From: a virus
Reading direction: 5' to 3' (one strand)
IMG/VR virus record: IMGVR_UViG_3300005732_000005
Location: 32,001-96,000 of that record
Length of the DNA stretch: 64,000 nucleotides
Shown here piece after piece: positions 1-64,000 of the stretch (position 1 is the stretch's first letter; each line of letters opens with the position of its first letter). The notes below the pieces were generated by a model, which worked only from the letters and a program-made list of their open reading frames with translations, ran no database searches and had not been told where the DNA came from. The position numbers were made by a program, and so were the translations under genes.

Positions 1-69
1 AAACCTTCTTCGCAAATACTCCACCCTTCAGAATTATTAAATTCTGTAAGGAATTCTCTTAAAGTTTTC

Positions 70-1605
70 TTATTGCTCATCTTTCACCTCCACAATTTCA
101 CCTGTTTGTTTATTACGTTGAACAGTTTTAAACATATTCTTCTGAATATATTCAATCATCATATCTACTTTCTCCAAAGATGAATCCAATCTTTCAACAA
201 GTCCATCTTTCTTCAAAGATTTGTATGACTTAAGTTCATTATCTTTTAAACTAGATAATAATGCTAAGGATTCTCCAACAATTTCTTCTGACATTTCTTC
301 ATTGAATATCTGATATGGTGCTGTCAACAGATTATTATTTTCAATCTTAGAAGTATCTACTTTGAAAGATTTGCACAACTTAAAGAAGTCCATTTGGTCA
401 TCTAATGATCGTAACATGTATGCTGTTCTAAAGTAGAAATCTATATAAGTCAAAGTATCTACATCTTGCGGATCACCTTTATGGTCAGTATATTGCACTC
501 CGTAAGGAAGTAGTTCTGCAAAAATATCGATAGTTGTTTGCAAAGATTCTTTGGCCGTTTTACAAGGTTTTAATCGTTTATAAACACTGTCTGCACCAAA
601 ACCCATACCTCCGTTCAAATGACCTAATGCACTATAAAAATCTGCCCCATCTCCGACCAAAATTTGCCACAATAAACCTTTAAAACCAATAAACTTATAG
701 TCCGCAGATGTCTCTTTAGGAATAATTTCTATATCCCCTGCCGACTCATTTGTATTAGGTACGCGGAAAGGTTGTGGAAATTTAAACTTACCCTTCTTAG
801 GATGTTCCCCTGAATATGTGTCTGGATTACAAATCAACTTTGCAGAGTTATTACCATCCTTATCACTAAGGATACAAATTTTATTGAACTTACCTGTCTT
901 GTTGTAATTGATAGCACCTAACCACCCCATCATATCCACGTAGTCATCAGTCTCAATGTTTCCGTGGATAGGTGATTCAGGTGTCTCTATGGCCAACCCT
1001 TCCTCTACTGCCCACTGTCTCAATTCTTTTAGAAGAATAGGAGGAAGACTGTCTTTACGATTACCTTTGTATGGTTTGCAAAGCGGAATTAAGTTCCTGA
1101 AATTCTCACCAGAACCGATTACAGTTATGACTTTATTAAGCCCGAATTGTTGCCTTACACGTTTAAGTTTTGTATTAACTTGGATCTGTGCTTGCTTGAA
1201 ACACGCTGACTTTTCACCTTTCAACTTAGAATGCTCTTCTATTGTGAAATCTTCTAAATTGTAAGGTTCTTTACCAGAAGTTTCTCGTTCCAAATTTTTA
1301 AGCCATAACCAAGAGTCCTTTTTAATACCTTTACCTAGCCCCTTAAAAACTTTGATACCTGCTAATTCTTCTGACCAACCATCTTTGTGGATCACCTTGA
1401 TATACTTGGTCTCTTGGTTCTTAGCAGCTTGGAAATACAATGTATCTGCATCGTAGTAAGCTACACAATCATCAGTGATAATATCCTTTAGGTTATCGAT
1501 TTGCCACTCTTTGAATATTGGATTATCACTCTCGTCCCTTTCAAAAGGTTTCTCCTCCTCAACAACACTCTGCTGCGAAGGGGTAAATTTCTTTGTAAAC
1601 GCCAT
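70..1605 (-). CDS. 5'-3' exonuclease (T7 gp6 / PolI 5'-nuclease-like)
   Basis: Acidic motifs YYDADTL, NFR...YKGNRK, ETDD, SDKD and GDGAD match the FEN/5'-nuclease family; GAGGAG SD upstream. Confidence 0.8.
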   Translation of the reverse strand: MAFTKKFTPSQQSVVEEEKPFERDESDNPIFKEWQIDNLKDIITDDCVAYYDADTLYFQAAKNQETKYIKVIHKDGWSEELAGIKVFKGLGKGIKKDSWLWLKNLERETSGKEPYNLEDFTIEEHSKLKGEKSACFKQAQIQVNTKLKRVRQQFGLNKVITVIGSGENFRNLIPLCKPYKGNRKDSLPPILLKELRQWAVEEGLAIETPESPIHGNIETDDYVDMMGWLGAINYNKTGKFNKICILSDKDGNNSAKLICNPDTYSGEHPKKGKFKFPQPFRVPNTNESAGDIEIIPKETSADYKFIGFKGLLWQILVGDGADFYSALGHLNGGMGFGADSVYKRLKPCKTAKESLQTTIDIFAELLPYGVQYTDHKGDPQDVDTLTYIDFYFRTAYMLRSLDDQMDFFKLCKSFKVDTSKIENNNLLTAPYQIFNEEMSEEIVGESLALLSSLKDNELKSYKSLKKDGLVERLDSSLEKVDMMIEYIQKNMFKTVQRNKQTGEIVEVKDEQ

Positions 1606-1727
1606 CTATTCTCCTCAAAATTTCTTATCCCATAATTAATCTTACCAAAATAATCTCTTTAAAGCCAGAACTTTTTGCAAAAAGATTACTTTGAGAAGGG
1701 GAGATCATTTGTCTCCCACAGGGGTTA

Positions 1728-3182
1728 TTAGTTACTAGATTTATTACCCTTAATTACATCTTGGACAAGTTTTGTTGATAATAAGTCACTCACTTGATTG
1801 CCACCAGTATTACCACCCATAACAATGTCTGGAGTGTCAATCTTAACTTGAGGTAATACTTGTGCAATAGCTTTAGCTTCTTCAAGAGACAACTCTGCAA
1901 GATAGATCTTTTCATTAGATGACTTTGCTTCTAGCTTAGCTTTAGCAACAGCAGCCTCTGCAAAACCTTTTTCTTTAGTAGCTTTAGCTTCGTAAAGAGC
2001 GGCTTGGTAGTTAGCAGCTTGAATACCCTCGTTTGCTTCTGCGATTTGCAATTCACGTTGTTTATCAATAATTGCCAGATTAGCTACCTTTTGACGTTCT
2101 ACAGTTTCAATAGCTTCATTATCTTTTGCAATCTGTAACTCACGCTGCTTATCGATCACAGCAAGGTCTGCAACTTTCTGTCGTTCAACCTTCTCTTTAT
2201 CAGCTTGAATTTGAGCTAACTCTACTTGTTTCTGAGCTTGAATTACTTCACGGTCTTTCTCCATAAGTGCTCGGTTCTTGGCGCTGATTCGTGCTGTCTC
2301 ACCTTTAAGTTGTGCGTTTACCGCTGCTTCTCGTTCTTTCCGTTGATCAGCAATCATGTCTGCACGTTCTTTCTCTCGACGTTTAATGGTGGCTACATAC
2401 TCTTGTAAATCAGTCATCGGTGCAAACTCACCCAAATCCACTTGAGAGATAGTGATACCATATTTAGTCAAAGAGTGTGGACGACGAAGAGGAATTCCTT
2501 TATCATCAGTCTGAATCACAACTTTATACTGGAACTGTTTCGCAGTCGCATTCTGGTCACGATTACCTGTTAAAGATTGGTCTGCCACTTGATCTTCAAC
2601 TTCCACCTTCTCTCGACGAGTTTGTAACATACCATTATCAGCTTGGTCTTGTAAACGCTGCTTGAAAGCACCTTTACCACCTTGCATGAAATCTTGTGCT
2701 AAGAATTGGTCGGTTGTTAAACTAAGCATATCTTTGGCAAATGTCTGGAATGTGTTACCTTCTAGATTACGTTGAGATTTAACTTCTTGGTGCATCTGCT
2801 CAAGTTTGTCAGGTGATGTTGAAAGACGTACTCTCCAACAAGCCTCCATCAAACCACCATAGTTGTCTGCAAAAGTGACCATTAACGGAGCACGTACTGC
2901 ACTCGCTGTATTAACAATCTCTTCATCATCACTAACACAAATTGTAGAGACAGCGTTATAAGTATCTACACGAGAGAAGAATGGTACTTTAAATTTCATA
3001 CCCTCTGTTTGATGCCATTCATATTTACCATTCATTGTGTTCTGGATACGGACCATCTCACCACTACTTACTGTTGTGAAACTGCTCATGCCTGTAATAA
3101 ACAAACCTAGGCCGATAGCAACACCCGTTCCATATTTCTTGACTGTTTTCATTACATCTTGTTGCTTAACTTGTTCGTTCAT
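1728..3182 (-). CDS. SPFH/band-7 (flotillin/prohibitin-like) membrane protein
   Basis: N-terminal TM helix, GMKFKVPFFSRV motif, long Ala/Glu/Lys coiled-coil C-terminus. Confidence 0.85.
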   Translation of the reverse strand: MNEQVKQQDVMKTVKKYGTGVAIGLGLFITGMSSFTTVSSGEMVRIQNTMNGKYEWHQTEGMKFKVPFFSRVDTYNAVSTICVSDDEEIVNTASAVRAPLMVTFADNYGGLMEACWRVRLSTSPDKLEQMHQEVKSQRNLEGNTFQTFAKDMLSLTTDQFLAQDFMQGGKGAFKQRLQDQADNGMLQTRREKVEVEDQVADQSLTGNRDQNATAKQFQYKVVIQTDDKGIPLRRPHSLTKYGITISQVDLGEFAPMTDLQEYVATIKRREKERADMIADQRKEREAAVNAQLKGETARISAKNRALMEKDREVIQAQKQVELAQIQADKEKVERQKVADLAVIDKQRELQIAKDNEAIETVERQKVANLAIIDKQRELQIAEANEGIQAANYQAALYEAKATKEKGFAEAAVAKAKLEAKSSNEKIYLAELSLEEAKAIAQVLPQVKIDTPDIVMGGNTGGNQVSDLLSTKLVQDVIKGNKSSN

Positions 3183-3215
3183 ATTTATTTCTCCTCTATC
3201 TAGTTAAGAGACCCT

Positions 3216-3243
3216 ATCTTACCAGAGCCTCATTTATTGTCAA
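3216..3243 (-). promoter_or_regulatory. sigma70-type promoter for the SPFH gene
   Basis: TTGACA-N16-TAAGAT with TG extension and an AT-rich UP element. Confidence 0.6.
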
Positions 3244-3245
3244 TA

Positions 3246-3681
3246 ATTATTTATTGAAAAATTTAATCCCAACCACCTGACGAACTACTACTATCATAGC
3301 TGCTTGAAGAATCTCCCCAAGAACTTGAGCTTGAAGAAGGACTATAACTCGAAGGTGTATAAGACTCTGTAACGTGTGTTTCTACAAAATCATTTAACTT
3401 TGGCTCGTAACTAGAGTTTGAAAGTGTATAACCTCCTTTATCATCTTTATCATAACCTACTTCCTCGAAAGAATTGAAGTCTACAACATAATCTGTATCA
3501 TCCATAATCATTGACCAAAGCAACCACTGATTTAAGCTTGAATCGTACACTTCACGGTGACCGTTGTTATTAATACGACTCTTAGTAAAGTTCTTTGCCT
3601 GATACTTAGGTTTCTTTTTAAAACCGAAAATCTCTTTTAACTTTGTAAACATATACTCTCTTATTATTTATTGAAAAATTT
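3246..3681. repeat. 19-bp direct repeat ATTATTTATTGAAAAATTT flanking ORF 3263-3652
   Basis: Identical copies at 3246-3264 and 3663-3681. Confidence 0.85.
3263..3652 (-). CDS. hypothetical protein with Ser/Gly-rich C-terminal tail
   Basis: 129-aa ORF ending SSSSYDSSSSSGGWD, a tail type common in phage proteins. Confidence 0.7.
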   Translation of the reverse strand: MFTKLKEIFGFKKKPKYQAKNFTKSRINNNGHREVYDSSLNQWLLWSMIMDDTDYVVDFNSFEEVGYDKDDKGGYTLSNSSYEPKLNDFVETHVTESYTPSSYSPSSSSSSWGDSSSSYDSSSSSGGWD

Positions 3682-3764
3682 CTCTTGGCAACTCAGAACT
3701 AGATTACCAACACTCACCACTACCATTACAAATATTACAAAACTTACAATAATGTCTAGCAGCA

Positions 3765-4670
3765 TTAATAATCTACCTCAGTAGCTTCCTTCTCCAAGCT
3801 ATTCACCACTTTCAAAAGGGTTGGTAGTTGGATGATATATTGTCCCATAAAGTTTGCACTTGGAGTAGAGTCTTCATCTTGCTCAAAAGCGTGGTCTTCT
3901 TTAAACTTGATGCCTTTAATCTCAAACTTATTTGTCACCTCAAGCTCTACTACACCATCATAATCTAGCTGAAGTAATTTTACCACTTTGTTACGATTAC
4001 TGATGAACGCCAACACTTCATCATCAGCAGGGTATTCCTTCTTAACACTGATTGTCACTGACTTAGGACTCTTCTCAAACTCACTTTTATCACCAAGGGA
4101 TACCTTCTCCACAAGCATAAATGGATCAGGAAGATGCTTACTTTCGTTGATGATATAGTTTGTCAAAAGCTTCTCTAAAATAGGTGCTTCAAACTCTACA
4201 GGAAGAACATTCTCATAATCACCTTCCATTGCACCAAGAATATAACTCATAACATTATCGACTTTCTTAACACCACCTTCTACCAACAACTTGCTTGTCT
4301 GGTTATCCAGAACAACTAAACTCTGTTGGATAGGTTTGAATCCTTGATAAGGGAGATATTCTTCTCGAAGTTGTAGAATCTTCTCATCAAGTTCCTCATC
4401 TGTATAAGTGTCACCTTCTTTAACTTCACTCTCTAGTTGAGATTTAGCTTCCTGTTCAAGCTGTGTTAGGTCAGGTTCTTTTCGTTCCTGATAAGCCACT
4501 TTGATTAAATCAAAACGGTCAACCTTCTGAACAAAAGTATCATCGAACAAAGGAACAAAACCTAACATAGAGACTTGATTGTTCGTCATTTGACGAAAAT
4601 GGTGTTGTTCGATAAAATCTTGGTTGAAAGATGCTTTGCCTTCGAATTTGAATGTTGTGATTTGCTTCAT
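3765..4670 (-). CDS. rdgC: recombination-associated protein RdgC-like
   Basis: ~300 aa; SMLGFVP motif, V..LQLDYDG..ELEVT....IKGIKF C-terminal pattern as in RdgC. Confidence 0.65.
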   Translation of the reverse strand: MKQITTFKFEGKASFNQDFIEQHHFRQMTNNQVSMLGFVPLFDDTFVQKVDRFDLIKVAYQERKEPDLTQLEQEAKSQLESEVKEGDTYTDEELDEKILQLREEYLPYQGFKPIQQSLVVLDNQTSKLLVEGGVKKVDNVMSYILGAMEGDYENVLPVEFEAPILEKLLTNYIINESKHLPDPFMLVEKVSLGDKSEFEKSPKSVTISVKKEYPADDEVLAFISNRNKVVKLLQLDYDGVVELEVTNKFEIKGIKFKEDHAFEQDEDSTPSANFMGQYIIQLPTLLKVVNSLEKEATEVDY

Positions 4671-4695
4671 ACTACCATTTCTCCTTATATTAATT

Positions 4696-4917
4696 TTAAA
4701 CGTCTGAGGTAACTTTTGCGATTGTAAGTAAAATGATACCTACAACAGTCTGCAATAACCAATAACCTGCATTAGGTAATACAATCTCAAAGAAACCTTG
4801 TTCTGTCTTCACCATTTCGTAGATACTGTAACCTACCCAAATAACAGTGCTTGTTGTTGCTAATAGCCCACCTAATACTAAACTGATGCTTGCAATTAAA
4901 ACTCTTAACACTTCCAT
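4696..4917 (-). CDS. small membrane protein (2 TM)
   Basis: Two hydrophobic segments; AGGAG SD. Confidence 0.7.
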   Translation of the reverse strand: MEVLRVLIASISLVLGGLLATTSTVIWVGYSIYEMVKTEQGFFEIVLPNAGYWLLQTVVGIILLTIAKVTSDV

Positions 4918-4933
4918 AATCTTTCTCCTTATA

Positions 4934-5122
4934 TTAATCTTCTAATAAACCTGAATCTACTAAAGCAACTATCATAGCCGTCATTGCAGCAATATTATCA
5001 TTCTCTTCGGGTGTGGTCAAATACTTTGTAAACTCTTTACGTAAATATTCATACTTCTGCTGCACAGATTCATCTTGCTCAGACATAATACCTTTAGCCA
5101 TAAGTGCGTACATTTCAATCAT
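4934..5122 (-). CDS. hypothetical protein
   Basis: 62-aa ORF with AGGAG SD downstream of a promoter. Confidence 0.65.
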   Translation of the reverse strand: MIEMYALMAKGIMSEQDESVQQKYEYLRKEFTKYLTTPEENDNIAAMTAMIVALVDSGLLED

Positions 5123-5154
5123 ATTGTTTCTCCTTTGTTGTTAAGATAGCGCCC

Positions 5155-5182
5155 ATTTTACAGGACGCTGATTGTTTGTCAA
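5155..5182 (-). promoter_or_regulatory. sigma70-type promoter
   Basis: TTGACA-N16-TAAAAT. Confidence 0.55.
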
Positions 5183-5185
5183 GGG

Positions 5186-6157
5186 TTATTTTGTTACATT
5201 TCTAAAATAATTCTTACGGTCTTCAACTGTGTTTAAGTTGCCACCTTTACGTTGAACCTTACCACAATCTCCACATCTCACTGCCTCAAACACACTTACA
5301 TCAGTATAAGCACGTTCAGTAAGGTCTTCTAAATCTTCACTACCACATACACGGCACGAGGGTTTATCAGAATCTTTATACAAAGAGACATTGGGATGAC
5401 TAGGAATCCATGTACGAATCTTTTTGTAAAGTTCCATACAAGTAGGTATATCCCCTTCATTATACTCATACATAAGATTAAAGGCATCTTTATCGCCATG
5501 CATACAACGTATCCAAAGGTCAATACCATCGTGCTTACGTTTCATATAATCTACTTCAAAGTAACGTGTTGCATAGTCTAAACTATTTGAGGGTAAGCTA
5601 AAAGCTTTCTTCAAACCTTTTGCTGTGCAGATTAACTTATACGGACTTGTTTCAGGGAATCCGTGAAAGGCACATCTCTGGGCAAACCAACCTTGGTCAA
5701 ATTTGGAATTATGTGCAATGGCAATATTACACTCATCCAACACTTTCCACAAAGCTTCTACTAAGAAATAGTCATCAGTGTGGTCATTGTCAAAATGTTC
5801 TTCATAGTCTGTCAGTTTTGCACCAAATACATTATCAGGGTCGCTCATCCAAGCTGCAGCCCATGTAAGCATATAAGGTCGTTGGATAACGTGATCAGGT
5901 GAACTAAAGTGTTTGAACATACTAAACGCTGCTACAATACTTGCACTAACCTCACAATCAAACACTACAATTTTTAAATCTTCTTGATTCTTCTCTGTCT
6001 TAAGAATATTTCCTTTCTTAATATTGTATCGAATAGTGGACTCTTTGGTTCTAGAGCCTAATACTTCTTCCGCAGCATCTCGATGACTACCACCTTTGTT
6101 AAGAATATACTCAATTGCCTCAATCATTTCTTGTGATAAAACTGTTTTTCTTCCCAT
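5186..6157 (-). CDS. RNase H-like (DEDD) 3'-5' exonuclease with N-terminal HTH and C-terminal Zn ribbon
   Basis: VFDCE, AHNSKFD and YNEGD exonuclease motifs; CRVC...CGDC; start moved to ATG 6157 behind GAGGAG. Confidence 0.8.
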   Translation of the reverse strand: MGRKTVLSQEMIEAIEYILNKGGSHRDAAEEVLGSRTKESTIRYNIKKGNILKTEKNQEDLKIVVFDCEVSASIVAAFSMFKHFSSPDHVIQRPYMLTWAAAWMSDPDNVFGAKLTDYEEHFDNDHTDDYFLVEALWKVLDECNIAIAHNSKFDQGWFAQRCAFHGFPETSPYKLICTAKGLKKAFSLPSNSLDYATRYFEVDYMKRKHDGIDLWIRCMHGDKDAFNLMYEYNEGDIPTCMELYKKIRTWIPSHPNVSLYKDSDKPSCRVCGSEDLEDLTERAYTDVSVFEAVRCGDCGKVQRKGGNLNTVEDRKNYFRNVTK

Positions 6158-6168
6158 TTTATTCTCCT

Positions 6169-6483
6169 CTACCAAATATTCTGCATACCGATTAATCTTG
6201 CTTTAGTTCCTGATAATTTCTCGAACTGTTCAGCCTTCTTTTTAATATCTTGTAACCATTCTTCAAAACCTTCCGAGGCTACAACAACATCTGCAACTTT
6301 AAAACCTACCGTACAGTTTGAAACATCTGCATCATACCAAGGACTCATTGTTTCTAGGTCATACTGATCCAACCACTCCCACATACAGAAATGTTCATCT
6401 TCTAATTCATCTTCTGGAATATCGAAATCACACTCACCAAATTCCGCACCCACAATCATATTACCTGAATAATCAATACCCAT
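6169..6483 (-). CDS. hypothetical protein
   Basis: 104-aa acidic ORF in the minus-strand operon. Confidence 0.65.
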   Translation of the reverse strand: MGIDYSGNMIVGAEFGECDFDIPEDELEDEHFCMWEWLDQYDLETMSPWYDADVSNCTVGFKVADVVVASEGFEEWLQDIKKKAEQFEKLSGTKARLIGMQNIW

Positions 6484-6658
6484 TACCTATTAATAAGTAA
6501 CAGGTTAAAAGTGTAAGTAATAATCCTGTTGTCAATGTATTATATACGCTTTTCACGGAACAGCTTTTATAAATGTTCACTTTCTATTCTCCTTCTTCCA
6601 CTCATCAATCATTTTTCTTAAATTAACCCTTAAGATTTCAAAATCTTTTTCTGTCCAA

Positions 6659-6841
6659 CTAGAATCTTTGCTTGGCATAAGAATACCTCTCTAAATCATT
6701 AGTAAGTTGTTCGGAAAGTGATTTTACTACAGATTCAATATCTACGTCAATAGCATTCCTCTTGCCAAGAGAAATCCCCTTTAGGACAGCTTGTTCCATT
6801 ACGTAGAGTATTGTATCTTTAGTTGCTGTGATTTGTTTCAT
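6659..6841 (-). CDS. hypothetical protein
   Basis: ATGA-coupled to the upstream gene. Confidence 0.6.
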   Translation of the reverse strand: MKQITATKDTILYVMEQAVLKGISLGKRNAIDVDIESVVKSLSEQLTNDLERYSYAKQRF

Positions 6842-7215
6842 AATAAATAATCCTCACAATCAAAATAGGTTATCTTCTTACCAATACGTTCGGCATGTTT
6901 AATTTCATCTTGGATACCTGTAGATTTAGTCCAGCACCCACCATAACTGTCACTCATCTTCAGAACATACACTTCCGAACAATGGTCTATTGCATTACGG
7001 TCAATCTTTTTCCAGAAATCATATTCCTTAGGTAAGCCATACTTACGAGAAATCTCGTGACAATGTAATATTGGTGAATAAACATACTTTCCCTCAAGTA
7101 ACCATTCGTGAACACGTTTCATTGTGTAATCAACTCTTTCGTCAAGAACGTTATCTTGTTCACGAGGATCTAGTTTGGAAATACCGTTGCTGTAAAGTGA
7201 ACATACGTAAATCAT
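6838..7215 (-). CDS. DUF1937 / nucleoside deoxyribosyltransferase-like fold protein
   Basis: MIYVCSLYS, YSPILHCH, W..STG...EI..A...GK pattern. Confidence 0.7.
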   Translation of the reverse strand: MIYVCSLYSNGISKLDPREQDNVLDERVDYTMKRVHEWLLEGKYVYSPILHCHEISRKYGLPKEYDFWKKIDRNAIDHCSEVYVLKMSDSYGGCWTKSTGIQDEIKHAERIGKKITYFDCEDYLL

Positions 7216-7484
7216 TTATTATCCTCCAAACAATTGATATAAGGCCAAACCTCATCACCATACACAAACTCCATCAAAGCTTCATATGCATAGCGTGTAT
7301 CAATCTCTAGGACATCTTCTCCCTCTTGTAAGAATGTCTCTGCCAAATCAACTAAGCCTTGTATGCCAGAACAATTTATTGAACAAACAACCTTTGGACG
7401 TAAAGGTATTTTCTCTTGTTCACGTTTATTTTCTGCAAGTTTATATAACTCTTCTGAAGTATATTCTTCAATAGGTTTACTCAT
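7212..7484 (-). CDS. hypothetical protein
   Basis: ATGA-coupled ORF. Confidence 0.65.
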   Translation of the reverse strand: MSKPIEEYTSEELYKLAENKREQEKIPLRPKVVCSINCSGIQGLVDLAETFLQEGEDVLEIDTRYAYEALMEFVYGDEVWPYINCLEDNK

Positions 7485-8245
7485 CGGTTAAATACCTCCA
7501 CTTGTTTATCAACATAATATTTACATTTAGTAGCATCATACTCAAAAGTGTTACCTTCCTTTCCACCGCCTTGTGTCATATCGAACATACGTTTTTGGGC
7601 TTTAAATATGTTGGTGAAGTTAAAATCGTTTTGGAATAAAACTTCTGCCAAATCCTCCAACATTATTTTACCATTTAATTTATGCTTTTCCATAAGCCAT
7701 TCAGGTAATACCACATCGTAATATTTACTTTCCCCGCCATCACTTTTCACAGGAGATTTCTCTTTTTCTCTCTTAATCTTCACACACTCCTCCAAACTCT
7801 CTTTCAACTCTTCATACAAATCTCGATCACCATCTTTAGAATGACAACTATTTTGCACAGAGGCGATCATCTCTTCATCATAATATTCTTCCAACAAACC
7901 ACGATAATAGTTAGCAACACCCTTATCTGGCAACAAGTCCATTTTATCAAGATTCAAGCTTACATAAAGTTTCTCTTTCTTCCAATTCTCAGATGGACGT
8001 TTCCGAGAAGGGTTATTTGGAACAACAGGATCTTTCTTGATGTAGAACCAGTTTTTATATGTATCAACACAAAAATTATGTATAGCAAATCTATCATCTT
8101 TTATAGAGAAGAATCCATCACATACATAAATATCTTGGAAAGTAGAATACTCTTCACCTTTGGTGCAAAACCTTACACCACTTTCTTCCATAAAACCATC
8201 TCTCCAAGCAACCAACACTTTCCCAACTAAATCTTCCGCTTTCAT
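7481..8245 (-). CDS. hypothetical phage protein (C-terminal KSDGG..YY domain)
   Basis: 254-aa ORF with AGGAGG SD. Confidence 0.7.
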   Translation of the reverse strand: MKAEDLVGKVLVAWRDGFMEESGVRFCTKGEEYSTFQDIYVCDGFFSIKDDRFAIHNFCVDTYKNWFYIKKDPVVPNNPSRKRPSENWKKEKLYVSLNLDKMDLLPDKGVANYYRGLLEEYYDEEMIASVQNSCHSKDGDRDLYEELKESLEECVKIKREKEKSPVKSDGGESKYYDVVLPEWLMEKHKLNGKIMLEDLAEVLFQNDFNFTNIFKAQKRMFDMTQGGGKEGNTFEYDATKCKYYVDKQVEVFNR

Positions 8246-8259
8246 AATTTCCTCCTATT

Positions 8260-9618
8260 CTAAACTTTCACTTTAATTCTTTGTTTATCTAAAATGTCTT
8301 CGTAACAATCACATTGTTCAGGTAGTTTATCATAACGAGGACGTTTGTAAATAGGTAAGAACAAGCTTTGTTGTTTAGTTCTCTTATCTTCTGTAATAGA
8401 GTCATACTCGACCTCAATAACTGGAGGAGGATTATCTAAATACTCTTTACGTTCCTCATCACTAAAACCACTGCCCACATTCACCTTGATACGTCCACAG
8501 GTCGATTCGCAATGAAATCCTCCTAACAAACCTTCATACTTTGAACCTACTTCTGCAGGATATGTTCCTACCACTTTTAAGTCGCAAGGCTCCTTTCTCT
8601 TAACCTTGATACAGTAAGTTGGTTTACCATTATCTTTCCAAGTGGCATCCATATCCTTTACAATAGCCCCTTCAAAACCATCACGCACATAACCTTCAAA
8701 GATTTCAAAAGCTTCTTCTACAGAGACATTCTCTTTACGAGGAATAAGTAGAATACGATTACGAACACCATTCTCAACACACCAACCGTTGTACTCCGCT
8801 ACCATAAGCTCTAAGAGTTCTCTTCGTTCTATATTGGTAAATGGGTATTCTCCTTTTGGTTCGTAGTAACTTGTATCGATACAATCCCAAACTTGATAAT
8901 ATACGTTATCTAAATGTTCTTGAGAAGCTGTTCCTTTCACAATACGTGTAATATGGCCATTACCTTCTTCACGAGTAGCCTTTGTTGGATCATAAATTAA
9001 TTCACCTTCTAATGCAAACCCATTAAAAGCTCCTGAAGATAAATGTTCTTGTAAAGAGTTAATCTCCAAAGGATTACCATTACGGGACATCATAGTAGTA
9101 TCTTCACCACAAACACTTCCCGCATAAGAACCATCTGACTTAAGTTCAATTGCAAGATTTTTAATGGTTTCCATTTTCTTCAGGGACTTCTCATTCATAG
9201 AACAAGCACCCATTCTGGGCGGCTTAACAATAAGATTCTTCCAAACTTTGTTAATTGTAGAAGCACCAATACCACACTTAAGATCTTTCTGGATAATACG
9301 GTAAACTACTTCCGCAATCTCGTGGTCACAACAAGAAAGGATACCATTAATCAGATAGTCAATAGCTTTGTGACCAGTTATTTCTCTTGAAGATAGTTTA
9401 TTTAGTTTCTGAAAAATAACTTCCCAATTAGGTTCTACCTTTTCGGTATGTTGCCAGCCATCAGGAACTTTCTTAATATAGAACTGCACTGTAGGTGAGT
9501 ACGCTAAACGACAAACTTCTTTCAGATATCCATTACTTTTCTGAGACATTAGAATCTCTAGCTTTTCATTACCTTTTGCCTGTTCGATCTGATTTAATAC
9601 TTTTAAAACTTTACTCAT
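8260..9618 (-). CDS. lig: ATP-dependent DNA ligase
   Basis: Motif I ELKSDG, motif III LEGEL, motif IV EGAIVK, motif V KVK, OB-fold VGSGFSDEER. Confidence 0.95.
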   Translation of the reverse strand: MSKVLKVLNQIEQAKGNEKLEILMSQKSNGYLKEVCRLAYSPTVQFYIKKVPDGWQHTEKVEPNWEVIFQKLNKLSSREITGHKAIDYLINGILSCCDHEIAEVVYRIIQKDLKCGIGASTINKVWKNLIVKPPRMGACSMNEKSLKKMETIKNLAIELKSDGSYAGSVCGEDTTMMSRNGNPLEINSLQEHLSSGAFNGFALEGELIYDPTKATREEGNGHITRIVKGTASQEHLDNVYYQVWDCIDTSYYEPKGEYPFTNIERRELLELMVAEYNGWCVENGVRNRILLIPRKENVSVEEAFEIFEGYVRDGFEGAIVKDMDATWKDNGKPTYCIKVKRKEPCDLKVVGTYPAEVGSKYEGLLGGFHCESTCGRIKVNVGSGFSDEERKEYLDNPPPVIEVEYDSITEDKRTKQQSLFLPIYKRPRYDKLPEQCDCYEDILDKQRIKVKV

Positions 9619-10082
9619 AATAATCCTTTCTCCTCTAATTTTAAAATTGCCGTCATTAAACTATGTGCCTGAGAATTTGTCTTGGAGATTAAATCTTTCT
9701 TGTGTTTCACAAGTTGAAGATCTTTCTCCACAAGTTTCTGTTCGGCAAGAATACTATTCAAAGAGTCAGTTAATTTGTTTGTCAAAAGTTCCAGTTCTTC
9801 TGTTAAAGGGTTTGATTCTTTCTCTCCATCATCCAGATAACTTGCAGCAATGTATAATGTGCCGATACCTTTCTTTTTGATAGGAATACTGTAGACAAAA
9901 TCCCCCTTCTTGATAAGGTTACCACTTACGTCGCAAGTTTTACTTTCCTTTGACATAAATACGCTTTTCTTCAAGGCACGTCTAAACTCACGACCATCCT
10001 CTACTTTGAAAGTGATGTAATCTCCTTCAGGTAAGTACTCTCGTGTAATAATATCTGTAATAGGACTTAAATTATGACTCAC
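9615..10082 (-). CDS. hypothetical protein with C-terminal coiled coil
   Basis: 155-aa ORF, GTG start with GGAGGAG SD, coupled to the ligase gene. Confidence 0.65.
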   Translation of the reverse strand: MSHNLSPITDIITREYLPEGDYITFKVEDGREFRRALKKSVFMSKESKTCDVSGNLIKKGDFVYSIPIKKKGIGTLYIAASYLDDGEKESNPLTEELELLTNKLTDSLNSILAEQKLVEKDLQLVKHKKDLISKTNSQAHSLMTAILKLEEKGLL

Positions 10083-10218
10083 TTATCTCTCCTCCCAATT
10101 ATACATTTCAATCTTATCACTGGCATAATCACCAAACAAATACTCTGAAAAAGTTAAGTCTTCTCCGTAGTCATTATCTTTCTCTAGGTTATATTCCTCT
10201 AACATCGTTATTCTCCTA

Positions 10219-10578
10219 CTACTTTTTCTTAGGGCTTAGAATAGCAAACTCTTTCTTGCTAATCAACCCTTTTCTATATCTACCTTTAATTAATTGGTTC
10301 TCAATATAATCACTCAATACAATCAAATCATATTCTTTCGAAGGATTCCATTTTCGCGTATATTGGAATGTCTTGTCAAGTCTTTCTTTCAACCATTTTG
10401 TTTCTACTTCAATTGTATACTCTTGTTCTTTAGGAGGATCTACCCCACCATTATCCTCTAATCGAGTTCTCTTTACAAAGTAAGACACTACTTTTGCATA
10501 AGGAGCATCTTCTTTGAAACAAGGTTCATTGAGGTAAGACTTCCATCCATTCTCCCTAAAATCTTCATACTTCTTCAA
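10219..10578 (-). CDS. hypothetical protein
   Basis: ORF in the minus-strand operon. Confidence 0.6.
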   Translation of the reverse strand: MKKYEDFRENGWKSYLNEPCFKEDAPYAKVVSYFVKRTRLEDNGGVDPPKEQEYTIEVETKWLKERLDKTFQYTRKWNPSKEYDLIVLSDYIENQLIKGRYRKGLISKKEFAILSPKKK

Positions 10579-11056
10579 AAGATTCTTCTCCGTAGTCTAG
10601 ATAATCAAAATCACTTAGGTAACACAACTCTACAAGCTCCTGTATGGCTTTAGGGAGAGAGTTGTAATATTCTGATACGATGGCTTCACTATCATACAAA
10701 ACACTCTCAAAACGCTTCCTGTTGCTTATATAGTAGCATTTCTCTGACATAAAGCGGATTTCTAAAAGTTGTTTCTCTGTATCAGTGAAAAGTTCTACAT
10801 TAAAACTTTCTTGCTTCAAGGCATACTCTTCTTCCCACCAATACTCCACTAGAGAAAGATTATCCCTTGATAAAATAAGTTGGAACACTATACCAGCATT
10901 ACCCCATTCTAGGCAAGGGAGTGTTTTATCACCACCTTCCAACTTAACGTGTTTTCTGCATTTATGACTCTTTCGTTTAAACTTTCTTTCATATCCAACC
11001 TCCTCTGCCAGAACAGGGAATGGTAGTGATGTGTCTAGTGGTTTAAAGTTTTTCAT
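10565..11056 (-). CDS. hypothetical protein
   Basis: ORF in the minus-strand operon, ATGA coupling. Confidence 0.65.
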   Translation of the reverse strand: MKNFKPLDTSLPFPVLAEEVGYERKFKRKSHKCRKHVKLEGGDKTLPCLEWGNAGIVFQLILSRDNLSLVEYWWEEEYALKQESFNVELFTDTEKQLLEIRFMSEKCYYISNRKRFESVLYDSEAIVSEYYNSLPKAIQELVELCYLSDFDYLDYGEESFEEV

Positions 11057-11265
11057 TTCGTGCCTCCCCTTCTGTTAATTTTCTCATTAGCCTCTATAAA
11101 CCAAAGGAACTTTGAAAGTTCTTTTATATCCTCTGAACCGTAATCATGCAGGTAAGAAATCATATCCACCCTGACACCTCCTCTTTCTTTACACCATCCA
11201 ATCATGCCTACATCCTCACCTTTATATAATAACTTATTACCTCTCTTATTCCAGATATTTTTCAT
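11053..11265 (-). CDS. hypothetical protein
   Basis: ATGA coupling, GAGGAGG SD. Confidence 0.65.
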   Translation of the reverse strand: MKNIWNKRGNKLLYKGEDVGMIGWCKERGGVRVDMISYLHDYGSEDIKELSKFLWFIEANEKINRRGGTK

Positions 11266-11471
11266 AAAACAACCTCCTCTTTAATAATCTCAAATTTCCA
11301 CGTATCATAATCCATATCACAAATTAACTTATGAGAATTCTTCTCAAGCCAAGATGCCTTTACGTGATCGTGTGTCTGTGTGGGCAATATCACCTCATCA
11401 AAGACAACCTTGTCAAATAAATCTTCATATAAAGATGATAATGTAATTTTAATAAAGTATTTTGTTTTCAT
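11262..11471 (-). CDS. hypothetical protein
   Basis: AGGAG SD. Confidence 0.65.
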   Translation of the reverse strand: MKTKYFIKITLSSLYEDLFDKVVFDEVILPTQTHDHVKASWLEKNSHKLICDMDYDTWKFEIIKEEVVL

Positions 11472-11482
11472 AAAAGTTTCTC

Positions 11483-11929
11483 CTAAACGTAACCATTAAA
11501 GAGAGCATACCCTCTTACAAAGTAAAAGTAAACCTTTCTTAGAAAATAATTTACCTTATATTGTTTCATTTGATCAAGGAATATCTCATCAATAACTTTT
11601 CTTGTGTAAAATTTATAATCCTCTGTTCCATGAAACATTTGACAAAGAACATCATGCACACAAGAAGGTTCTTTCAAAATTTGTTCACCATTGTCATCAA
11701 GGTATCCATCCCAAACACCAACCTTTACCCCAAGGATATTAAATTTAGGAGAACATCCATCCCAAGAGTAACCTTTGTAGATATGGAGAATACCTTCGTG
11801 AGAGATTTCTGCCAAGAGTTGTTTTGTTTTCTTTCTGTAGATATATCTTGCCTCCCCATTATATTCTGGTAGGTGAAATTTTAAATCTTCTTCAAGGGTG
11901 AATTTTTGAGTGATACGTTTTATTGGCAT
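11483..11929 (-). CDS. DUF1353-family protein
   Basis: GYSWDGCS, SCVHDVLCQ, D.IF...M, VRG pattern; start moved to ATG 11929 (AGGAG SD). Confidence 0.75.
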   Translation of the reverse strand: MPIKRITQKFTLEEDLKFHLPEYNGEARYIYRKKTKQLLAEISHEGILHIYKGYSWDGCSPKFNILGVKVGVWDGYLDDNGEQILKEPSCVHDVLCQMFHGTEDYKFYTRKVIDEIFLDQMKQYKVNYFLRKVYFYFVRGYALFNGYV

Positions 11930-11963
11930 GGATTTTCTCCTGTTTAATACGTTGTTAGGGGAG

Positions 11964-11992
11964 AGTTTATATTGGTGAGAGGGTGTTGTCAA
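11964..11992 (-). promoter_or_regulatory. sigma70-type promoter
   Basis: TTGACA-N17-TAAACT. Confidence 0.6.
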
Positions 11993-12005
11993 GGAAATTT
12001 AGGTA

Positions 12006-12043
12006 ATAAAAAAGCCCGAACCTTTTTACAGGAACGGGCTTTC
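12006..12043 (-). terminator. Rho-independent terminator
   Basis: Minus strand AAAGCCCGTTCCT-GTAAAA-AGGTTCGGGC followed by TTTTTT. Confidence 0.85.
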
Positions 12044-12169
12044 GGAGGAGAAGCAACTTTACGCAAGTTGTCAGCGAAGAGGGAGAAGGAGAGAAACCCC
12101 TCTTAAAGTGGATGTCTGGGAGGAGAAATCAGACAAAGAGATTATTGTTATTATTAAGGGAGAAATATT
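12006..12169 (-). ncRNA. candidate structured RNA with five UCUCC anti-SD motifs
   Basis: Three hairpins plus terminator; five GGAGA copies on the plus strand (12047, 12082, 12088, 12122, 12159); no ORF. Confidence 0.5.
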
Positions 12170-12388
12170 TTAGTAAAGGTCATCTGGTAGGATAGGTAAG
12201 TCTAACCCTAAGTCAGAAAAGTTAATCTGTTCTTCTTCAACATAAGATTCGGATTTATTCTGGCAATTGTTACAATAAGGATCATCTACTGTAATAACCT
12301 TATATTTGCCAGATTTCTCTGGATGAGGGACTTTTACCTGCCTAGTGGGATAACCTATTTTTGCATTACATGCGATACACGTTGGCAT
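12170..12388 (-). CDS. small Zn-finger protein
   Basis: CIAC...CNNC; AAGGA SD. Confidence 0.65.
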   Translation of the reverse strand: MPTCIACNAKIGYPTRQVKVPHPEKSGKYKVITVDDPYCNNCQNKSESYVEEEQINFSDLGLDLPILPDDLY

Positions 12389-12511
12389 AAGGATTCCTTT
12401 TTTAGGAGTAAATTTGTTTAAAGAAAGTCTCTATTTAGAAACTTTAGTTTTTAGGAGGGTTATTATGAAAACAAGAAATTTTCTTTAAACAAACTTTTCA
12501 ATTTATAATTA

Positions 12512-12540
12512 ATGATAACAGTGTTTTTGAAGTGTGTCAA
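12512..12540 (-). promoter_or_regulatory. promoter with -35 and extended -10
   Basis: TTGACA-N17-TATCAT with TG extension. Confidence 0.7.
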
Positions 12541-12553
12541 CTGTTTTGGGAAT

Positions 12554-12628
12554 TGGAGCGACATATCGGTTACGATCCGATGACTCCGACTTGGAAGGAC
12601 GGGATTTTTCCAATTAAACTAATGTCGC
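12554..12628 (-). tRNA. tRNA-Gly (anticodon TCC)
   Basis: Cloverleaf: acceptor GCGACAT/ATGTCGC, anticodon loop CTTCCAA, T stem ATCGG/CCGAT, encoded CCA end. Confidence 0.92.
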
Positions 12629-12838
12629 AATGTTGGAGATTTTTATAACCGTGATCTCCTGAGCTACCAAACTTATTTAAATTTAATCCATAGGTGGCTG
12701 GGTTAATACTTCCCCATTTACTGACTCCGACAACTAATGTTCCCCGACTCACTACTTTACTACAGTATCTCTTGCCTGTCACACACTTACTCGCACACGG
12801 GCTGAACCTTAGGATTAAAACTTTTTATTCAGGTTTAT

Positions 12839-12991
12839 CTAGTCCCACAACTCTTCATTCCAAACAAAGACACCATCTTCAATCTCAGAATCATCTAACT
12901 CCTTAAAAAGTTCATAACTCTCCAAGAATCTTTGTTTCTGATCTTCTGCTATTTCGTCAAGACGTTCTTTTGTGAAAATATTATCTTCCAT
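12839..12991 (-). CDS. small acidic hypothetical protein (50 aa)
   Basis: AAGGAGG SD before ATG 12991. Confidence 0.65.
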   Translation of the reverse strand: MEDNIFTKERLDEIAEDQKQRFLESYELFKELDDSEIEDGVFVWNEELWD

Positions 12992-13009
12992 AGTAACCTC
13001 CTTTAAAGA

Positions 13010-13352
13010 ATTTGTTTCTTGAGAGTTAGACACCTTACTCAAGAATTGTGTCTCTCAGAAATACATCTAGGCACGTAAGTCCTAAAGTGGGCTGAGAAAT
13101 TACTTTAGTTTCACACTTGACGGTAGTGACTCACCTAAAACAACCTATTCATCTTACAATAAGAGATTACCTCGGTCAATGGTAATTTTATGATTATTTA
13201 TTTAACCCATCTCTTTTAACGTCAAGTTAGGGTAAGCAGTTTTTCTCTGCAATAACTCTCTCACAATGAGATTCTGGACGGTATTGGTAAATGTGTGGAT
13301 TGCATACCAAAACAATCATTATGGCGAACTAATTCATCCATAATCACATCTT
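13010..13352 (-). ncRNA. candidate structured ncRNA / long leader ending in an H-type pseudoknot
   Basis: ORF-free ~340 nt directly after a promoter, with many perfect helices (see findings). Confidence 0.45.
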
Positions 13353-13359
13353 ATAATTA

Positions 13360-13388
13360 ATCATAACAATATTATTTCTGAATGTCAA
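13360..13388 (-). promoter_or_regulatory. promoter for the ncRNA/tRNA cluster
   Basis: TTGACA-N17-TATGAT with TG extension. Confidence 0.75.
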
Positions 13389-13525
13389 ATAGTTTCTGTA
13401 GAAATCCCTAAATAATCCAAACCTTGGTCCTCACCTTTCATATTATACTCCTGTAAAACCGTTGTAAACACGAATATCTCTCATAACCATCTCCTCTTTT
13501 TGTTAATGTATGATTTATTATCGCA

Positions 13526-13759
13526 TTACTTTTTCAAGAGTGCAACCTCTTTCTCTAAAGATTCTATTCTTTCTAGAAGACTACTACCTTCCACTATATC
13601 GTGGATCTTATCCTTACAAGTGATATCTATCTCCAAGTAGTCCAATATTCGCTGAACACCTTCTGACATAAAAGCTTTCTCTTTGTTACAAAGTTTGCTT
13701 GAAGAAAGGGCGTTGTTTTTGGAGAAGTCTTGCTTCATTTGTTGTATTGTATCTTGCAT
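13526..13759 (-). CDS. hypothetical protein
   Basis: 77-aa ORF, GGAG SD. Confidence 0.6.
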   Translation of the reverse strand: MQDTIQQMKQDFSKNNALSSSKLCNKEKAFMSEGVQRILDYLEIDITCKDKIHDIVEGSSLLERIESLEKEVALLKK

Positions 13760-13764
13760 ATATC

Positions 13765-14403
13765 TTACTCTCCAACATAATACCTGTCTAGTAGATCTTC
13801 ATTAACTATGAAGTTTAAATCTTCACCTATTACAGAGAATTTGTCCAGTTTTAGTTTCCGCTTTGACTTCCCTTGTGATCCAACTTTATGACAAAAGAAT
13901 CTAACCTCTTTTCCAGCATACTCTCCACCTTCATACCTTCTTGCATTACTTAGATTTACAGATTTATTGTATCTCGGCTTATATTGTAATATGAAATTAT
14001 CCTCTGCCAAAGAAGTTTCCTTTTCTGTATCAAAGTACTGTATAAATATCCTATTATAGTCTTTATTATTGTGACCAATGATTCTAGAGAAGATGTTACA
14101 AGATTTCCCTATATAATTAACATTCTCATCTTTCTTTAGGAAATAGACTACATTAGCTTTCATATATTGTAAAGACATATACACAGCTTTTATACCCTGC
14201 GATATAGGGAATCCATTATTTTGTGTAGCTGTAAGTATTGTGCAATAGTCTGCCAAAACTTTATCCATCTCAGCTCCAAGCAAAACTAAACCTCGAAGGT
14301 CTTTACTAATGATTTCCTTGTTTCTTACACCGTCCCTTGTTTCATTATAAAGGTTATCCATAACCCTTAGATATTCATCTTCACTAATACTCTCACTTTT
14401 CAT
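13765..14403 (-). CDS. GIY-YIG domain protein
   Basis: VVYFL...NYIGKS.N...R...H...E..FI...KPRYN. Confidence 0.75.
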   Translation of the reverse strand: MKSESISEDEYLRVMDNLYNETRDGVRNKEIISKDLRGLVLLGAEMDKVLADYCTILTATQNNGFPISQGIKAVYMSLQYMKANVVYFLKKDENVNYIGKSCNIFSRIIGHNNKDYNRIFIQYFDTEKETSLAEDNFILQYKPRYNKSVNLSNARRYEGGEYAGKEVRFFCHKVGSQGKSKRKLKLDKFSVIGEDLNFIVNEDLLDRYYVGE

Positions 14404-14568
14404 ACATACTCCTCATATTCTTATTAAATGGTTGCTCCTTATCAGTCGACATTTAGGATCTCCGCTCCTAATGGAAAGTCTCAAATTTTTCAACCAAGAA
14501 AACACCACTTAAATCATAGACTTAGGCAGTGTTTTTACGTGTTACACAATGTGATAAACAGGGGATTT

Positions 14569-15450
14569 TCAAGAGGATAAAATCCCCTCGACATACTCCA
14601 ACTCCCCTCCCTTCAAATACCCTTGCTGGATAAGATAATTAACATAATCAAGATCCTCTCTCACCACGACAGACCACTCTACTCCAAAATATTTCTTCTT
14701 ACTACAAATTTTATATTGCTCAAGTTTAACACTCTCATACTCAGAAAGCAACCCTTCTAAATAATCTAATTCTTCTTGGTCAAGCTCTACATTGTTGAAA
14801 GTGTATTCTACGTAATCATAATCATTGTGTTTAAGAATGATATCTTCCCAACGTGTACCTCTTGGATATTTCTTCCCACCCTTACAAGTTGAAGGATCGT
14901 ATAACATTTCCCAAGCTTGATCAAGAGTTAGATTGTGGTCACGTAACATATACTCTAAAACTAAACCATTTACCAGCGTATCTGATTTTGCACTATGAAG
15001 ATGGATACTATGCTCATCTAAACGTCCATCCTTATACAAACCCCACTGATAATACAATACTCCAAGTTTATGACTCTCAACTTCTTCCTTAGAGTATAAT
15101 ACACGAGCAAGTTTCAATGTGCAAAGTTGTCTAACATTCTCAGGGAAATAATCCTCTGGTAAAACTGCTTTCTCATAAGAGAGGTTGTGTGCGAATACAT
15201 ACTGTTTTCCTTCAAGAGAGTGTTCTTTCAAAACTCTTTCTAAAGAGGGTGCATCTTTCACATCTTCCTCTGTCACCCCGTGAATAGCCATTGCTTCGAA
15301 AGTGATCGGTTCTTGTGGGTTAATCATTGTCCCTCTAGAATCTACTACTTTAAAAGTGCCATCCTTTGTCACACGGAAAATAGTTTCTCCGAATTCACAC
15401 ACCTTACCTTTCATATGTGTTGTTTCTGTATCAATTCCTGATATTAGCAT
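14569..15450 (-). CDS. DEDDh 3'-5' exonuclease (ExoX / DNA Pol III epsilon-like)
   Basis: IDTETT, IHGVT, AHN, LCTLKLAR, HSAKSD. Confidence 0.9.
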   Translation of the reverse strand: MLISGIDTETTHMKGKVCEFGETIFRVTKDGTFKVVDSRGTMINPQEPITFEAMAIHGVTEEDVKDAPSLERVLKEHSLEGKQYVFAHNLSYEKAVLPEDYFPENVRQLCTLKLARVLYSKEEVESHKLGVLYYQWGLYKDGRLDEHSIHLHSAKSDTLVNGLVLEYMLRDHNLTLDQAWEMLYDPSTCKGGKKYPRGTRWEDIILKHNDYDYVEYTFNNVELDQEELDYLEGLLSEYESVKLEQYKICSKKKYFGVEWSVVVREDLDYVNYLIQQGYLKGGELEYVEGILSS

Positions 15451-15713
15451 AACAACTCCTCCTTCAAAATCCTAATCAAATTATCTTTCATATCCCTTGC
15501 CGCAGACATTTCCTTTTGTGTGACATAACAACTCATACAACAAGGATAATTTTCTAGACGTTCAATTGTTGCAAGGATTCTCTCTTGTTGTTCATTCCAA
15601 GAATTCTCTGCAACACACTTTACATCATATACATCTATATCTAAACAGTCATCTGAGTAACCATACCAATTGTGGTGACTGTAATTTTCTTCCCACCAAC
15701 CTTCAAAACTCAT
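15444..15713 (-). CDS. hypothetical protein
   Basis: Coupled ORF. Confidence 0.6.
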   Translation of the reverse strand: MSFEGWWEENYSHHNWYGYSDDCLDIDVYDVKCVAENSWNEQQERILATIERLENYPCCMSCYVTQKEMSAARDMKDNLIRILKEELLC

Positions 15714-15907
15714 AATAATCTCTCCTCGTAATGTTTCAAATAATCAACAGCACCTATATAAAAATCATCGTACTCAGAAAACTCTCCTGAATAGTATAAT
15801 TCCCACTTCAAACTCTCTACACCTGTTGCATCATCTTCAAAGAAAATACCTTCCTCTATAAAGTTCTCCGCCCACAACAACCCTTTCATCCATTGTGATT
15901 GTTTCAT
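15710..15907 (-). CDS. hypothetical protein
   Basis: Coupled ORF. Confidence 0.6.
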   Translation of the reverse strand: MKQSQWMKGLLWAENFIEEGIFFEDDATGVESLKWELYYSGEFSEYDDFYIGAVDYLKHYEERLL

Positions 15908-16164
15908 ACATTACTTCTCAAAATAAACCTAACCTTGTCCCAGAATTTCATTTTTCCTGAAACGTTCTTAATCTGCTTACCCTCTGCAACTGTAAAATGC
16001 CAGTTCAAATCTACAAGTTTATACTCTATCAAAGGACAATGTTTCTTGTCAATGTTTTTGACTAACAAATGGTAACCATCTACCGAAATAGGGTATACAT
16101 CTACCCATACACCGTTTATGTAAAGTTTCATTGGTGCGAGAAGGTCTAGTGTTTGGTATTTCAT
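15904..16164 (-). CDS. hypothetical protein
   Basis: Coupled ORF, GAGGAG SD. Confidence 0.6.
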   Translation of the reverse strand: MKYQTLDLLAPMKLYINGVWVDVYPISVDGYHLLVKNIDKKHCPLIEYKLVDLNWHFTVAEGKQIKNVSGKMKFWDKVRFILRSNV

Positions 16165-16167
16165 ATA

Positions 16168-16380
16168 TTACTCCTCATAAACTAAAATATAATCAAAACA
16201 AAATTTACCACGAATATTTTCTCCCGTCAAATCTTCTAGCAAAGAAATTTCATCTTCGTTGCCAAGCAACATAAAGGATGCCTTTGTTGAAGTGGAGTTT
16301 CTCATTTCCAAAGGTATCTTGTCGATAATATCTTTTGGTAAGATACATTTTAGGAAGACACCTTGTTGTTTAAGGATCAT
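16168..16380 (-). CDS. hypothetical protein
   Basis: Coupled ORF. Confidence 0.55.
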   Translation of the reverse strand: MILKQQGVFLKCILPKDIIDKIPLEMRNSTSTKASFMLLGNEDEISLLEDLTGENIRGKFCFDYILVYEE

Positions 16381-16667
16381 TCTTCTTCCAAATTTACTAG
16401 TTGGTCAGTAAGGTTTTGCAACAACTGATGAACCTTTTGTCGATCTTTCTTACTTTCATTTCGATATTCGAAATAGTCATCAGTATTGTTCACAAAGTTT
16501 CTGTATACCCGAAGGTATCTTTCGTTGAGATTATTTTGCTCAAGAAGTTCTTCGTATGTTGGGTAACGTTTATATTTGTTGCAACTACCTTTCCCACAAG
16601 TGGATGTATATTCTACAAGCTTACCACATGGGTAAGTGGATTCTAGTTTATCGATCATTTCAACCAC
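16377..16667 (-). CDS. hypothetical protein
   Basis: Coupled ORF. Confidence 0.55.
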   Translation of the reverse strand: MVEMIDKLESTYPCGKLVEYTSTCGKGSCNKYKRYPTYEELLEQNNLNERYLRVYRNFVNNTDDYFEYRNESKKDRQKVHQLLQNLTDQLVNLEEE

Positions 16668-17221
16668 TCCCTCACACGTTCACGGTGTTCAGGTAAATAC
16701 AGATTAAATATTTCAACTCCGTGTTTCTGACCTAAAACACAGGCTGTCCGAGTTCCACCCTTCGGAATTACACTACCTTCTTTTTCACTCTTTCCGTAGC
16801 ATAATATAAACCTGCTCGGTGTGTCAAGATCTTTACCTAAAATCTGCATCGTATTCCTAGCGTGTAAACTTTTAGCGCCATTAGAGCACTTACTCCAAGC
16901 AGGGTGTGTTTCCTCTGCTAACTGGTAAGCTTTGCTTTTAAAAGGTAAATCATTTAAGGTGTAGTAACCATCGTCATCACTATCACGCTTGTTGAAATCA
17001 TTCCAAGGTAAATAAATTTCCATTAAAGATTCTTGTAGGTACATACCTAAATTATTATCTCTGAGATATTGTTTAACACCTTTTTCTAAACAGGTATCCG
17101 CTCCATCAGCTCCACCAGAACGTCCAATATAACCCTTTGAAGCTGCTTTGTATGCGAACTTTGTCATAAGGTCTAAAATATCTTCTGGTGTACTTCTACT
17201 TCCAATAAGTGTATAAATCAT
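16655..17221 (-). CDS. DprA/Smf-like SLOG-superfamily protein
   Basis: IGSRSTP, RSGGADGAD, YLPW, LHARN, GGT motifs. Confidence 0.85.
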   Translation of the reverse strand: MIYTLIGSRSTPEDILDLMTKFAYKAASKGYIGRSGGADGADTCLEKGVKQYLRDNNLGMYLQESLMEIYLPWNDFNKRDSDDDGYYTLNDLPFKSKAYQLAEETHPAWSKCSNGAKSLHARNTMQILGKDLDTPSRFILCYGKSEKEGSVIPKGGTRTACVLGQKHGVEIFNLYLPEHRERVREWLK

Positions 17222-18753
17222 TGTTTCCTCCTCTCATTAAATTCTGCTACACATTCCCACCAATAATCAATAGATTCTCTACAAACCTTTATATGTTTCT
17301 TCTCAATGGGGCGTTTTAATTGTATATGGTCGATACTTGTAAATCTACCTAAAGCTACAAATAATCCTGCAACCATATAATCAGGCATCCTTTTCCAAGT
17401 GTAGAAGTAATCTTTCTCAGGATCACCTACATCAATCAAACCTTTCCTGTTAAATGTTTTGCCTTGGCATCTCGCACAAACAAATCCTGCACTTAACTTT
17501 ACAGGAAGCATATACGCACTGTCAATGTGAACTCTGTCTTGCTGCTTAACTTTATCCTTAACGTGAACATTATAAAGTTTATTCAGTTTCTCCCTGCCAA
17601 GATTTTCAGGGACATTCGCTAAACCAAGAGCTTTCACAACTTCTGACCTTAGTTCATAAATATTCAAACTTTCTACAGGAGTCTCGTGGAACTCAATTTC
17701 TTCTTGTTTGAACTCGTGTATTGGGACAAATATTTCTTCACCAGAATCCTTTACCCCAAAAATACCTTCTCCTACAAGAATACCTGTCACAGTGATCTCT
17801 GTACCGTTTTGGTAATTACCTTCAGGGTCGTTTACGAGACAAATACATTTACAACCTTCGGCAAGAGTTACTTCCCATTCCATAGGGAAATCTTTCTTAT
17901 CATACTTAGCACCAAACTCTGCCTTAAAGGTTAACTTAGGGTTAGGATTCTTTTCCAAGTATTCTAGGTTGTATGCATCTACAAGAGCATTTGTTGGTGC
18001 AATATATACACTACCCTCCTCATAATTATCCCCTACTACAAGCTTATTCAAGCCCTTTAAAACAGTGTCATAATGTTGCTCCAATCCGTATCGTATAACA
18101 TAGAGAGCTTTCTTAAACCATATATCTTTAGGAGTCTCTCCTGATTGCCTTTTAACTTCTTGGAATACGTAGTTTGTAAAATTAAACTGTTTCCACAAAT
18201 AGCTACGGAACATCAAATAGTGCCCATACTTACGGATAAGTTTCTCTTTAAGTTGGTCTTCTACAATAGGAAGTCTTTGTAAATTATCTCCAACCAAGAG
18301 TAGTCTAATATTACGCTGTCTTCGTTTGGAATTCCCTTTATTCAGTTTCCTAATCTGATTAAGGATCTGATCCAAGTCTTGACTGTTGTAACAGAAAGCT
18401 TCATCTAAAACAATTATCTTAATAGTGTCACTGCTTGTTAAAGCTCTGATCGCACTACGTTTATAATCTTTAGGTATAGCCTCTCCAACACTCAGGTTGA
18501 AAATCTTATGACCTGTTGCCAAACCAATGTTATCTGGTAAGTTAACAGTTGCAACACCACTACTTCCTCCAAAGATAATTTCTGAACCATAATACTGTGC
18601 CAGAATCCACATCACTGTACTTTTGCCCGTACCAGAGTCACCGTTGAGTGCAGCATGACCTCTTCCAGATACAAAATCTCTTAAAAAGAAATCTTGTTCT
18701 TCTGTTAAAGTGAATGGTAATCCGTCAATAATCTTTTGCAATCTTTCGTTCAC
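17218..18753 (-). CDS. PIF1/RecD-like SF1B DNA helicase
   Basis: GDSGTGKS (Walker A), LDEA, VGDNLQR, VKRQ, NGT, QGKT, VALGR. Confidence 0.9.
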   Translation of the reverse strand: MNERLQKIIDGLPFTLTEEQDFFLRDFVSGRGHAALNGDSGTGKSTVMWILAQYYGSEIIFGGSSGVATVNLPDNIGLATGHKIFNLSVGEAIPKDYKRSAIRALTSSDTIKIIVLDEAFCYNSQDLDQILNQIRKLNKGNSKRRQRNIRLLLVGDNLQRLPIVEDQLKEKLIRKYGHYLMFRSYLWKQFNFTNYVFQEVKRQSGETPKDIWFKKALYVIRYGLEQHYDTVLKGLNKLVVGDNYEEGSVYIAPTNALVDAYNLEYLEKNPNPKLTFKAEFGAKYDKKDFPMEWEVTLAEGCKCICLVNDPEGNYQNGTEITVTGILVGEGIFGVKDSGEEIFVPIHEFKQEEIEFHETPVESLNIYELRSEVVKALGLANVPENLGREKLNKLYNVHVKDKVKQQDRVHIDSAYMLPVKLSAGFVCARCQGKTFNRKGLIDVGDPEKDYFYTWKRMPDYMVAGLFVALGRFTSIDHIQLKRPIEKKHIKVCRESIDYWWECVAEFNERRKQ

Positions 18754-19317
18754 TCACACCTCCTTTAAACTAATTCTTGGGAAAGCACAACCTGTCCCAT
18801 AAACATAACCTGTGCCGTCAAGCATTCTACGGTAACCATAACTACCCAACTCAACATTGTGTCTGTTGGTTAAATCAATCTCGTTATCGTTATTCCACTC
18901 AGTTACATAATGCCCTTGTTTAGAATAAAATTCTCTTGCATCATCAGCGACATTTTCAATAATATCGTCACAGTTTCCAAAAGTAATGCCACCAACAACA
19001 ATCAACTCTAGTTTCATAAACATCAGGTAGTGTGTATTACTGGTGAAACGTTCATGACGGTAGCAAGGTGTCACTGCCATATATTTACCGTTTGGAAGTT
19101 TACCTTCTTTGTGTAACTGAATGAAACTCTGTTCGGCACTGGCAATATACACTTTATGATCATCACCAACCTTACCGTGATACAGTTCAGGAACACCCTT
19201 TGGTTTGGTGTGCTCACTCACATCCATATCTACTACAAGAGGAACATCTATTGGAACATAACCTTTGCTTGAGTAAAACCGTAGTGCTTCCATAAGTATA
19301 CTTGTTGAAATGTTCAT
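18754..19317 (-). CDS. stand-alone class II aminoacyl-tRNA synthetase catalytic-core protein
   Basis: Motif 1 (F...GY.P.D.P), SAEQ, motif 2 PCYRHE...FMKLEL, ELGS, motif 3 GTGCAFPR; no anticodon-binding domain. Confidence 0.75.
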   Translation of the reverse strand: MNISTSILMEALRFYSSKGYVPIDVPLVVDMDVSEHTKPKGVPELYHGKVGDDHKVYIASAEQSFIQLHKEGKLPNGKYMAVTPCYRHERFTSNTHYLMFMKLELIVVGGITFGNCDDIIENVADDAREFYSKQGHYVTEWNNDNEIDLTNRHNVELGSYGYRRMLDGTGYVYGTGCAFPRISLKEV

Positions 19318-19568
19318 TATCTTCTCCCGTTATCAAAAGCTCTTTCTGTAATATCTTTCATCTTAATAAGATCCGTAAGTGTGAGATTGTAACTATCTTT
19401 CACGTAATGGTCAATAGCTCCAAGTAAGTCACTTAACTCAACAAGTTCCATTACAACACAATCTTGGGCAACACTATCTTGCCACTCAGTAAACTCTTCT
19501 ATAATCTTACTTCTCTCACCAAGAACACCTTTCTCGATATCTTTCAAATGGTAACCTACCTTCTCCAT
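19317..19568 (-). CDS. MazG/HisE-like all-alpha NTP pyrophosphatase
   Basis: KIIEEFTE...VELSDLL (EExxE...ExxD); start at 19568 behind GGAGGAG. Confidence 0.65.
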   Translation of the reverse strand: MEKVGYHLKDIEKGVLGERSKIIEEFTEWQDSVAQDCVVMELVELSDLLGAIDHYVKDSYNLTLTDLIKMKDITERAFDNGRR

Positions 19569-19599
19569 AATCTCCTCCATTGCCCATATAAGGCTTTTC

Positions 19600-19608
19600 T
19601 GTTATAAT
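19600..19608 (+). promoter_or_regulatory. late-type extended -10 promoter TGTTATAAT
   Basis: Same motif precedes most plus-strand structural units (23220, 27468, 29069, 34235, 44971, 50306, 62492). Confidence 0.65.
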
Positions 19609-19704
19609 AACCTATGTTACATCTCCAACCAAGGAATGTATTCTGGAAGTGAGTGTAGCAAACCAAAACACGATAAGCAACAACTATTTTAAGGTTATTT
19701 AAAA

Positions 19705-20013
19705 ATGACAGAATTAGGAACAATGCTTGCAATACATTGGTGGAAGGCTGTCATTGCGTTCGCTATGGGTATTCTAGGTTTTAAGTTCCAGAATGACTAC
19801 AAGGAAAAGTCAGACAGGATACGTAATCTAGAGACAAACCAGAACGAAATGAAAGAGCAGTTAGCTGTCAACAAGAGTGAGCACGATACACTTAAGTCTA
19901 ACTTTGAAAAGTTTCTTGAAAGGCACGATAGATTGTCAGAAGACATTTCTAGCATAAAAACAGATACCGCAGTTATTAAGAATGATATTCAACACATCAA
20001 AGAGGATAAATAA
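19705..20013 (+). CDS. holin/antiholin-like membrane protein (N-terminal TM plus coiled coil)
   Basis: One N-terminal TM then heptad repeats; first gene of the late unit. Confidence 0.55.
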   Translation: MTELGTMLAIHWWKAVIAFAMGILGFKFQNDYKEKSDRIRNLETNQNEMKEQLAVNKSEHDTLKSNFEKFLERHDRLSEDISSIKTDTAVIKNDIQHIKEDK

Positions 20014-20014
20014 T

Positions 20015-20077
20015 ATGATTAATTCAATCACAACTAAAGATGCACCAGATTTACCAGATCCTAAAAAAGAAAAGTAA
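20015..20077 (+). CDS. 20-aa peptide MINSITTKDAPDLPDPKKEK (missed by ORF track)
   Basis: AGAGGA SD 8 nt upstream; fills the gap between two genes. Confidence 0.5.
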   Translation: MINSITTKDAPDLPDPKKEK

Positions 20078-20083
20078 CCTTTT

Positions 20084-20536
20084 ATGGAAACTTACTATGC
20101 TGTAATATTCTTTATTGCGGCAATATTCCAAGAACACGTAGAAGGTTTTTCTGTAGCAAGTTTCTGTACGGCAATAACCCTGTATAATGAAGCCATAGTT
20201 GATTATCTTTCTTCTCTGGGTCTTCCGTTCTTTCTCGCTCCTATACTAATCAGTGTAGGAATGGTTGTTGTGTCAGTAAGTTTTATAGGACAACGTTTTT
20301 CTAAAATACTTCTAGGGGTTTCGTTAGTTTCCATCGTAGTAAACATCTTCTTCTGGGTACACTACAATCCAGAAGGAGCTTATCTTTACCAAATAATACA
20401 ACCATACTACAAATATATCAATATTATTCTCCTAGAGATTCTTGTTTATAGTTGCCTAGCTCATTCAAGACTAGTTCCTCTTGGGAAAGAATATTTCATG
20501 AAAGCGAGGAGTTGGTATGCTGCCCGTAATAATTAA
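20084..20536 (+). CDS. multi-pass membrane protein
   Basis: 4-5 hydrophobic segments. Confidence 0.7.
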   Translation: METYYAVIFFIAAIFQEHVEGFSVASFCTAITLYNEAIVDYLSSLGLPFFLAPILISVGMVVVSVSFIGQRFSKILLGVSLVSIVVNIFFWVHYNPEGAYLYQIIQPYYKYINIILLEILVYSCLAHSRLVPLGKEYFMKARSWYAARNN

Positions 20537-20984
20537 AGGCTTGATTACAGGTGGATGGACTTTCTTCACAAAATGGAAAGAAGGTAAGCACAAGGAAGCT
20601 TTAGAAGAACTATCTATCAAGAAAGAAGAGAGATCTGCTCAAAATAAGATACGTTTAGAGAATGCCCGTTCTGGGAATAATAATACTTCTGAACGAATTA
20701 AACAAATGGCAAACAGTTTTAAAGATGAATTCACTATGGTAGTTATCTTTGCTCCGTTTGTCACATCAATCATATCCCCTTACCTAGACTTATATTTTGC
20801 CTTAAAAGATTCTTCTTACCAGCAAGGTATGTTGGCAGATGCTTCTCTGCAAGCTGTACAGTCTCTCAACGAGTTCCCTTTGTGGTATGTAATCTTGGTG
20901 ATTCTAATGGTGCTATGGTCGTGGGGAGCTTCTAAGGAAGTAATAAACAGGTTTTTAGATATGATCCCTAAGTGGAGGAAATAA
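20517..20984 (+). CDS. putative holin
   Basis: NSFKDEF-TM...FPLWY-TM pattern of a widespread phage holin family. Confidence 0.6.
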   Translation: MLPVIIKGLITGGWTFFTKWKEGKHKEALEELSIKKEERSAQNKIRLENARSGNNNTSERIKQMANSFKDEFTMVVIFAPFVTSIISPYLDLYFALKDSSYQQGMLADASLQAVQSLNEFPLWYVILVILMVLWSWGASKEVINRFLDMIPKWRK

Positions 20985-21166
20985 TGGCTGTTAAGTTAGT
21001 CAATGCAGAAGTTATTATGCAAAGTAAGGCATCTGCTCAATCAGAAAAGAAAGATAAGGATTTGCAAGAAGCTGCTTTATCAGATGAGTTTCGTCTAGAG
21101 AACATTGGTGATTCTGGAGAGTTTTATTCTCAAGCGGGTGACCCTTTAATGCAATCGGGCAATTAA
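20984..21166 (+). CDS. hypothetical protein
   Basis: TAATG-coupled, GGAGG SD. Confidence 0.6.
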   Translation: MAVKLVNAEVIMQSKASAQSEKKDKDLQEAALSDEFRLENIGDSGEFYSQAGDPLMQSGN

Positions 21167-21196
21167 TAGAATTAATAATAACAATAGGAAATTTAG

Positions 21197-23164
21197 ATGA
21201 GAGATTTACAAGTAACTCGTCCTACTCAAGTAGATGCTGATGCAGCTTTCCCTGTGTCTGGTAAGGCGAGAAACATTGTCACAAGTGGTGATAATACAGG
21301 TACTCCTTGGATAGAGGATGTAATCAATGACCGTAGCTTTGGCTGGCAAGAGAATGTTCTGAAAAGAGCAGGTATTGTTCCAAACGGTAACCCTGAAGAT
21401 GCGGATGACAGTCAGATCGCAGAAGCTGTTGAGCGTGTGAGTGCTGTTAAAGCACAAGGTAAGAATCTTGCTGGCAGTAGTCGTTATGGATGTACATTAA
21501 CCTCTGAAGAGGATTGGGTTGTTGATAACTCAGGTTCATATTGGAAGTGGGGCGGTAGTTTTCCTAAGAATGTTGCTGCAGGAGAGATTCCTAGTGTTGG
21601 GAATGGGTTTATTGTAGTGGTGTTTGGCGGTGCAGATTTAGTTGTAGATTCAGAAGGAAGTAACGTACAAGACTACATAAATAAAAACTTAACTCCGTTC
21701 AAAAACGTTGCTGAAATGGTAGCTTATGACTATACAGAAATTCCAGCGGATTCAAAGATAGAGTGGCAAGGTTACTACGCACAGTCGGACGGTGGAGGTA
21801 ACAGAGGTGTACTGAAGAAAGGTGATAGTACATCATTAGCAGATGATGGTGGTTCGATATTCATCATTGTTAACGACACCGTTAACGGTGTCTGGATTGA
21901 ATCTAGCCACCTAAAAAGTGAGATAGCAATAGAAAAGTTTGGTGGCAAACCTGACGATGTGCTTGTAGATAATGCAGAAGTTGCAAATAGAATCTACACA
22001 TACGCAACAACAAAACTAGCCAGAAATGGCATAAAAATAACACTGGGAAATGGTAGGTATAATGCTCAAACATCTGTTAACCAACTATCTTACTGCGAGA
22101 TGGAGGGGTTAGGTCAAACCGTTTCTCAGTGGTACGTGCTAAACAAGGTTGATGCGTTTGTAAGACCAGCAGACTGCCGTAATGCCAAGTGTACAAAAAT
22201 GTCTATAACATCTGTTTTTGTTGAGTCGGATGGAACAACAAATGAGCACGATGCTATAAAATACGATTTGACAGGTGGTGCTGAGGGCTGTTTTGACAGT
22301 AACTTATCAATAAATGAATTTAGGTATGGCATAAGATGCGGAAATATCTGGTGGAATAACTCTGTTCATGAAGTTAGGATAAACAGATGCTGGGAGTCAA
22401 TATACAATGATAGTACAGACGGTCTTTCTATAAATAATAGTTTTTATAAAGTATATAGTAACGAACCTTTTAATCGAGGGTGGAGGATAGGCGCTGTTAA
22501 AAATACACTTGCTACTCTGTGTAATTTTGGTGGTCGCACCGACGGTGCTGCATCTAAATACCTGTCTATATTCGGACCAAACGCCACAGGTATAACATTT
22601 GCAGCTTGCAACTTTGAAAATATAGAGATTACTCAAGATTCAGGAGCGATTGAAATCTGGTCTAACAGCAGAGTTAATTTTATTAATGGTTGTACTTTTG
22701 TTGACAATGGTCCGAACACCAGTGGAGGTGCTAATAGGTCTTTTGAAATTAAATCAAGAGATACTGCATTTGTAAACATATCAAACTGTATACAATTACA
22801 ACCTAAAACTGGGCAAGGGTTTTTAACAGCTACAAATTCTTCAATCATCAAAACAACAGATAATGATATTTCTTCTGTAACGAATAACCTCGTATTCAAT
22901 GACGCAGAAGTAATAAAAGGTGACGAAAGGGTCTACAAAGGTAGCTCCACAGGGGTAACAAGCGGTGATTTCATCGACACAGGAAAAGGTTCGGCTGTTT
23001 CACAGTTCTTCCCAAGCCTTGTTGTGGCAGATGGTGCATACCCTACTGTCGCGGTTGCAACTGACGCACGTAATGGTAGCGGCTCTGTTCGAGTCAGGTT
23101 CGTTAACATAGTAGATGGAACTAATAACTTTGGAACACACGACTTAGATTGGTTGGCCTATTAA
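21197..23164 (+). CDS. tailspike / receptor-binding depolymerase (pectin-lyase-like beta helix)
   Basis: YWKWGGSFPK tailspike N-domain, GYY...DGGG domain, FGGKPD...DNA beta-helix cap, Asn-rich beta-helix repeats. Confidence 0.8.
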   Translation: MRDLQVTRPTQVDADAAFPVSGKARNIVTSGDNTGTPWIEDVINDRSFGWQENVLKRAGIVPNGNPEDADDSQIAEAVERVSAVKAQGKNLAGSSRYGCTLTSEEDWVVDNSGSYWKWGGSFPKNVAAGEIPSVGNGFIVVVFGGADLVVDSEGSNVQDYINKNLTPFKNVAEMVAYDYTEIPADSKIEWQGYYAQSDGGGNRGVLKKGDSTSLADDGGSIFIIVNDTVNGVWIESSHLKSEIAIEKFGGKPDDVLVDNAEVANRIYTYATTKLARNGIKITLGNGRYNAQTSVNQLSYCEMEGLGQTVSQWYVLNKVDAFVRPADCRNAKCTKMSITSVFVESDGTTNEHDAIKYDLTGGAEGCFDSNLSINEFRYGIRCGNIWWNNSVHEVRINRCWESIYNDSTDGLSINNSFYKVYSNEPFNRGWRIGAVKNTLATLCNFGGRTDGAASKYLSIFGPNATGITFAACNFENIEITQDSGAIEIWSNSRVNFINGCTFVDNGPNTSGGANRSFEIKSRDTAFVNISNCIQLQPKTGQGFLTATNSSIIKTTDNDISSVTNNLVFNDAEVIKGDERVYKGSSTGVTSGDFIDTGKGSAVSQFFPSLVVADGAYPTVAVATDARNGSGSVRVRFVNIVDGTNNFGTHDLDWLAY

Positions 23165-23168
23165 TAAA

Positions 23169-23200
23169 TAGAAGGTCATCTGAAGAAGATGACCTTCTCT
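23169..23200 (+). terminator. hairpin terminator after the tailspike gene
   Basis: TAGAAGGTCATCT-GAAGA-AGATGACCTTCT inverted repeat. Confidence 0.6.
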
Positions 23201-23282
23201 ACCACACCCCTCCTAAAAATGTTATAATACCTCATAAACTATAATTTTACAATAAGATTATTTATCCACGAGGAAATATATT

Positions 23283-23846
23283 ATGGCGAAAAAGTCCGAT
23301 AAAGAATTAAAGAAAGTTGCAACAAGACATTTCTTCCCCCAAGAGATTGCTCTAACAGGTTGCCCTACTAAAGAACAAAAAGCTCACAATGATATGGTGA
23401 AGAGCTATCTTGCCGATTATAGGAAAGCTACAAATCAAGCTCAAATGGGGGAAGATATCTTTAACTGGATATTAACTGATATTCATACAAGTTTCAACCC
23501 TGCAAATATGGGTAAGGCAGAAGTTATTGAGGTTGAGAATCCTGATTTTGATAATAGCAAGAAACCTTCTAAAGATAATCCTCTGACAATACAAGTTTAT
23601 CGCCACATGTATGATCCTGCAAGATATAAAGAAAATACGGCACGAGAAGTTGCTAAAGAAGCTATCCGTAAACGTGATGATTATATCAAGATGTGCCAAG
23701 AGCATGAGAAGCAGGAACAAATTTTGGCGGCGAGAGAGTTGCGTGAGAGTGAGGGTGTTGTGAGTGAGGGGGATGATGTGGGTGGTGTGAGTACTGGTTC
23801 CCTTATCACAATTGATTTTGAAGAAGATGGGACTACTTTGAATTGA
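23283..23846 (+). CDS. probable terminase small subunit
   Basis: Position upstream of TerL, own TGTTATAAT promoter, helical with acidic tail; no diagnostic motif recognised. Confidence 0.5.
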   Translation: MAKKSDKELKKVATRHFFPQEIALTGCPTKEQKAHNDMVKSYLADYRKATNQAQMGEDIFNWILTDIHTSFNPANMGKAEVIEVENPDFDNSKKPSKDNPLTIQVYRHMYDPARYKENTAREVAKEAIRKRDDYIKMCQEHEKQEQILAARELRESEGVVSEGDDVGGVSTGSLITIDFEEDGTTLN

Positions 23847-23894
23847 TAATTATTCTGTAAAGTGGTATCATTAAATAAGGGCGATATTTTAGGA

Positions 23895-23997
23895 CAGGAG
23901 TAGCTACCTGAAATAAGTATTGAAAAGAGAGTCTGCAGGAACTACCTCACTTGCAGATTCCCCTTTATTTTAATACGAGGTAGATAGTTTGAGGTAA
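23895..23997 (+). promoter_or_regulatory. structured leader (multi-stem plus pseudoknot/anti-SD loop) of the homing endonuclease gene
   Basis: Stems 23917-25/23968-76 and 23929-38/23951-60; loop CTACCTCA complementary to GAGGTAG (23977) and to the SD TGAGGTA (23990). Confidence 0.55.
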
Positions 23998-24007
23998 GAA
24001 TTGTAGT

Positions 24008-25237
24008 ATGAAAAGCACAATATACACATATGAATTTTTAAAGCGACATGAGATTGTTAAAAGTAAGAGAGCAACGGCCGATCACGGTTATTATGGTGAG
24101 GGTATAACACTGATGTTCCCTGTAGATATTCCCGATAAAACCAAAGGTTTATGGGCAACTAAATGCTTGTGCGGTAATTATTTCACCTGCCAACCCAGTG
24201 ATGTATATCATGCTAGGATTAAAAGCTGCGGCTGCCACATTAAAAGACGTAACAGATTAAAATATACTCTAGAAACAGTATTGTGGAGTATAAAACGAAA
24301 TTATACGCTAGGTTCTTTACCTTCAGAATATAAGAGTAGAGATATAAAATTAAAGTGTAATACTTGTGAAGTGGCTACAGATAAAGGTAATTTAACAGAG
24401 CACCTTATAGGCAACAGGCTTTTCTGTAGATGCGGTAAGACCTACAAAAGATCCTTCTCAGAAGTAAAACATGATTGCGAGGAGTACTTAAGAGAAAATC
24501 CCGAATCACCTTGGAGTATAGAGTCTTATCCAGAAGAAGAATTTACTAGTGTAAAAGATGTTAGGATATCTTTGAAGTGTAACATTTGCTCTCACGAAGT
24601 TGATATGTTATTTGGCAATTTTGTAAGGGGAAAGGGTTGTCAAGGTTGTAGCGATATAGCTTTAAAGAAAAGGATTAGCAAAGACTTGTCGTACTTCTTA
24701 GAAAAGTCTTACGAAACTCATGGTGATAGGTACGATTATAGTAAAGTTGTATACACTAAATGTAGAGAACCTGTTGAAATAGTTTGTAAAGAGCATGGTT
24801 CTTTTTGGCAATCTCCTGATAACCATTACAACAAGGGAAAGGGTTGTAGGAAATGTAACGGTAATAGGTATGTAAACTTTAAAAGAGTTTCTGTAGAAGA
24901 TAATAAAGATTTCTTAAAAAGTAAAGATTCGGGTGTATATGTTCTAAAATCTAACCTAGTAGAAGATTTGTATAAAATAGGTATAAGTGTCGTACCAGAA
25001 CGAAGGTGTAAAGATGTATCTTCGGAAAGCAAACTTGACTTCGAAGTTTTCCACTACAAACCTCTGGACATGTATAATGCGTATATATTAGAGAACAATC
25101 TACACACCGCGTATGATAGTCTTAACTGCAGAGATGATTTCGATAACAAGTTCGCAGGTTATACGGAATGTTTTATATTAGAAGAACAAGACCTGACTGA
25201 TGTAGTAAAATTAATAGATAATTATAAAGAAGGATAA
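24008..25237 (+). CDS. free-standing homing endonuclease (Zn ribbons, DUF723-like domain, C-terminal GIY-YIG/T5orf172)
   Basis: Multiple CxC/CxxC; HGDRYDYSKVVY...VEIVCKEHGSFWQSP..H..GKGC; GVYVL...YKIGIS...R...E..LH...GYTECF. Confidence 0.85.
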   Translation: MKSTIYTYEFLKRHEIVKSKRATADHGYYGEGITLMFPVDIPDKTKGLWATKCLCGNYFTCQPSDVYHARIKSCGCHIKRRNRLKYTLETVLWSIKRNYTLGSLPSEYKSRDIKLKCNTCEVATDKGNLTEHLIGNRLFCRCGKTYKRSFSEVKHDCEEYLRENPESPWSIESYPEEEFTSVKDVRISLKCNICSHEVDMLFGNFVRGKGCQGCSDIALKKRISKDLSYFLEKSYETHGDRYDYSKVVYTKCREPVEIVCKEHGSFWQSPDNHYNKGKGCRKCNGNRYVNFKRVSVEDNKDFLKSKDSGVYVLKSNLVEDLYKIGISVVPERRCKDVSSESKLDFEVFHYKPLDMYNAYILENNLHTAYDSLNCRDDFDNKFAGYTECFILEEQDLTDVVKLIDNYKEG

Positions 25238-25240
25238 TTC

Positions 25241-27338
25241 ATGTCAAAAGATAAACAAGAACCTTTCTTTAAACCTGCAAGTAAAAAACAAGCTCTTATG
25301 TTAAAAAGAGCTTCTGATACTCAAATATTGATTATCGGTGGGGCTTAAAAATCCAGTGGTCACACCTTAAACTATCCTGCTAATTCGGTGGAAGCTAAGT
25401 GTTTATACTAACATACGCCAATACCGAGCCGAATGATTAAATTCATGGGTGTAGAGGTCATCTCGTAAGAGAGTAGAGTTCAAGTGGACTCGAAACGTAG
25501 GACTGTATACCAATACAGAAGATATGATCCGACAACACAGGAAACTGTGGAAAGAGTGTAACGACTCTAAAACTGTCTCAGATTAAAGGCTGGTTCTGGG
25601 AAAAGTACGATATTAAATCACCTGCCTCTTATGTTACTAGATGACCCCAAAACAAACTGCATCTTGTATCGTAGGACAAATCCTCAACTGTTAGGTGGTC
25701 TTTGGCCTAATGCTAGAGGAATTTACGAAAAACTTCCAAAAGCTTATGAACCTAAGGCTATAAGAGATCATAAGATGGAAGTAGTATTTAAGAATGGAGC
25801 TAAAATAAAATATCAACAAGCGGAGAACGTGGCTAAATCTAAGAATGATGCTCAAGGTCAGGAGTTCACGTTTGTCGGAATAGATAAAATTTGTCTATTT
25901 GAAAGGTTTTTAGCATAATTATTTTAATGATTATAACCTTTCTGGAAAAATTGTGTGAATTCGGTGGAACTCTTTGTAAGACAATACCGAGCCAAGGTTA
26001 CGGGGTAACTCGTTTCAAGGTGTAACGACTAGAGAATACGAACCTAGAGGGTTTATGAATCTCGTACAGCCAAGTGGTAGCGAAAGCTTTAAATGGAAGC
26101 GCACAAACTCTAGCTAAAAGAGTAAGATATAGTCTCAACTTCTACGGTGACGTAGAGATGCAGGTAATGCTGCTGGTAAAGATTAACGAACTTTATTGAA
26201 GATATTGGAAGGTACACAATTCGAGTGGGAACAAATAGAGTACTTTATGTCACGTCTACGTTCCCCCTCAAAACACTTCTCCCGTATGGTAATCTCATGT
26301 AACCCCGACCCCGACCATTATATTAGGACGATGATCGACTGGTACTTAGACGAATCTGGTTATGCTATACCTGAAAGAGATGGGGTAGTAAGATACTTCG
26401 TACAGGAAGGTGGTGAGTATGTATGGGGTAATTCTAAAAAAGAGTTAGGTGAAAAGTTAAATTTACCTAAAGATCGTTGGGAAGATAAGATCCTCAGCTT
26501 CTCGTTTGTTAGTGGGACGATCTACGATAATCCGATTATGATGGAGATTAACCCGTCATACTTAGCTTTCTTAGAAGGTCTTAACGATGTCGATAAGGCA
26601 CAGTTACTTCACGGATGTTGGGATGCCAGACCTCAAGGTGCTAATTACTGGCAAAGAGAATGGGTAACGGAGATACAATCTAAAGATGTAGACCTAAGTT
26701 CTATGAGAAAGGTAAGAACATACGATTTAGCGGCAACAGAACGTAGTCAGGTAAATAAAAGCCCTGACCCAACAGCTTGTGCTCTTATGTGTAAAGACCG
26801 TAATGGTTATTATTACATTGCAGGTAACTATCATCCAGATTTTTATGATGACTACTATGAGATATATGGTCAATTCTGTAAACGTTCTGGGGATAGGGAT
26901 ATGCATATAATAAAACAAGGTCATCATGACACAGATGATACTGTAATCTTGTTGCCAGTGGATTGTGGCGCTGCAGGTAAGACGGCTTTCACTGCCATGG
27001 CTTCAAACTTTATGCAAGAAGGCTTTACAGTAAAGGCTGACCCTACTCCAAACAACAAGACAAAATTGGTAAAATTTCAGCCATTTGCAACGGCAACAGA
27101 GAACGGGCTTGTATATGTGTTGGTAGATACTTTTGATAAGAAGACTTTAGAGTTTATATACAAACAACTAGAAGCTTTTGATGGAGAAAGGTCTACAGCC
27201 ACAAAACATGATGAATTTCCAGATCTATTGGCGAGCGGGTATAACTATCTCTCAAGAGAACGTGTCATCAAACCCTTCTCCCTTCCAGATTGTTCCTCCT
27301 CCACAAAATACACTTCTTATCGAAACTCGATAAAATAA
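25241..27338 (+). CDS. terL: terminase large subunit, spliced: join(25241..25345,25589..25885,26208..27338), 510 aa
   Basis: Splicing restores Walker A IIGGA|AGSGKS and Walker B FVGID|EGTQF in frame; coupling motif SCNP; RNase H nuclease motifs YDLAAT and HDEFPD. Confidence 0.93.
25346..25588 (+). mobile_element. group I intron 1 (243 nt, ORF-less) in TerL Walker A
   Basis: 5' exon ends in U, intron ends in G; P element AATTCGGTGGAA, Q element AATACCGAGC, P3 TCCTGC/GTAGGA, P7 GGTCAT/ATGATC with AAGATAT; IGS CCAGT pairs with 3' exon GCTGG (P10). Confidence 0.9.
25886..26207 (+). mobile_element. group I intron 2 (322 nt, ORF-less) in TerL Walker B
   Basis: P1 ATAGAT/GTCTAT with U-G at the splice site; P AATTCGGTGGAA, Q AATACCGAGC, R GTAACGACTA, S AAGATATAGTC, P3 TTGTGTG/CGCACAA; terminal G. 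Confidence 0.92.
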
Positions 27339-27504
27339 CCACTTGTGGTAAATCTCTCTTGTGGAAACATTCCCTTTGGAAGAAAGATCTCTTTTTCTTC
27401 CAAATCCCCTCCTCACAACACTTATATCAGGGTAAGGAAACCTTGATTTTACAGGGATGTATATAAGTGTTATAATTACTTATATTAACAAACGGAGAGT
27501 AACT

Positions 27505-29037
27505 ATGCAAGCGAAACCTCGCCAGAGAGTTTATGCTAATGTAACAAAAGCTACTTCCCCACCAACCACCACTCGTGAACAAAGAGAAGCTAAGAAGCAG
27601 AATTCTAGTGCAGCAATAGAGTTTGTTCGTAAGCAGATTAATATTCTTAAGCCTTATGAACTTAGTCAAACACAATACCTTCGCACATATCAATTAATGA
27701 TGCAAGATGATGCTGTTGCCACATGTTTCTATGCTCGGACAATGGGTGTTGCTAAAGCTCAGAAAAGAGGTAGCTTTAAACACAACCCTAACTCAGAAGA
27801 ATCTATCCAAGCAAAAGAGTTTCTGGAGTATAACCTTAATAACTTAAGAGGTCAATCTCCTTTAACAGTAGGTCTTATGGCAAGTCATATGATTCGGGAT
27901 AGATGGAGTCCTTTTGAGAATGTTTATGAGGCTGCAAGTGGTGATTGGGAAGGGATGTGGAAGCTTAAGAAATTAGCTTATGTTCATCCATTAAGTCTTG
28001 ATAAACTAAAACCTTTTGTGGTGAAAGCTGGCGGAGACAGTATTAGTCATCTTAGACAAGTTCCTGATGCTTTCATAGGAAGTGATGGTCAAGGTAGTGC
28101 TACTTTTGGACAGACAGTTGGTGGAGTAAAAGAAATCCCTTTCAACTGGGTATCTTATTGCAGTTACTCTGCTACAGATAGTCAACCTATTGGTAACAGT
28201 TTATTTGATGCAGCTTATATCCCTTGGAAAGAAAAGCAACTCTTACAAGATCTAACTCTTGTTGGTGTGCAGAAAGATTTAGCTGGTATGCCTGTTCTTG
28301 GTGCTCCGAGTAGTTTACTTGCTGCAGCAGCAGAGAACCCTGATGGTCCAGAAGCATTAATGGTTGAGCAACTTAAACAAAACCTTGCCAATCTACACAA
28401 TGGTGACCAAGCATATTCTATGATCCCAACAGATACTCACTCGGAGACAGGTAATGGTCAGAGACAGTTTGAGTTAAAGTTCTTAGGTATCGATGGTATT
28501 GGTAAACAGTTTGACGTAGAAGCTCTTGTTGAACAACGTAAACGTGCCATCTTCAATTGTTTCTCTTGTCAGAATATGCTCTCAGGGGAAAATGGTGGAG
28601 GAAGCTACAACCTCCTTGAAGGACAAACATCTCTACAAGCACACGCTGTTGAACTAGATAATATGATTGTAGATGAGATGTGGAATAAACAGATCATCCC
28701 TAAATTATTACGTCTCAACAATTGGAAACTTGCAGAGAAAGATATTCCTGTATGGCAAAGTGGTGATGTTCAAGAGATTAGTCTTGATGAATATGGTAAA
28801 GCTGTCAACCGTATGGCTAGACTATTACCTGCAACACCTGCTGTTGTTAACAGTATTCTTAAGAAGCTAGATATTCCTTTCGTTATGCCAGAGAATACAC
28901 CTGCAGAAGATATTCGAAATATGTTATTCGAGTTTAAGGAGCCTTCTAAGGTTGGGACAGGAAACGCTAGTTCAGGAACAGGAAGCACTCAAGAGGGTGG
29001 AAGCGCCAGCGACACCAATAGTGAGAATGCAGCATAA
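27505..29037 (+). CDS. portal protein
   Basis: ~510 aa directly after TerL; P.GNSLF..AY.PW..K, GMPVL, GGSYNL..G patterns of Mu gp29/DUF935-like portals; start at ATG 27505. Confidence 0.85.
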   Translation: MQAKPRQRVYANVTKATSPPTTTREQREAKKQNSSAAIEFVRKQINILKPYELSQTQYLRTYQLMMQDDAVATCFYARTMGVAKAQKRGSFKHNPNSEESIQAKEFLEYNLNNLRGQSPLTVGLMASHMIRDRWSPFENVYEAASGDWEGMWKLKKLAYVHPLSLDKLKPFVVKAGGDSISHLRQVPDAFIGSDGQGSATFGQTVGGVKEIPFNWVSYCSYSATDSQPIGNSLFDAAYIPWKEKQLLQDLTLVGVQKDLAGMPVLGAPSSLLAAAAENPDGPEALMVEQLKQNLANLHNGDQAYSMIPTDTHSETGNGQRQFELKFLGIDGIGKQFDVEALVEQRKRAIFNCFSCQNMLSGENGGGSYNLLEGQTSLQAHAVELDNMIVDEMWNKQIIPKLLRLNNWKLAEKDIPVWQSGDVQEISLDEYGKAVNRMARLLPATPAVVNSILKKLDIPFVMPENTPAEDIRNMLFEFKEPSKVGTGNASSGTGSTQEGGSASDTNSENAA

Positions 29038-29101
29038 ATTCCTTTGTGTTGCACTACCTTATTAATAGTGTTATAATTAATTATCAATTGGAAACAACTG
29101 T

Positions 29102-29632
29102 ATGACTTACACACAAGAGTTCTCTGTCAGAGAGGGCGAAGTAATCAGATGTTTCGATGCACTTCTATATGATGCAGTTGTTAAATCTTCTGCATCTAAA
29201 GTTTCCGAGTATGTAATCTCCCTTACCACACAAGATTCTTTCAATACCTACAAAAACTATGCTTTCTCGTTAAACGAGATGGAAGCTACCTTTGATTCAA
29301 AAGATGATTCTCTTATAGAAATTGTTCTTCGTGATACAAGTGTCCATAAGAAAATTATCCTCAAGAATGATAAGTCTACGCTAGTTTACGCCAAAGGTCA
29401 AGATGTTGTTGGTAAGAACAGTGAGATTAACGATATTACTTCAAAAGAGAATATCTACTCAATAACTATTAATACTCAAGAGTTTGTTACTCCTTTTAAT
29501 GATGATAATTCTTTAGAAGATGTTTATGAACATTTAACAGGTATTAATCTTGAAGCTGCAAGAGAAGCACTTGGAGAAGATATACAAAATCATGATTCAC
29601 CGATTAATTGGTGGTCTGCATTTATAACGTGA
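29102..29632 (+). CDS. hypothetical protein in head module
   Basis: Own TGTTATAAT promoter; lies between portal and protease. Confidence 0.7.
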   Translation: MTYTQEFSVREGEVIRCFDALLYDAVVKSSASKVSEYVISLTTQDSFNTYKNYAFSLNEMEATFDSKDDSLIEIVLRDTSVHKKIILKNDKSTLVYAKGQDVVGKNSEINDITSKENIYSITINTQEFVTPFNDDNSLEDVYEHLTGINLEAAREALGEDIQNHDSPINWWSAFIT

Positions 29633-29640
29633 GGACAAAT

Positions 29641-30222
29641 ATGCGAGTCAACGATTCGAGTGTATTGAACAAAATCCTCAAGGGTTTACAAGCTGCAATT
29701 GGACAACAAGAACAGCCTGTAGAACAACCACTTGAAGAAGAGGTTGTTATCAAGAGTTATAATGAAATTGAAGAGTATACTGCTCTTGATTCTCAAGAAG
29801 AAGAAAGACGTTGCTTACAAATCATTATGGAGCCTTACAAACGTGATGCTCACAACAACTGGTATACAACAGAAACAATTCAGAAAGGTCGTGAATCTTA
29901 CGAGAAGAATAAAGAAAACATTCCAGCCAATTTATTCCACCTTGTAGATACAACATCTTTCGAAGTTGAGGAGACTTTCCTCCTTGAAGAAGATACTTAT
30001 TATGAAGCTATTGATGAGACCTTAGTTAAAGGTACATGGATGGCTTGGACACACTACACAGATGATGAAGTTTGGGAACTTAAGAAGTCAGGTGAAATTG
30101 GCGGATTATCTCCATCTTGTCTTGGTAGTGTTGATAAAGAAACTGGTGAGATTACTAACTTAGCTTTCACCAAAGAAGATTTCTATAAGCAAGTTGAAGA
30201 AGGACAACATAATGCCTCTTAA
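29641..30222 (+). CDS. XkdF-like prohead serine protease
   Basis: MEP...DAH, NLFH, KGTWM, WELKKSGEIGGLS; start at ATG 29641. Confidence 0.8.
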   Translation: MRVNDSSVLNKILKGLQAAIGQQEQPVEQPLEEEVVIKSYNEIEEYTALDSQEEERRCLQIIMEPYKRDAHNNWYTTETIQKGRESYEKNKENIPANLFHLVDTTSFEVEETFLLEEDTYYEAIDETLVKGTWMAWTHYTDDEVWELKKSGEIGGLSPSCLGSVDKETGEITNLAFTKEDFYKQVEEGQHNAS

Positions 30223-31189
30223 TATTGTTAAAGATGCTAAAGAATTTAGTCCTCACATTGCTGCTTGTTCTCATACATTAAACGATGGTGCTGCTAATAA
30301 TCGTAACATTGATTTGATTCAAAAGTCAAAGATTAAATCTGATAAAGAAATCATGTTACTTAAGATGCTTCAACAAGATACACCAGAAGTTGTTGAGAAA
30401 GCAAGTGTTCGTAATGTTGAGAAGATGCTTTATTCAGCATTGAAAGAGAAATTCACTTCTGCAGATAGTTACTCTTGGGTTTGGTTACGTGACTTTGATC
30501 ATTCTATTCCAGAGCCTGTAGCTGTATTTGAGATGGATGAGAAGATTTACCAAATCGGATTCACTCTTTTAGGTAATGGTTTACTTGAATTGAATGATGA
30601 TATGGAAGAATTAATCCATCACGATGTTTACACAACAGCAGAAGAAAATGAATTGGTTTTAAAAGGTAAGTTGGTTGAAGATGAACCTGTTGAAACTGAA
30701 AGCTCAGATAATTCTGAGGAAATTGAAGAAGAGGGAGAGCAATCAACCTCAGAAGATAATCTAGAAGAAAAAGAAGAGGAAACTATGTCTGAGAAAAAAG
30801 ACGCTCCTGTAGAGTTTTCAAAAGCTCAACTTAATCAAATCGAAGAGTTACTTAAAGCTAAAGAAGCTGAAACACTAGCTCGTATCGAAGCAGAAAACCT
30901 ACTTAAGTCAACTACTGAAACATTATCTGGTTTAGAAATGGTTGAGTCTGCTGACGTAGAAGTGCTTGCTAAAGGTATTGTTGCTAACCAAGAACTTGGT
31001 GAAGTGTTTGTTAAGTCACTAGCTAATGCACAAGAGCTTATCAAATCAGCTAAAGCTGAAGCAGAAGAAGTTCGTAAAGAACTAGGTTCACATGAGCAAA
31101 TCACTGACGAAAGTGAAGTTAAAGAACTTGAGAAAGGTACTGACACAGCTTCAGCACTTGCAGCTCAAATGGCTAAATTAAAAGCTTAA
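30212..31189 (+). CDS. capsid scaffolding protein
   Basis: Position between protease and decoration/MCP; acidic linker and coiled-coil C-terminus. Confidence 0.7.
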   Translation: MPLNIVKDAKEFSPHIAACSHTLNDGAANNRNIDLIQKSKIKSDKEIMLLKMLQQDTPEVVEKASVRNVEKMLYSALKEKFTSADSYSWVWLRDFDHSIPEPVAVFEMDEKIYQIGFTLLGNGLLELNDDMEELIHHDVYTTAEENELVLKGKLVEDEPVETESSDNSEEIEEEGEQSTSEDNLEEKEEETMSEKKDAPVEFSKAQLNQIEELLKAKEAETLARIEAENLLKSTTETLSGLEMVESADVEVLAKGIVANQELGEVFVKSLANAQELIKSAKAEAEEVRKELGSHEQITDESEVKELEKGTDTASALAAQMAKLKA

Positions 31190-31215
31190 TAAGAATAATA
31201 AAGAGGAATATTTAA

Positions 31216-31560
31216 ATGGCTACATTAAATCGTGAACAGATTGTTGCTAACGCTCTTGCAGGTCAAGGTGCTGGTGATGACATGACTCATACAACTATCT
31301 CTGTTACTAAGACAGCTACTATGGTCAATGGTACTTTGTTACTAACTAACCGTACAGAAGCTGCTACTGGTGACCTTGCTGCTAATATTGTTTATGTAAT
31401 TGATGATCCAGAGATTCAATTTGCTGCTACTGGTGCTGTGGTAGAGGTTCGTGCAGTAGAAGAGCTTGATTGGGTTAAGTTCTACGGTGATAACCTTAAA
31501 ATTGGTAGTACTGCATTAACTGCAGCTCAACAAGGCACTTTTGCTAAAAAGTACGCTTAA
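31216..31560 (+). CDS. head decoration protein
   Basis: Ala/Thr-rich 114 aa directly before the MCP; strong high-expression codon bias. Confidence 0.7.
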   Translation: MATLNREQIVANALAGQGAGDDMTHTTISVTKTATMVNGTLLLTNRTEAATGDLAANIVYVIDDPEIQFAATGAVVEVRAVEELDWVKFYGDNLKIGSTALTAAQQGTFAKKYA

Positions 31561-31588
31561 TAATAAGAATAATTAGAGGAAATTTAAA

Positions 31589-32635
31589 ATGGCAGATATC
31601 CGTCAAGGCGAACAGGGTTTACAGAATTTTACACCACTTATGGACTTAGTTCCTCGCCAAGAGAACATGCTACAACGTATGGGTCTATTCTCTGTAGTAG
31701 AATACACAACTGAGAAAGTAACTGAGTTTGAACGTCGAGTTCTTGGTATTGATACTATGTACTCTGTTGAGCGTGGTGCTGATCGTCAGTATGCTGGTGA
31801 TGAAGGCGCGCAAACAGCGTTACTAAAAATTCCATTCTTCACGTTAGATAAAGTTATCAAGCCTAGCGATGTTGACCAACTACGTGAGTTCTTAACAGCT
31901 ACTGATCCAGAGACAGTTCGTAGCCGTGTTGAGAAAGTTATTGCTCGTATCCAACGTGGTCACGTAGAGTTACACAAGAATGTAATGTATGAAGCACTAG
32001 TTAGTAACTCTACTTATGCTAAAGATCGTGCTGGTAATGACCGTGCTGGTTATGTTAAGAACTTCCAAACAGCTTTCGAAGTTGCTGATGCTGATATGTA
32101 CAACGGTGCGGCTAACGGTGCTAAGACTATCGACCTAGATGACCAAACTATTAACCCAGCAGATGAGTTTGAATTGTTCCGTAAGCACGTATTCAATAAA
32201 GCTGGTGATGGTGGTGACAACTATCGTCTAGTAGTGTTAATGGGTAGCGGTTCATTCACTAAGCTTAAGAATCACTCAGACTACGTAGAAGCTTTTGCTA
32301 ACTATGCTTCTAACGAAGAGCCTTTACGTCAACGTTTAGGTGGTCTACGTACTTCACGTGTTCTTGAGTGGCAGGGTGTTACTTACATCGAAGATGTTTC
32401 TGGTAAGATTGATGATGACAAGATTATCGGTTTCCCACTAGATATGGAAGATATGTTCCAACTTCACTATGGTCATGCTGACACTATCGCTGCTCAGAAT
32501 GGTGATGAGGCTGTTTCAGAAGCTTACCTTTACATCAACGAAACCGATGCTCGTAAGGTTGGCGTTGAAAGTGAAGCTGCTCTTGTGGCATGTATCACAC
32601 GTCCTGAGTTGATCGCTCGTTGGACAGAATCATAA
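31589..32635 (+). CDS. major capsid protein (lambda gpE-like HK97 fold)
   Basis: 348 aa; LQRMGLF, VERGA, IPFF, C-terminal CITRPEL; high-expression codon bias; synteny. Confidence 0.9.
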   Translation: MADIRQGEQGLQNFTPLMDLVPRQENMLQRMGLFSVVEYTTEKVTEFERRVLGIDTMYSVERGADRQYAGDEGAQTALLKIPFFTLDKVIKPSDVDQLREFLTATDPETVRSRVEKVIARIQRGHVELHKNVMYEALVSNSTYAKDRAGNDRAGYVKNFQTAFEVADADMYNGAANGAKTIDLDDQTINPADEFELFRKHVFNKAGDGGDNYRLVVLMGSGSFTKLKNHSDYVEAFANYASNEEPLRQRLGGLRTSRVLEWQGVTYIEDVSGKIDDDKIIGFPLDMEDMFQLHYGHADTIAAQNGDEAVSEAYLYINETDARKVGVESEAALVACITRPELIARWTES

Positions 32636-32656
32636 TCGTTTATAAAACAATGACTT

Positions 32657-32684
32657 AGAGAGGACTTGTTCCTCTCTTCTTTTA
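32657..32684 (+). terminator. terminator after the MCP gene
   Basis: AGAGAGGA-CTTGT-TCCTCTCT followed by TCTTTT. Confidence 0.65.
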
Positions 32685-32741
32685 CTAAAGTATTTTCTTA
32701 GTAGAATATTTCACTAAAAGAATAAATCAGGAGAACAAATT

Positions 32742-33251
32742 TTGCAAGTAGCAGTTTTAAAAACTAAAAAACTATTCCTAGAGTTCCTTATTGAAAAGGG
32801 TCTAGATAAAATTAATATGAATAAATCTCTTCAGGACAAAGCTCGTTGGTCTGTATATGTTGATGACTTACGTATCTATAATGCCCGTCTAGCAGACTTA
32901 ATCCTAGAGTTGAACGAGTCTTTAGATATCTTTATTGACCCTTCTAAGAGTCGTCCTTTAACAATCAATGCTATCAAGTTAGTTTATTCAGAGGATAAGA
33001 AAGTTGCCGTACAACAAAAAGAAGCAGCAAAGCAAATCTTCCAAAAAGAAGAAGACAAAGAAGAAGCAAAAGATTCGTCGTTAATTGTTCCTGCGACAGT
33101 TGATTGGAAATGGATTGAGTCTTTAAAGAATAATAAAGAAGATAAAGTTAAGTTGGATGAGTATGCTCAGAAAGAGTTTAATATTGAACTGAAACGTTCT
33201 ATGACTCTTAAGAATATGATCGCTGACTTCAAAGAACAATTAGAAAAATAA
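32742..33251 (+). CDS. hypothetical protein following the MCP
   Basis: TTG start with AGGAG SD. Confidence 0.7.
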   Translation: MQVAVLKTKKLFLEFLIEKGLDKINMNKSLQDKARWSVYVDDLRIYNARLADLILELNESLDIFIDPSKSRPLTINAIKLVYSEDKKVAVQQKEAAKQIFQKEEDKEEAKDSSLIVPATVDWKWIESLKNNKEDKVKLDEYAQKEFNIELKRSMTLKNMIADFKEQLEK

Positions 33252-33278
33252 ATAACAATTATAATTGTATAATAAGAT

Positions 33279-33312
33279 GCCCCTAACCTGATAAGGTTCA
33301 GGGGCTTTTTTT
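33279..33312 (+). terminator. Rho-independent terminator
   Basis: GCCCCT-AACCT..AGGTT-CAGGGGC followed by a T run. Confidence 0.8.
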
Positions 33313-33339
33313 GTTTCTGTAATACACTAAGGAATACAG

Positions 33340-34233
33340 ATGAATTATAACAAAACTGTCTACACATCTCCAATGGTATTTGCGGCAGGACAGGATCATG
33401 AAATAGAAGCTCCTCTAGGTGATACTTATTTCATAACACTGACGGAATGGCAAAACCGCCCTTTAAACCTTCTTCCTGCGAGACCTGCTATTGAAAGAGA
33501 TAAGGTTATACGTAACACCTTGTTTATCCGAGACACTAATAGTCATATTGCAGATATTGTTACAGAAGGTGAAGATTTAAATGTAGTTGTGGCGCTCACA
33601 GAAGCCTATGGGATAGATATCTCATTTGATTGGACAATCACTCACGGTGGAGATTTTATCAACGGAGAAGCGAACTGGGAGAAGGACGAGAGTAACTATA
33701 ACTACCAGCAACTTCACAGAGACACTGTGGATGCGGATTACAACGCAACACTTACTGGGCAAGCTACTATTGCGGCAGGGGATACCACTGTGACTATCAC
33801 TATTCCCACTGTAGACGATGCTGTTTTCACAGGTGGTGAAAACTCTTACAAGGTAAGTACAATCACTTTAAGTAATTACTCTGTCGGTACAGGTGATATT
33901 CTTCCAGATGAAAGTCGTACAAGTTCTTTGATCATTATGAGTGATAGTTCTCCTAGACCTATTATAGAGGGCGTGGTCTCTTTATGGGTTCGTATGGGTG
34001 AAGATACTGAAATGGAGAGATTAGGTGGCAGGTCTGATGCTGTGAGTTTTTCTCTTGGTCAAGACACTAATGGAGATAGTCTTTTAGAAACTTGTATCTT
34101 TGATGATACCCCTATCGAAAAGCTTATTTTTAGAGTAGCGGAAGATCCTACAGCACCCAACGGTGAAGATATTACACAAACCACTTTAAGGTTTAATGCA
34201 CAAATTAAGTCTGGTAGAAGAAACCTAAATTAA
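33340..34233 (+). CDS. Calx-beta (Ig-like) domain virion protein
   Basis: DY....G..TIAAGDTT.TITIPTVDD....G.E....TLSN Calx-beta signature. Confidence 0.75.
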   Translation: MNYNKTVYTSPMVFAAGQDHEIEAPLGDTYFITLTEWQNRPLNLLPARPAIERDKVIRNTLFIRDTNSHIADIVTEGEDLNVVVALTEAYGIDISFDWTITHGGDFINGEANWEKDESNYNYQQLHRDTVDADYNATLTGQATIAAGDTTVTITIPTVDDAVFTGGENSYKVSTITLSNYSVGTGDILPDESRTSSLIIMSDSSPRPIIEGVVSLWVRMGEDTEMERLGGRSDAVSFSLGQDTNGDSLLETCIFDDTPIEKLIFRVAEDPTAPNGEDITQTTLRFNAQIKSGRRNLN

Positions 34234-34271
34234 GTGTTATAATAGTAGTATTAACAGAATAAGGAGCTATT

Positions 34272-36116
34272 ATGGCTATACCTAAGAGAGGATCTGGTGT
34301 TCCACCAAGGTCTGTTGGAGGAAAAGGTGGTGAAATTGCTGTACATAACACAGACTGTTCCTTACCCAATGAAGTATCTTCCTCAGTTAAAAGATTGGTA
34401 ATAGGTGAAGGTTTAGGTTTCACAGCTTATGTAGATGCTGATGATGAAGGTTGTATAATCATAGGGCAGCCGCCAAACTTCCTACCACCTCTTTGGCAAA
34501 TGGATAACCAAACCTCAACTATTGTAAGAGTAGGTCTTCCTGATGGAGGTAACTTCTTTGCAGGGCTAAATGATAACTGGGCAGGAACAGCGCGCACTGC
34601 AACACAGAACACATCACTAACATGGACTTCTGGACAATCAACGGGTTTCGGAAGTACATCCTCTGTTAATGTAAATATTACTGATGGTGGTTTGACACCT
34701 TATGCCAATTTGAATTTCCCTACAGCAGGTAACAGTGATACCACAACTGGTAGAGTACGGGTTCGTGTTACAGGTACAACTGCTGATGGTGATGGTAGTC
34801 GGAATGCAGCAACCATTGCAATAACGGTAGATTTACAAGGTTTACTTGATGATGCGGGAAATGGGCATACATCAGGTAGTTTTAGAGTAAGATTCACTCA
34901 CACAGATTTTGACGGTACTCAAAGGGTTTTTGAAGAAAGTTTCTTCTTAGATGATAATAATAATGCAGATATATTTATAAACCCTAATGCAACTGGCTTA
35001 AGAGAGTTTCACATAGAACGTGTACAACACGGTATAGGTAACGGTATTGTTAAGTACTTATCAGGTATTGGTTATTATACAACAGGTACTCGTTACAGTA
35101 TGACCACAGGTGTTGTTGAGAATCATAATCTTGACAGTAGTCGTGTAGACCAAAGTTATGTATTTGATATGGATGGTTTTGGAGTAGCTGACTATAATAC
35201 ATCTCCTTGGACTAGTGTCTCAGATTTCCAACTTATGCTTACAGATGTTGATAGGTTTGATAATCAAATGGGTTATGTACCTGATGACAGTACTAATACT
35301 ATCAACCGAGCAAACTTTAGACATATAGGATTTACTCAAGCACTAGTTAATGTTCGAGATGCTTGGGGTAGTAGTCCACAATACCCTTCTCCTAGTTTTA
35401 ACATGATGGTTGACACTTTTACTGATGATAGTACCAATCTAATTGAAACCTTCAACGGAGAAACTTTACGCTTAGAGGGTGATTATGCAACACCTTGGGA
35501 TAGTGAAACTATTAGAGCTGACGGCCATGCAATTGTGTTTGGTGGGGGATTGTATCGTGGAGTAGACTTGCCTACTATAGACGAGAATGTTTTAGGGGTA
35601 ACAGGTAGTTTAGGGGATGCTTCTGCATTCTTTCCTGACAAGTTTATGGATGACTCTGTAAGACCACAACCTAATTATTCAACTCACGCACAAAAGGCTG
35701 TATACTTCAGAGAGTTCAGGGCAAACAACCCAACCACCAGTTACGGCAGTATGACATTCACTATTACAACAGAGAATGGTATTGAGACGGATATCAATGC
35801 AGGTAATGTTGAAATTTACATTTGGAAGTTAGGTTCTAGTGCTCCAACTTCACCCAACCTAGTATTACCTCCAACATACGACCCTGCTAACCCTGACCTA
35901 AGTAAGGTTAATAGTATTTGGTTACATGAACCTTATGACTTTGGTAATTTTGATGACGGTGCTACACAAAATGTAGGTACGAATGGTTGCCTAGTTAATA
36001 TAGCAGGTAGTACTTTAACAGCTACCTTTGGTGGTGCTAATGTTGAAGGTGGTGTATTAGTAAGAATAGATATAAGCGGAGGCGCTAGGATAGATCATAT
36101 AGTAGCCGCTTTTTAA
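34272..36116 (+). CDS. large beta-rich virion/fibre protein
   Basis: 614 aa rich in G/T/N/D; own late promoter. Confidence 0.65.
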   Translation: MAIPKRGSGVPPRSVGGKGGEIAVHNTDCSLPNEVSSSVKRLVIGEGLGFTAYVDADDEGCIIIGQPPNFLPPLWQMDNQTSTIVRVGLPDGGNFFAGLNDNWAGTARTATQNTSLTWTSGQSTGFGSTSSVNVNITDGGLTPYANLNFPTAGNSDTTTGRVRVRVTGTTADGDGSRNAATIAITVDLQGLLDDAGNGHTSGSFRVRFTHTDFDGTQRVFEESFFLDDNNNADIFINPNATGLREFHIERVQHGIGNGIVKYLSGIGYYTTGTRYSMTTGVVENHNLDSSRVDQSYVFDMDGFGVADYNTSPWTSVSDFQLMLTDVDRFDNQMGYVPDDSTNTINRANFRHIGFTQALVNVRDAWGSSPQYPSPSFNMMVDTFTDDSTNLIETFNGETLRLEGDYATPWDSETIRADGHAIVFGGGLYRGVDLPTIDENVLGVTGSLGDASAFFPDKFMDDSVRPQPNYSTHAQKAVYFREFRANNPTTSYGSMTFTITTENGIETDINAGNVEIYIWKLGSSAPTSPNLVLPPTYDPANPDLSKVNSIWLHEPYDFGNFDDGATQNVGTNGCLVNIAGSTLTATFGGANVEGGVLVRIDISGGARIDHIVAAF

Positions 36117-36130
36117 AGTAAGGACTTGAT

Positions 36131-36280
36131 ATGCAATTTTATAAAAACATTTCGTTGGTGGAAATCTCTGACGGAAAGTGGCAACTAGTGGTGAAGGTTA
36201 ATGAGGTTAAAGAAGAGCGTATTAACTTGACAGATTCTCAACTTAACTACATCCTCTCTATGTTCCGTCAAGGAGTTTAA
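36131..36280 (+). CDS. small hypothetical protein (49 aa, missed by ORF track)
   Basis: AAGGA SD; fills the gap between two genes exactly. Confidence 0.6.
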   Translation: MQFYKNISLVEISDGKWQLVVKVNEVKEERINLTDSQLNYILSMFRQGV

Positions 36281-36282
36281 AT

Positions 36283-39111
36283 ATGGCTTTTACGAACGAG
36301 GAGATTATAAAACTAGCTGGTAATGTTCTAGCAGCGGGGGTTATAGATGCGGCAGGTAATAGTTGGTACGAAACATTAAACCCTAATAGTTTCATTACAG
36401 ACCCAGAAAGTATTTGGTCAGACATGACCTCTTTAAAAGGATTACCTGCTGATAACTTCAATCAAGCCGTACAAAACAGTGTAAATAATCCTGACCTTAT
36501 TGGAAGATACGGTATTGACGATGATGGTACTTTTAATGACACCACTGCATTAAGATTAACTCCCGTTGCAGGTACGAATAATACAACTTATATTTGTTAT
36601 AACGCATTTGGTGATCCTTCTGGGGGTGTTCAGAAAAACTGGATACAACCTCAGTTAATACCTAGGTCGAATGGTTTCCCTAGTTCAGCCTACTCACCTG
36701 TAATATTTTCAGGTTTACCTAGTGGAGGTAATAGGATACTCACTTCTTCTGGTAATGACGGTAACTGGGTATCACACTTCTGGAATCCTGCGGGTGGTTT
36801 GTTACTAATTTCTACTGATGAAGCGCCCCCTTCTGCGGTATTCCCTTCACAAGATTTATACCTCTGTGGTTTCTTTTATAATGGACAAACAGGCGGGGCA
36901 GGGGGTTCTTCAGGTAGCAGTATCTTATTAGAAGATCCTAACGGTAGGTGGAGAATTACGGCAGAGGATGGTGCTCATTTACATTTCCAGAGATGGGATT
37001 TAGAAGGTGGTGTACCTCAATGGAACACTCACTTTAAAATAGGCGCTTCTGCAACCACTGATGGTATCAACCTAACTAAACCTTATGCAATAAATGCCGA
37101 CCTCAATTTAAACTCCTTAGAGGACGGTGGTGACCCTATACTGAGGCCTATATTCTCTGTCAAGGATTTAGATGAGAACTTTGTATACGGCAATAGCGAC
37201 CACACTACAGTACTTGAAACAGCTAAAGGTAAAGAAGTAGAAAGAGCTGTAACTGTAATAAATCAACAGGAGTTTGAAAACAGACCCTTGTTTGATGAAG
37301 ATATAGTTTTAGATACCACAGATACTCCTGAACCAGACAGTGTTACAGAAATATCTTGGCACAGCGATATTAATTACAGTACAGATGCTTCTCATATACG
37401 TTTCAATGAAATAGCTTTTGATGTAGTGGAGTCTAGTGACGATGTTAATGGTGTACCTATAAGAATATCTGTTGAAAGGCAAGATGGAGAATTAGTACAA
37501 GAGAATATCAGTCTAGCTTCCCTCCAAGCGGGTGTTAATGGCGGTTTTAACTTTAAAACGGGTTATAATTTTTACACAATAAACCCTAAGTACAGTGATG
37601 TGCGTACTGCAAGAAACATCACTAGATTACAATTACCTATAGGTTACAAGGTTAAACTTAAGGGTGGTACTTATACCTTCTTCAATACTCAAACCAATCA
37701 AATGGAGAACCAGTTTGTACCTAGGCAAAAGTCTAAAGTTGAGTATGTGAATTATGTTAATGTCCTTGACGGTTCTAATGTAAAAGAGGAAGTGTACAAA
37801 GATTCTAATGTTGTATTGGATCACGGTGTAGGTAGTTGGTATCCAACTGAGACTACTCAGTTTACATCGCTGGCCTCCCCCTCTGAACATTCTGATATAT
37901 CCAGAGCGGTACTCGGTAATTATAACTCCAAGACATACGTTGCTTCAGGTAATGAAGGTCTACATATACTTTTCCAAGACGACTCAACTAGAAGACAATT
38001 CTGGACAGAACCCTCAGTAGAGCGCAGGAATGCAGGGGATGTACCACTACAAACAAAAACTATATCACGTCTTGAGATTGACGTAGAGAATTTGTTTGCT
38101 TCTGAATTGCAAGAGACGATTTGGGATGTAGTCAACATTGAGAAGATTTTACCTTTATTCAGGTATGAAGGCGATACACCTATCTCTTATCGTGTCTCCA
38201 TCGAATCTGCAAATAGTGTGGGTAATTTCTTGTTACAGGAAAACCAGACTAGGTATGCCTTACTGAATAAGAAGGGGGATACAAGGTTTGTTATAAATCC
38301 TGCAAACAACCCTACTGACCCAGACTACCACGAATTACGGTTACCTAGAGAAACCCTGACTGTGGATAACTTCACCAAAAAGAAGATAGTTTTTGAGTTC
38401 CATGAACCTATAAAAGTTTACGGTAACTATATAAATGTAACAGACCCTTTAGATCCTGAAGGTACAGGAACTTTTATTCCTAGTATAAAAGCTACGGTGG
38501 TACGAGTATTTGAGAGACCTATTGTTACAGGAGATGACTTAGAGCAACGGGTAGATGAAATAGAAGGTCAACAAGAGTGGGCTTATGCTACGCAACATAA
38601 TTGGCCCACTATTCATGAGATACCTACGGATATGTGGTTGGCAGATGGTGATGGAGAACCTATCTTCTGGGCTGAGGAGTCAGGGCTGGCAGCAGACCAA
38701 GACGAACATCAATGGTTGTTCGATACAGGGATGGAAGCTTATTACCAACCTTTAATCACCCAAGGTACTGTAGCTAATAACAATATAACCTTAAACCCCT
38801 TAGTTGTTCATGTACCTTATGATTCTGTTAAAGAGTTTAGTGTGGTATTCGGTTGGGATAATTCTTTGAATGATGATCCGCTTATCGAGACTGCTAGTTT
38901 TACATTTTACATAGCTACACATGGAAGAAATGCTGATACACAAATTAGTATACAAGTACCTAAAGGTGCAAGCTTAATTTACAATTTCACTAAGAGACGT
39001 AACGGAAGATATGGCTATAGGGCAACCCCGTTTAATGATAATCTTGCATCTACTTCGCAAGTAGGTGACTTATCTGACACATACCCTGCAGATCCGAATC
39101 CACCAATTTAA
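36283..39111 (+). CDS. large virion/fibre structural protein
   Basis: 942 aa, beta-rich, Gly linker and short coiled coil. Confidence 0.65.
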   Translation: MAFTNEEIIKLAGNVLAAGVIDAAGNSWYETLNPNSFITDPESIWSDMTSLKGLPADNFNQAVQNSVNNPDLIGRYGIDDDGTFNDTTALRLTPVAGTNNTTYICYNAFGDPSGGVQKNWIQPQLIPRSNGFPSSAYSPVIFSGLPSGGNRILTSSGNDGNWVSHFWNPAGGLLLISTDEAPPSAVFPSQDLYLCGFFYNGQTGGAGGSSGSSILLEDPNGRWRITAEDGAHLHFQRWDLEGGVPQWNTHFKIGASATTDGINLTKPYAINADLNLNSLEDGGDPILRPIFSVKDLDENFVYGNSDHTTVLETAKGKEVERAVTVINQQEFENRPLFDEDIVLDTTDTPEPDSVTEISWHSDINYSTDASHIRFNEIAFDVVESSDDVNGVPIRISVERQDGELVQENISLASLQAGVNGGFNFKTGYNFYTINPKYSDVRTARNITRLQLPIGYKVKLKGGTYTFFNTQTNQMENQFVPRQKSKVEYVNYVNVLDGSNVKEEVYKDSNVVLDHGVGSWYPTETTQFTSLASPSEHSDISRAVLGNYNSKTYVASGNEGLHILFQDDSTRRQFWTEPSVERRNAGDVPLQTKTISRLEIDVENLFASELQETIWDVVNIEKILPLFRYEGDTPISYRVSIESANSVGNFLLQENQTRYALLNKKGDTRFVINPANNPTDPDYHELRLPRETLTVDNFTKKKIVFEFHEPIKVYGNYINVTDPLDPEGTGTFIPSIKATVVRVFERPIVTGDDLEQRVDEIEGQQEWAYATQHNWPTIHEIPTDMWLADGDGEPIFWAEESGLAADQDEHQWLFDTGMEAYYQPLITQGTVANNNITLNPLVVHVPYDSVKEFSVVFGWDNSLNDDPLIETASFTFYIATHGRNADTQISIQVPKGASLIYNFTKRRNGRYGYRATPFNDNLASTSQVGDLSDTYPADPNPPI

Positions 39112-39123
39112 ATAGGAATTACC

Positions 39124-41631
39124 ATGCCTAGACGCATAAATGATATACCTTTCCGCACAAGGGATCAGTTAAACAACACTTTCCAGATGATTACCACTAA
39201 TCCTGCGGATTTTACACAATTAAGTCGTGTAGCTGTGACAGATTTTCGTGGATCTGGTATATTTTACTCGTCACTTGAACCAACTATAAATCCCGAAGCA
39301 AATACAAACTTACCTAACTATATCCAGAATGATATATTTTTACGTGACTCTGCTGCGGGTCTACAACTGTACACATGGAACCATGTCGATGATTCTTGGA
39401 GCACCCCTAAGAAGTTAAACGGTATAAGGTTATTAGATTCTTCAGATTTCCCTTTAATACCTAACCTAGACTTACGTATCACCAACCTCATAAGTAATAT
39501 ACCTTTTGAAGCAGATTACTACCTAAACAATACACTTTCCCTTATTTTCGGTGGTTACGATGGAGCATTAGGTTTTAACTTCTCTGCTCAAGAGTTTAAT
39601 CGTTATAAAGCGATACGTAACGTTATCACTTTTACCTACCAAGGTACAGATGTTATTGGTTATGACGATCCCGCAGCTTACTGGACAGCTTTTATGGCCG
39701 ATACTGGTAAGACTGACCTTCAAAAAGCCACTTACAACTTCCCCACACACGGTGATACGGTACACATACTTCTAGAAGGTGATGAAGGTCACGGTGGTTG
39801 GTTATATACTTTTGACAATGGTATTACTGCTAACGATCCCTCTCAACAAGTTAATTATAATCTGAAATTTAATGCTGACCCTGCTGATTCCACAAGAAAA
39901 GTACATGCACGTCAGGAGAGGGTTTGGAGTGAGTTTGCAGAGCCTGTCCAGAACGATAAGAAATACCGTCAAGGGGATAGTCACTACGACACAGATAACG
40001 GTGTTCTGTGGTCAGGTTACAATGAAGGAATAGCACCAACAACTGACTTAACTGTATTGTTTGATAACTTTACTCACATGAAAGGTTCATCTCTTCTATC
40101 TGCTAAGGATGTTAATGGAGATTGGGAAGTTCCTGTTAAAGATGATGCTACCTATCAAGCAAATGATTATATCTTAACGAATACTAACAGTACACCAAGA
40201 ATACACGGCCCGTATGTAATGGGTGCTGCTAACGATCATGAAGCTTGGCCTTTGTATACTATTTTACGTGGCAGCATTGTTCATGACGTAACAGTAGGTA
40301 ATATTCCTACAGTCTTCACAGGTGATTACCCTACGATTGATGGTGTTATGGTTGCTTCGGGTGACACTATCCGAGAAATATATACACCTGATGTTAAAAT
40401 CTATGAGTACTATGATGGTGTTTTGATAGATTATAACTTAAAAGGTATGGCTTGGGGTGTGCTACGCAGACCAATACACCCAACAAGGGTATCCTACTCC
40501 TCAGAAACTTTACTTCCTGTTCGTAATGATAATATCTATTATGAAAATGAGATTGTAAGGAATGCCGTTGGGGACTTATTCCGTTATACAGAAGGTCAAG
40601 CTACTGACCAAGATGCCTTTACTCAGTTAGAGAATCTTAAAGCAAATGTAATATTTGTAGTAGAGGATGTTAATGGAGATTACGTACCTACTACCGTTAA
40701 CGACGGATCAATAGGTTTTATTGCTCAAGATAATGATACTCTAGAAGTGAGATGTACAGCTACTGGTAGTACCAAAGTTGTCCTTTATACTGCAAATGTA
40801 TCTGCTGATGGTACAACTATTACTTGGATAGATAGGCGTAGTAAGTTTGGTCAAAGAACTTTTGAAGATACAGGTTTTCTTGATCCTACCCCTAGTGTAG
40901 ATTTATATACTGAGGGAGACTATGTGGTCACAGCTTCAGGTAGAAGATACGAATACCATGAAACTAGTAATAATTTACAGTTTTCGGATTGGGTGCGTGG
41001 TAGTCATATTGAAGTAACCAATTCACTAGATAACAACTTCGCACCAAATATTGATAATGCCACTGGTCAGGTTTCAGGGTTCGGTAATATGATGGTTAAG
41101 ACAGGTGATGTTGCTGAGATTGTTATAACTGGGTCACCTACTGATAAAACCTTTAGGTATGAAGTTGTACAAGATTTCCCTATAGTACTAGGTCCCCGTA
41201 CAAATGTACACCCTACACGGTTATTCGACAGATCAAGTACAAACGCAAGACCTGTTGCTGATGACAGTCAATATACTAACGGGGACTTTGTAGATAATTC
41301 CGTGACTGGTATGAGATATGGTCCTTATGTAGAAAATGCCCCTGACGATGTAACAGCTTGGCCTGACTATCAACGTATTGGTGGTGAAGATTACAGTATC
41401 GACCTAGGGCATCAACCTAACAGACACTATCTTCAAAATGATCATGCTATTCACGATGGTAGTTTGTATAAAGCCCGTGTTGCTTTGAATGGTACAAGTT
41501 CTCCTATACCTTTTAACGAAGCAGATTGGGATTTAGTATTACAAGGTGTTCAGGATCTACGTGACAGTGACAACTCTAAACACACCATGAGTTTAGTAAA
41601 CGGGGTATTCACAGTAACACCTAAACCTTAA
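39124..41631 (+). CDS. repeat-containing fibre protein with C-terminal CBM5/12-like motif
   Basis: Recurrent P..DD..Y..GD, GPY...D..AWP and HPTR motifs; C-terminal Y...D....DGSLYKA...W. Confidence 0.65.
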   Translation: MPRRINDIPFRTRDQLNNTFQMITTNPADFTQLSRVAVTDFRGSGIFYSSLEPTINPEANTNLPNYIQNDIFLRDSAAGLQLYTWNHVDDSWSTPKKLNGIRLLDSSDFPLIPNLDLRITNLISNIPFEADYYLNNTLSLIFGGYDGALGFNFSAQEFNRYKAIRNVITFTYQGTDVIGYDDPAAYWTAFMADTGKTDLQKATYNFPTHGDTVHILLEGDEGHGGWLYTFDNGITANDPSQQVNYNLKFNADPADSTRKVHARQERVWSEFAEPVQNDKKYRQGDSHYDTDNGVLWSGYNEGIAPTTDLTVLFDNFTHMKGSSLLSAKDVNGDWEVPVKDDATYQANDYILTNTNSTPRIHGPYVMGAANDHEAWPLYTILRGSIVHDVTVGNIPTVFTGDYPTIDGVMVASGDTIREIYTPDVKIYEYYDGVLIDYNLKGMAWGVLRRPIHPTRVSYSSETLLPVRNDNIYYENEIVRNAVGDLFRYTEGQATDQDAFTQLENLKANVIFVVEDVNGDYVPTTVNDGSIGFIAQDNDTLEVRCTATGSTKVVLYTANVSADGTTITWIDRRSKFGQRTFEDTGFLDPTPSVDLYTEGDYVVTASGRRYEYHETSNNLQFSDWVRGSHIEVTNSLDNNFAPNIDNATGQVSGFGNMMVKTGDVAEIVITGSPTDKTFRYEVVQDFPIVLGPRTNVHPTRLFDRSSTNARPVADDSQYTNGDFVDNSVTGMRYGPYVENAPDDVTAWPDYQRIGGEDYSIDLGHQPNRHYLQNDHAIHDGSLYKARVALNGTSSPIPFNEADWDLVLQGVQDLRDSDNSKHTMSLVNGVFTVTPKP

Positions 41632-41678
41632 TATGAGAGGCAGAGATGTCTCTTTATTTTTAAAAGAGAGATTAATAT

Positions 41679-42338
41679 ATGTTAACTCAAGCTATGGAAC
41701 TTGAGCCTGTCGTTAAAGGTATGGTAGATATCTATACAGGCGATCCCAACAATTTACCTACTGGATGGTATGTTGCAGACGGAAGAACAGTTAATATAAA
41801 CGGTACTAATGAAGTTCTTGTAGATTTGACAGGAAATCGAGGTTTTCTTATGTTGGCGGGACAGATTGGTGACCCTGAACTCCTTACAGACATAATCCAG
41901 TCTACAGGTGCTCCTAGTGCAGTGGTAACCGCTGAAGGTGCTTCCGAACACACCCACGTTTTCACAACAACCCCTAGTGCAAACTTTAATACTAATAGTG
42001 ACGGTGAACATGGACACACCGTTAACTGGGAGGCTAAAGTTAATTTCTCCTCAGATGAGCAAACTGTTGACGTGGATAGCGGTAGTGATCCCGCAAGGTA
42101 TACTAATGCGGGTAATGCTGACGTTTGGGAGTACAGAAACAGGTTTTCAGGTCATGTCAGTGTCTCTACAGGAGGAGCTGGATGGGCTAATGATCACTCT
42201 CACCACAATCATACTATTAATGCAAGTTCTAGGCAATTTAGCACTAATACAGGACACGAGCATAATTTTGTAGGACAAGATAATATAACTCAACCTAGGC
42301 ATAAAGAGATTTACCTAGTTGTTTATATGGGAGGTTAA
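41679..42338 (+). CDS. tail-collar / HxH needle protein 1
   Basis: G...IYTG....LPTGWYVADG collar motif; four HxH sites. Confidence 0.75.
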   Translation: MLTQAMELEPVVKGMVDIYTGDPNNLPTGWYVADGRTVNINGTNEVLVDLTGNRGFLMLAGQIGDPELLTDIIQSTGAPSAVVTAEGASEHTHVFTTTPSANFNTNSDGEHGHTVNWEAKVNFSSDEQTVDVDSGSDPARYTNAGNADVWEYRNRFSGHVSVSTGGAGWANDHSHHNHTINASSRQFSTNTGHEHNFVGQDNITQPRHKEIYLVVYMGG

Positions 42339-42341
42339 TAT

Positions 42342-42959
42342 ATGGCAACTAAAGAAATGCAGTACTCTAGTATGTGTGACAACACTATAGATATGTTCAT
42401 AGGTGATCCTGCGGATATACCTTTAGGGTGGGTAATATCGGATGGAGGGATACATAATGGTATTCAAACGGAAGATTTAAGAGGTATCTTTTTAAAAGGA
42501 GCACCTTCTACAGGAAGGGACCTAAACATACAAAACCATACAACTGCAGCACCATCTAATACTGTTACGGTGAATTCAACCAGTGAACATAGGCACAATA
42601 TACGGTTCAACACTACCACCCTGTCAGAAGGTACTCATGAGCACAGCTTCAGAAGTGTTAATGGATTAGCTTCTTTAAGGTGTAGAGGTTATAACAGGTC
42701 AGGTTTAGATACAAATGGTAACTGGTATGGTTACATACGTTCTCATGGTAATATTAACACTATGATTAGTCAAACTGTAGCTTTACAATATGACGGTACT
42801 ACGAATTCCTCCGAACACTCTCATGCCGTGCTTAAAGATACAAATACTTTTGCAACAGATGACACAGGGTCGGAGCACACGCATAATCTCACAGGTGGTG
42901 ATGGTCAAACTGAACCTAAACACATAAAAGTAATTTACATAACATTCGTGGGATTCTAG
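42342..42959 (+). CDS. tail-collar / HxH needle protein 2
   Basis: IPLGWVISDG...DLRGIFLKG collar motif; four HxH; EPKHIKVIYI end. Confidence 0.78.
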   Translation: MATKEMQYSSMCDNTIDMFIGDPADIPLGWVISDGGIHNGIQTEDLRGIFLKGAPSTGRDLNIQNHTTAAPSNTVTVNSTSEHRHNIRFNTTTLSEGTHEHSFRSVNGLASLRCRGYNRSGLDTNGNWYGYIRSHGNINTMISQTVALQYDGTTNSSEHSHAVLKDTNTFATDDTGSEHTHNLTGGDGQTEPKHIKVIYITFVGF

Positions 42960-42960
42960 T

Positions 42961-43572
42961 ATGACAATAAGACTAAAATATGCTGTATCAGGATCAGTTA
43001 AACTTTTTGTAGGTGATCCTTTAGACCTAGTAGATACTGGGTGGGAAGTAGTAGAAGACTTGACACTTGAAGGTCACTTTATAAAAGGTGCGGCAGTTAA
43101 TGAAAGTGGTAGCTTAACAACTAAATTTTCAGGTAATACTTCTGTTCAAGGGATAAGCTTAAGTGGGGGTGCTCATACGCACGATGATGCAAATGATTCT
43201 GGATGGATAGGTGATGTTGCAGGAGGGACTTGTACTTCCGACCTCCACAGTCATAGGGCAACTAATAGGACTACATTTTTTGAAGACGCAACGGCTTTCT
43301 TAGAGGGTTGCTCTTATGTAACTTCAAGTGGTTATACAAAAGGCGGGGGTAGTAATAACTCTAGGGCTTTAGGAATAAACCGAGGAACTGGTAATACAAA
43401 CGGAAACTATGTGACAACAGATGCATCAGGACACAACCACCCAGAGGGTGTAGCCAATTATCAACAATTTGATGGTGGTAGTGATCACAATCATGCTATA
43501 GAAGTAGATTCGTGGGATGCAGAAACAAGACCTAACTGTACTAAAGTTTACCTGATTCGATGGACTAGGTAG
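42961..43572 (+). CDS. tail-collar / HxH needle protein 3
   Basis: FVGDP...GW...GHFIKG; four HxH; ETRPNCTKVYLI end. Confidence 0.75.
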   Translation: MTIRLKYAVSGSVKLFVGDPLDLVDTGWEVVEDLTLEGHFIKGAAVNESGSLTTKFSGNTSVQGISLSGGAHTHDDANDSGWIGDVAGGTCTSDLHSHRATNRTTFFEDATAFLEGCSYVTSSGYTKGGGSNNSRALGINRGTGNTNGNYVTTDASGHNHPEGVANYQQFDGGSDHNHAIEVDSWDAETRPNCTKVYLIRWTR

Positions 43573-43579
43573 AGAAGCT

Positions 43580-44305
43580 TTAATAAGCTTCTCTTCTATT
43601 AGTAGTAACCCAACTTGTGACAATACTCTTATCAACAGAGCCTACCCGATTACCTCTGTGTTCACAATCTACCCAAGGACTGAATAAAACAAGTTGACCT
43701 GCTTTAGGTCTGACAGCTATCTTCTGCCCAGTGAATACAGTGTATCCTTCTTGATTCTTAGTTACAGGGAGTTCATTAAGTGTAAGCATCCAAGTAAGTA
43801 CCCTAAATCTGCTGCGCTGGTCATCCCCTGCGAAGGTTTCTGAGTGATTGGAAGGGTAACCCCCTCCTTTACCTTTAATGCCGTAAGGGTTGCTCTCCTG
43901 AGGTGCATAGTATTGAAACTGTCCATGTTGTATAGAGTAATAATCTGCCAACACTGTTTCAGGAGAAGGTAAGTTTTGATAACTGTTTAATCCAAAATCA
44001 CCTGCACTGTACAACATGTTAGGATTATCTTTATAGTAATCTACAATACATTCGGCTACCTTCCTCTCTATTTCTTCTGCGACAACTCTGAACTCGTGTC
44101 CAACAGGATATTGCTGAATAGGGTTCATATCTCTCGAATCTTTCACTTCCTTGTTTTTACCACTCCCTGTTACACCATCCCTGTCCTGTCCTTGATCTCT
44201 ATACTTTTTAAATAAAGTATTAGCCTTAAAAGCTAAATCTCCTGAAAGACAATTGTGGTATATACTAATCCCACCTCTTTGGGTTTTCTCTCCCTTGTAC
44301 ATCAC
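43580..44305 (-). CDS. 2OG-Fe(II) dioxygenase (prolyl-4-hydroxylase-like)
   Basis: QYY, HSE, RVLTWMLTLN, G.T.F, PKAGQLVLF, HRG, K.IVTSW. Confidence 0.85.
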   Translation of the reverse strand: MMYKGEKTQRGGISIYHNCLSGDLAFKANTLFKKYRDQGQDRDGVTGSGKNKEVKDSRDMNPIQQYPVGHEFRVVAEEIERKVAECIVDYYKDNPNMLYSAGDFGLNSYQNLPSPETVLADYYSIQHGQFQYYAPQESNPYGIKGKGGGYPSNHSETFAGDDQRSRFRVLTWMLTLNELPVTKNQEGYTVFTGQKIAVRPKAGQLVLFSPWVDCEHRGNRVGSVDKSIVTSWVTTNRREAY

Positions 44306-44925
44306 TCGCCTCCCTTTAAATTCTCTTTAAGGAAAATACGTAAACAATTATCATATGTATCGATTGACTCTAAGAACATCTCTTTCTTAGTTTGGAGTTC
44401 TAGGAGTTTCTTATCTGCATCTTCTTTAATGCGATCCATTTCACTTTCAACTTTGGCAAGAGAATAAACCTTCTGCCCACGCTTGTTGACCATATCCATG
44501 TAACAATCAAGGGAAGTTCCTTTTTCCGCAGAGGTTCTTTGTTTATCAGATTCTGTAGATAATTCTTCCACAGAAGATTCAGAGAACTGTTCGATAAAAG
44601 TATCTTCTTGTTCAAAAACATCTTCCACAGTTTTATCCTTTAACCCAAACCCCACTAACAAATCGTCGGGTGCAAGGGATAATTGGTGGAAACCTTTCGG
44701 TATATAGGTCATACCTGTTTTATCAAACCAACCTTCTTCATCGATATCCATTCCCTTTAAGAAAAGTAAACTTTTATCTTCTGAATTCTTAAGGCAAGGG
44801 ACTAAATCTTCCATAAGATTCTCACCTTCTGCAGTTACTAAGTTGAAAAGTTTAATTGGCTTGCCATCTTTTTCTTGTTGACAAATCCATTCATCATCGT
44901 TACCAAACTTACAAATCTTTATCAT
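44302..44925 (-). CDS. hypothetical protein co-transcribed with the oxygenase
   Basis: ATGA-type overlap; C-terminal coiled coil. Confidence 0.7.
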   Translation of the reverse strand: MIKICKFGNDDEWICQQEKDGKPIKLFNLVTAEGENLMEDLVPCLKNSEDKSLLFLKGMDIDEEGWFDKTGMTYIPKGFHQLSLAPDDLLVGFGLKDKTVEDVFEQEDTFIEQFSESSVEELSTESDKQRTSAEKGTSLDCYMDMVNKRGQKVYSLAKVESEMDRIKEDADKKLLELQTKKEMFLESIDTYDNCLRIFLKENLKGGE

Positions 44926-45009
44926 ACAAATATTCCTCTCTTTTTAAATTAACCTAATTTCAGTATAACATGTTATAATAAGTAGTCAATAATAATAAAG
45001 GTTATAATT

Positions 45010-46335
45010 ATGGTTAATGAATTGGATGATTGGGGGTTTTACCCCTTAGATGCTCAAGGTAACCCTTACCAAGAAGTAGGTTTACAACATGGAGCTACTT
45101 TTGAAGGCAGAGTAAACTCCAGATTTACAACAGCATGGAACCGAATGAAGATTACGTCTGTTGCTACTCAAAGATCTATATTTGATAGATCTGTCAATGG
45201 AGACTTATCTAAAGGTATATACATCTTAGAATACGAACAACCTCCTACTAAGGATTATGTAAGATTTTTAGATGATTCCAAGGCAAGACAAATATATAAG
45301 AGTCAGCCAAGGGATTTAGTATCTTCTAACTGGTATCTAGATTTTCTAGTATTTGAAGTTCTTGAGTCCACACAACCTCAGGTTGATGTTTGGAGGGCAG
45401 CTAATCTGGACACCCTTTTCAGAACTAAGTTATATAAGGTTGCAGAAAGTACTACTTCTTTTGACAGTTTACAAGATTTTAAAAACTTACAATACCAGTA
45501 CCAAGGTTGGAAAGCAGATAATTACTTAATAGGTGTTTCTAGATACGATACTATGGATGTGGACGAATCTAGGATAAGGTACTTAGATATCACAGCCAAA
45601 AATGATGGTAGGTTTTTTAATACGTTCCACCAAAATGTACATCACAATAGTAAAAACGACTTTCCAAAAGGTATGTATGCAGTATACTCTCAGGCAGAAG
45701 GTTTAGATGTTAATGTACGGTACGATATATCTAGTTTTCAAATAAAGAGGGATTTAGACGGGATTTCGGGATCGGATACACTATTAAGTACCAACAGTAT
45801 AGAGAGAGGGGTAAGACCTAGCGGATATTGTCACTTGATAAGGAGGATTTCTAGTTTTACAAATTCGCCTGAGAGTAACCCTAAATTTCCTGAAATAAAA
45901 GTACCTTCTTATATGTTAGGTACGTATAGAGGTGCTAGAGTGTACACGTTCAAACTAGATAACTCTAATGTGAATAACAACTCGGTAACTTTCAGAAGTA
46001 ATATACATGGTAATGAACCTGTAAACACAAGTACACTTGTACTGGATACAAAAGACCCTAACACAGGCAGCCTACATGGAGGACTTGCGCGCGCGGTAGG
46101 TTTCTTGAAATGTGTTAAGGGTGGCGGTAAACTTAAAGTTTCTAGAAGTGACCCACAAGGGAATTATCTGAGCGTATACCAAGGTTTAACATCTTGTGGT
46201 TTTTATTCTACAGATAATCCTACAAAAATTATTATGCAGGATTCTGCAGACGGTACTGTATTTCTAGGTTTGAATTTAAAATTGGAAGGGACAGGTACTT
46301 TGGAAGGGACAGAGTGGGAAGTGGTTTATATATGA
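45010..46335 (+). CDS. putative virion protein
   Basis: 441 aa with late promoter TGTTATAAT at 44971. Confidence 0.65.
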   Translation: MVNELDDWGFYPLDAQGNPYQEVGLQHGATFEGRVNSRFTTAWNRMKITSVATQRSIFDRSVNGDLSKGIYILEYEQPPTKDYVRFLDDSKARQIYKSQPRDLVSSNWYLDFLVFEVLESTQPQVDVWRAANLDTLFRTKLYKVAESTTSFDSLQDFKNLQYQYQGWKADNYLIGVSRYDTMDVDESRIRYLDITAKNDGRFFNTFHQNVHHNSKNDFPKGMYAVYSQAEGLDVNVRYDISSFQIKRDLDGISGSDTLLSTNSIERGVRPSGYCHLIRRISSFTNSPESNPKFPEIKVPSYMLGTYRGARVYTFKLDNSNVNNNSVTFRSNIHGNEPVNTSTLVLDTKDPNTGSLHGGLARAVGFLKCVKGGGKLKVSRSDPQGNYLSVYQGLTSCGFYSTDNPTKIIMQDSADGTVFLGLNLKLEGTGTLEGTEWEVVYI

Positions 46336-46338
46336 AAT

Positions 46339-46362
46339 AAAGGGAGCTAGATACTCCCTTTT
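46339..46362. terminator. bidirectional terminator between convergent genes
   Basis: AAAGGGAG-CTAGATA-CTCCCTTT. Confidence 0.7.
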
Positions 46363-46372
46363 ATAGTTATCT

Positions 46373-47464
46373 TTAATTTCTTATTTCTAACTCAAAAAGT
46401 ATACATTGTTTCATATCAGGTAAATAGTTTGTTGAATCCGCATACAGTACTATTTGGATAGTGTTAGCTTGATAGTTACCAGAAGTTTTACCACAAGCCA
46501 CCCATGCTTCATCGAAGGTTAAACTGAAACCTGTAGTCCCTGTGACGTTTGGTAAAGGTCTCATATCTTCATTGTGTAGACCTATCTCCCATACAGGATT
46601 GGTAAGACCAGTTAAAAGTCCTGCACCTGAACTACCATTTAATGTCAATGCACCATTACCTTCAGTTAAGGAAACATCCCACACCTCGTTACCTGTCAAA
46701 GATCCTATGGAAACTCTACCACTACCAAAAGCTGTCAGGTTAGTTATCCCTGCACTGCCAGATGCATCTCCTAGTATAATATCTACAGTTTCATGAAATG
46801 TCTCGTTGCCTCCCTGAGAATGTATCGCAGTATACCCTGTAGCTACGTTCTGGGGGCTATCCGAGTCTAAGGCGGTAATTATAAACCTGAGACCTTCCTC
46901 TCTGTACCTATTAGTTACTGGGTATTTTATGCCTTTATTCCCCCACGCTTGTCTATACAACTCTAAAGTGGTCTTGGTGTCTGTGTGGTTCATTCTTACA
47001 GCACCATCGTAATCTGACAATTGCCTAGGTCGTTGATCATTGAAACCACTTAACATTTTCCATCTTATAGAAGCAGGTACTATCGGTGGGGTAAATCCTG
47101 CAGTACCAGCTACATCTCCTAAGGGGTCTATACCGTCATACACTAAACTGTCATTCCATCCCACAAACCCTTCATAACGTGCATTCCAAATATTACCATC
47201 TGAGTATACACCTCCTCCTGTATAACCTTGCCAGTGTCCGTCAGGGATGTTTATCCAACCATCTTTACCTGTAGGTATATAATCTGGGTCTGGGGGCGGG
47301 TACTCTTGACCAACATCAGGTAATCCTCCACTTCCACCGTCAACATTACCACCTTTACCGAAACCTGCACCTATAAGACCAGTCCCACTCCAACCATTAT
47401 GTCTAGCACCCATATTAATTTCTTGGATGATACCTGACCACCCATTATGTCTTGAATTAGGCAT
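46373..47464 (-). CDS. putative virion protein with duplicated N-terminal RHNGWSG motif
   Basis: Gly/Pro-rich N-terminus, beta-rich body; AGGAG SD. Confidence 0.65.
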   Translation of the reverse strand: MPNSRHNGWSGIIQEINMGARHNGWSGTGLIGAGFGKGGNVDGGSGGLPDVGQEYPPPDPDYIPTGKDGWINIPDGHWQGYTGGGVYSDGNIWNARYEGFVGWNDSLVYDGIDPLGDVAGTAGFTPPIVPASIRWKMLSGFNDQRPRQLSDYDGAVRMNHTDTKTTLELYRQAWGNKGIKYPVTNRYREEGLRFIITALDSDSPQNVATGYTAIHSQGGNETFHETVDIILGDASGSAGITNLTAFGSGRVSIGSLTGNEVWDVSLTEGNGALTLNGSSGAGLLTGLTNPVWEIGLHNEDMRPLPNVTGTTGFSLTFDEAWVACGKTSGNYQANTIQIVLYADSTNYLPDMKQCILFELEIRN

Positions 47465-47477
47465 AATATTCTCCTAA

Positions 47478-47858
47478 TTACTTATAAGTAGCTTCTCGGT
47501 TACCAGCTAGCGAATCTTGGTAGAAGTAGATTGAATATGTACCTGTGACACTTGTTGGAGTAACTGTTACTGAATGCACCCAGTTATTTTCGATAGTGAA
47601 TGATTGTAAATCTGCTGCTGAAAGTGTAACAGTTCGTGCTGCTCCCGCCGCATCTAGTAAGACTTCATCATTAGCTTTAGGATGATACTTCACATGAAAA
47701 GCTAATGTACCTAAATCATCTGTTGTGTTTGCGTATGCAAAAGATACTTGTGTAACAGGTGCTCTCCAATGACTAAGAACAATCTCTTGAGCACCATCTG
47801 CCTGAGTAAGTCCTTCTACTTCTGTTGTATACTTTTCCACTTCGCCTAAATTTGCCAT
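47478..47858 (-). CDS. small beta-sandwich virion protein
   Basis: Late promoter on the minus strand (47894-47902); Thr/Val-rich. Confidence 0.65.
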   Translation of the reverse strand: MANLGEVEKYTTEVEGLTQADGAQEIVLSHWRAPVTQVSFAYANTTDDLGTLAFHVKYHPKANDEVLLDAAGAARTVTLSAADLQSFTIENNWVHSVTVTPTSVTGTYSIYFYQDSLAGNREATYK

Positions 47859-48025
47859 AATTTTTATTTCCTATTGTTGTATAAACTATAGGTATTATAA
47901 CATACCTGTTGATACTTAGGAAGCTTCTGTGGTATAATAGCTTACAGTAAGAGGGGAGGTGCTTGGTGGACACAACCTTTAGATATTTACACCACTGATT
48001 ATAATCATAAAATAGGAATAAAAAT

Positions 48026-48385
48026 ATGCGTAAGTTAGAAATGGTTTCAAAGGTATACCCTGAGGTTGTAGAAGTTAAAGGTAGTGATGCAGCTATCACT
48101 CATGAGTTAGATCGTGTTGTTGATTCTCTAGAAGTAATCCCTGCTGGTATCACTCTTATTGCAGATGGTTCTGTTGTTACCGCTGCTGCAGGTGATGATA
48201 TTGTAGTGACAGGTTCTCTTGACGGTATTAACTTCTTCGGTTTAGGTGCTACACATGCTGCACCAGCTACTATGGCACTAGATGAGCCTATCCCTGTAGC
48301 AATCACTTCTGCTGTTAAATACCTTCGTTTTACTTCTGCTCAAATCCAGAATACGGAAGAGTGGAAAGCTCATATCGTACTTTAA
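48026..48385 (+). CDS. small jelly-roll (discoidin-like) virion protein
   Basis: VTGSLDGINF...KYLRFT; capsid-like codon bias; TGGTATAAT promoter. Confidence 0.65.
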   Translation: MRKLEMVSKVYPEVVEVKGSDAAITHELDRVVDSLEVIPAGITLIADGSVVTAAAGDDIVVTGSLDGINFFGLGATHAAPATMALDEPIPVAITSAVKYLRFTSAQIQNTEEWKAHIVL

Positions 48386-48398
48386 TAGTGTAAATAAT

Positions 48399-48423
48399 AA
48401 GGAGGCTTAGTGCCTCCTTTTTT
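48399..48423 (+). terminator. Rho-independent terminator
   Basis: AAGGAGGC-TTAGT-GCCTCCTT followed by a T run. Confidence 0.8.
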
Positions 48424-48437
48424 ATTGGGAGAAATTT

Positions 48438-48725
48438 ATGTCACAAGAAAACAACGATTTTCAAAAGCAAGCTTTAGGAAAAACACCTTCCGCAGCACTA
48501 GCTATCTGTGGAATAATTATAGCTCTTTCATTAAGTTTCAATATCGCCAATATAAATATTTCTGAAGGCATTAATAGGTGGTTAGCTGCAAAAGCCCTTG
48601 CCACGGAATTAGAGGTTCAGAGAGAAAACGTTCCTGTAGATAAAGAACTTTTAAAAAGAGTTGAAACTTTAGAGGAAGTGGTGGAAGATCTGAAAAAGAA
48701 CTCCCACCCTCCTGCAAGGAAATAA
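48438..48725 (+). CDS. membrane-anchored coiled-coil protein
   Basis: One TM segment then heptad repeats. Confidence 0.65.
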   Translation: MSQENNDFQKQALGKTPSAALAICGIIIALSLSFNIANINISEGINRWLAAKALATELEVQRENVPVDKELLKRVETLEEVVEDLKKNSHPPARK

Positions 48726-48726
48726 T

Positions 48727-49293
48727 ATGGCTACAGATAATACTATAAAACCTGTGGCGATTATAGATCCACAAACCAAACGGGAAGTGTACACATCTTC
48801 CTTAACAAATATGCGGGGAAGCGGTTTTTATGGCTTCCAAGATACACAATACACTGGGGCTAATAAACTCCTTGTAGCAGAAGACATCCAAACAAAACTC
48901 ACTTTCACTAGTCCAACATTTGTCAAAGATAAACGTCCTCAAATAGGAAACACTTTCTACGATATGTATGATTTCACTTCACAAACAATTATGACATATC
49001 CTGAGTTTGAAGATGGTATTTATCGTGTAAGGTTACAATTTGTTGCAGAGAATACTACAGGTGCGAGTGGGCAAGGTGTCAGGGTTAGTCTGTACAGTCC
49101 GTCACAGGGTTTTTCTTTGGATAGGAATACGATTGCACTAGTTAAGGGTGCAGGTGAGCCACAGAGGGTTAGAGAGGTCTTTACCTTCTATTCAGATTCT
49201 TTGACAGATGATGGTTTAGAAATAAGGATCACTCCTTTGAATGGAGATGTTCGTATCTATAATGCTAACCTTTTAATAACAGCTAATATGTAG
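48727..49293 (+). CDS. putative virion protein (beta-sandwich)
   Basis: 188 aa, beta-rich. Confidence 0.6.
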   Translation: MATDNTIKPVAIIDPQTKREVYTSSLTNMRGSGFYGFQDTQYTGANKLLVAEDIQTKLTFTSPTFVKDKRPQIGNTFYDMYDFTSQTIMTYPEFEDGIYRVRLQFVAENTTGASGQGVRVSLYSPSQGFSLDRNTIALVKGAGEPQRVREVFTFYSDSLTDDGLEIRITPLNGDVRIYNANLLITANM

Positions 49294-49301
49294 GAAAAAT
49301 A

Positions 49302-49661
49302 ATGGCTTTTACAAAAACATTTTCTCACACAATAGATATTGCTTCAGGAAATTATTCTACTGGGACAGATGATATTGTGATGAATATTCTCGACAAAGAA
49401 GTTTATACTTTACAATTAACAATTGTAGATGGTGGTACTGCTGTCGATCTAACCTCTCTCACAGCAGAATTCTTGGATGGGACAGTTGCCTTACCAAATG
49501 TATCTGTTACGGATGCTGCTACTGGTAGAGTGGATATTACTTTTGCAGATGTATCTGGTTATTCACAGAATGACGTTAAGAGTATTATCTTGAAGATTAC
49601 AGATGGCACTCTAGAACGTCATTACAAAGGATTTAAGATGTCTTTCTACACATTACCTTAG
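49302..49661 (+). CDS. BppU-like Ig-fold structural protein
   Basis: L.LTIVDGGTAVDLT....VTDAATGRVDITF resembles the BppU N-terminal domain. Confidence 0.55.
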   Translation: MAFTKTFSHTIDIASGNYSTGTDDIVMNILDKEVYTLQLTIVDGGTAVDLTSLTAEFLDGTVALPNVSVTDAATGRVDITFADVSGYSQNDVKSIILKITDGTLERHYKGFKMSFYTLP

Positions 49662-49678
49662 AAAGAAGATATAGCCTC

Positions 49679-49906
49679 TCAGAGTGGATTTGAGGGGCTT
49701 TCCATAAACATCTCAACAGGACTTTTCCCTCCTAGAATAGAATAATATTCTCCATCCTCCTTATATTGTGAGAAGTAGTGAAGTGCTTCATCTAATTGTT
49801 GCTTCTCTGTTCCACCATACACACTCCACAAACCAAGCTTACACTCAATACTATTTTCCTTCACAATAACACATTTCTGAAAATCCTCTAGTAATTTAAT
49901 AGTCAC
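49679..49906 (-). CDS. hypothetical protein
   Basis: GTG start with GGAGG SD. Confidence 0.6.
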   Translation of the reverse strand: MTIKLLEDFQKCVIVKENSIECKLGLWSVYGGTEKQQLDEALHYFSQYKEDGEYYSILGGKSPVEMFMESPSNPL

Positions 49907-49907
49907 T

Positions 49908-50270
49908 TCACACCTCCCAAGTTTTATCTTTCATATCAAAAATACCTTGCTCAAATAAACACACCCCTTGTCCAAGACAGTATGCTATCAAGAACGTATA
50001 GTTGTCAAGCATTTTATATTCTGAACGTTTCTCTATTGCATCCAAGAGAGTGTGATACAAAGTATAACCAATTTTCTTATAAGCTCCATATGCAAAAGTG
50101 CCACTTTCTTTTAGAGAGTGCATTGTTGTTAAGGGTTTACGTTTCTCAGACATGATTATGTAATAATGGTGCGTTAGTTCATCATCAACACACTTTGCCA
50201 GATTAAGTTGTGGAAGATGATATTCACCTTTTCCAATGATAATTTTTCCTTCGATATTTAGTTTGTACAT
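49908..50270 (-). CDS. hypothetical protein
   Basis: AGGAG SD; TTGACA box upstream. Confidence 0.6.
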   Translation of the reverse strand: MYKLNIEGKIIIGKGEYHLPQLNLAKCVDDELTHHYYIIMSEKRKPLTTMHSLKESGTFAYGAYKKIGYTLYHTLLDAIEKRSEYKMLDNYTFLIAYCLGQGVCLFEQGIFDMKDKTWEV

Positions 50271-50360
50271 GGTATACTCTCCTAAATGTTATTAATTTAG
50301 AAGTATGTTATAATAGAGTATTATATATTGTCAAGAATGATTTTTGTTGAGGAGGTGATT

Positions 50361-51614
50361 TTGAGAGGAATAGAAGATAGTTTTACAGGTACAAAGTTTG
50401 ATACTCCTAAAGGAGGTGTACTTACTGTGCTAGGTCATAATGGTTTGGCAGGGAATAAGAGGAAGTATTTCGTTGAGTGCAACATTTGTAGCAAGGATGA
50501 GGAGTTATTTCCTGATGGTTTTGTCTCCAGTAAAGGTAACCTTTTAATTGGTAGGATTCCGTGTGGCTGTGCTGTTAGTACTAAGTGGACGGAAGATCAA
50601 AGAATTGTCCAGATAAAACGGAAGTGTGAAGAGAGGGGTTACGATTTTCTAGGGTTGGCAGAAGAGTTTAAAGGTGGTCGTACTAAATTGAAGTTGTACA
50701 ATCCCAAAACAAACAATACTTGGGAAAGTTCAAATATAACAGGTTTCCTTCGAGGAAGTGGAGATCCTATTGAAGGGTTTTTGAAAACTAAGGAGGCTAG
50801 TACTTCACTTGATGAGGTACACATTGAAGAGTTTATTAAGACAGGTAAGTTCTTAGAAGGCACAACCTTCACACGTAATACAACTAAGAAGGATTCTAGA
50901 GGAAGGTATCCGTACTGGGATGTAATATGTCCTTTGTGCAGTGATGATGAATACGTGAAGAATCGTGTATGTTCTGGTATTTTTTCATGCGCGACCAGTC
51001 ACCTTAAAAGGGGTAAACTTACCTGCAGGTGCTCCAAAACTTACCGTTGGACACAAGATCAAAGAGAGTATCAAATCGGAAAAGTATGCTCGCAAGAAAA
51101 CCTTACTTTCATTGGTTGGGAGGGAGAGTATAAAAACTGTAAAAGTAAATTTAATTGGAAGTGCTCAGAAGGCCATAGGAACGTAACTTCTTTAAATGAT
51201 TTCTTAAAAGGTATCAGATGTACACAATGTTTTCAAGAATACTCGGTTATTAACGGTTATTACCCTGACCGAACGAAAGAACAAGATTACTTATATATCT
51301 ACTATTTATCTGAGGAGAATTATCTAAAGGTAGGAAGAAGCTTCAACTTAAGCCGAAGGCAAAAAGAGAACCAAATACGTATAAATAACTACAACCCACA
51401 TTCAAAAATACGTGTCCTTAAAACCTTTACAGGTACTCACAAAGATATATACGATCTTGAACAAAAAATCCTATCTGACTTGAAAAGTTTCCAAGTAAAT
51501 GGTTACGGTTCGAGTGAATTATTGTCTGTAGAAGCCTTACCTTCTATATGGAATATCATTAATAGTTGTCAGGAAGTGACTCTATACCAAAATAAACTTA
51601 TAAAAGAGGAATAA
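50361..51614 (+). CDS. free-standing homing endonuclease (CapR-like Zn domains plus C-terminal GIY-YIG/T5orf172)
   Basis: Two C..CS.DE...F......L..G...C.C repeats; YLYIY...YLKVGRSFN..RR...E..I...GSSE; probable TTG start behind GAGGAGG. Confidence 0.8.
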   Translation: MRGIEDSFTGTKFDTPKGGVLTVLGHNGLAGNKRKYFVECNICSKDEELFPDGFVSSKGNLLIGRIPCGCAVSTKWTEDQRIVQIKRKCEERGYDFLGLAEEFKGGRTKLKLYNPKTNNTWESSNITGFLRGSGDPIEGFLKTKEASTSLDEVHIEEFIKTGKFLEGTTFTRNTTKKDSRGRYPYWDVICPLCSDDEYVKNRVCSGIFSCATSHLKRGKLTCRCSKTYRWTQDQREYQIGKVCSQENLTFIGWEGEYKNCKSKFNWKCSEGHRNVTSLNDFLKGIRCTQCFQEYSVINGYYPDRTKEQDYLYIYYLSEENYLKVGRSFNLSRRQKENQIRINNYNPHSKIRVLKTFTGTHKDIYDLEQKILSDLKSFQVNGYGSSELLSVEALPSIWNIINSCQEVTLYQNKLIKEE

Positions 51615-51618
51615 AATA

Positions 51619-52170
51619 ATGGATTTTTCAAGTAAATCGGTTCCAGTTATTGCAGAGTACCTGAGGTTTTGGCTAGGTTCGGCAGGAGACTCTGTAATTT
51701 CAGATGAAACCCTGAATTATATCATTGAACTAACCCTTGCCCAAAATGAAAGTGCCTCGGGTTGTGATATAATTTTCAAATCGGCCATATCAACATTGGA
51801 ATGGTTGATTCGTAAAAGCGAACAAGGTAGTGCTGGTACTAGTGTTGGTGCGAGCGGAGAGTTGGAGAGTTTCACAGAGCAGGTGGGCGAGGTCACCATA
51901 ACCAAGAAATTTGACGTTTCTGGAACAACAACTTCGGGCAAGGAGGCTGGGTGGGATCGAATATTGTCTGATCTCCTTGCCGACCCAAACAGCATCGGGT
52001 GTGTTGTCACTCAATCTGAAGCTGTTGTTAAAGGTGTCGGGGAATGTCACTTCGGAGGAACATCCAACGAAGAATACTCACGTGTCAAGAACAACCCTGA
52101 CTCAAGAGGGGCATTCTCTTCATACTCAGCACCTTACCGACAGAATCTTGCTGGAAGAAAACTTTACTAA
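51619..52170 (+). CDS. head-tail adaptor / head completion protein
   Basis: LRFWLG...ISDE.L pattern and EQVGEVTIT; resumes the morphogenesis order. Confidence 0.6.
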   Translation: MDFSSKSVPVIAEYLRFWLGSAGDSVISDETLNYIIELTLAQNESASGCDIIFKSAISTLEWLIRKSEQGSAGTSVGASGELESFTEQVGEVTITKKFDVSGTTTSGKEAGWDRILSDLLADPNSIGCVVTQSEAVVKGVGECHFGGTSNEEYSRVKNNPDSRGAFSSYSAPYRQNLAGRKLY

Positions 52171-52171
52171 C

Positions 52172-52192
52172 AAAAAGGAGGCTTACGCCTCC
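52172..52192 (-). terminator. terminator between convergent units
   Basis: GGAGGC-TTAC-GCCTCC preceded by an A-tract on the plus strand. Confidence 0.7.
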
Positions 52193-52198
52193 CTCCCC

Positions 52199-53179
52199 TT
52201 ACCTCAAAACCTTCTTCTCAACAATTTTCCACTTCTCAGCACCACTCACACCTTGCACAAAAGAAGTAAACCCTGCCACAAAGAATCTCTGCTGCCCAAT
52301 ATAAGCCTCTGTTTCAGTGAAGTAACTATCCCTAACAAAGATGCTTATACGTTTCTGATTGTTATATGGAACTGTAAACACTTTTGCCGTCTTTGGCAAG
52401 TTCTTTTTAATCTCATTAAGATATTCTTTCAAAGAAGCAAACCCTGTGGCAGAGTTACAATTCTTATCACAACCATTCACCCAATCAAGAAACCTTACTC
52501 GATACTCATGATACCCTACCTTAACTTTCTCTCTTACAATTTGATACTGTGGCTGAGACATTGCTGCTTGTGCCTTAGCTAAGTTTTCTTCAACAACCTT
52601 TCTTTCGTGATCATTACTTGCCCATAGTTCGAACATTGGTTGACAAGTAGTTCTGATCAAATTGTCCTTTGGTAAACGTAAAAGTGTCTTTAAGGGAGAC
52701 TGATTACTTTCTACATGTGTTCTGTATGTCCTTAAGCAATGCATATTACTTTCCACAGCAAAACTAAACTCTGCAGACTCTTTCATTACAGATTGAAATC
52801 CTGCACAATTATTATCCTTATCAGCAAACACTCTTCCAACCTGAACACCTGCAGCCCAACTACCATTCCCGAAAGCATTATTCTGCACACCAGATAACCT
52901 TGCCTTAGAAGCACCTGCTGATACATAACTAAAACTCTGAGCACAACTAGCACCATCCTTACCAACACTATTTACAGGAATATTACCTATTGGACTACTG
53001 AGATACATTTGTTGCTGCATAACCGCTGTGTTGGCATTAGATATCGCTTGTGATTGATCCTGACTCCACACCTCATTCTCACTAGAAGGGTAATTTGGGC
53101 AAGTTCCATCTGAGCAAGTGTTATTTGCCAAAGTGTTTGTTGCAAAAAGTAAAGCTGTTGTTAAAATAAGTTTCTTCAT
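52199..53179 (-). CDS. secreted Cys-rich protein with SPOR-like C-terminus
   Basis: Sec signal MKKLILTTALLFATNTLA; C-terminal YRVRF...ISIFV...F.ETEA...F...GFTSFV. Confidence 0.65.
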   Translation of the reverse strand: MKKLILTTALLFATNTLANNTCSDGTCPNYPSSENEVWSQDQSQAISNANTAVMQQQMYLSSPIGNIPVNSVGKDGASCAQSFSYVSAGASKARLSGVQNNAFGNGSWAAGVQVGRVFADKDNNCAGFQSVMKESAEFSFAVESNMHCLRTYRTHVESNQSPLKTLLRLPKDNLIRTTCQPMFELWASNDHERKVVEENLAKAQAAMSQPQYQIVREKVKVGYHEYRVRFLDWVNGCDKNCNSATGFASLKEYLNEIKKNLPKTAKVFTVPYNNQKRISIFVRDSYFTETEAYIGQQRFFVAGFTSFVQGVSGAEKWKIVEKKVLR

Positions 53180-53317
53180 CAATAATCTCCTAATGTAATC
53201 AAATTTAGTTACTTTGCCTAATGTAACCATTTTCAGTTACAGCTAAATTTCAGGCAATAAAAAAGCTTGACCAGAATAATATCCGACCAAGCTTTTATTG
53301 TCAACAACTATTTTAAA

Positions 53318-53914
53318 TTAATCAAAATATGATTTAACGTTGTAAGATGTCTTATGTTCAGTAGTGACTGTTTGTAAATTAGTTTTCACTGTTTGGTTAT
53401 AAGTATTACCTTCATTGATACTGCCAATCTCTACACCAGTATCATAAATCTTACCAGAGAAACGGCTACCACCACTCACTTCTGTCACAGACTGATTATC
53501 CATCGTAGTGATATTTGTGTGAGATAAACGCTCTGAAGAGTTACCTGCCTTGAATGCTCCCAACTCGGTTGACACTTCGCAGATAGTCCCTGTTGCAGTG
53601 TTATCAATTGTTTGAGTAATATCTAGTTGTGTAGTGGATTTTTCCCAAGACTTGAAATCGCCGATCACAGAGTAATCATTACCTTTATTCACATCAGTAA
53701 CACAACCCGAACAAGGATACACTGTGATATCATAATCACCTTTGATACCCTTAAGACTTACATTTGACCAAGACTTGTCTTGACCAGTGATCTTTACATC
53801 ACCAGTTGTTCTAACAGTTTTTGTCCCTGTAGTAAAGTTGCTTGAGAAGTCTACAGCTTGTGAACTGAATGTTGTTGCTAAAAGTAATGTTGCTACTGCT
53901 AATAATTTTTTCAT
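53318..53914 (-). CDS. secreted beta-strand-rich protein
   Basis: Sec signal MKKLLAVATLLLATTFSSQA; alternating Thr/Ser strands; TGTTATAAT promoter at 53952-53960. Confidence 0.7.
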   Translation of the reverse strand: MKKLLAVATLLLATTFSSQAVDFSSNFTTGTKTVRTTGDVKITGQDKSWSNVSLKGIKGDYDITVYPCSGCVTDVNKGNDYSVIGDFKSWEKSTTQLDITQTIDNTATGTICEVSTELGAFKAGNSSERLSHTNITTMDNQSVTEVSGGSRFSGKIYDTGVEIGSINEGNTYNQTVKTNLQTVTTEHKTSYNVKSYFD

Positions 53915-53996
53915 AGAATATTTCCTCTTTGTTAATGTTTGTTTATATTTAATTATAACACTTTTGTAGTAGGTATGCTACCAACCTTTTATCTAA

Positions 53997-54512
53997 TCAC
54001 TCCTTCAAACTACCCTCCTTTGTTCTGATTAAGTATATTTCACTCTCATCACAATTACGTTCATAATGATACCAAGATCCAGGACGGTGTTTTCTGCAAC
54101 TCAATCTTAAGAAAGTTGTTCCGTTAAAAAGAGTGGATTCTACATCTAACACATCTACAACGTTACCCTCGTCCATATAAAAATCCGCATCCCCACTAAC
54201 AACAATTTCCACCTCATCACCAACCTTAATCCCTAAATCCTTCCAATTTTCCAGAGTGATACGTACTCTGTTAGAGCTTACCTTATTGGTAGGTGTTTCT
54301 AGCTTCTCAGTGATACTCTGAGGGACTTTCTCTACCAAGCAAGGTGAATACTCCTCGGGAGATAACATACGCTCCAAAGCTTTCTCATGAGCCGATAGAA
54401 TACCTTTTGCAAAGTGTAATTGTTTCTCAAGGGTTTTAATCTTAAGATTAATCTCTTCTACAGCAAGTTTATCGTTGTAAATAGTTTCTTGTAAATTTGT
54501 AATTTGTTTCAT
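53997..54512 (-). CDS. hypothetical protein (coiled coil plus SH3-like domain)
   Basis: Start moved to ATG 54512 (GAGG SD); LGIKVGDEVEIV. Confidence 0.6.
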   Translation of the reverse strand: MKQITNLQETIYNDKLAVEEINLKIKTLEKQLHFAKGILSAHEKALERMLSPEEYSPCLVEKVPQSITEKLETPTNKVSSNRVRITLENWKDLGIKVGDEVEIVVSGDADFYMDEGNVVDVLDVESTLFNGTTFLRLSCRKHRPGSWYHYERNCDESEIYLIRTKEGSLKE

Positions 54513-54701
54513 AATTATAACCTCTCTAAGATTGAAACCGCTATTAAAATTAAAACTGGAGTAAATAACGCACCCATACAAAAACCTTTCCAAAAATCAT
54601 CCTTATCTAGCGAATTCACTTCCCTGCAGTGTAGTGCTTTTGGTGGAACTAATCTACTCTTACCATTACTACCTGAAAATTCTGACATCACTCTTTCTCC
54701 T

Positions 54702-54893
54702 CTAGCTAAAAACCACTTCCCACAATACCACTATCATTGCAAACAAGCAACCTATTTTTGCACCTAATGTGAAACTTTGCACAACACGTTTCTTCACCCT
54801 AGGAACTCTTTTCATAATGGCTTTGCTTGAGAGTAATGTCAATGCTACCAAATAACAAATTGTTGCATAAATTATTATTGGAATAGCTGTCAC
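54702..54893 (-). CDS. small membrane protein
   Basis: Two TM segments; GTGA coupling. Confidence 0.6.
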   Translation of the reverse strand: MTAIPIIIYATICYLVALTLLSSKAIMKRVPRVKKRVVQSFTLGAKIGCLFAMIVVLWEVVFS

Positions 54894-55300
54894 TTTGTTT
54901 TCTCCTCAAACTTTTTCTTTAAACGTAGATATTCCTTCTTCTCGAAATATTCTTTTGGTAGAGTGCAAGTGTATTTCTGAGTACCTGCTTGTCGAGAACA
55001 ATTCCTCCGAAAGAACTTATCTATTGTATCAAAATAGCCACCTGAGTCAATACCTTTTTCAGGGATATGTTTCACTAAGATTCCATGATCACGGCAATCT
55101 ACTTCTGTCATATATGCTTGGTGACCTGACAATACTCTATAATAACATTTACCAGAGACCTTTCCTTGGTATAATTTACTACTCCCTCCCCAAACACCTC
55201 TGTTAATATCTTTAATCTCTACGTAACCCTCTGGCAGAGCATAACTCATACTAGGTAATCCAACCATACCTACCAACAATAAAACCTTCTTAAAACTCAT
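54890..55300 (-). CDS. secreted hypothetical protein
   Basis: Signal peptide MSFKKVLLLVGMVGLPSMSYA; AGGAGG SD. Confidence 0.6.
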   Translation of the reverse strand: MSFKKVLLLVGMVGLPSMSYALPEGYVEIKDINRGVWGGSSKLYQGKVSGKCYYRVLSGHQAYMTEVDCRDHGILVKHIPEKGIDSGGYFDTIDKFFRRNCSRQAGTQKYTCTLPKEYFEKKEYLRLKKKFEEKTK

Positions 55301-55404
55301 TCTACGTCCTCCTAAAATCAATTTCACAAACAAGAAAGCCCTCTCACCAAGACTCCCTCTTCAATAAGGAAATATTAGCAAAAGGGCTTATGTTGTGTCA
55401 AGAG

Positions 55405-55644
55405 TTATTTTTGTAAATCCACCAATTTAATTTCAATAAGGCCACATTTATAACGAGACTGTCCTTCCCACCACTCATCCACTTCGTCGTCAGTTTTCCA
55501 ACCCAAAATCTCATAAGTGTGGTTACTTAGAAACAATTCAATACTATCCGTTTTACAATAATGAGCTGTCTCAATAATAACACCTGAACCTAAAGTGTCA
55601 TGTACAACCCAAAATTTAGGTGAAAGTTTTTGTTGTTTGTTCAT
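55405..55644 (-). CDS. hypothetical protein
   Basis: AGGAG SD before ATG 55644. Confidence 0.6.
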   Translation of the reverse strand: MNKQQKLSPKFWVVHDTLGSGVIIETAHYCKTDSIELFLSNHTYEILGWKTDDEVDEWWEGQSRYKCGLIEIKLVDLQK

Positions 55645-55655
55645 TATCTTCTCCT

Positions 55656-55922
55656 TTATATAAAATTTAAACATCCATATAAATAAGCTTTTATAGACTT
55701 ATCGCAATTAGCTCCGTTAATAACTTGATATTCTCCGTCACCTAAATCGAAATACAATTGCGAACCTGTACTCAACGATGACATAAAACCTGCCTTTTGG
55801 TAAACTTTAAAATCTGCAAACCATTTTGGTTCGTCATAATGAGAGTTAATCTCGTTTAATAGGTCAGCGATCTCTTCATCAGGGTGTTGTGGTTTGTAAG
55901 GTAAAAATGTTGTTGATGGCAT
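55656..55922 (-). CDS. hypothetical protein
   Basis: TAATG coupling; GAGGAG SD. Confidence 0.6.
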   Translation of the reverse strand: MPSTTFLPYKPQHPDEEIADLLNEINSHYDEPKWFADFKVYQKAGFMSSLSTGSQLYFDLGDGEYQVINGANCDKSIKAYLYGCLNFI

Positions 55923-56479
55923 TATCTATTCTCCTCAAAATTAATTCTTACACTTTGCCAATACTTATCACTAACAGTTTTCTGACCTTCACACCTGTTT
56001 TTGCAATAATAGAACTTTCCAAACTTACCTTCTTGAGGTGTCATACTTTCTCTACAACAATTACATGTAGGAAATTCTTTATAAAGGTTATTGCTTGCTT
56101 CTTTATTCAACCAAGTAGTGTCATTTAATTTGGTGTAACCTAGGTCAATTAAATCTTCTTCTGATAGTGTTTCTGGATCAAAACGGTCTCTTTGGACATT
56201 TCCTGTTCTAGACTTAAGTGAGTGTGCTAGTTCAAAATCCTTCACTGCATGAGCTAACTCATTTTCAACAGCTTCCTTTGTAGGGATATAACTTCTATCC
56301 CAAGCAGATTCAACACTAGGATCACACTCTTGTCCCAGTTCATTAATGATACCTGCTTCATAAGCTTCGTGGATTCCTACTCTCCCTGCAACATAATCAT
56401 CACAAAAAGCTTCGTGGTCAATACACATATCTAAGGAATCTTGTGCATGTTGTCCAATTACAAAGCCTCCCAAACCCAA
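55922..56479 (-). CDS. hypothetical protein with C-terminal topoisomerase-type C4 Zn ribbon
   Basis: CNCC...M....GKFGKFYYC...C. Confidence 0.65.
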   Translation of the reverse strand: MGLGGFVIGQHAQDSLDMCIDHEAFCDDYVAGRVGIHEAYEAGIINELGQECDPSVESAWDRSYIPTKEAVENELAHAVKDFELAHSLKSRTGNVQRDRFDPETLSEEDLIDLGYTKLNDTTWLNKEASNNLYKEFPTCNCCRESMTPQEGKFGKFYYCKNRCEGQKTVSDKYWQSVRINFEENR

Positions 56480-56799
56480 GTTTCAACTTTCCTAAGTCTA
56501 CATTTTACAAACTCCTCTCCGTTTTCTAAGCAGTGTTTGGCATCTTTATATCTATTGTCTCCTTGGTACTCTTGCATCCAATATCCTCTCAAATGGTCTG
56601 GTGTAGGTTTATCACAATAATCTTCGTAACAAAAATAAGTATTATTTACAGAAATTAAGTACTTGGTTTGTGGTACACCCTTCCTCCTGTCAACAAGTAT
56701 TTCATCTTCCTCTGTGAAATTATCTACGAGTATGTCTAAGTCTTCTTTAGAAAGGTTGTGTGTTGATGTTACCATTATTTATTCTCCTCAAAATTAATT
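55927..56799. repeat. 20-bp direct repeat TATTCTCCTCAAAATTAATT
   Basis: Copies at 55927-55946 and 56780-56799; partial third copy at 1604-1622. Confidence 0.8.
56458..56775 (-). CDS. hypothetical protein
   Basis: GAGGAG SD. Confidence 0.6.
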   Translation of the reverse strand: MVTSTHNLSKEDLDILVDNFTEEDEILVDRRKGVPQTKYLISVNNTYFCYEDYCDKPTPDHLRGYWMQEYQGDNRYKDAKHCLENGEEFVKCRLRKVETWVWEAL

Positions 56800-56843
56800 T
56801 CAACAAAATGTATCTTATCGTAAAAGGGTTGTTTGTGCAAGTG

Positions 56844-58118
56844 TTAAAACTCTATGTCGTAAAAACAGTTTCTATTATCACCAAGCACTTCTTTCCAACC
56901 ATCCCTCATAGTCTGTATCAGAAGGTCTCTATCATTAACTGAAACTACAAAACTATCGTGCCAAGGAAGTACACATTTACTAAGGTTCGTGAACACGTTT
57001 ATAACATAAGCTGCAATCTCAGAATCATAGTGTTGCAACATTGCCCACAAATCTTCTTTACCAAACCAGTGAGCTATATTTTCATTCTTTTCAATAAGCC
57101 TATCGAATATTTTTGTTATATCTCCCTTCCCAAGACGGATACCTTTGAATTCAGACTTTTCTGAGAATATCTTGAACAAAGCTGCTTTTGCTGTTTTAAT
57201 ATCCTTGGAGTTAAGTAGACACATCATAGCATATTTACTTAAAAGTCTGGATGAATTTGTATCATCACCCTCTCCAAGTATATCTTTTATACAACAGTAA
57301 GGTTCCCAACTCATAGGTTTATAAACTTTATCTATTTCCATTAAGATTCTAGGGTGCATCTGTTTAAAATCAACTTCTGTTGTTTTCATTCCATTAATGG
57401 TTATGTGTTTCCTGAACTCAGATCTGGTAGTTTGTAAACAACTTTGAGTGTACCACCTACCATGCTTATCTAAACAGTCAGTGAAAACTCTTTTATATAC
57501 TGCACAAACAGGATGCATTTTACACCTTATATCGAAAGCTTCAAGAACCTTATTATACTTTACTACAAGCTCTCTTTTATTCTTTATACCTCTTAATTTA
57601 CTTAATTCGGTAATAAGGTCTCCCGTCTTAGAATCCCTAAGTTCGATAAATGTTGCAACAGGAAGTGGTCTACCTACACGCTCCATATCTACCTTATCAA
57701 AAACTTCTATAAGTCTATCAGTTATAGTGTAGCAACTTTTTAAACTGGTATTTGTTTCTAGATCAAAGAAACCTTTATACAGATTTATGTAACCTAGTTT
57801 ATCAAGTGTTTCAACAACCCTCTTACACTTTACATAAGAGATCTTACTTCCATTAAGTTCATTTGCCTTTGTGTAATTAGCTTTTCGTAAGGAAAACATG
57901 CTACCACTAAGTCCCTTTTTTATAGGGTTAATAGCTGATGTGATAAAAACCCAAACCTCTTTTTTGTGATTACTAGGTAAGTACTTCATAAAATGATTGT
58001 GGACAGGTATAAGCTTCTTATTCTCATTGAAACCTATATAGAAAGGTTCACAACCTATCGTTATTAATGTTCTGTCTTCTGGAGATAGATCCTTTAGATT
58101 TATTGTCATTACATTCAC
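56844..58118 (-). CDS. TV-Pol-like polymerase (family A DNA Pol / T7 RNAP-related palm)
   Basis: GRWY, motif A EVDF..MHP, motif B RLLSK, LQHYDS, motif C PWHDSF. Confidence 0.65.
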   Translation of the reverse strand: MNVMTINLKDLSPEDRTLITIGCEPFYIGFNENKKLIPVHNHFMKYLPSNHKKEVWVFITSAINPIKKGLSGSMFSLRKANYTKANELNGSKISYVKCKRVVETLDKLGYINLYKGFFDLETNTSLKSCYTITDRLIEVFDKVDMERVGRPLPVATFIELRDSKTGDLITELSKLRGIKNKRELVVKYNKVLEAFDIRCKMHPVCAVYKRVFTDCLDKHGRWYTQSCLQTTRSEFRKHITINGMKTTEVDFKQMHPRILMEIDKVYKPMSWEPYCCIKDILGEGDDTNSSRLLSKYAMMCLLNSKDIKTAKAALFKIFSEKSEFKGIRLGKGDITKIFDRLIEKNENIAHWFGKEDLWAMLQHYDSEIAAYVINVFTNLSKCVLPWHDSFVVSVNDRDLLIQTMRDGWKEVLGDNRNCFYDIEF

Positions 58119-58251
58119 CTTCGTTATTTAGGTTAATATTGTTAATCATTATGTAATTTACGCATTTAAGTATATAAGTGGCTCTGGACATACTAGCTCT
58201 ATTAGAATCAATATACTCTAATATAGGTCTAGGAAGTATCAATTTCAACAT
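58048..58251 (-). CDS. small ribbon-helix-helix-like protein
   Basis: LKLILP...LEYID.....MSRATYI pattern (CopG/Arc-like); GGAG SD. Confidence 0.5.
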   Translation of the reverse strand: MLKLILPRPILEYIDSNRASMSRATYILKCVNYIMINNINLNNEGECNDNKSKGSISRRQNINNDRL

Positions 58252-58344
58252 AAGTATTTCTCCAATAAGTATGTATATAGTTAGAAAGGGGAGTTCATAT
58301 GGTTCGCTAAAAACTATAAAACCTATATAAAATAATCACTTAAC

Positions 58345-58575
58345 CTACGTTTTTTGAATTCGGTTTGTTAAATGTATCTCTATTTCACCTCCCAATACCT
58401 TAATAACTTCTACTATTACATCCACACTTACATCAGATCCTGACCTAGTTAAAATAGAGGTTAATTGGGATTTGTGAAAACCTCCATCTCCCATCGCAAC
58501 TATTTGGTCGTAGGTGAGCTTGTTTTCATACTTGAGAGTTTTAACTATATCGCAAAGCTTGCTTTTAACATTCAT
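58345..58575 (-). CDS. XRE-like helix-turn-helix protein
   Basis: LTYDQIV...KSQLTSIL...VSVD.I..VI..LG. Confidence 0.6.
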   Translation of the reverse strand: MNVKSKLCDIVKTLKYENKLTYDQIVAMGDGGFHKSQLTSILTRSGSDVSVDVIVEVIKVLGGEIEIHLTNRIQKT

Positions 58576-58822
58576 TTGATTTCTCCTGTTCATAATACAT
58601 TATACCATGAATATTTCTATATACCAAGTTTCCTGAACAACTATAAAAGTAGGTAGGTTTTATCAAGATTATTCTCCTACAAATTACCCCTATTATACAA
58701 CTATGGTGCCCTCTAAGACGTAAGTCTATGTTTCATAAGGAAAAGCACCTCTAAAATTACCTATCACTGGAACACTAAAAAACCACTCCCATTTGCAACA
58801 ATTTTCCTTCGAAATAATGACC

Positions 58823-59104
58823 TCATCTCAACTTCACACTACTGGCACAAAACTTATAGCTAGAACAATCATTAGCCACAATATGCTTGCCAATAAAAGT
58901 TTTCATATGTTCAATAAATTCATCATTTGTCATATCATCTAGTGTATCCACATCTCCAAAGGTGCCATCTTCATCATCAATTGCAAAATCAATAATTACA
59001 ACACCTCCAGTAGTTGTCTCTACAATAAACCCTTCGAAATAGGATTGTTCCCACACATCATCATAACCCTCTTCCACACCTACAATTTCACCTTCAATCT
59101 TCAT
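58823..59104 (-). CDS. hypothetical protein
   Basis: GAGG SD. Confidence 0.6.
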   Translation of the reverse strand: MKIEGEIVGVEEGYDDVWEQSYFEGFIVETTTGGVVIIDFAIDDEDGTFGDVDTLDDMTNDEFIEHMKTFIGKHIVANDCSSYKFCASSVKLR

Positions 59105-59146
59105 AACAACCTCTCACCATTATACCTACAGTAGTGTGATATTTAA

Positions 59147-59395
59147 TCACTTCCAAACCCATTGAATCTTTGTCTCAGAATATCCTTTTGGGAAAACTAT
59201 GTCAATTGTGTAATAAGTATCAAGGTCTTTAATTACATCAATAATTTCGAAACAATACTCATTTTTCAATTGATCAATCACTTCATCAAGACCTCTTATA
59301 GACCCGTAAGCACTCAAATAGTTTTTAATGGAAAGTTTATCCGAAAAAGGGAAATTATATCCATCACTATCTAGGTAAAAATATTTCTTATTCAT
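59147..59395 (-). CDS. hypothetical protein
   Basis: ATGA coupling. Confidence 0.6.
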   Translation of the reverse strand: MNKKYFYLDSDGYNFPFSDKLSIKNYLSAYGSIRGLDEVIDQLKNEYCFEIIDVIKDLDTYYTIDIVFPKGYSETKIQWVWK

Positions 59396-59763
59396 AACAA
59401 CTCCTTCAAATGACTTAGTGTAAAAGAAAATCCATCAAGATATCTTTCTTCTAACCTTGTAATAAATTCTTTAGCAGTTTCCTCTTTTGTAGAAGAGTCT
59501 GTCAATTCCTCTAACAAATCTTTAATCCAATATTCTTCCCAACAAGAATCATAACCATCATCCTCAAAGTAGCCAACTGTACCATCAAGATACACTACCA
59601 AACTCTTATCACCACCATCCGTTACAACAAAACCTTCTTCTGTAGTTTGTTCCTCTTCATGAAGGACATTATTTGTAATAAATTTTGGTTTAATATCATA
59701 CCTACTATCTTCGATATATTCCATCATAAGCTTTAGTTCTTGTTTAGTGATTAAGTTTTTCAT
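59392..59763 (-). CDS. hypothetical protein
   Basis: GAGGAG SD. Confidence 0.6.
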   Translation of the reverse strand: MKNLITKQELKLMMEYIEDSRYDIKPKFITNNVLHEEEQTTEEGFVVTDGGDKSLVVYLDGTVGYFEDDGYDSCWEEYWIKDLLEELTDSSTKEETAKEFITRLEERYLDGFSFTLSHLKELL

Positions 59764-59764
59764 A

Positions 59765-60148
59765 TTATTTCTCCTCTAATTTTCCAACACTACCATAAAC
59801 TAATTCACTCTCAACTTCAACATCCACTTCACCATAATAATCTTCTGTGTAAGATGTTTTCAATTCAACTTTGATCATAACGTTATCACCTTCTCGGACA
59901 TCAAAATTATCTTTAATCAGCCCATGCATATCCATACATTCCCAATGCAAAACAGATTCCTCATCATAAGAGAGATATTCTGTATCAAACTCCACATCTT
60001 TGTCAAGGATTTCATAGTTAATATCACCTAGATAATGTAGCTGGTATTTTATTGTGCATGTTGGAGAGATTTCTTGTAATCTATATTCCGTACGTTCAAT
60101 GTCTCCAATCTCTTGTATTGCTATATTCCAGTTAAAACTACTCATCAC
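59765..60148 (-). CDS. hypothetical acidic protein
   Basis: GAGGT SD. Confidence 0.6.
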   Translation of the reverse strand: MMSSFNWNIAIQEIGDIERTEYRLQEISPTCTIKYQLHYLGDINYEILDKDVEFDTEYLSYDEESVLHWECMDMHGLIKDNFDVREGDNVMIKVELKTSYTEDYYGEVDVEVESELVYGSVGKLEEK

Positions 60149-60314
60149 TCACCTCTAATTCAAAATCACACTCAAGGATAGCACTCTTTACATCAGATAG
60201 TGACATTTCCTTACATTCATAATCCCAGTGATACTCAATCGAACTCACGGTTATATTAATCTCACCATCACGGATCATCTCTTTGATAACCTCTTTAATT
60301 AATTTCTTATCCAT
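60138..60314 (-). CDS. hypothetical protein (58 aa, missed by ORF track)
   Basis: GGAGG SD; fills the operon gap. Confidence 0.55.
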   Translation of the reverse strand: MDKKLIKEVIKEMIRDGEINITVSSIEYHWDYECKEMSLSDVKSAILECDFELEVSDE

Positions 60315-60315
60315 A

Positions 60316-60519
60316 TTAACCTCCCAATAAATAACCTATAATGAAAAATATAACCGTCACCAATACCTGTGCATCACGTATACTTTCTAAACGATTCTGT
60401 ATGTCATCTTCTAACTTACTCAAGTGTATCCTTTGTAGGGTAGCATCCTTGCCCAGAACAGCTTGATTGTAAGATTCAAGAGTATCTTGGTTGATACGGT
60501 ATCTACTGGACATCCCCAC
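60316..60519 (-). CDS. small protein with C-terminal TM
   Basis: Hydrophobic C-terminus. Confidence 0.55.
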   Translation of the reverse strand: MGMSSRYRINQDTLESYNQAVLGKDATLQRIHLSKLEDDIQNRLESIRDAQVLVTVIFFIIGYLLGG

Positions 60520-60811
60520 TCTCTATCATCACCATACACCCTTGGTAAATATCTTTATTCACTTCTTCTACAACAAACCATGTGTGAACAAAACCTAGCA
60601 TCACAGCAATTACATGTAGGAACATTAAAGCACCTCCTGTAATAAACCCTAAAGCAAGAAGCATAAGGATTGCTAATCCCCAATCGTTCTTACCGCAATA
60701 GAAGTAGTGTGCTCCGAAAGCTCCTAAGAAAAATCCAACGATATATGCGATAAGGGCATTCTTCTTGCGACTGTTGTATAACATTTCTACTTGTAACATC
60801 TTATTCATCAT
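60503..60811 (-). CDS. TM2-domain membrane protein
   Basis: KKNALIAY...FFLGAFGAHYFYCG signature. Confidence 0.85.
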   Translation of the reverse strand: MMNKMLQVEMLYNSRKKNALIAYIVGFFLGAFGAHYFYCGKNDWGLAILMLLALGFITGGALMFLHVIAVMLGFVHTWFVVEEVNKDIYQGCMVMIESGDVQ

Positions 60812-61040
60812 TCTTCTCCTCATTGTTAATTTCTACCGACTCCATATCTTCGAAAGGGTTTAACTCCCAAGACACCACCTCATTCTCACTGAGTAACGTT
60901 TTGAGAGCATTTCTCAAGTGACGAGTATCTTGTTCTACCTTACGGTCATATTCCTCTTTGTGAGCTTTCTCTACTTCAAGGATACGTTTATGGTAAGCAT
61001 CTATTCTTGCTTGAACTAATGGTTCGTATAAGAGTTTCAT
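60801..61040 (-). CDS. hypothetical protein
   Basis: GAGGAG SD; TTGACT box upstream. Confidence 0.6.
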   Translation of the reverse strand: MKLLYEPLVQARIDAYHKRILEVEKAHKEEYDRKVEQDTRHLRNALKTLLSENEVVSWELNPFEDMESVEINNEEKNDE

Positions 61041-61127
61041 TGTTAGTCTCCTCTGTTTCGATAGGTATAATATTCTCAGAAAAGATCTCTCTAGTCAAGG
61101 ACTTTTTGAAAAATCTTTTATTAGGTA

Positions 61128-61847
61128 TTAAATAAACTCATCCTCTTTAAGTTTCTTATGTAAATAAAGCTCACCTTTTCCAGTGACCATTGTTACATTG
61201 AAAACTCGACTGTTCCTAGTAGTCTGTTTCACCACAAAGTAACCTTGATCCACAAATCTTTGGTAAGGGCGGTTGTTGTCCATAAGGATCTTAAGTTCTC
61301 TTAATTTATCGTATAGCTTATTCCTGCCTACACCAAGAGCTTTCGCTACACTATTCATATCCTGCAGATTAACTACCTCACTAACATCATTGGCGAAATC
61401 AATCTTGTGCTGATTGTCTTTTCTGAAAATCAGTCCTTCTCTGATTATAGTTTTAGCATCTGCAGGTAAGTCTTTGTAGAATGTCTCCATAATAAGGTCT
61501 ACATCACTAACAAAACCACCTGTCTTACGTATTGTTGGTAATACTTCTTCCATCACCCAATCTTGGAATTCTTCTGCATTAGACATCCTACTCCTCATTA
61601 CCAACCTATACACATCTTTCTCAGGGATGAGTTTAATACCTGTAGGTTTTGCATCCATACCTAATTCTAACGTTTCGTTATAATTAAGTTTAATCAAGAA
61701 CTTACAATGGTCTTTTAAGGTTTTACTAGGATTTGTGTACTCTAGTATCTTACAAACCTCGTTACCTACAAAATAAGGTTTATCCTCATAAACCACCACT
61801 TCCAATTGACCAAAAACTTCATGGTCAAACTTATTCACTTTCGTCAT
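61128..61847 (-). CDS. Bro-N / ANT (KilAC) antirepressor-like DNA-binding protein
   Basis: FG.L.V....PYFV..VC..L.Y.NP, YRLVMRS...AEEFQDWV.EEVLPTIRKTG; GRNKLY..LR, PYQRFVDQGYF, VTGKG. Confidence 0.9.
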   Translation of the reverse strand: MTKVNKFDHEVFGQLEVVVYEDKPYFVGNEVCKILEYTNPSKTLKDHCKFLIKLNYNETLELGMDAKPTGIKLIPEKDVYRLVMRSRMSNAEEFQDWVMEEVLPTIRKTGGFVSDVDLIMETFYKDLPADAKTIIREGLIFRKDNQHKIDFANDVSEVVNLQDMNSVAKALGVGRNKLYDKLRELKILMDNNRPYQRFVDQGYFVVKQTTRNSRVFNVTMVTGKGELYLHKKLKEDEFI

Positions 61848-61919
61848 AATCTTTCTCCTCTTTTATTAATAAATTTATTCCCACATTTAACCTTCCTTTT
61901 CAAAACTACTCTTCCATAA

Positions 61920-62255
61920 TCATTCCTCCATCAAATTTTCAATGTCACTAAGTATATCGTCACAATCTTCAAAGTCAACCATTTCTTCAAATAAATTTTC
62001 CTCGGGATTGTTCATTAAGAAAGTGTTTCTCAAGTCTTCAATATCCAGACAAGGGTCTACCTTAGACCAACACCCCACTTCCAACTCGCCACTTTCTGCC
62101 ATCTTCCTTAACTCATTAAGACGTTCTCTTATCTTAAGATACTCTTGTTTTGGCATACGATCTATGAAGTCAAGATGTAACCTAGCAAAGTAAAGTTTAT
62201 CCCAATACTCTTTGTTTATAACAGGATCTAGGAATGACGGAACATGACCTTTCAT
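61920..62255 (-). CDS. hypothetical protein
   Basis: GGAG SD. Confidence 0.6.
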   Translation of the reverse strand: MKGHVPSFLDPVINKEYWDKLYFARLHLDFIDRMPKQEYLKIRERLNELRKMAESGELEVGCWSKVDPCLDIEDLRNTFLMNNPEENLFEEMVDFEDCDDILSDIENLMEE

Positions 62256-62389
62256 ATAATACTCTCCAAAACATCTTTCAAAATAAACATATCTATCACT
62301 AACAATATCAACCCAACAAGAACTTTAATCTCCAAGGGAATACTTGGGTCAACAAGAACGTTAATTAAAATAAAAGCCATTACACACAT
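62252..62389 (-). CDS. small membrane protein (45 aa, missed by ORF track)
   Basis: AGGAG SD; hydrophobic; follows a TTGACG...TACAAT promoter. Confidence 0.55.
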   Translation of the reverse strand: MCVMAFILINVLVDPSIPLEIKVLVGLILLVIDMFILKDVLESII

Positions 62390-62525
62390 GATCTGCTCCT
62401 GATTTATTTAGTAAGAACATTGTAAGAGAAGAAACCTTTTACGTCAACAACTTTTTGAAAATTTTATCTAATTGATAATGGTTGTTATTCCTGTTATAAT
62501 AACTAATAAACACGGAGACATATTT

Positions 62526-62666
62526 ATGACAAAGAAAGTTGTTAAAGTGACACGTAATTATCCAGATGGTTCCAAAGAGGAACTTGAGATTGAGGTCACT
62601 CCTAAAAAGAAAACAACTCCTCGCAAAAAGAGGACAACTAATGCAAATAAAGATAACGAGAAGTAA
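62526..62666 (+). CDS. small basic protein
   Basis: GGAG SD after the TGTTATAAT promoter; K/R-rich. Confidence 0.55.
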   Translation: MTKKVVKVTRNYPDGSKEELEIEVTPKKKTTPRKKRTTNANKDNEK

Positions 62667-63117
62667 AGATAGACGACCATTAAATAGGTTATTATCTAGA
62701 ATCCAAACTCTCCACAATAAAAGTGTCTCAATAGGTTACTTTAAAGACCAACGTGCTCACAAACAAGCTGATATGCCTTATGCAAACCTCCTTTTTATAC
62801 ACGCTTTTGGTTTGGTAGATGGTGCTCCTGTGAGGGATGTGATGTCTAACATTAAACCTTTCTTGGGTGGTGGTGAGCAACAGAGTAACTTTTTTAAAGA
62901 CCTTCTTAAGAGATATTTTAAGAAAGGTTCTAGATATACAGCACAAGAGTTTCTGAGTGATATTGGCCAGAGTTATAGAGATAAAGGTAAGGCAGTGTTT
63001 GGTAACCCTAACTTACTGGAAGTTACTAACAATCCTACACCTTTACTAGACACTAAAGAGCTTAGAGATAACTTTGCTTACAAAACTTCTATTACAATGA
63101 AAACAGTTACGAGGTAG
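62641..63117 (+). CDS. neck / tail-completion (virion morphogenesis) protein
   Basis: VSIGYF, YA.L..IHAFG, PLLDT.EL patterns; start at ATG 62641. Confidence 0.7.
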   Translation: MQIKITRSKDRRPLNRLLSRIQTLHNKSVSIGYFKDQRAHKQADMPYANLLFIHAFGLVDGAPVRDVMSNIKPFLGGGEQQSNFFKDLLKRYFKKGSRYTAQEFLSDIGQSYRDKGKAVFGNPNLLEVTNNPTPLLDTKELRDNFAYKTSITMKTVTR

Positions 63118-63119
63118 GT

Positions 63120-63485
63120 ATGTCGATTAGTTTATTTAACAGATCAGAGACCTTGTACAGGACAAACTCTAACAATTGGTATTATGGTGAAGATGGTAGA
63201 CCTGTCTTCACGGAAGATACTGAGACAATAACTTGCTCTATTCAACCATATCGTGATGGTAAAAATACCTTCCGAGTGCCAGAGGGTTTCCAAAGTATTT
63301 ACGGTATAAAGGTTTACTCTAAAGAACAGATTATTGCCAACGATGAAGTGCTTGAGACGCTCGGAGACGAGATTGAATATGAAGGTCAAAGGTTTGTATG
63401 TATTGATGTAGCAAACTTCACAGGACACGGCCTGACTATCCCTGAACACTACTTAGCTCTGTTCTACAGAAAGGATAAACGATAA
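63120..63485 (+). CDS. head-closure / head-tail joining protein
   Basis: CSIQP, PEG, IKVYS, GDEIEYEGQRF, HY. Confidence 0.7.
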   Translation: MSISLFNRSETLYRTNSNNWYYGEDGRPVFTEDTETITCSIQPYRDGKNTFRVPEGFQSIYGIKVYSKEQIIANDEVLETLGDEIEYEGQRFVCIDVANFTGHGLTIPEHYLALFYRKDKR

Positions 63486-64000
63486 TGAGTTTTGAATCCA
63501 AGAAATTAGAACTAGCTTTAGGTGATATGGTGTCCGTAGCAATTGGTGACAAACTATCTACTATGAGAAAAATGGTTGATGGCACAGTGGTTGATGTCCC
63601 AAGTGTGATCCTTGCTAGAAATATGTCGCCCATTAGTGGGAAAGTTCCTCCTGCCCCTGATTATCCTTTCTTGATGGTAGATAAAGCTCAGACACAAAAA
63701 GTGGTTAGTGTACAAGAGAAATACTTTGATGGTGATGATCATATTCACGAAACAGGTATTGTTGTCAGAGTAAATGTTAAAATCTTTGGAACAAGTGATC
63801 ACGATGTAGATGATATTGCTGGATTACTTGACCAATCTTTCACTGTTGATGATTACAGAAACTTAATAGAAACAAATTACGGTAAAAGATGTCGCATGAT
63901 GAGGACAAGTGATGTGGTAACAACTGCAGCCTCTCTAAACGATGTCTACCAAGAAGTAGCTACCTTTGATGTATATTTCTCTACAGTAAGAAGTTTCACT
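63485..64000 (+). CDS. tail terminator / neck protein (runs off the window)
   Basis: TAATG-coupled open frame MSFESKK...PPAPDYPFLMVD; synteny. Confidence 0.6.
   Translation, partial: MSFESKKLELALGDMVSVAIGDKLSTMRKMVDGTVVDVPSVILARNMSPISGKVPPAPDYPFLMVDKAQTQKVVSVQEKYFDGDDHIHETGIVVRVNVKIFGTSDHDVDDIAGLLDQSFTVDDYRNLIETNYGKRCRMMRTSDVVTTAASLNDVYQEVATFDVYFSTVRSFT

Follow-up and report, generated by a model that had tools for sequence, protein, structure and literature searches.

A conserved array of anti-Shine-Dalgarno motifs at the 3' end of a predicted phage transcript

C-rich unpaired seeds that pair at Shine-Dalgarno (SD) sequences are found in several regulatory RNAs, e.g. RsaE and the enterobacterial CyaR; CyaR-type RNAs combine them with A-rich tracts and a U-tail for Hfq. 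The RNAIII of Staphylococcus aureus also nucleates its pairing at SDs through C-rich unpaired seeds (PMC4615179). In the cuckoo RNAs (alpha-r14/ar14, RF02344; CcsR1-4 of Rhodobacter sphaeroides; NfeR1), which belong to alphaproteobacterial replicons, two to four adjacent hairpins with variable stems present a constant anti-SD motif, CCUCCUCCC, in every loop and are followed by a terminator. Cuckoo/CcsR RNAs are cut from the 3' UTR of an ORF of ~70 aa (PMC4615179, PMC8034643). Among the regulatory RNAs of strictly lytic phages, very few have been assigned a function (PAK_P3 study, PMC4933390), and a literature search of incomplete coverage found no anti-SD sRNA described from a lytic phage. In phage T4 it is a protein, the nuclease RegB, that uses the GGAG of SDs as a tag for shutting down phage mRNAs of one temporal class: it needs S1, acts on early messages and is hindered by RNA structure (PMC3014915). 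In the Vibrio phage ICP1, transcription of a ~300-bp interval between gp135 and gp136, without coding capacity, was recorded at 12 and 16 min post infection; neither structure nor function is given for this transcript (Barth et al., 10.1101/2020.03.12.988147), which is distinct from the 800-nt ICP1 lncRNA located between gp139 and gp140.

The window analysed here, 64,000 nucleotides long, covers bases 32001-96000 of a phage genome that is complete at 140 kb (G000); coordinates are those of the window unless given as genome positions. We regard G000 as a relative of the Pseudoalteromonas phages J2-1 and PH357 and of ICP1. Its DNA ligase shares 68% identity with the J2-1 enzyme and 62% with the one of ICP1, and because of this resemblance its host is probably a marine gammaproteobacterium. 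A sequence-only reading had described on the minus strand an ORF-free candidate RNA with five UCUCC motifs, two hairpins and a terminator. All five motifs, both hairpins and the terminator are present, with a third hairpin in between; on the other hand the fifth motif reaches into the hairpin 2 stem, its probability of being unpaired being 0.33, and far from standing free, the element forms the 3' UTR of a 72-aa ORF.

This layout, a small ORF plus a 3' UTR RNA, is that of ccaF1-CcsR, and the adjacent hairpins (three, plus the terminator) have variable, covarying stems as in the cuckoo family. The differences are nevertheless several: the motif is UCUCCU(C/U)C and not that of cuckoo, one hairpin is motif-free while two motifs lie in linkers, the ORF encodes a zinc ribbon (no DUF1127 match was found in it) whereas a DUF1127 ORF is adjacent in the CIN1 subgroup (CcsR), and the carrier is a lytic, probably gammaproteobacterial, phage. 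The best Rfam match is indeed ar14 (RF02344), but at 22.5 bits against a gathering threshold of 58.8 (E = 0.15), no family being above threshold. Judged by its sequence, the element is not a member of the cuckoo family. It has the unpaired and conserved SD-complementary seeds by which anti-SD sRNAs are recognised as a functional class, and shares C-rich seeds with RNAIII, RsaE and CyaR, and A-rich tracts plus a U-tail with the CyaR type, without similarity in sequence; the pairing of these RNAs extends to specific targets, while no conserved extension was found here. We consider it a real, conserved element of a known functional kind, which would work like cuckoo/CcsR, RNAIII or CyaR.

Anatomy of the minus-strand unit

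The element is predicted to be the 3' end of a minus-strand transcript of ~500 nt, because a near-consensus sigma70 promoter, placed after tRNA-Gly, faces the 72-aa ORF. The unit is composed, in this order, of the promoter, a structured leader, the ORF, A-rich tracts, three hairpins and the terminator (Table 1); the upstream ORF, the promoter and a leader motif directed against start regions come in addition to the anatomy first described, which was incomplete.

Table 1. Features of the unit and of its borders, in the direction of the predicted transcription (window coordinates)
Feature	Position	Strand	Remarks
tRNA-Gly(TCC)	12554..12628	-	Directly upstream of the transcript promoter; alike in G001
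sigma70-type promoter, predicted (TTGACA-17-TG.TATCAT)	12512..12540	-	11/12 consensus, extended -10
5' leader	12413..12493	-	14-bp outer stem around an antisense copy of SD-spacer-AUG (12471-12451)
72-aa CxxC...CxxC zinc-ribbon ORF, acidic tail	12170..12388	-	phrog_37185; distant relative of ICP1 gp136
Anti-SD motif 1	12159..12163	-	Just past the stop codon; single-stranded, unpaired probability 0.99
A-rich AANAANAA tract	12141..12155	-	Candidate Hfq distal-face or S1 site (putative protein binding)
Hairpin 1	12113..12135	-	6-bp stem, 11-nt loop with UCUCCUCC
Hairpin 2	12077..12104	-	8-bp stem (one G-U), loop with UCUCCU
Hairpin 3 (CAACUU stem)	12054..12070	-	Without anti-SD motif
Linker anti-SD motif UCUCCUCC	12047..12051	-	Precedes the terminator; unpaired 0.89-0.97; kept in all close homologues
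Intrinsic terminator, U6 tail	12008..12042	-	Compensatory changes in homologues
Next sigma70-type promoter (predicted)	11964..11992	-	Restarts transcription for a DUF1353-like gene (11929-11483)

The UCUCC motifs lie at 12163-12159, 12126-12122, 12092-12088, 12086-12082 and 12051-12047; three to four UCUCC(U) motifs of the 3' part are unpaired, in loops and linkers, and the loops of the three hairpins carry UCUCCUCC, UCUCCUUC and GCGUA. The motif had been presented as an exact 8-mer, UUUCUCCU; this holds for one copy, the others being variants. The six genes cited as having a matching ribosome-binding site all carry AGGAGAAA upstream. CUCC occurs 7 times in the element against 2.3 in shuffles (P = 0.002), and the element is the densest UCUCC cluster on the minus strand of the genome, in which no second copy of it was found. 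Four exposed anti-SD motifs precede its terminator, whereas none is found at the other 21 of the 22 terminators predicted in the genome; an internal loop had hidden this terminator from a simple scan. That the minus strand is the sense strand is indicated alike by the U-tail, the promoters, the G-U pairs and the fold z-scores (-5.25 for the minus strand, 0/200 shuffles; -2.02 for the plus strand).

The antisense copy of SD-spacer-AUG in the leader sits within a long AU stem and is conserved: its CAU..CUCCU motif is kept in the related 142-kb genome G001, in PH357, J2-1 and H101 (UAU in the latter) and in the loci L141-L151, with a spacer that varies. A plus-strand mini-ORF behind this motif was ruled out, as it comprises only 3-7 unconserved codons. 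In L141, L145, L146 and L151, leader and ORF are separated by inserted tRNA genes or by decayed tRNA-like sequences, so that the leader could be freed as a separate RNA by tRNA processing.

The 72-aa ORF has AAGGAA as its own SD, without GGAG. Its family (17 members) keeps the four cysteines and the acidic tail with a terminal aromatic residue, and ICP1 gp136 is distantly related to it (HMM E 0.007; hhalign 45%), a protein of phage G002 serving as bridge. No PDB fold match was obtained (Z 2.2), the look-alikes being unnamed viral proteins only; the protein could be an RNA- or polymerase-binding regulator.

Conservation in close and distant phages

In G001, tRNA, ORF, element, terminator and promoter follow one another as in G000, and a stretch of 23 identical nt falls at hairpin 3; the gene order of a close relative in Logan SRR14005098 also matches that of G000. 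Profile searches with the ORF led to PH357 and to eight metagenomic loci, all with the 3' array (cut off in L145). Over 10 complete homologous elements, the sense strand always has the more negative fold z-score and CUCC is always enriched (P 0.000-0.021), its loop and linker copies being unpaired; the AANAANAA tract is present in 9/10, compared with 0.01-0.10 expected per shuffle. A TTGACA promoter is kept at the equivalent place upstream, and another of this type follows the terminator in 9/9 homologues.

Unpaired UCUCC(U) motifs are kept at ten syntenic loci while the stems change. In an alignment of nine sequences, which was fitted to the structure model and in which five rows are close relatives, 95.5% of the cells are paired and 8 of the 22 pairs are substituted on both sides, against 1.9 in shuffled and 1-2 in slid controls; hairpin 2 contributes 4 of its 8 pairs and hairpin 3 two compensatory pairs. 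More telling than this fitted alignment is the fact that the same motif sits in loops closed by ten or more unrelated stem sequences; a variant hairpin, GUC-CUCCC-GAC, occurs in L146 and L149. The 16S 3' end sequence ACCUCCUUA is present in several leaders and in L141. Hairpin 3, together with the five bases that precede it, is the part best conserved between distant phages.

Searches by sequence returned little: blastn of the region against GenBank phages matched the tRNA only, exact hairpin and single-ORF scans of IMG/VR gave no match, a metagenome scan gave copies of G001 only, and a generic triple-motif scan gave more than 120 stretches. With the covariance model no homologue was detected in five marine gammaproteobacterial genomes, none of them Pseudoalteromonas, the three inspected among the top five matches being plain terminators; an origin of the element in the host may therefore still be considered. 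In the distant ORF homologues L152 and L154 the ORF abuts the next gene and the contigs end there, so that they are uninformative on the element.

The covariance model does not detect either the counterparts that we found by position, i.e. an anti-SD RNA at the gp136/small-terminase locus of five more distant phages, J2-1, H101, G002, R16F and ICP1. J2-1 and H101 have the ORF, then a probable small terminase, then a UCUCCUC hairpin array, a terminator and a promoter, a gene order which looks like the ancestral one; in G000 the probable small terminase gene is relocated to 23283-23846. In G002 and R16F the anti-SD hairpins stand behind the equivalent gene. The interval 3' of ICP1 gp136, also beside a probable small terminase, contains a long hairpin whose loop is UUCCUCCUCCU, a further motif UCCCUCCU and a terminator; it resembles our element in these respects and differs from it by its own promoter-like site, which G002 and R16F also have, and by not being alignable with the covariance model. 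For exposed anti-SD motifs, this locus ranks top among the terminators of G000, G001, J2-1, PH357 and H101, and is tied top in G002. A common descent of the RNA across the five counterparts is likely. The large terminase gene of G000 (24008-25237 and 26247-27338) is split by a group I intron at 25915-26157 (RF00028, E 3e-14).

SD usage and candidate targets

The commonest SD of the phage is AGGAGA, found for 59 genes against 21 for AGGAGG. With gene classes set by strand and position, GGAG-type SDs occur in 130/182 middle-type, 11/38 late and 1/21 terminal genes of G000, and the late genes differ from all others (131/203) with p = 6e-5; this deficit is conservative, since the start picker favours strong SDs. 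In the same direction, pairing with late start regions is weaker for each of the four seeds and for the leader (p <= 2.4e-8), and the AANAANAA tract is found in 8/38 late against 12/203 other start regions. The seeds pair with many start regions over 8-11 nt, the best of the phage reaching -15 to -21 kcal/mol, and no set of orthologues heads the ranking throughout the four phages compared; the target therefore looks like an SD class and not one gene. The capsid genes of G000, G001, J2-1 and PH357 have A-rich AGGAA starts (the major head protein being confirmed), while those of ICP1 and R16F retain GGAG. The terminal regions of G000 (genome >134000 and <4900, plus strand), whose genes are presumed to be the first expressed, use A-rich AGAGAA/AAGGUU starts.

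PH357 (p 0.001), R16F (0.012) and ICP1 (0.018) also show the late-gene deficit in GGAG, and G002 shows it weakly; in G001 (p = 0.17) and J2-1 (p = 0.53) it does not reach significance. These counts are not independent, because the phages are related. The deficit is strongest in G000 and PH357, the only two of the seven phages compared with a weakly RegB-like ORF, which is a confound. Pooling the five phages devoid of this ORF, GGAG is found in 74/167 late genes against 589/966 others (p = 8e-5). The ORF in question (HLMDRIIDR motif; genome 130405-130803 in G000, L300:1507-1905; 134702-135043 in PH357, L299) matches PF10715 with E 1.5e-4 and 6e-5 respectively, below the cut-off (18.5 bits vs 27 for the ORF of G000), and phrog_1323 with E 4e-4; a single-sequence structure model of the G000 ORF has a pLDDT of 49 and no fold match. 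The deficit itself may reflect an A-rich, S1-dependent initiation of late genes.

Proposed mode of action and its rivals

We lean, with modest confidence, towards a cuckoo-like, multivalent and probably Hfq-assisted anti-SD riboregulator that would repress a class of mRNAs, acting probably as a brake on translation. Once the unit is transcribed, its 3' part would accumulate either as the whole 500-nt RNA or, like CcsR1-4, after an RNase E cut in the AU-rich stretch; Hfq would bind the U-tail and the A-rich tracts, and the loops would nucleate pairing with GGAG/AGGAGA ribosome-binding sites, blocking 30S loading on many mRNAs together. Host messages and phage middle genes would form the repressed class, while the late capsid and tail genes, the RNA's own ORF and the terminal genes would largely escape through AGGAA or A-rich starts. 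We infer here the expression of the RNA as well as its processing, use of Hfq, repressing activity and timing. An RNA that dampens early-phage or host translation had been proposed: the complementarity to a common SD class fits this proposal, but "early" is not quite right, because the loops match most middle or replication-type genes and spare two groups, the genes of late structural proteins and the terminal genes, which are presumed to be expressed first. Against the riboregulator, a consensus sigma70 promoter should fire early, and an early repression of its own middle genes would be costly to the phage; the late accumulation needed by the model is drawn from a single positional counterpart, that of ICP1.

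The same loops might instead be bait for proteins, which we consider unlikely: the pyrimidine loops would mimic the 16S 3' end or bind a C/U-binding protein (S1, cold-shock, KH, or an anti-phage RNase cutting the anti-SD), and the A-rich tracts would titrate Hfq, as CrcZ does in Pseudomonas, freeing the A-rich late starts. Short motifs that recur on exchangeable stems, with no one target conserved, would suit such a decoy, as would ACCUCCUUA in leaders and the distribution of the A-rich tract among elements and late start regions; on the other hand the leader motif retains CAU at the SD-to-AUG spacing, as befits pairing with start regions, and the 3' motifs match the commonest phage SD, AGGAGA, rather than the exact 16S sequence. 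It is quite improbable that the element is only a cis-acting 3' UTR, whose hairpins would insulate the promoter that follows and serve the stability or processing of the tRNA/zinc-ribbon message (ancestrally that of the small terminase), with incidental C/U loops. It does close an operon in G000, J2-1 and H101, and a new promoter always follows, but such motifs are lacking at the remaining 21 terminators, the loops are conserved despite the turnover of stems, and the counterparts of G002, R16F and ICP1 have a promoter-like site of their own. A shielding role, in which the loops would pair with GGAG sites to protect them from a RegB-like nuclease, or time its cutting, and so prolong middle-gene expression instead of blocking it, agrees with the known cleavage of GGAG by RegB and protection by RNA structure (PMC3014915), and with the RegB-like ORF of G000 and PH357. 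We hold it for very unlikely: G001, J2-1, G002, R16F and ICP1 carry the RNA without this ORF, a strong RegB consensus is found in 0-1 start regions per genome, and pairing at the SD would by itself block ribosomes.

Two further readings involve CsrA, and we give hardly any credence to either. The plus strand was earlier proposed as an alternative, a CsrB-like sponge for CsrA/RsmA; like the CsrB/RsmY/RsmZ RNAs (RF00018), the element is a small hairpin array with a terminator, and its opposite strand has nine GGA triplets, several of them predicted unpaired in G000. This is nevertheless the wrong strand: its fold is weaker in 10/10 homologues and often buries GGAG, no promoter is conserved on it (8-9/12 at best, with positions that vary), and the U-tail belongs to the minus strand. 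The repeats are few, the loops are large (11-15 nt), and no Rfam match to CsrB/CsrC/Rsm was obtained at E <= 10. Moreover, 7/9 of the GGA triplets are GGAG instead of GGA-A/C/U, against 8/111 in six CsrB-like RNAs from Vibrio, Shewanella and Alteromonas, which argues as well against an anti-sRNA that would pair with host CsrB/C, or another GGAG-rich regulatory RNA, and free CsrA. UCC can pair with GGA loops, and seed-CsrB duplexes reach -8 to -16 kcal/mol, but these RNAs, which are not those of the true host, avoid GGAG, contain AGGAGA once in the six, and despite being far longer targets give energies no better than the best phage start regions.

If the anti-SD riboregulator is the right reading, a short RNA reading an SD class would let phages redirect ribosomes to late genes; this would have consequences for host shut-off and the conflict between ICP1 and PLE, and also for designing broad antisense regulators. 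A wider and more doubtful possibility is that ICP1-like lytic phages silence GGAG-type host and middle mRNAs wholesale, their late genes having evolved GGAG-free, A-rich starts to escape. If so, the element would be an RNA counterpart of T4 RegB, acting by RNA pairing where RegB is a nuclease, and would provide a general host shut-off or a middle-to-late switch. For the unexplained late ICP1 transcript this gives a sequence-level hypothesis, testable at once because ICP1 is cultured and its infection transcriptomes and Hi-GRIL-seq data are published.

Partial scans of 12-19 kb around the large terminase showed no like element in Barba7A, rV5-like, phiTE, Felix O1-like and PAK_P3-like phages. 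In phiTE, a pseudo-ToxI RNA (L296:5971-6029) sits in the analogous tRNA-to-terminase interval, and two late sRNAs of PAK_P3 are reported from the tRNA region; this suggests a hotspot of non-coding phage RNAs at this place. In R16F (~82347, minus strand, L191) and G002 (~85901, minus strand, L198), a second C/U-rich stretch with two exposed anti-SD motifs, also ended by a terminator, directly follows the large terminase.

Follow-up and report, generated by a model that had tools for sequence, protein, structure and literature searches.

The terL locus

The 64,000-nucleotide stretch of DNA analysed here, referred to as the window, belongs to a 140,374-bp uncultured virus record of IMG/VR with terminal repeats. 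Its gene for the large terminase subunit (terL) consists of three exons separated by two introns and is preceded by a gene for a putative homing endonuclease. The features of the locus are as follows:

24008..25237, plus strand: free-standing putative homing endonuclease gene (409 aa), separated by 3 nt from the start codon of terL
25241..25345, plus strand: terL exon 1 (105 nt, 35 aa), which ends in the first half of Walker A (..IIGGA)
25346..25588, plus strand: group I intron 1 (243 nt, ORF-less), terminal G at 25588
25589..25885, plus strand: terL exon 2 (297 nt, 99 aa), beginning with the latter half of Walker A (AGSGKS) and ending with the aspartate of Walker B (..VGID)
25886..26207, plus strand: group I intron 2 (322 nt, ORF-less), terminal G at 26207
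26208..27338, plus strand: terL exon 3 (1131 nt, 376 aa and stop), the first residue of which is the Walker B glutamate (EGTQF..)

As the preliminary description of the window had noted, the listed open reading frames of terL are fragments only (35, 95, and 380 aa, all on the plus strand). The summed length of the three exons is a multiple of three, and the joined exons are free of stop codons and encode 510 amino acids. Joining reconstitutes the Walker A P-loop at junction 1 (...ILIIGGA|AGSGKST...) and Walker B at junction 2 (...FTFVGID|EGTQFEW...), and the motifs GAAGSGKS and GIDE are present only once the exons are joined. In the Pfam profile Terminase_6N (PF03237), exon 2 covers positions 7–103 and exon 3 positions 104–214. 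The two matches abut, and junction 2 is therefore exact to the profile position. The RNaseH-like nuclease domain, Terminase_6C (PF17289), follows C-terminally on exon 3, which also encodes the rest of the ATPase domain. With both domains and both Walker motifs found, the protein is a terminase of the Terminase_6 type.

The exon boundaries agree with those expected from uninterrupted relatives. The TerL of Vibrio phage PS17B-2 (508 aa, uninterrupted, 62% identical) is colinear with the joined protein across both junctions, and its N-terminus aligns with exon 1. Exon 3 is colinear with the TerL proteins of PS17B-2, PH357, and phiTE; the identity of the annotated PS17B-2 and PH357 proteins to the window TerL is 62–63%. 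The terL of the window is thus an intact gene for a 510-aa TerL after removal of 25346–25588 and 25886–26207. The preliminary description, which located one group I intron precisely within each of the two Walker motifs and predicted the junctions GGGGCT|GCTGGT and ATAGAT|GAAGGT, was correct to the base: exon joining and colinear relatives restore the frame and the motifs at both junctions, and the Pfam matches and the terL allele of the closest relative (see below) agree with it.

Intron 1 in the Walker A motif

Intron 1 separates the A35 codon from the A36 codon within the P-loop of Walker A. The intron is preceded by U (GGGGCT|) and ends in G (TTAAAG|). The following elements of a group I fold were located on it:

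25358-25365, plus strand: P1 internal guide sequence
25375-80/25497-502, plus strand: P3
25384-89/25423-28, plus strand: P4
25456-25461/25524-25529, plus strand: P7 (GGTCAT/ATGATC)

The intron also has helices P7.1, P7.2, P8, P9, and P9.1. The fold was evaluated in an alignment of the window with eight homologs, which interrupt Walker A in other terL genes (PH357, 1.161.O, ICP1, IBT_VpB-34, P018-4, Barba1A, R16F, and one IMG/VR contig). The structure (P1 and P3–P9.1, 14 helices) was drawn on the window sequence, itself part of the alignment, which biases the outcome somewhat in its favour, but the margin is large: 90% of the 541 cells are standard-paired, compared with 38–42% when the partners are slid by 1–3 columns. 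Compensatory changes, in which both sides are altered, occur in 37 of the 62 pairs, and none of 500 shuffles matched the observed values. In the nine-sequence alignment, P3 and P9 are paired in 100%, P7 in 98%, and P8 in 89% of cases. The P7 variant that had been pointed out in intron 1 is real, as two of its pairs are compensatory, with UA/CG and CG/UA exchanges. P8, P9, P7.1, and P9.1 are compensatory almost throughout, including all three pairs of P7.1, and P7.2 is paired in 94% of cases. P1 forms seven of its eight pairs, and eight of eight sequences conserve U.G at the splice site. The guide covaries with the wobble base of the glycine codon before the splice site (AU in three sequences, GC in two, and UA in one).

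Intron 1 scored 43.7 bits (E 1.4e-9) against the Rfam group I model RF00028, which is below the gathering score of 50. Despite this score, the covarying core, the P1 pairing, and the terminal G identify it as a group I intron. A 567-nt contig from a DNA sequencing run (X1), 98% identical to the window, contains intron 1. This contig shows only that the intron is present in the DNA of a close relative.

Intron 2 in the Walker B motif

Intron 2 is located between D134 and E135 of Walker B. As in intron 1, and in agreement with the preliminary description of both splice sites, the intron is preceded by U (ATAGAT|) and ends in G (ATATTG|). Its structural elements are:

25893-25898, plus strand: internal guide GTCTAT, which pairs with exon ATAGAT
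25901-08/25935-42, plus strand: P2 (8 bp)
25951-57/26100-06, plus strand: P3
25960-65/25986-91, plus strand: P4
26027-31/26130-34, plus strand: P7 (GACTA/TAGTC)
26142-55, plus strand: P9

P1 comprises six pairs including the splice-site U.G, and the minimum free energy fold agrees with it. The search with group I models that had been suggested as a check succeeded outright for intron 2, with 65 bits (E 3e-14) against RF00028, over the gathering score that intron 1 does not reach. In the alignment to the model, P3, P4–P6, P8, and P9 have few non-canonical pairs, and the stretch from P7 to the 3′ strand of P3 contains a 66-nt insertion.

Subgroup IA of the Michel–Westhof classification is marked by two extra helices, P7.1 and P7.2, that follow P7 and precede the 3′ strand of P3. 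P7.1 and P7.2 are supported in intron 1, and the insertion in intron 2 is at the same place. The two terL introns are best explained as ORF-less group I introns, probably of the phage IA type, each with extra sequence of the P7.1/P7.2 kind.

The core AATTCGGTGGAA...CAATACCGAGCC, which had been described as identical in the two introns, occurs exactly twice in the window, at 25382–25430 and 25958–25993, with zero occurrences expected by chance. The same core recurs at over 119 IMG/VR loci that are spread over many other genes, just one of the loci being in terL. The identical cores are therefore a family trait and not the result of a duplication. We rejected the possibility that introns 1 and 2 are recent duplicates of each other, as a local alignment gives only a 12-nt identical stretch. 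Local alignments were used because global identities with gaps allowed are 74–80% for any pair of introns and are uninformative.

Distribution of terL introns among related phages

The closest relative found is an IMG/VR locus (L139), the TerL of which is 83% identical in amino acid sequence, with DNA identity of approximately 80–88%. It contains intron 1, and precisely the 322 nt of intron 2 are missing, so that the positions corresponding to 25884/5 of the window are joined to 26207/8. The L139 terL is a natural intron-minus allele for intron 2. The Walker A site is uninterrupted in PS17B-2 and L144, and the Walker B site in PH357 and L139. Relatives have from zero to four terL introns per gene at about eight sites, and nearly all gaps in the TerL protein alignments coincide with Rfam group I matches:

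None: PS17B-2
Walker A only: PH357, L139, ICP1, Barba1A
Walker A and Walker B (D|E): the window, P018-4, L141/L142
Walker A and DEG|TQF (6 nt downstream): L140
DEG|TQF site only: Mangalyan
Four introns, none at the Walker B site: R16F
Three or more introns at other sites: L144, L145

The introns at the D|E site of P018-4 and L141 are also ORF-less. The paper on R16F (PMC10152775) makes no mention of terminase or introns. Insertion at the codons of Walker A and Walker B has recurred across TerL lineages with only about 30% identity to one another. The comparison shows the terL of this group of marine Vibrio and Pseudoalteromonas myophages to be a hotspot of group I introns. Additional group I introns, one of them in nrdA, are located in the same genome beyond the window, and the genome contains three T5orf172 genes.

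Introns of the Walker A family are 77–90% identical in nucleotide sequence between phages, whereas TerL of the window and that of ICP1 are 29% identical. Introns so much more alike than the proteins that they interrupt point to horizontal spread. The IMG/VR locus L140 provides an example of a change of site: its Walker A intron is 90% identical to intron 1, and the core of its second intron is 80% identical to that of intron 2. The second intron has another 5′ P1–P2 part with a differing P1 and guide, and is positioned 6 nt downstream of D|E. The same ribozyme core has therefore been re-targeted.

We do not claim an exon co-conversion tract around intron 2. Residues 121–150 of the window TerL are 65–80% identical to those of phiTE and Mangalyan, compared with 45–55% to those of PS17B-2 and PH357, its nearest relatives over the whole protein. 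The signal is ambiguous because L139, which lacks intron 2, shares this exon sequence.

Predicted splicing and the dependence of TerL on it

Each intron would fold after transcription, and base pairing of its guide with the last bases of the preceding exon would place a U.G pair at the splice site. Attack by an external guanosine would come next, followed by ligation of the exons behind the terminal G. The folds, the boundaries, and the homology of intron 1 to an intron that is known to be spliced make a strong case that both introns self-splice in the phage of the window. RNA-seq, RT-PCR, and Sanger sequencing have demonstrated splicing in the known case, the terL transcript of ICP1 (Barth, Dunham and Seed 2023, PMC10448857).

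Reading through the end of exon 1 leads immediately to a TAA codon, and exon 2 has no start codon upstream of Walker A. Only the doubly spliced mRNA would encode the 510-aa TerL, and we infer that intact TerL, and therefore DNA packaging, needs both splicing events. This dependence had been proposed in the preliminary description and is supported by the reading frames.

A search for sequencing runs with parts of the window found one estuary metatranscriptome (X2) and the DNA run X1, which contain a small share of it. Contigs from X1 and X2 include none that spans either terL junction. The X2 contigs are on exon parts only and none are on introns; the end of one 218-nt contig coincides with the first base of exon 3 (26208). 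The X2 contigs come from a single study and were therefore counted neither for nor against splicing.

The lack of a junction-spanning RNA contig in X2 would also be expected if one or both insertions were splicing-dead. In that case, the genome would be defective or mis-assembled and its terL a pseudogene, or TerL would be assembled from separate polypeptides, as is reportedly the case for NrdA of phage Aeh1, which is split by mobE. The score of intron 1 under the Rfam gathering threshold fits such a loss of activity, as does the origin of the genome from an uncultured record, because of which its viability is assumed. However, the three exons are each undamaged, keep the reading frame, and align colinearly with functional homologs, and the helices of the catalytic core are intact and covarying. 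An independent DNA contig with 98% identity carries intron 1, and the homologous intron of ICP1 splices. A split protein is implausible because the 35-aa exon 1 ends in the middle of the P-loop and exon 2 could not be started before Walker A. We consider it very improbable that one or both insertions are inactive.

Exon 2 consists of exactly 99 codons, and therefore the joining of exon 1 to exon 3 would stay in frame. Skipping of exon 2, which is reportedly seen in Twort orf142 and the SIOphi terminase, would give a 411-aa TerL isoform without the stretch from Walker A to Walker B. The use of such an isoform by the phage of the window is very improbable. If it were formed, it would be a nuclease-bearing, ATPase-dead variant of TerL, and the pair of introns, together with GTP- and translation-dependent splicing, could set the balance between active and inactive terminase. 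Exon skipping would then constitute a real regulatory use of both ribozymes instead of pure parasitism.

The putative upstream endonuclease gene and possible intron homing

The product of the gene upstream of terL contains a T5orf172/MUG113 nuclease domain (Pfam PF13455, 2.7e-9; PF10544, 6.1e-8) and a zinc-finger region. It is colinear with TcgB (gp130) of ICP1, with 23% identity over 368 aa (BLASTP, E 1e-15). A homolog with 63% identity is encoded at the corresponding place in L139. In the window, a free-standing endonuclease gene thus adjoins a terL with ORF-less introns, which is the layout of collaborative homing. The ICP1 study (PMC10448857) notes the T5orf172 gene adjoining terL of that phage, discusses collaborative homing, and cites as cases the cyanophage psbA intron with F-CphI and the T3-like DNA polymerase intron. 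The window shares with these cases an interrupted gene that harbours an ORF-less intron and has a free-standing endonuclease gene as its neighbour. It differs from strict pairing in that the co-occurrence of endonuclease and intron is imperfect among its relatives, and the cleavage is putative here.

Strict co-occurrence of the endonuclease and the intron, which would have supported collaborative homing, was looked for among the relatives and not found. Both the Walker A intron and the upstream endonuclease are present in six genomes. Two genomes (PS17B-2 and L144) have the endonuclease without the Walker A intron, and in at least five (L140, L143, P018-4, IBT_VpB-34, and Barba1A) the intron is present and no endonuclease homolog was detected upstream. 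The link is loose, and collaborative homing of intron 1 with the putative TcgB-like endonuclease is therefore only one possibility, to which we give somewhat less than an even chance. If it occurs, the endonuclease may mobilise intron 1 and the flanking terL by cutting intron-less alleles during co-infection, as was proposed for ICP1. The gene for the putative endonuclease is, next to the two introns, a third selfish element of the terL hotspot. Intron 2, which has no endonuclease of its own, may be a relic of an endonuclease-bearing intron of the phiTE/CB7 type or may be mobilised in trans.

The variation in the number of introns from zero to four and the many insertion sites fit selfish mobile elements. 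It is very probable that the terL of the window is interrupted by two ORF-less self-splicing group I introns that are selfish elements residing in conserved Walker codons. The most conserved codons of an essential gene would offer target sites that remain recognisable to homing endonucleases in diverged phages, and loss of an intron from these codons would be lethal if it were imprecise. The dependence of TerL on both splicing events would then be a by-product of parasitism.

The preliminary description regarded the same dependence as a possible timing checkpoint, and the introns might indeed be kept for the regulation of packaging if GTP- and translation-dependent splicing delayed TerL to late infection as a timing or energy control. 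No TerL would be made unless both introns were removed, and the idea has a place in the literature together with the late splicing of a terL intron in phiAGATE (PMC11878797). It is not new, as a role of phage introns as "molecular on-switches" was already proposed in that paper. The comparisons speak against it: L139 does without intron 2, PS17B-2 and L144 do without the Walker A intron, and variation in both the number and the position of introns fits parasitism and not a conserved regulatory device. Related introns occur in many unrelated genes, and neither the sequence nor the comparisons revealed a regulatory element. We therefore consider the checkpoint improbable and retain the interpretation of the introns as selfish elements.

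Consequences for annotation

The main value of the locus is for annotation and comparative work, and it reveals no new mechanism. Gene callers take the large ORF of the 3′ exon for the whole terL and miss the true 510-aa TerL, and the same happens in many relatives. Public records annotate the short terL exon 1 as a "hypothetical protein". The start of dozens of Vibrio phage records falls within intron 1 or shortly behind it, which splits terL between the two record ends. TerL is a standard marker for phage phylogeny and for the prediction of packaging mode, and truncated or fragmented TerL sequences therefore distort both. The set of terL introns also provides natural data on intron homing, on the choice of insertion sites, and on the role of free-standing T5orf172 endonucleases.

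Comparison with known systems

ICP1 is one of the closest known systems. It has a homologous ORF-less intron at the same Walker A insertion point (GGA|AG.GKS) with a P7 of the same GATCAT type, and its identity to intron 1 is 76.6% by blastn and 83% by local alignment. The order in the ICP1 record is tcgB, a 34-codon terL exon, the intron, and a large exon, and tcgB, the TcgB-like endonuclease gene, ends just before exon 1 as in the window. Unlike the window, ICP1 has a single terL intron, its TerL is distant in sequence (29% identical), and splicing is proven in ICP1 and predicted in the window.

For the Walker B site, a known counterpart is phiTE (Certrevirus), the TerL of which is 49% identical and is interrupted by an intron at the same D|E position (..GVD|EGTQF..). 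This terL intron is listed as common to phiTE and CB7, both Pectobacterium phages (Buttimer et al. 2020, PMC7344957), and its splicing in CB7 was demonstrated by RT-PCR and Sanger sequencing (PMC7344957). In contrast to the short, ORF-less intron 2, the phiTE/CB7 intron is approximately 970 nt long and contains an HNH endonuclease gene. It is not closely related in sequence to intron 2, and these phages have no Walker A intron.

Two relatives share the two-intron arrangement, in each case unannotated. Vibrio phage P018-4 (PP934186) has ORF-less group I introns at both Walker A and D|E, but its TerL shares only about 29% identity with that of the window, and there is no sequence relationship between the Walker B introns of the two. 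The terL of L140 also has two introns, with the second at DEG|TQF.

Multiple terL introns are also known from the Bastillevirinae and Twort-like phages of Bacillus and Staphylococcus, in which terL contains two or three group I introns that self-splice in vitro and in vivo, with exon skipping observed (PMC11878797). These are unrelated phages of Gram-positive hosts, most of their introns carry endonuclease genes and have a mean length of about 800 nt, and the positions of the introns relative to Walker motifs are not discussed in that paper. A spliced terL intron was also published for Shewanella phage KASIA (PMC8541194). The remark in the preliminary description that terL is a less common location of phage group I introns is true but understates the precedents, as spliced terL introns have been published for ICP1, CB7, KASIA, and the Bastillevirinae.

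Group I introns and putative homing endonucleases elsewhere in the phage genome

The terminase large subunit gene (terL) is not the only intron-containing gene of the virus, the whole record of which is referred to as G000. The genome contains three putative homing endonucleases of the T5orf172 family, including the product of the gene upstream of terL. The additional introns and endonuclease genes are:

G000:C1:21924-22140 (-), group I intron in nrdA (locus L132, outside the window)
G000:C1:112821-113657 (-), two group I intron matches of 74.9 and 33.5 bits (loci L133 and L135, outside the window)
Window 51294-51497 (G000 83294-83497), T5orf172-domain gene, open frame of 437 aa
G000 130025-130282, T5orf172-domain gene, open frame of 108 aa

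The ORFs on either side of the nrdA intron match positions 1-211 and 224-422 of the Pfam family Ribonuc_red_lgC, and glutaredoxin and ATP-cone domains are additionally present in the upstream ORF. The matches at L133 and L135 are spaced by about 400 nt and surrounded by ORFs without a Pfam family; the stretch probably represents a further gene of unknown function that is split by several introns.

Introns in other phages

Regions of note in other phages are:

IMG/VR relative L140 (IMGVR_UViG_3300030390_001877), 2556-4613, mosaic terL
Vibrio phage vB_VpaM_R16F (OP793884), 1095-3585, terL split in the annotation into five CDSs, each named "terminase large subunit"
Vibrio phage PS17B-2 (OZ196882), 2778-5498, portal region, where a weak group I match (3458-3611) occurs alongside an HNH endonuclease and another "endonuclease" CDS
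Pseudoalteromonas phage H101 (KR534323), 2455-4272, five successive group I intron matches within about 1.8 kb

Exon 2 of the L140 terL, located between the two introns, encodes a sequence 89% identical to that of the window, whereas the last exon reaches only 60%, which suggests that the gene has recombined and that the breakpoints coincide with the introns or lie close to them. All four gaps between the R16F CDSs are group I introns, with scores of 72-94 bits, above the Rfam threshold; the paper describing this phage mentions neither the terminase nor introns. PS17B-2 has a terL free of introns, but the portal gene of this phage appears fragmented. The load of introns seems to move between essential genes that lie next to each other.

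The GenBank records OZ195714 (F100 and about 14 siblings) and OZ196312 (K470 and siblings) start within the Walker A intron of terL or immediately downstream of it. This linearisation displaces the first terL exon, together with the 5' portion of the intron, to the opposite record end, where they are labelled hypothetical.

In the H101 array, nothing but tiny ORFs lies between the matches, and an HNH gene is positioned inside the last one. The matches form a chain of introns and mini-exons belonging to an unidentified gene. The first intron of this array is the closest GenBank relative of intron 2 from the window.
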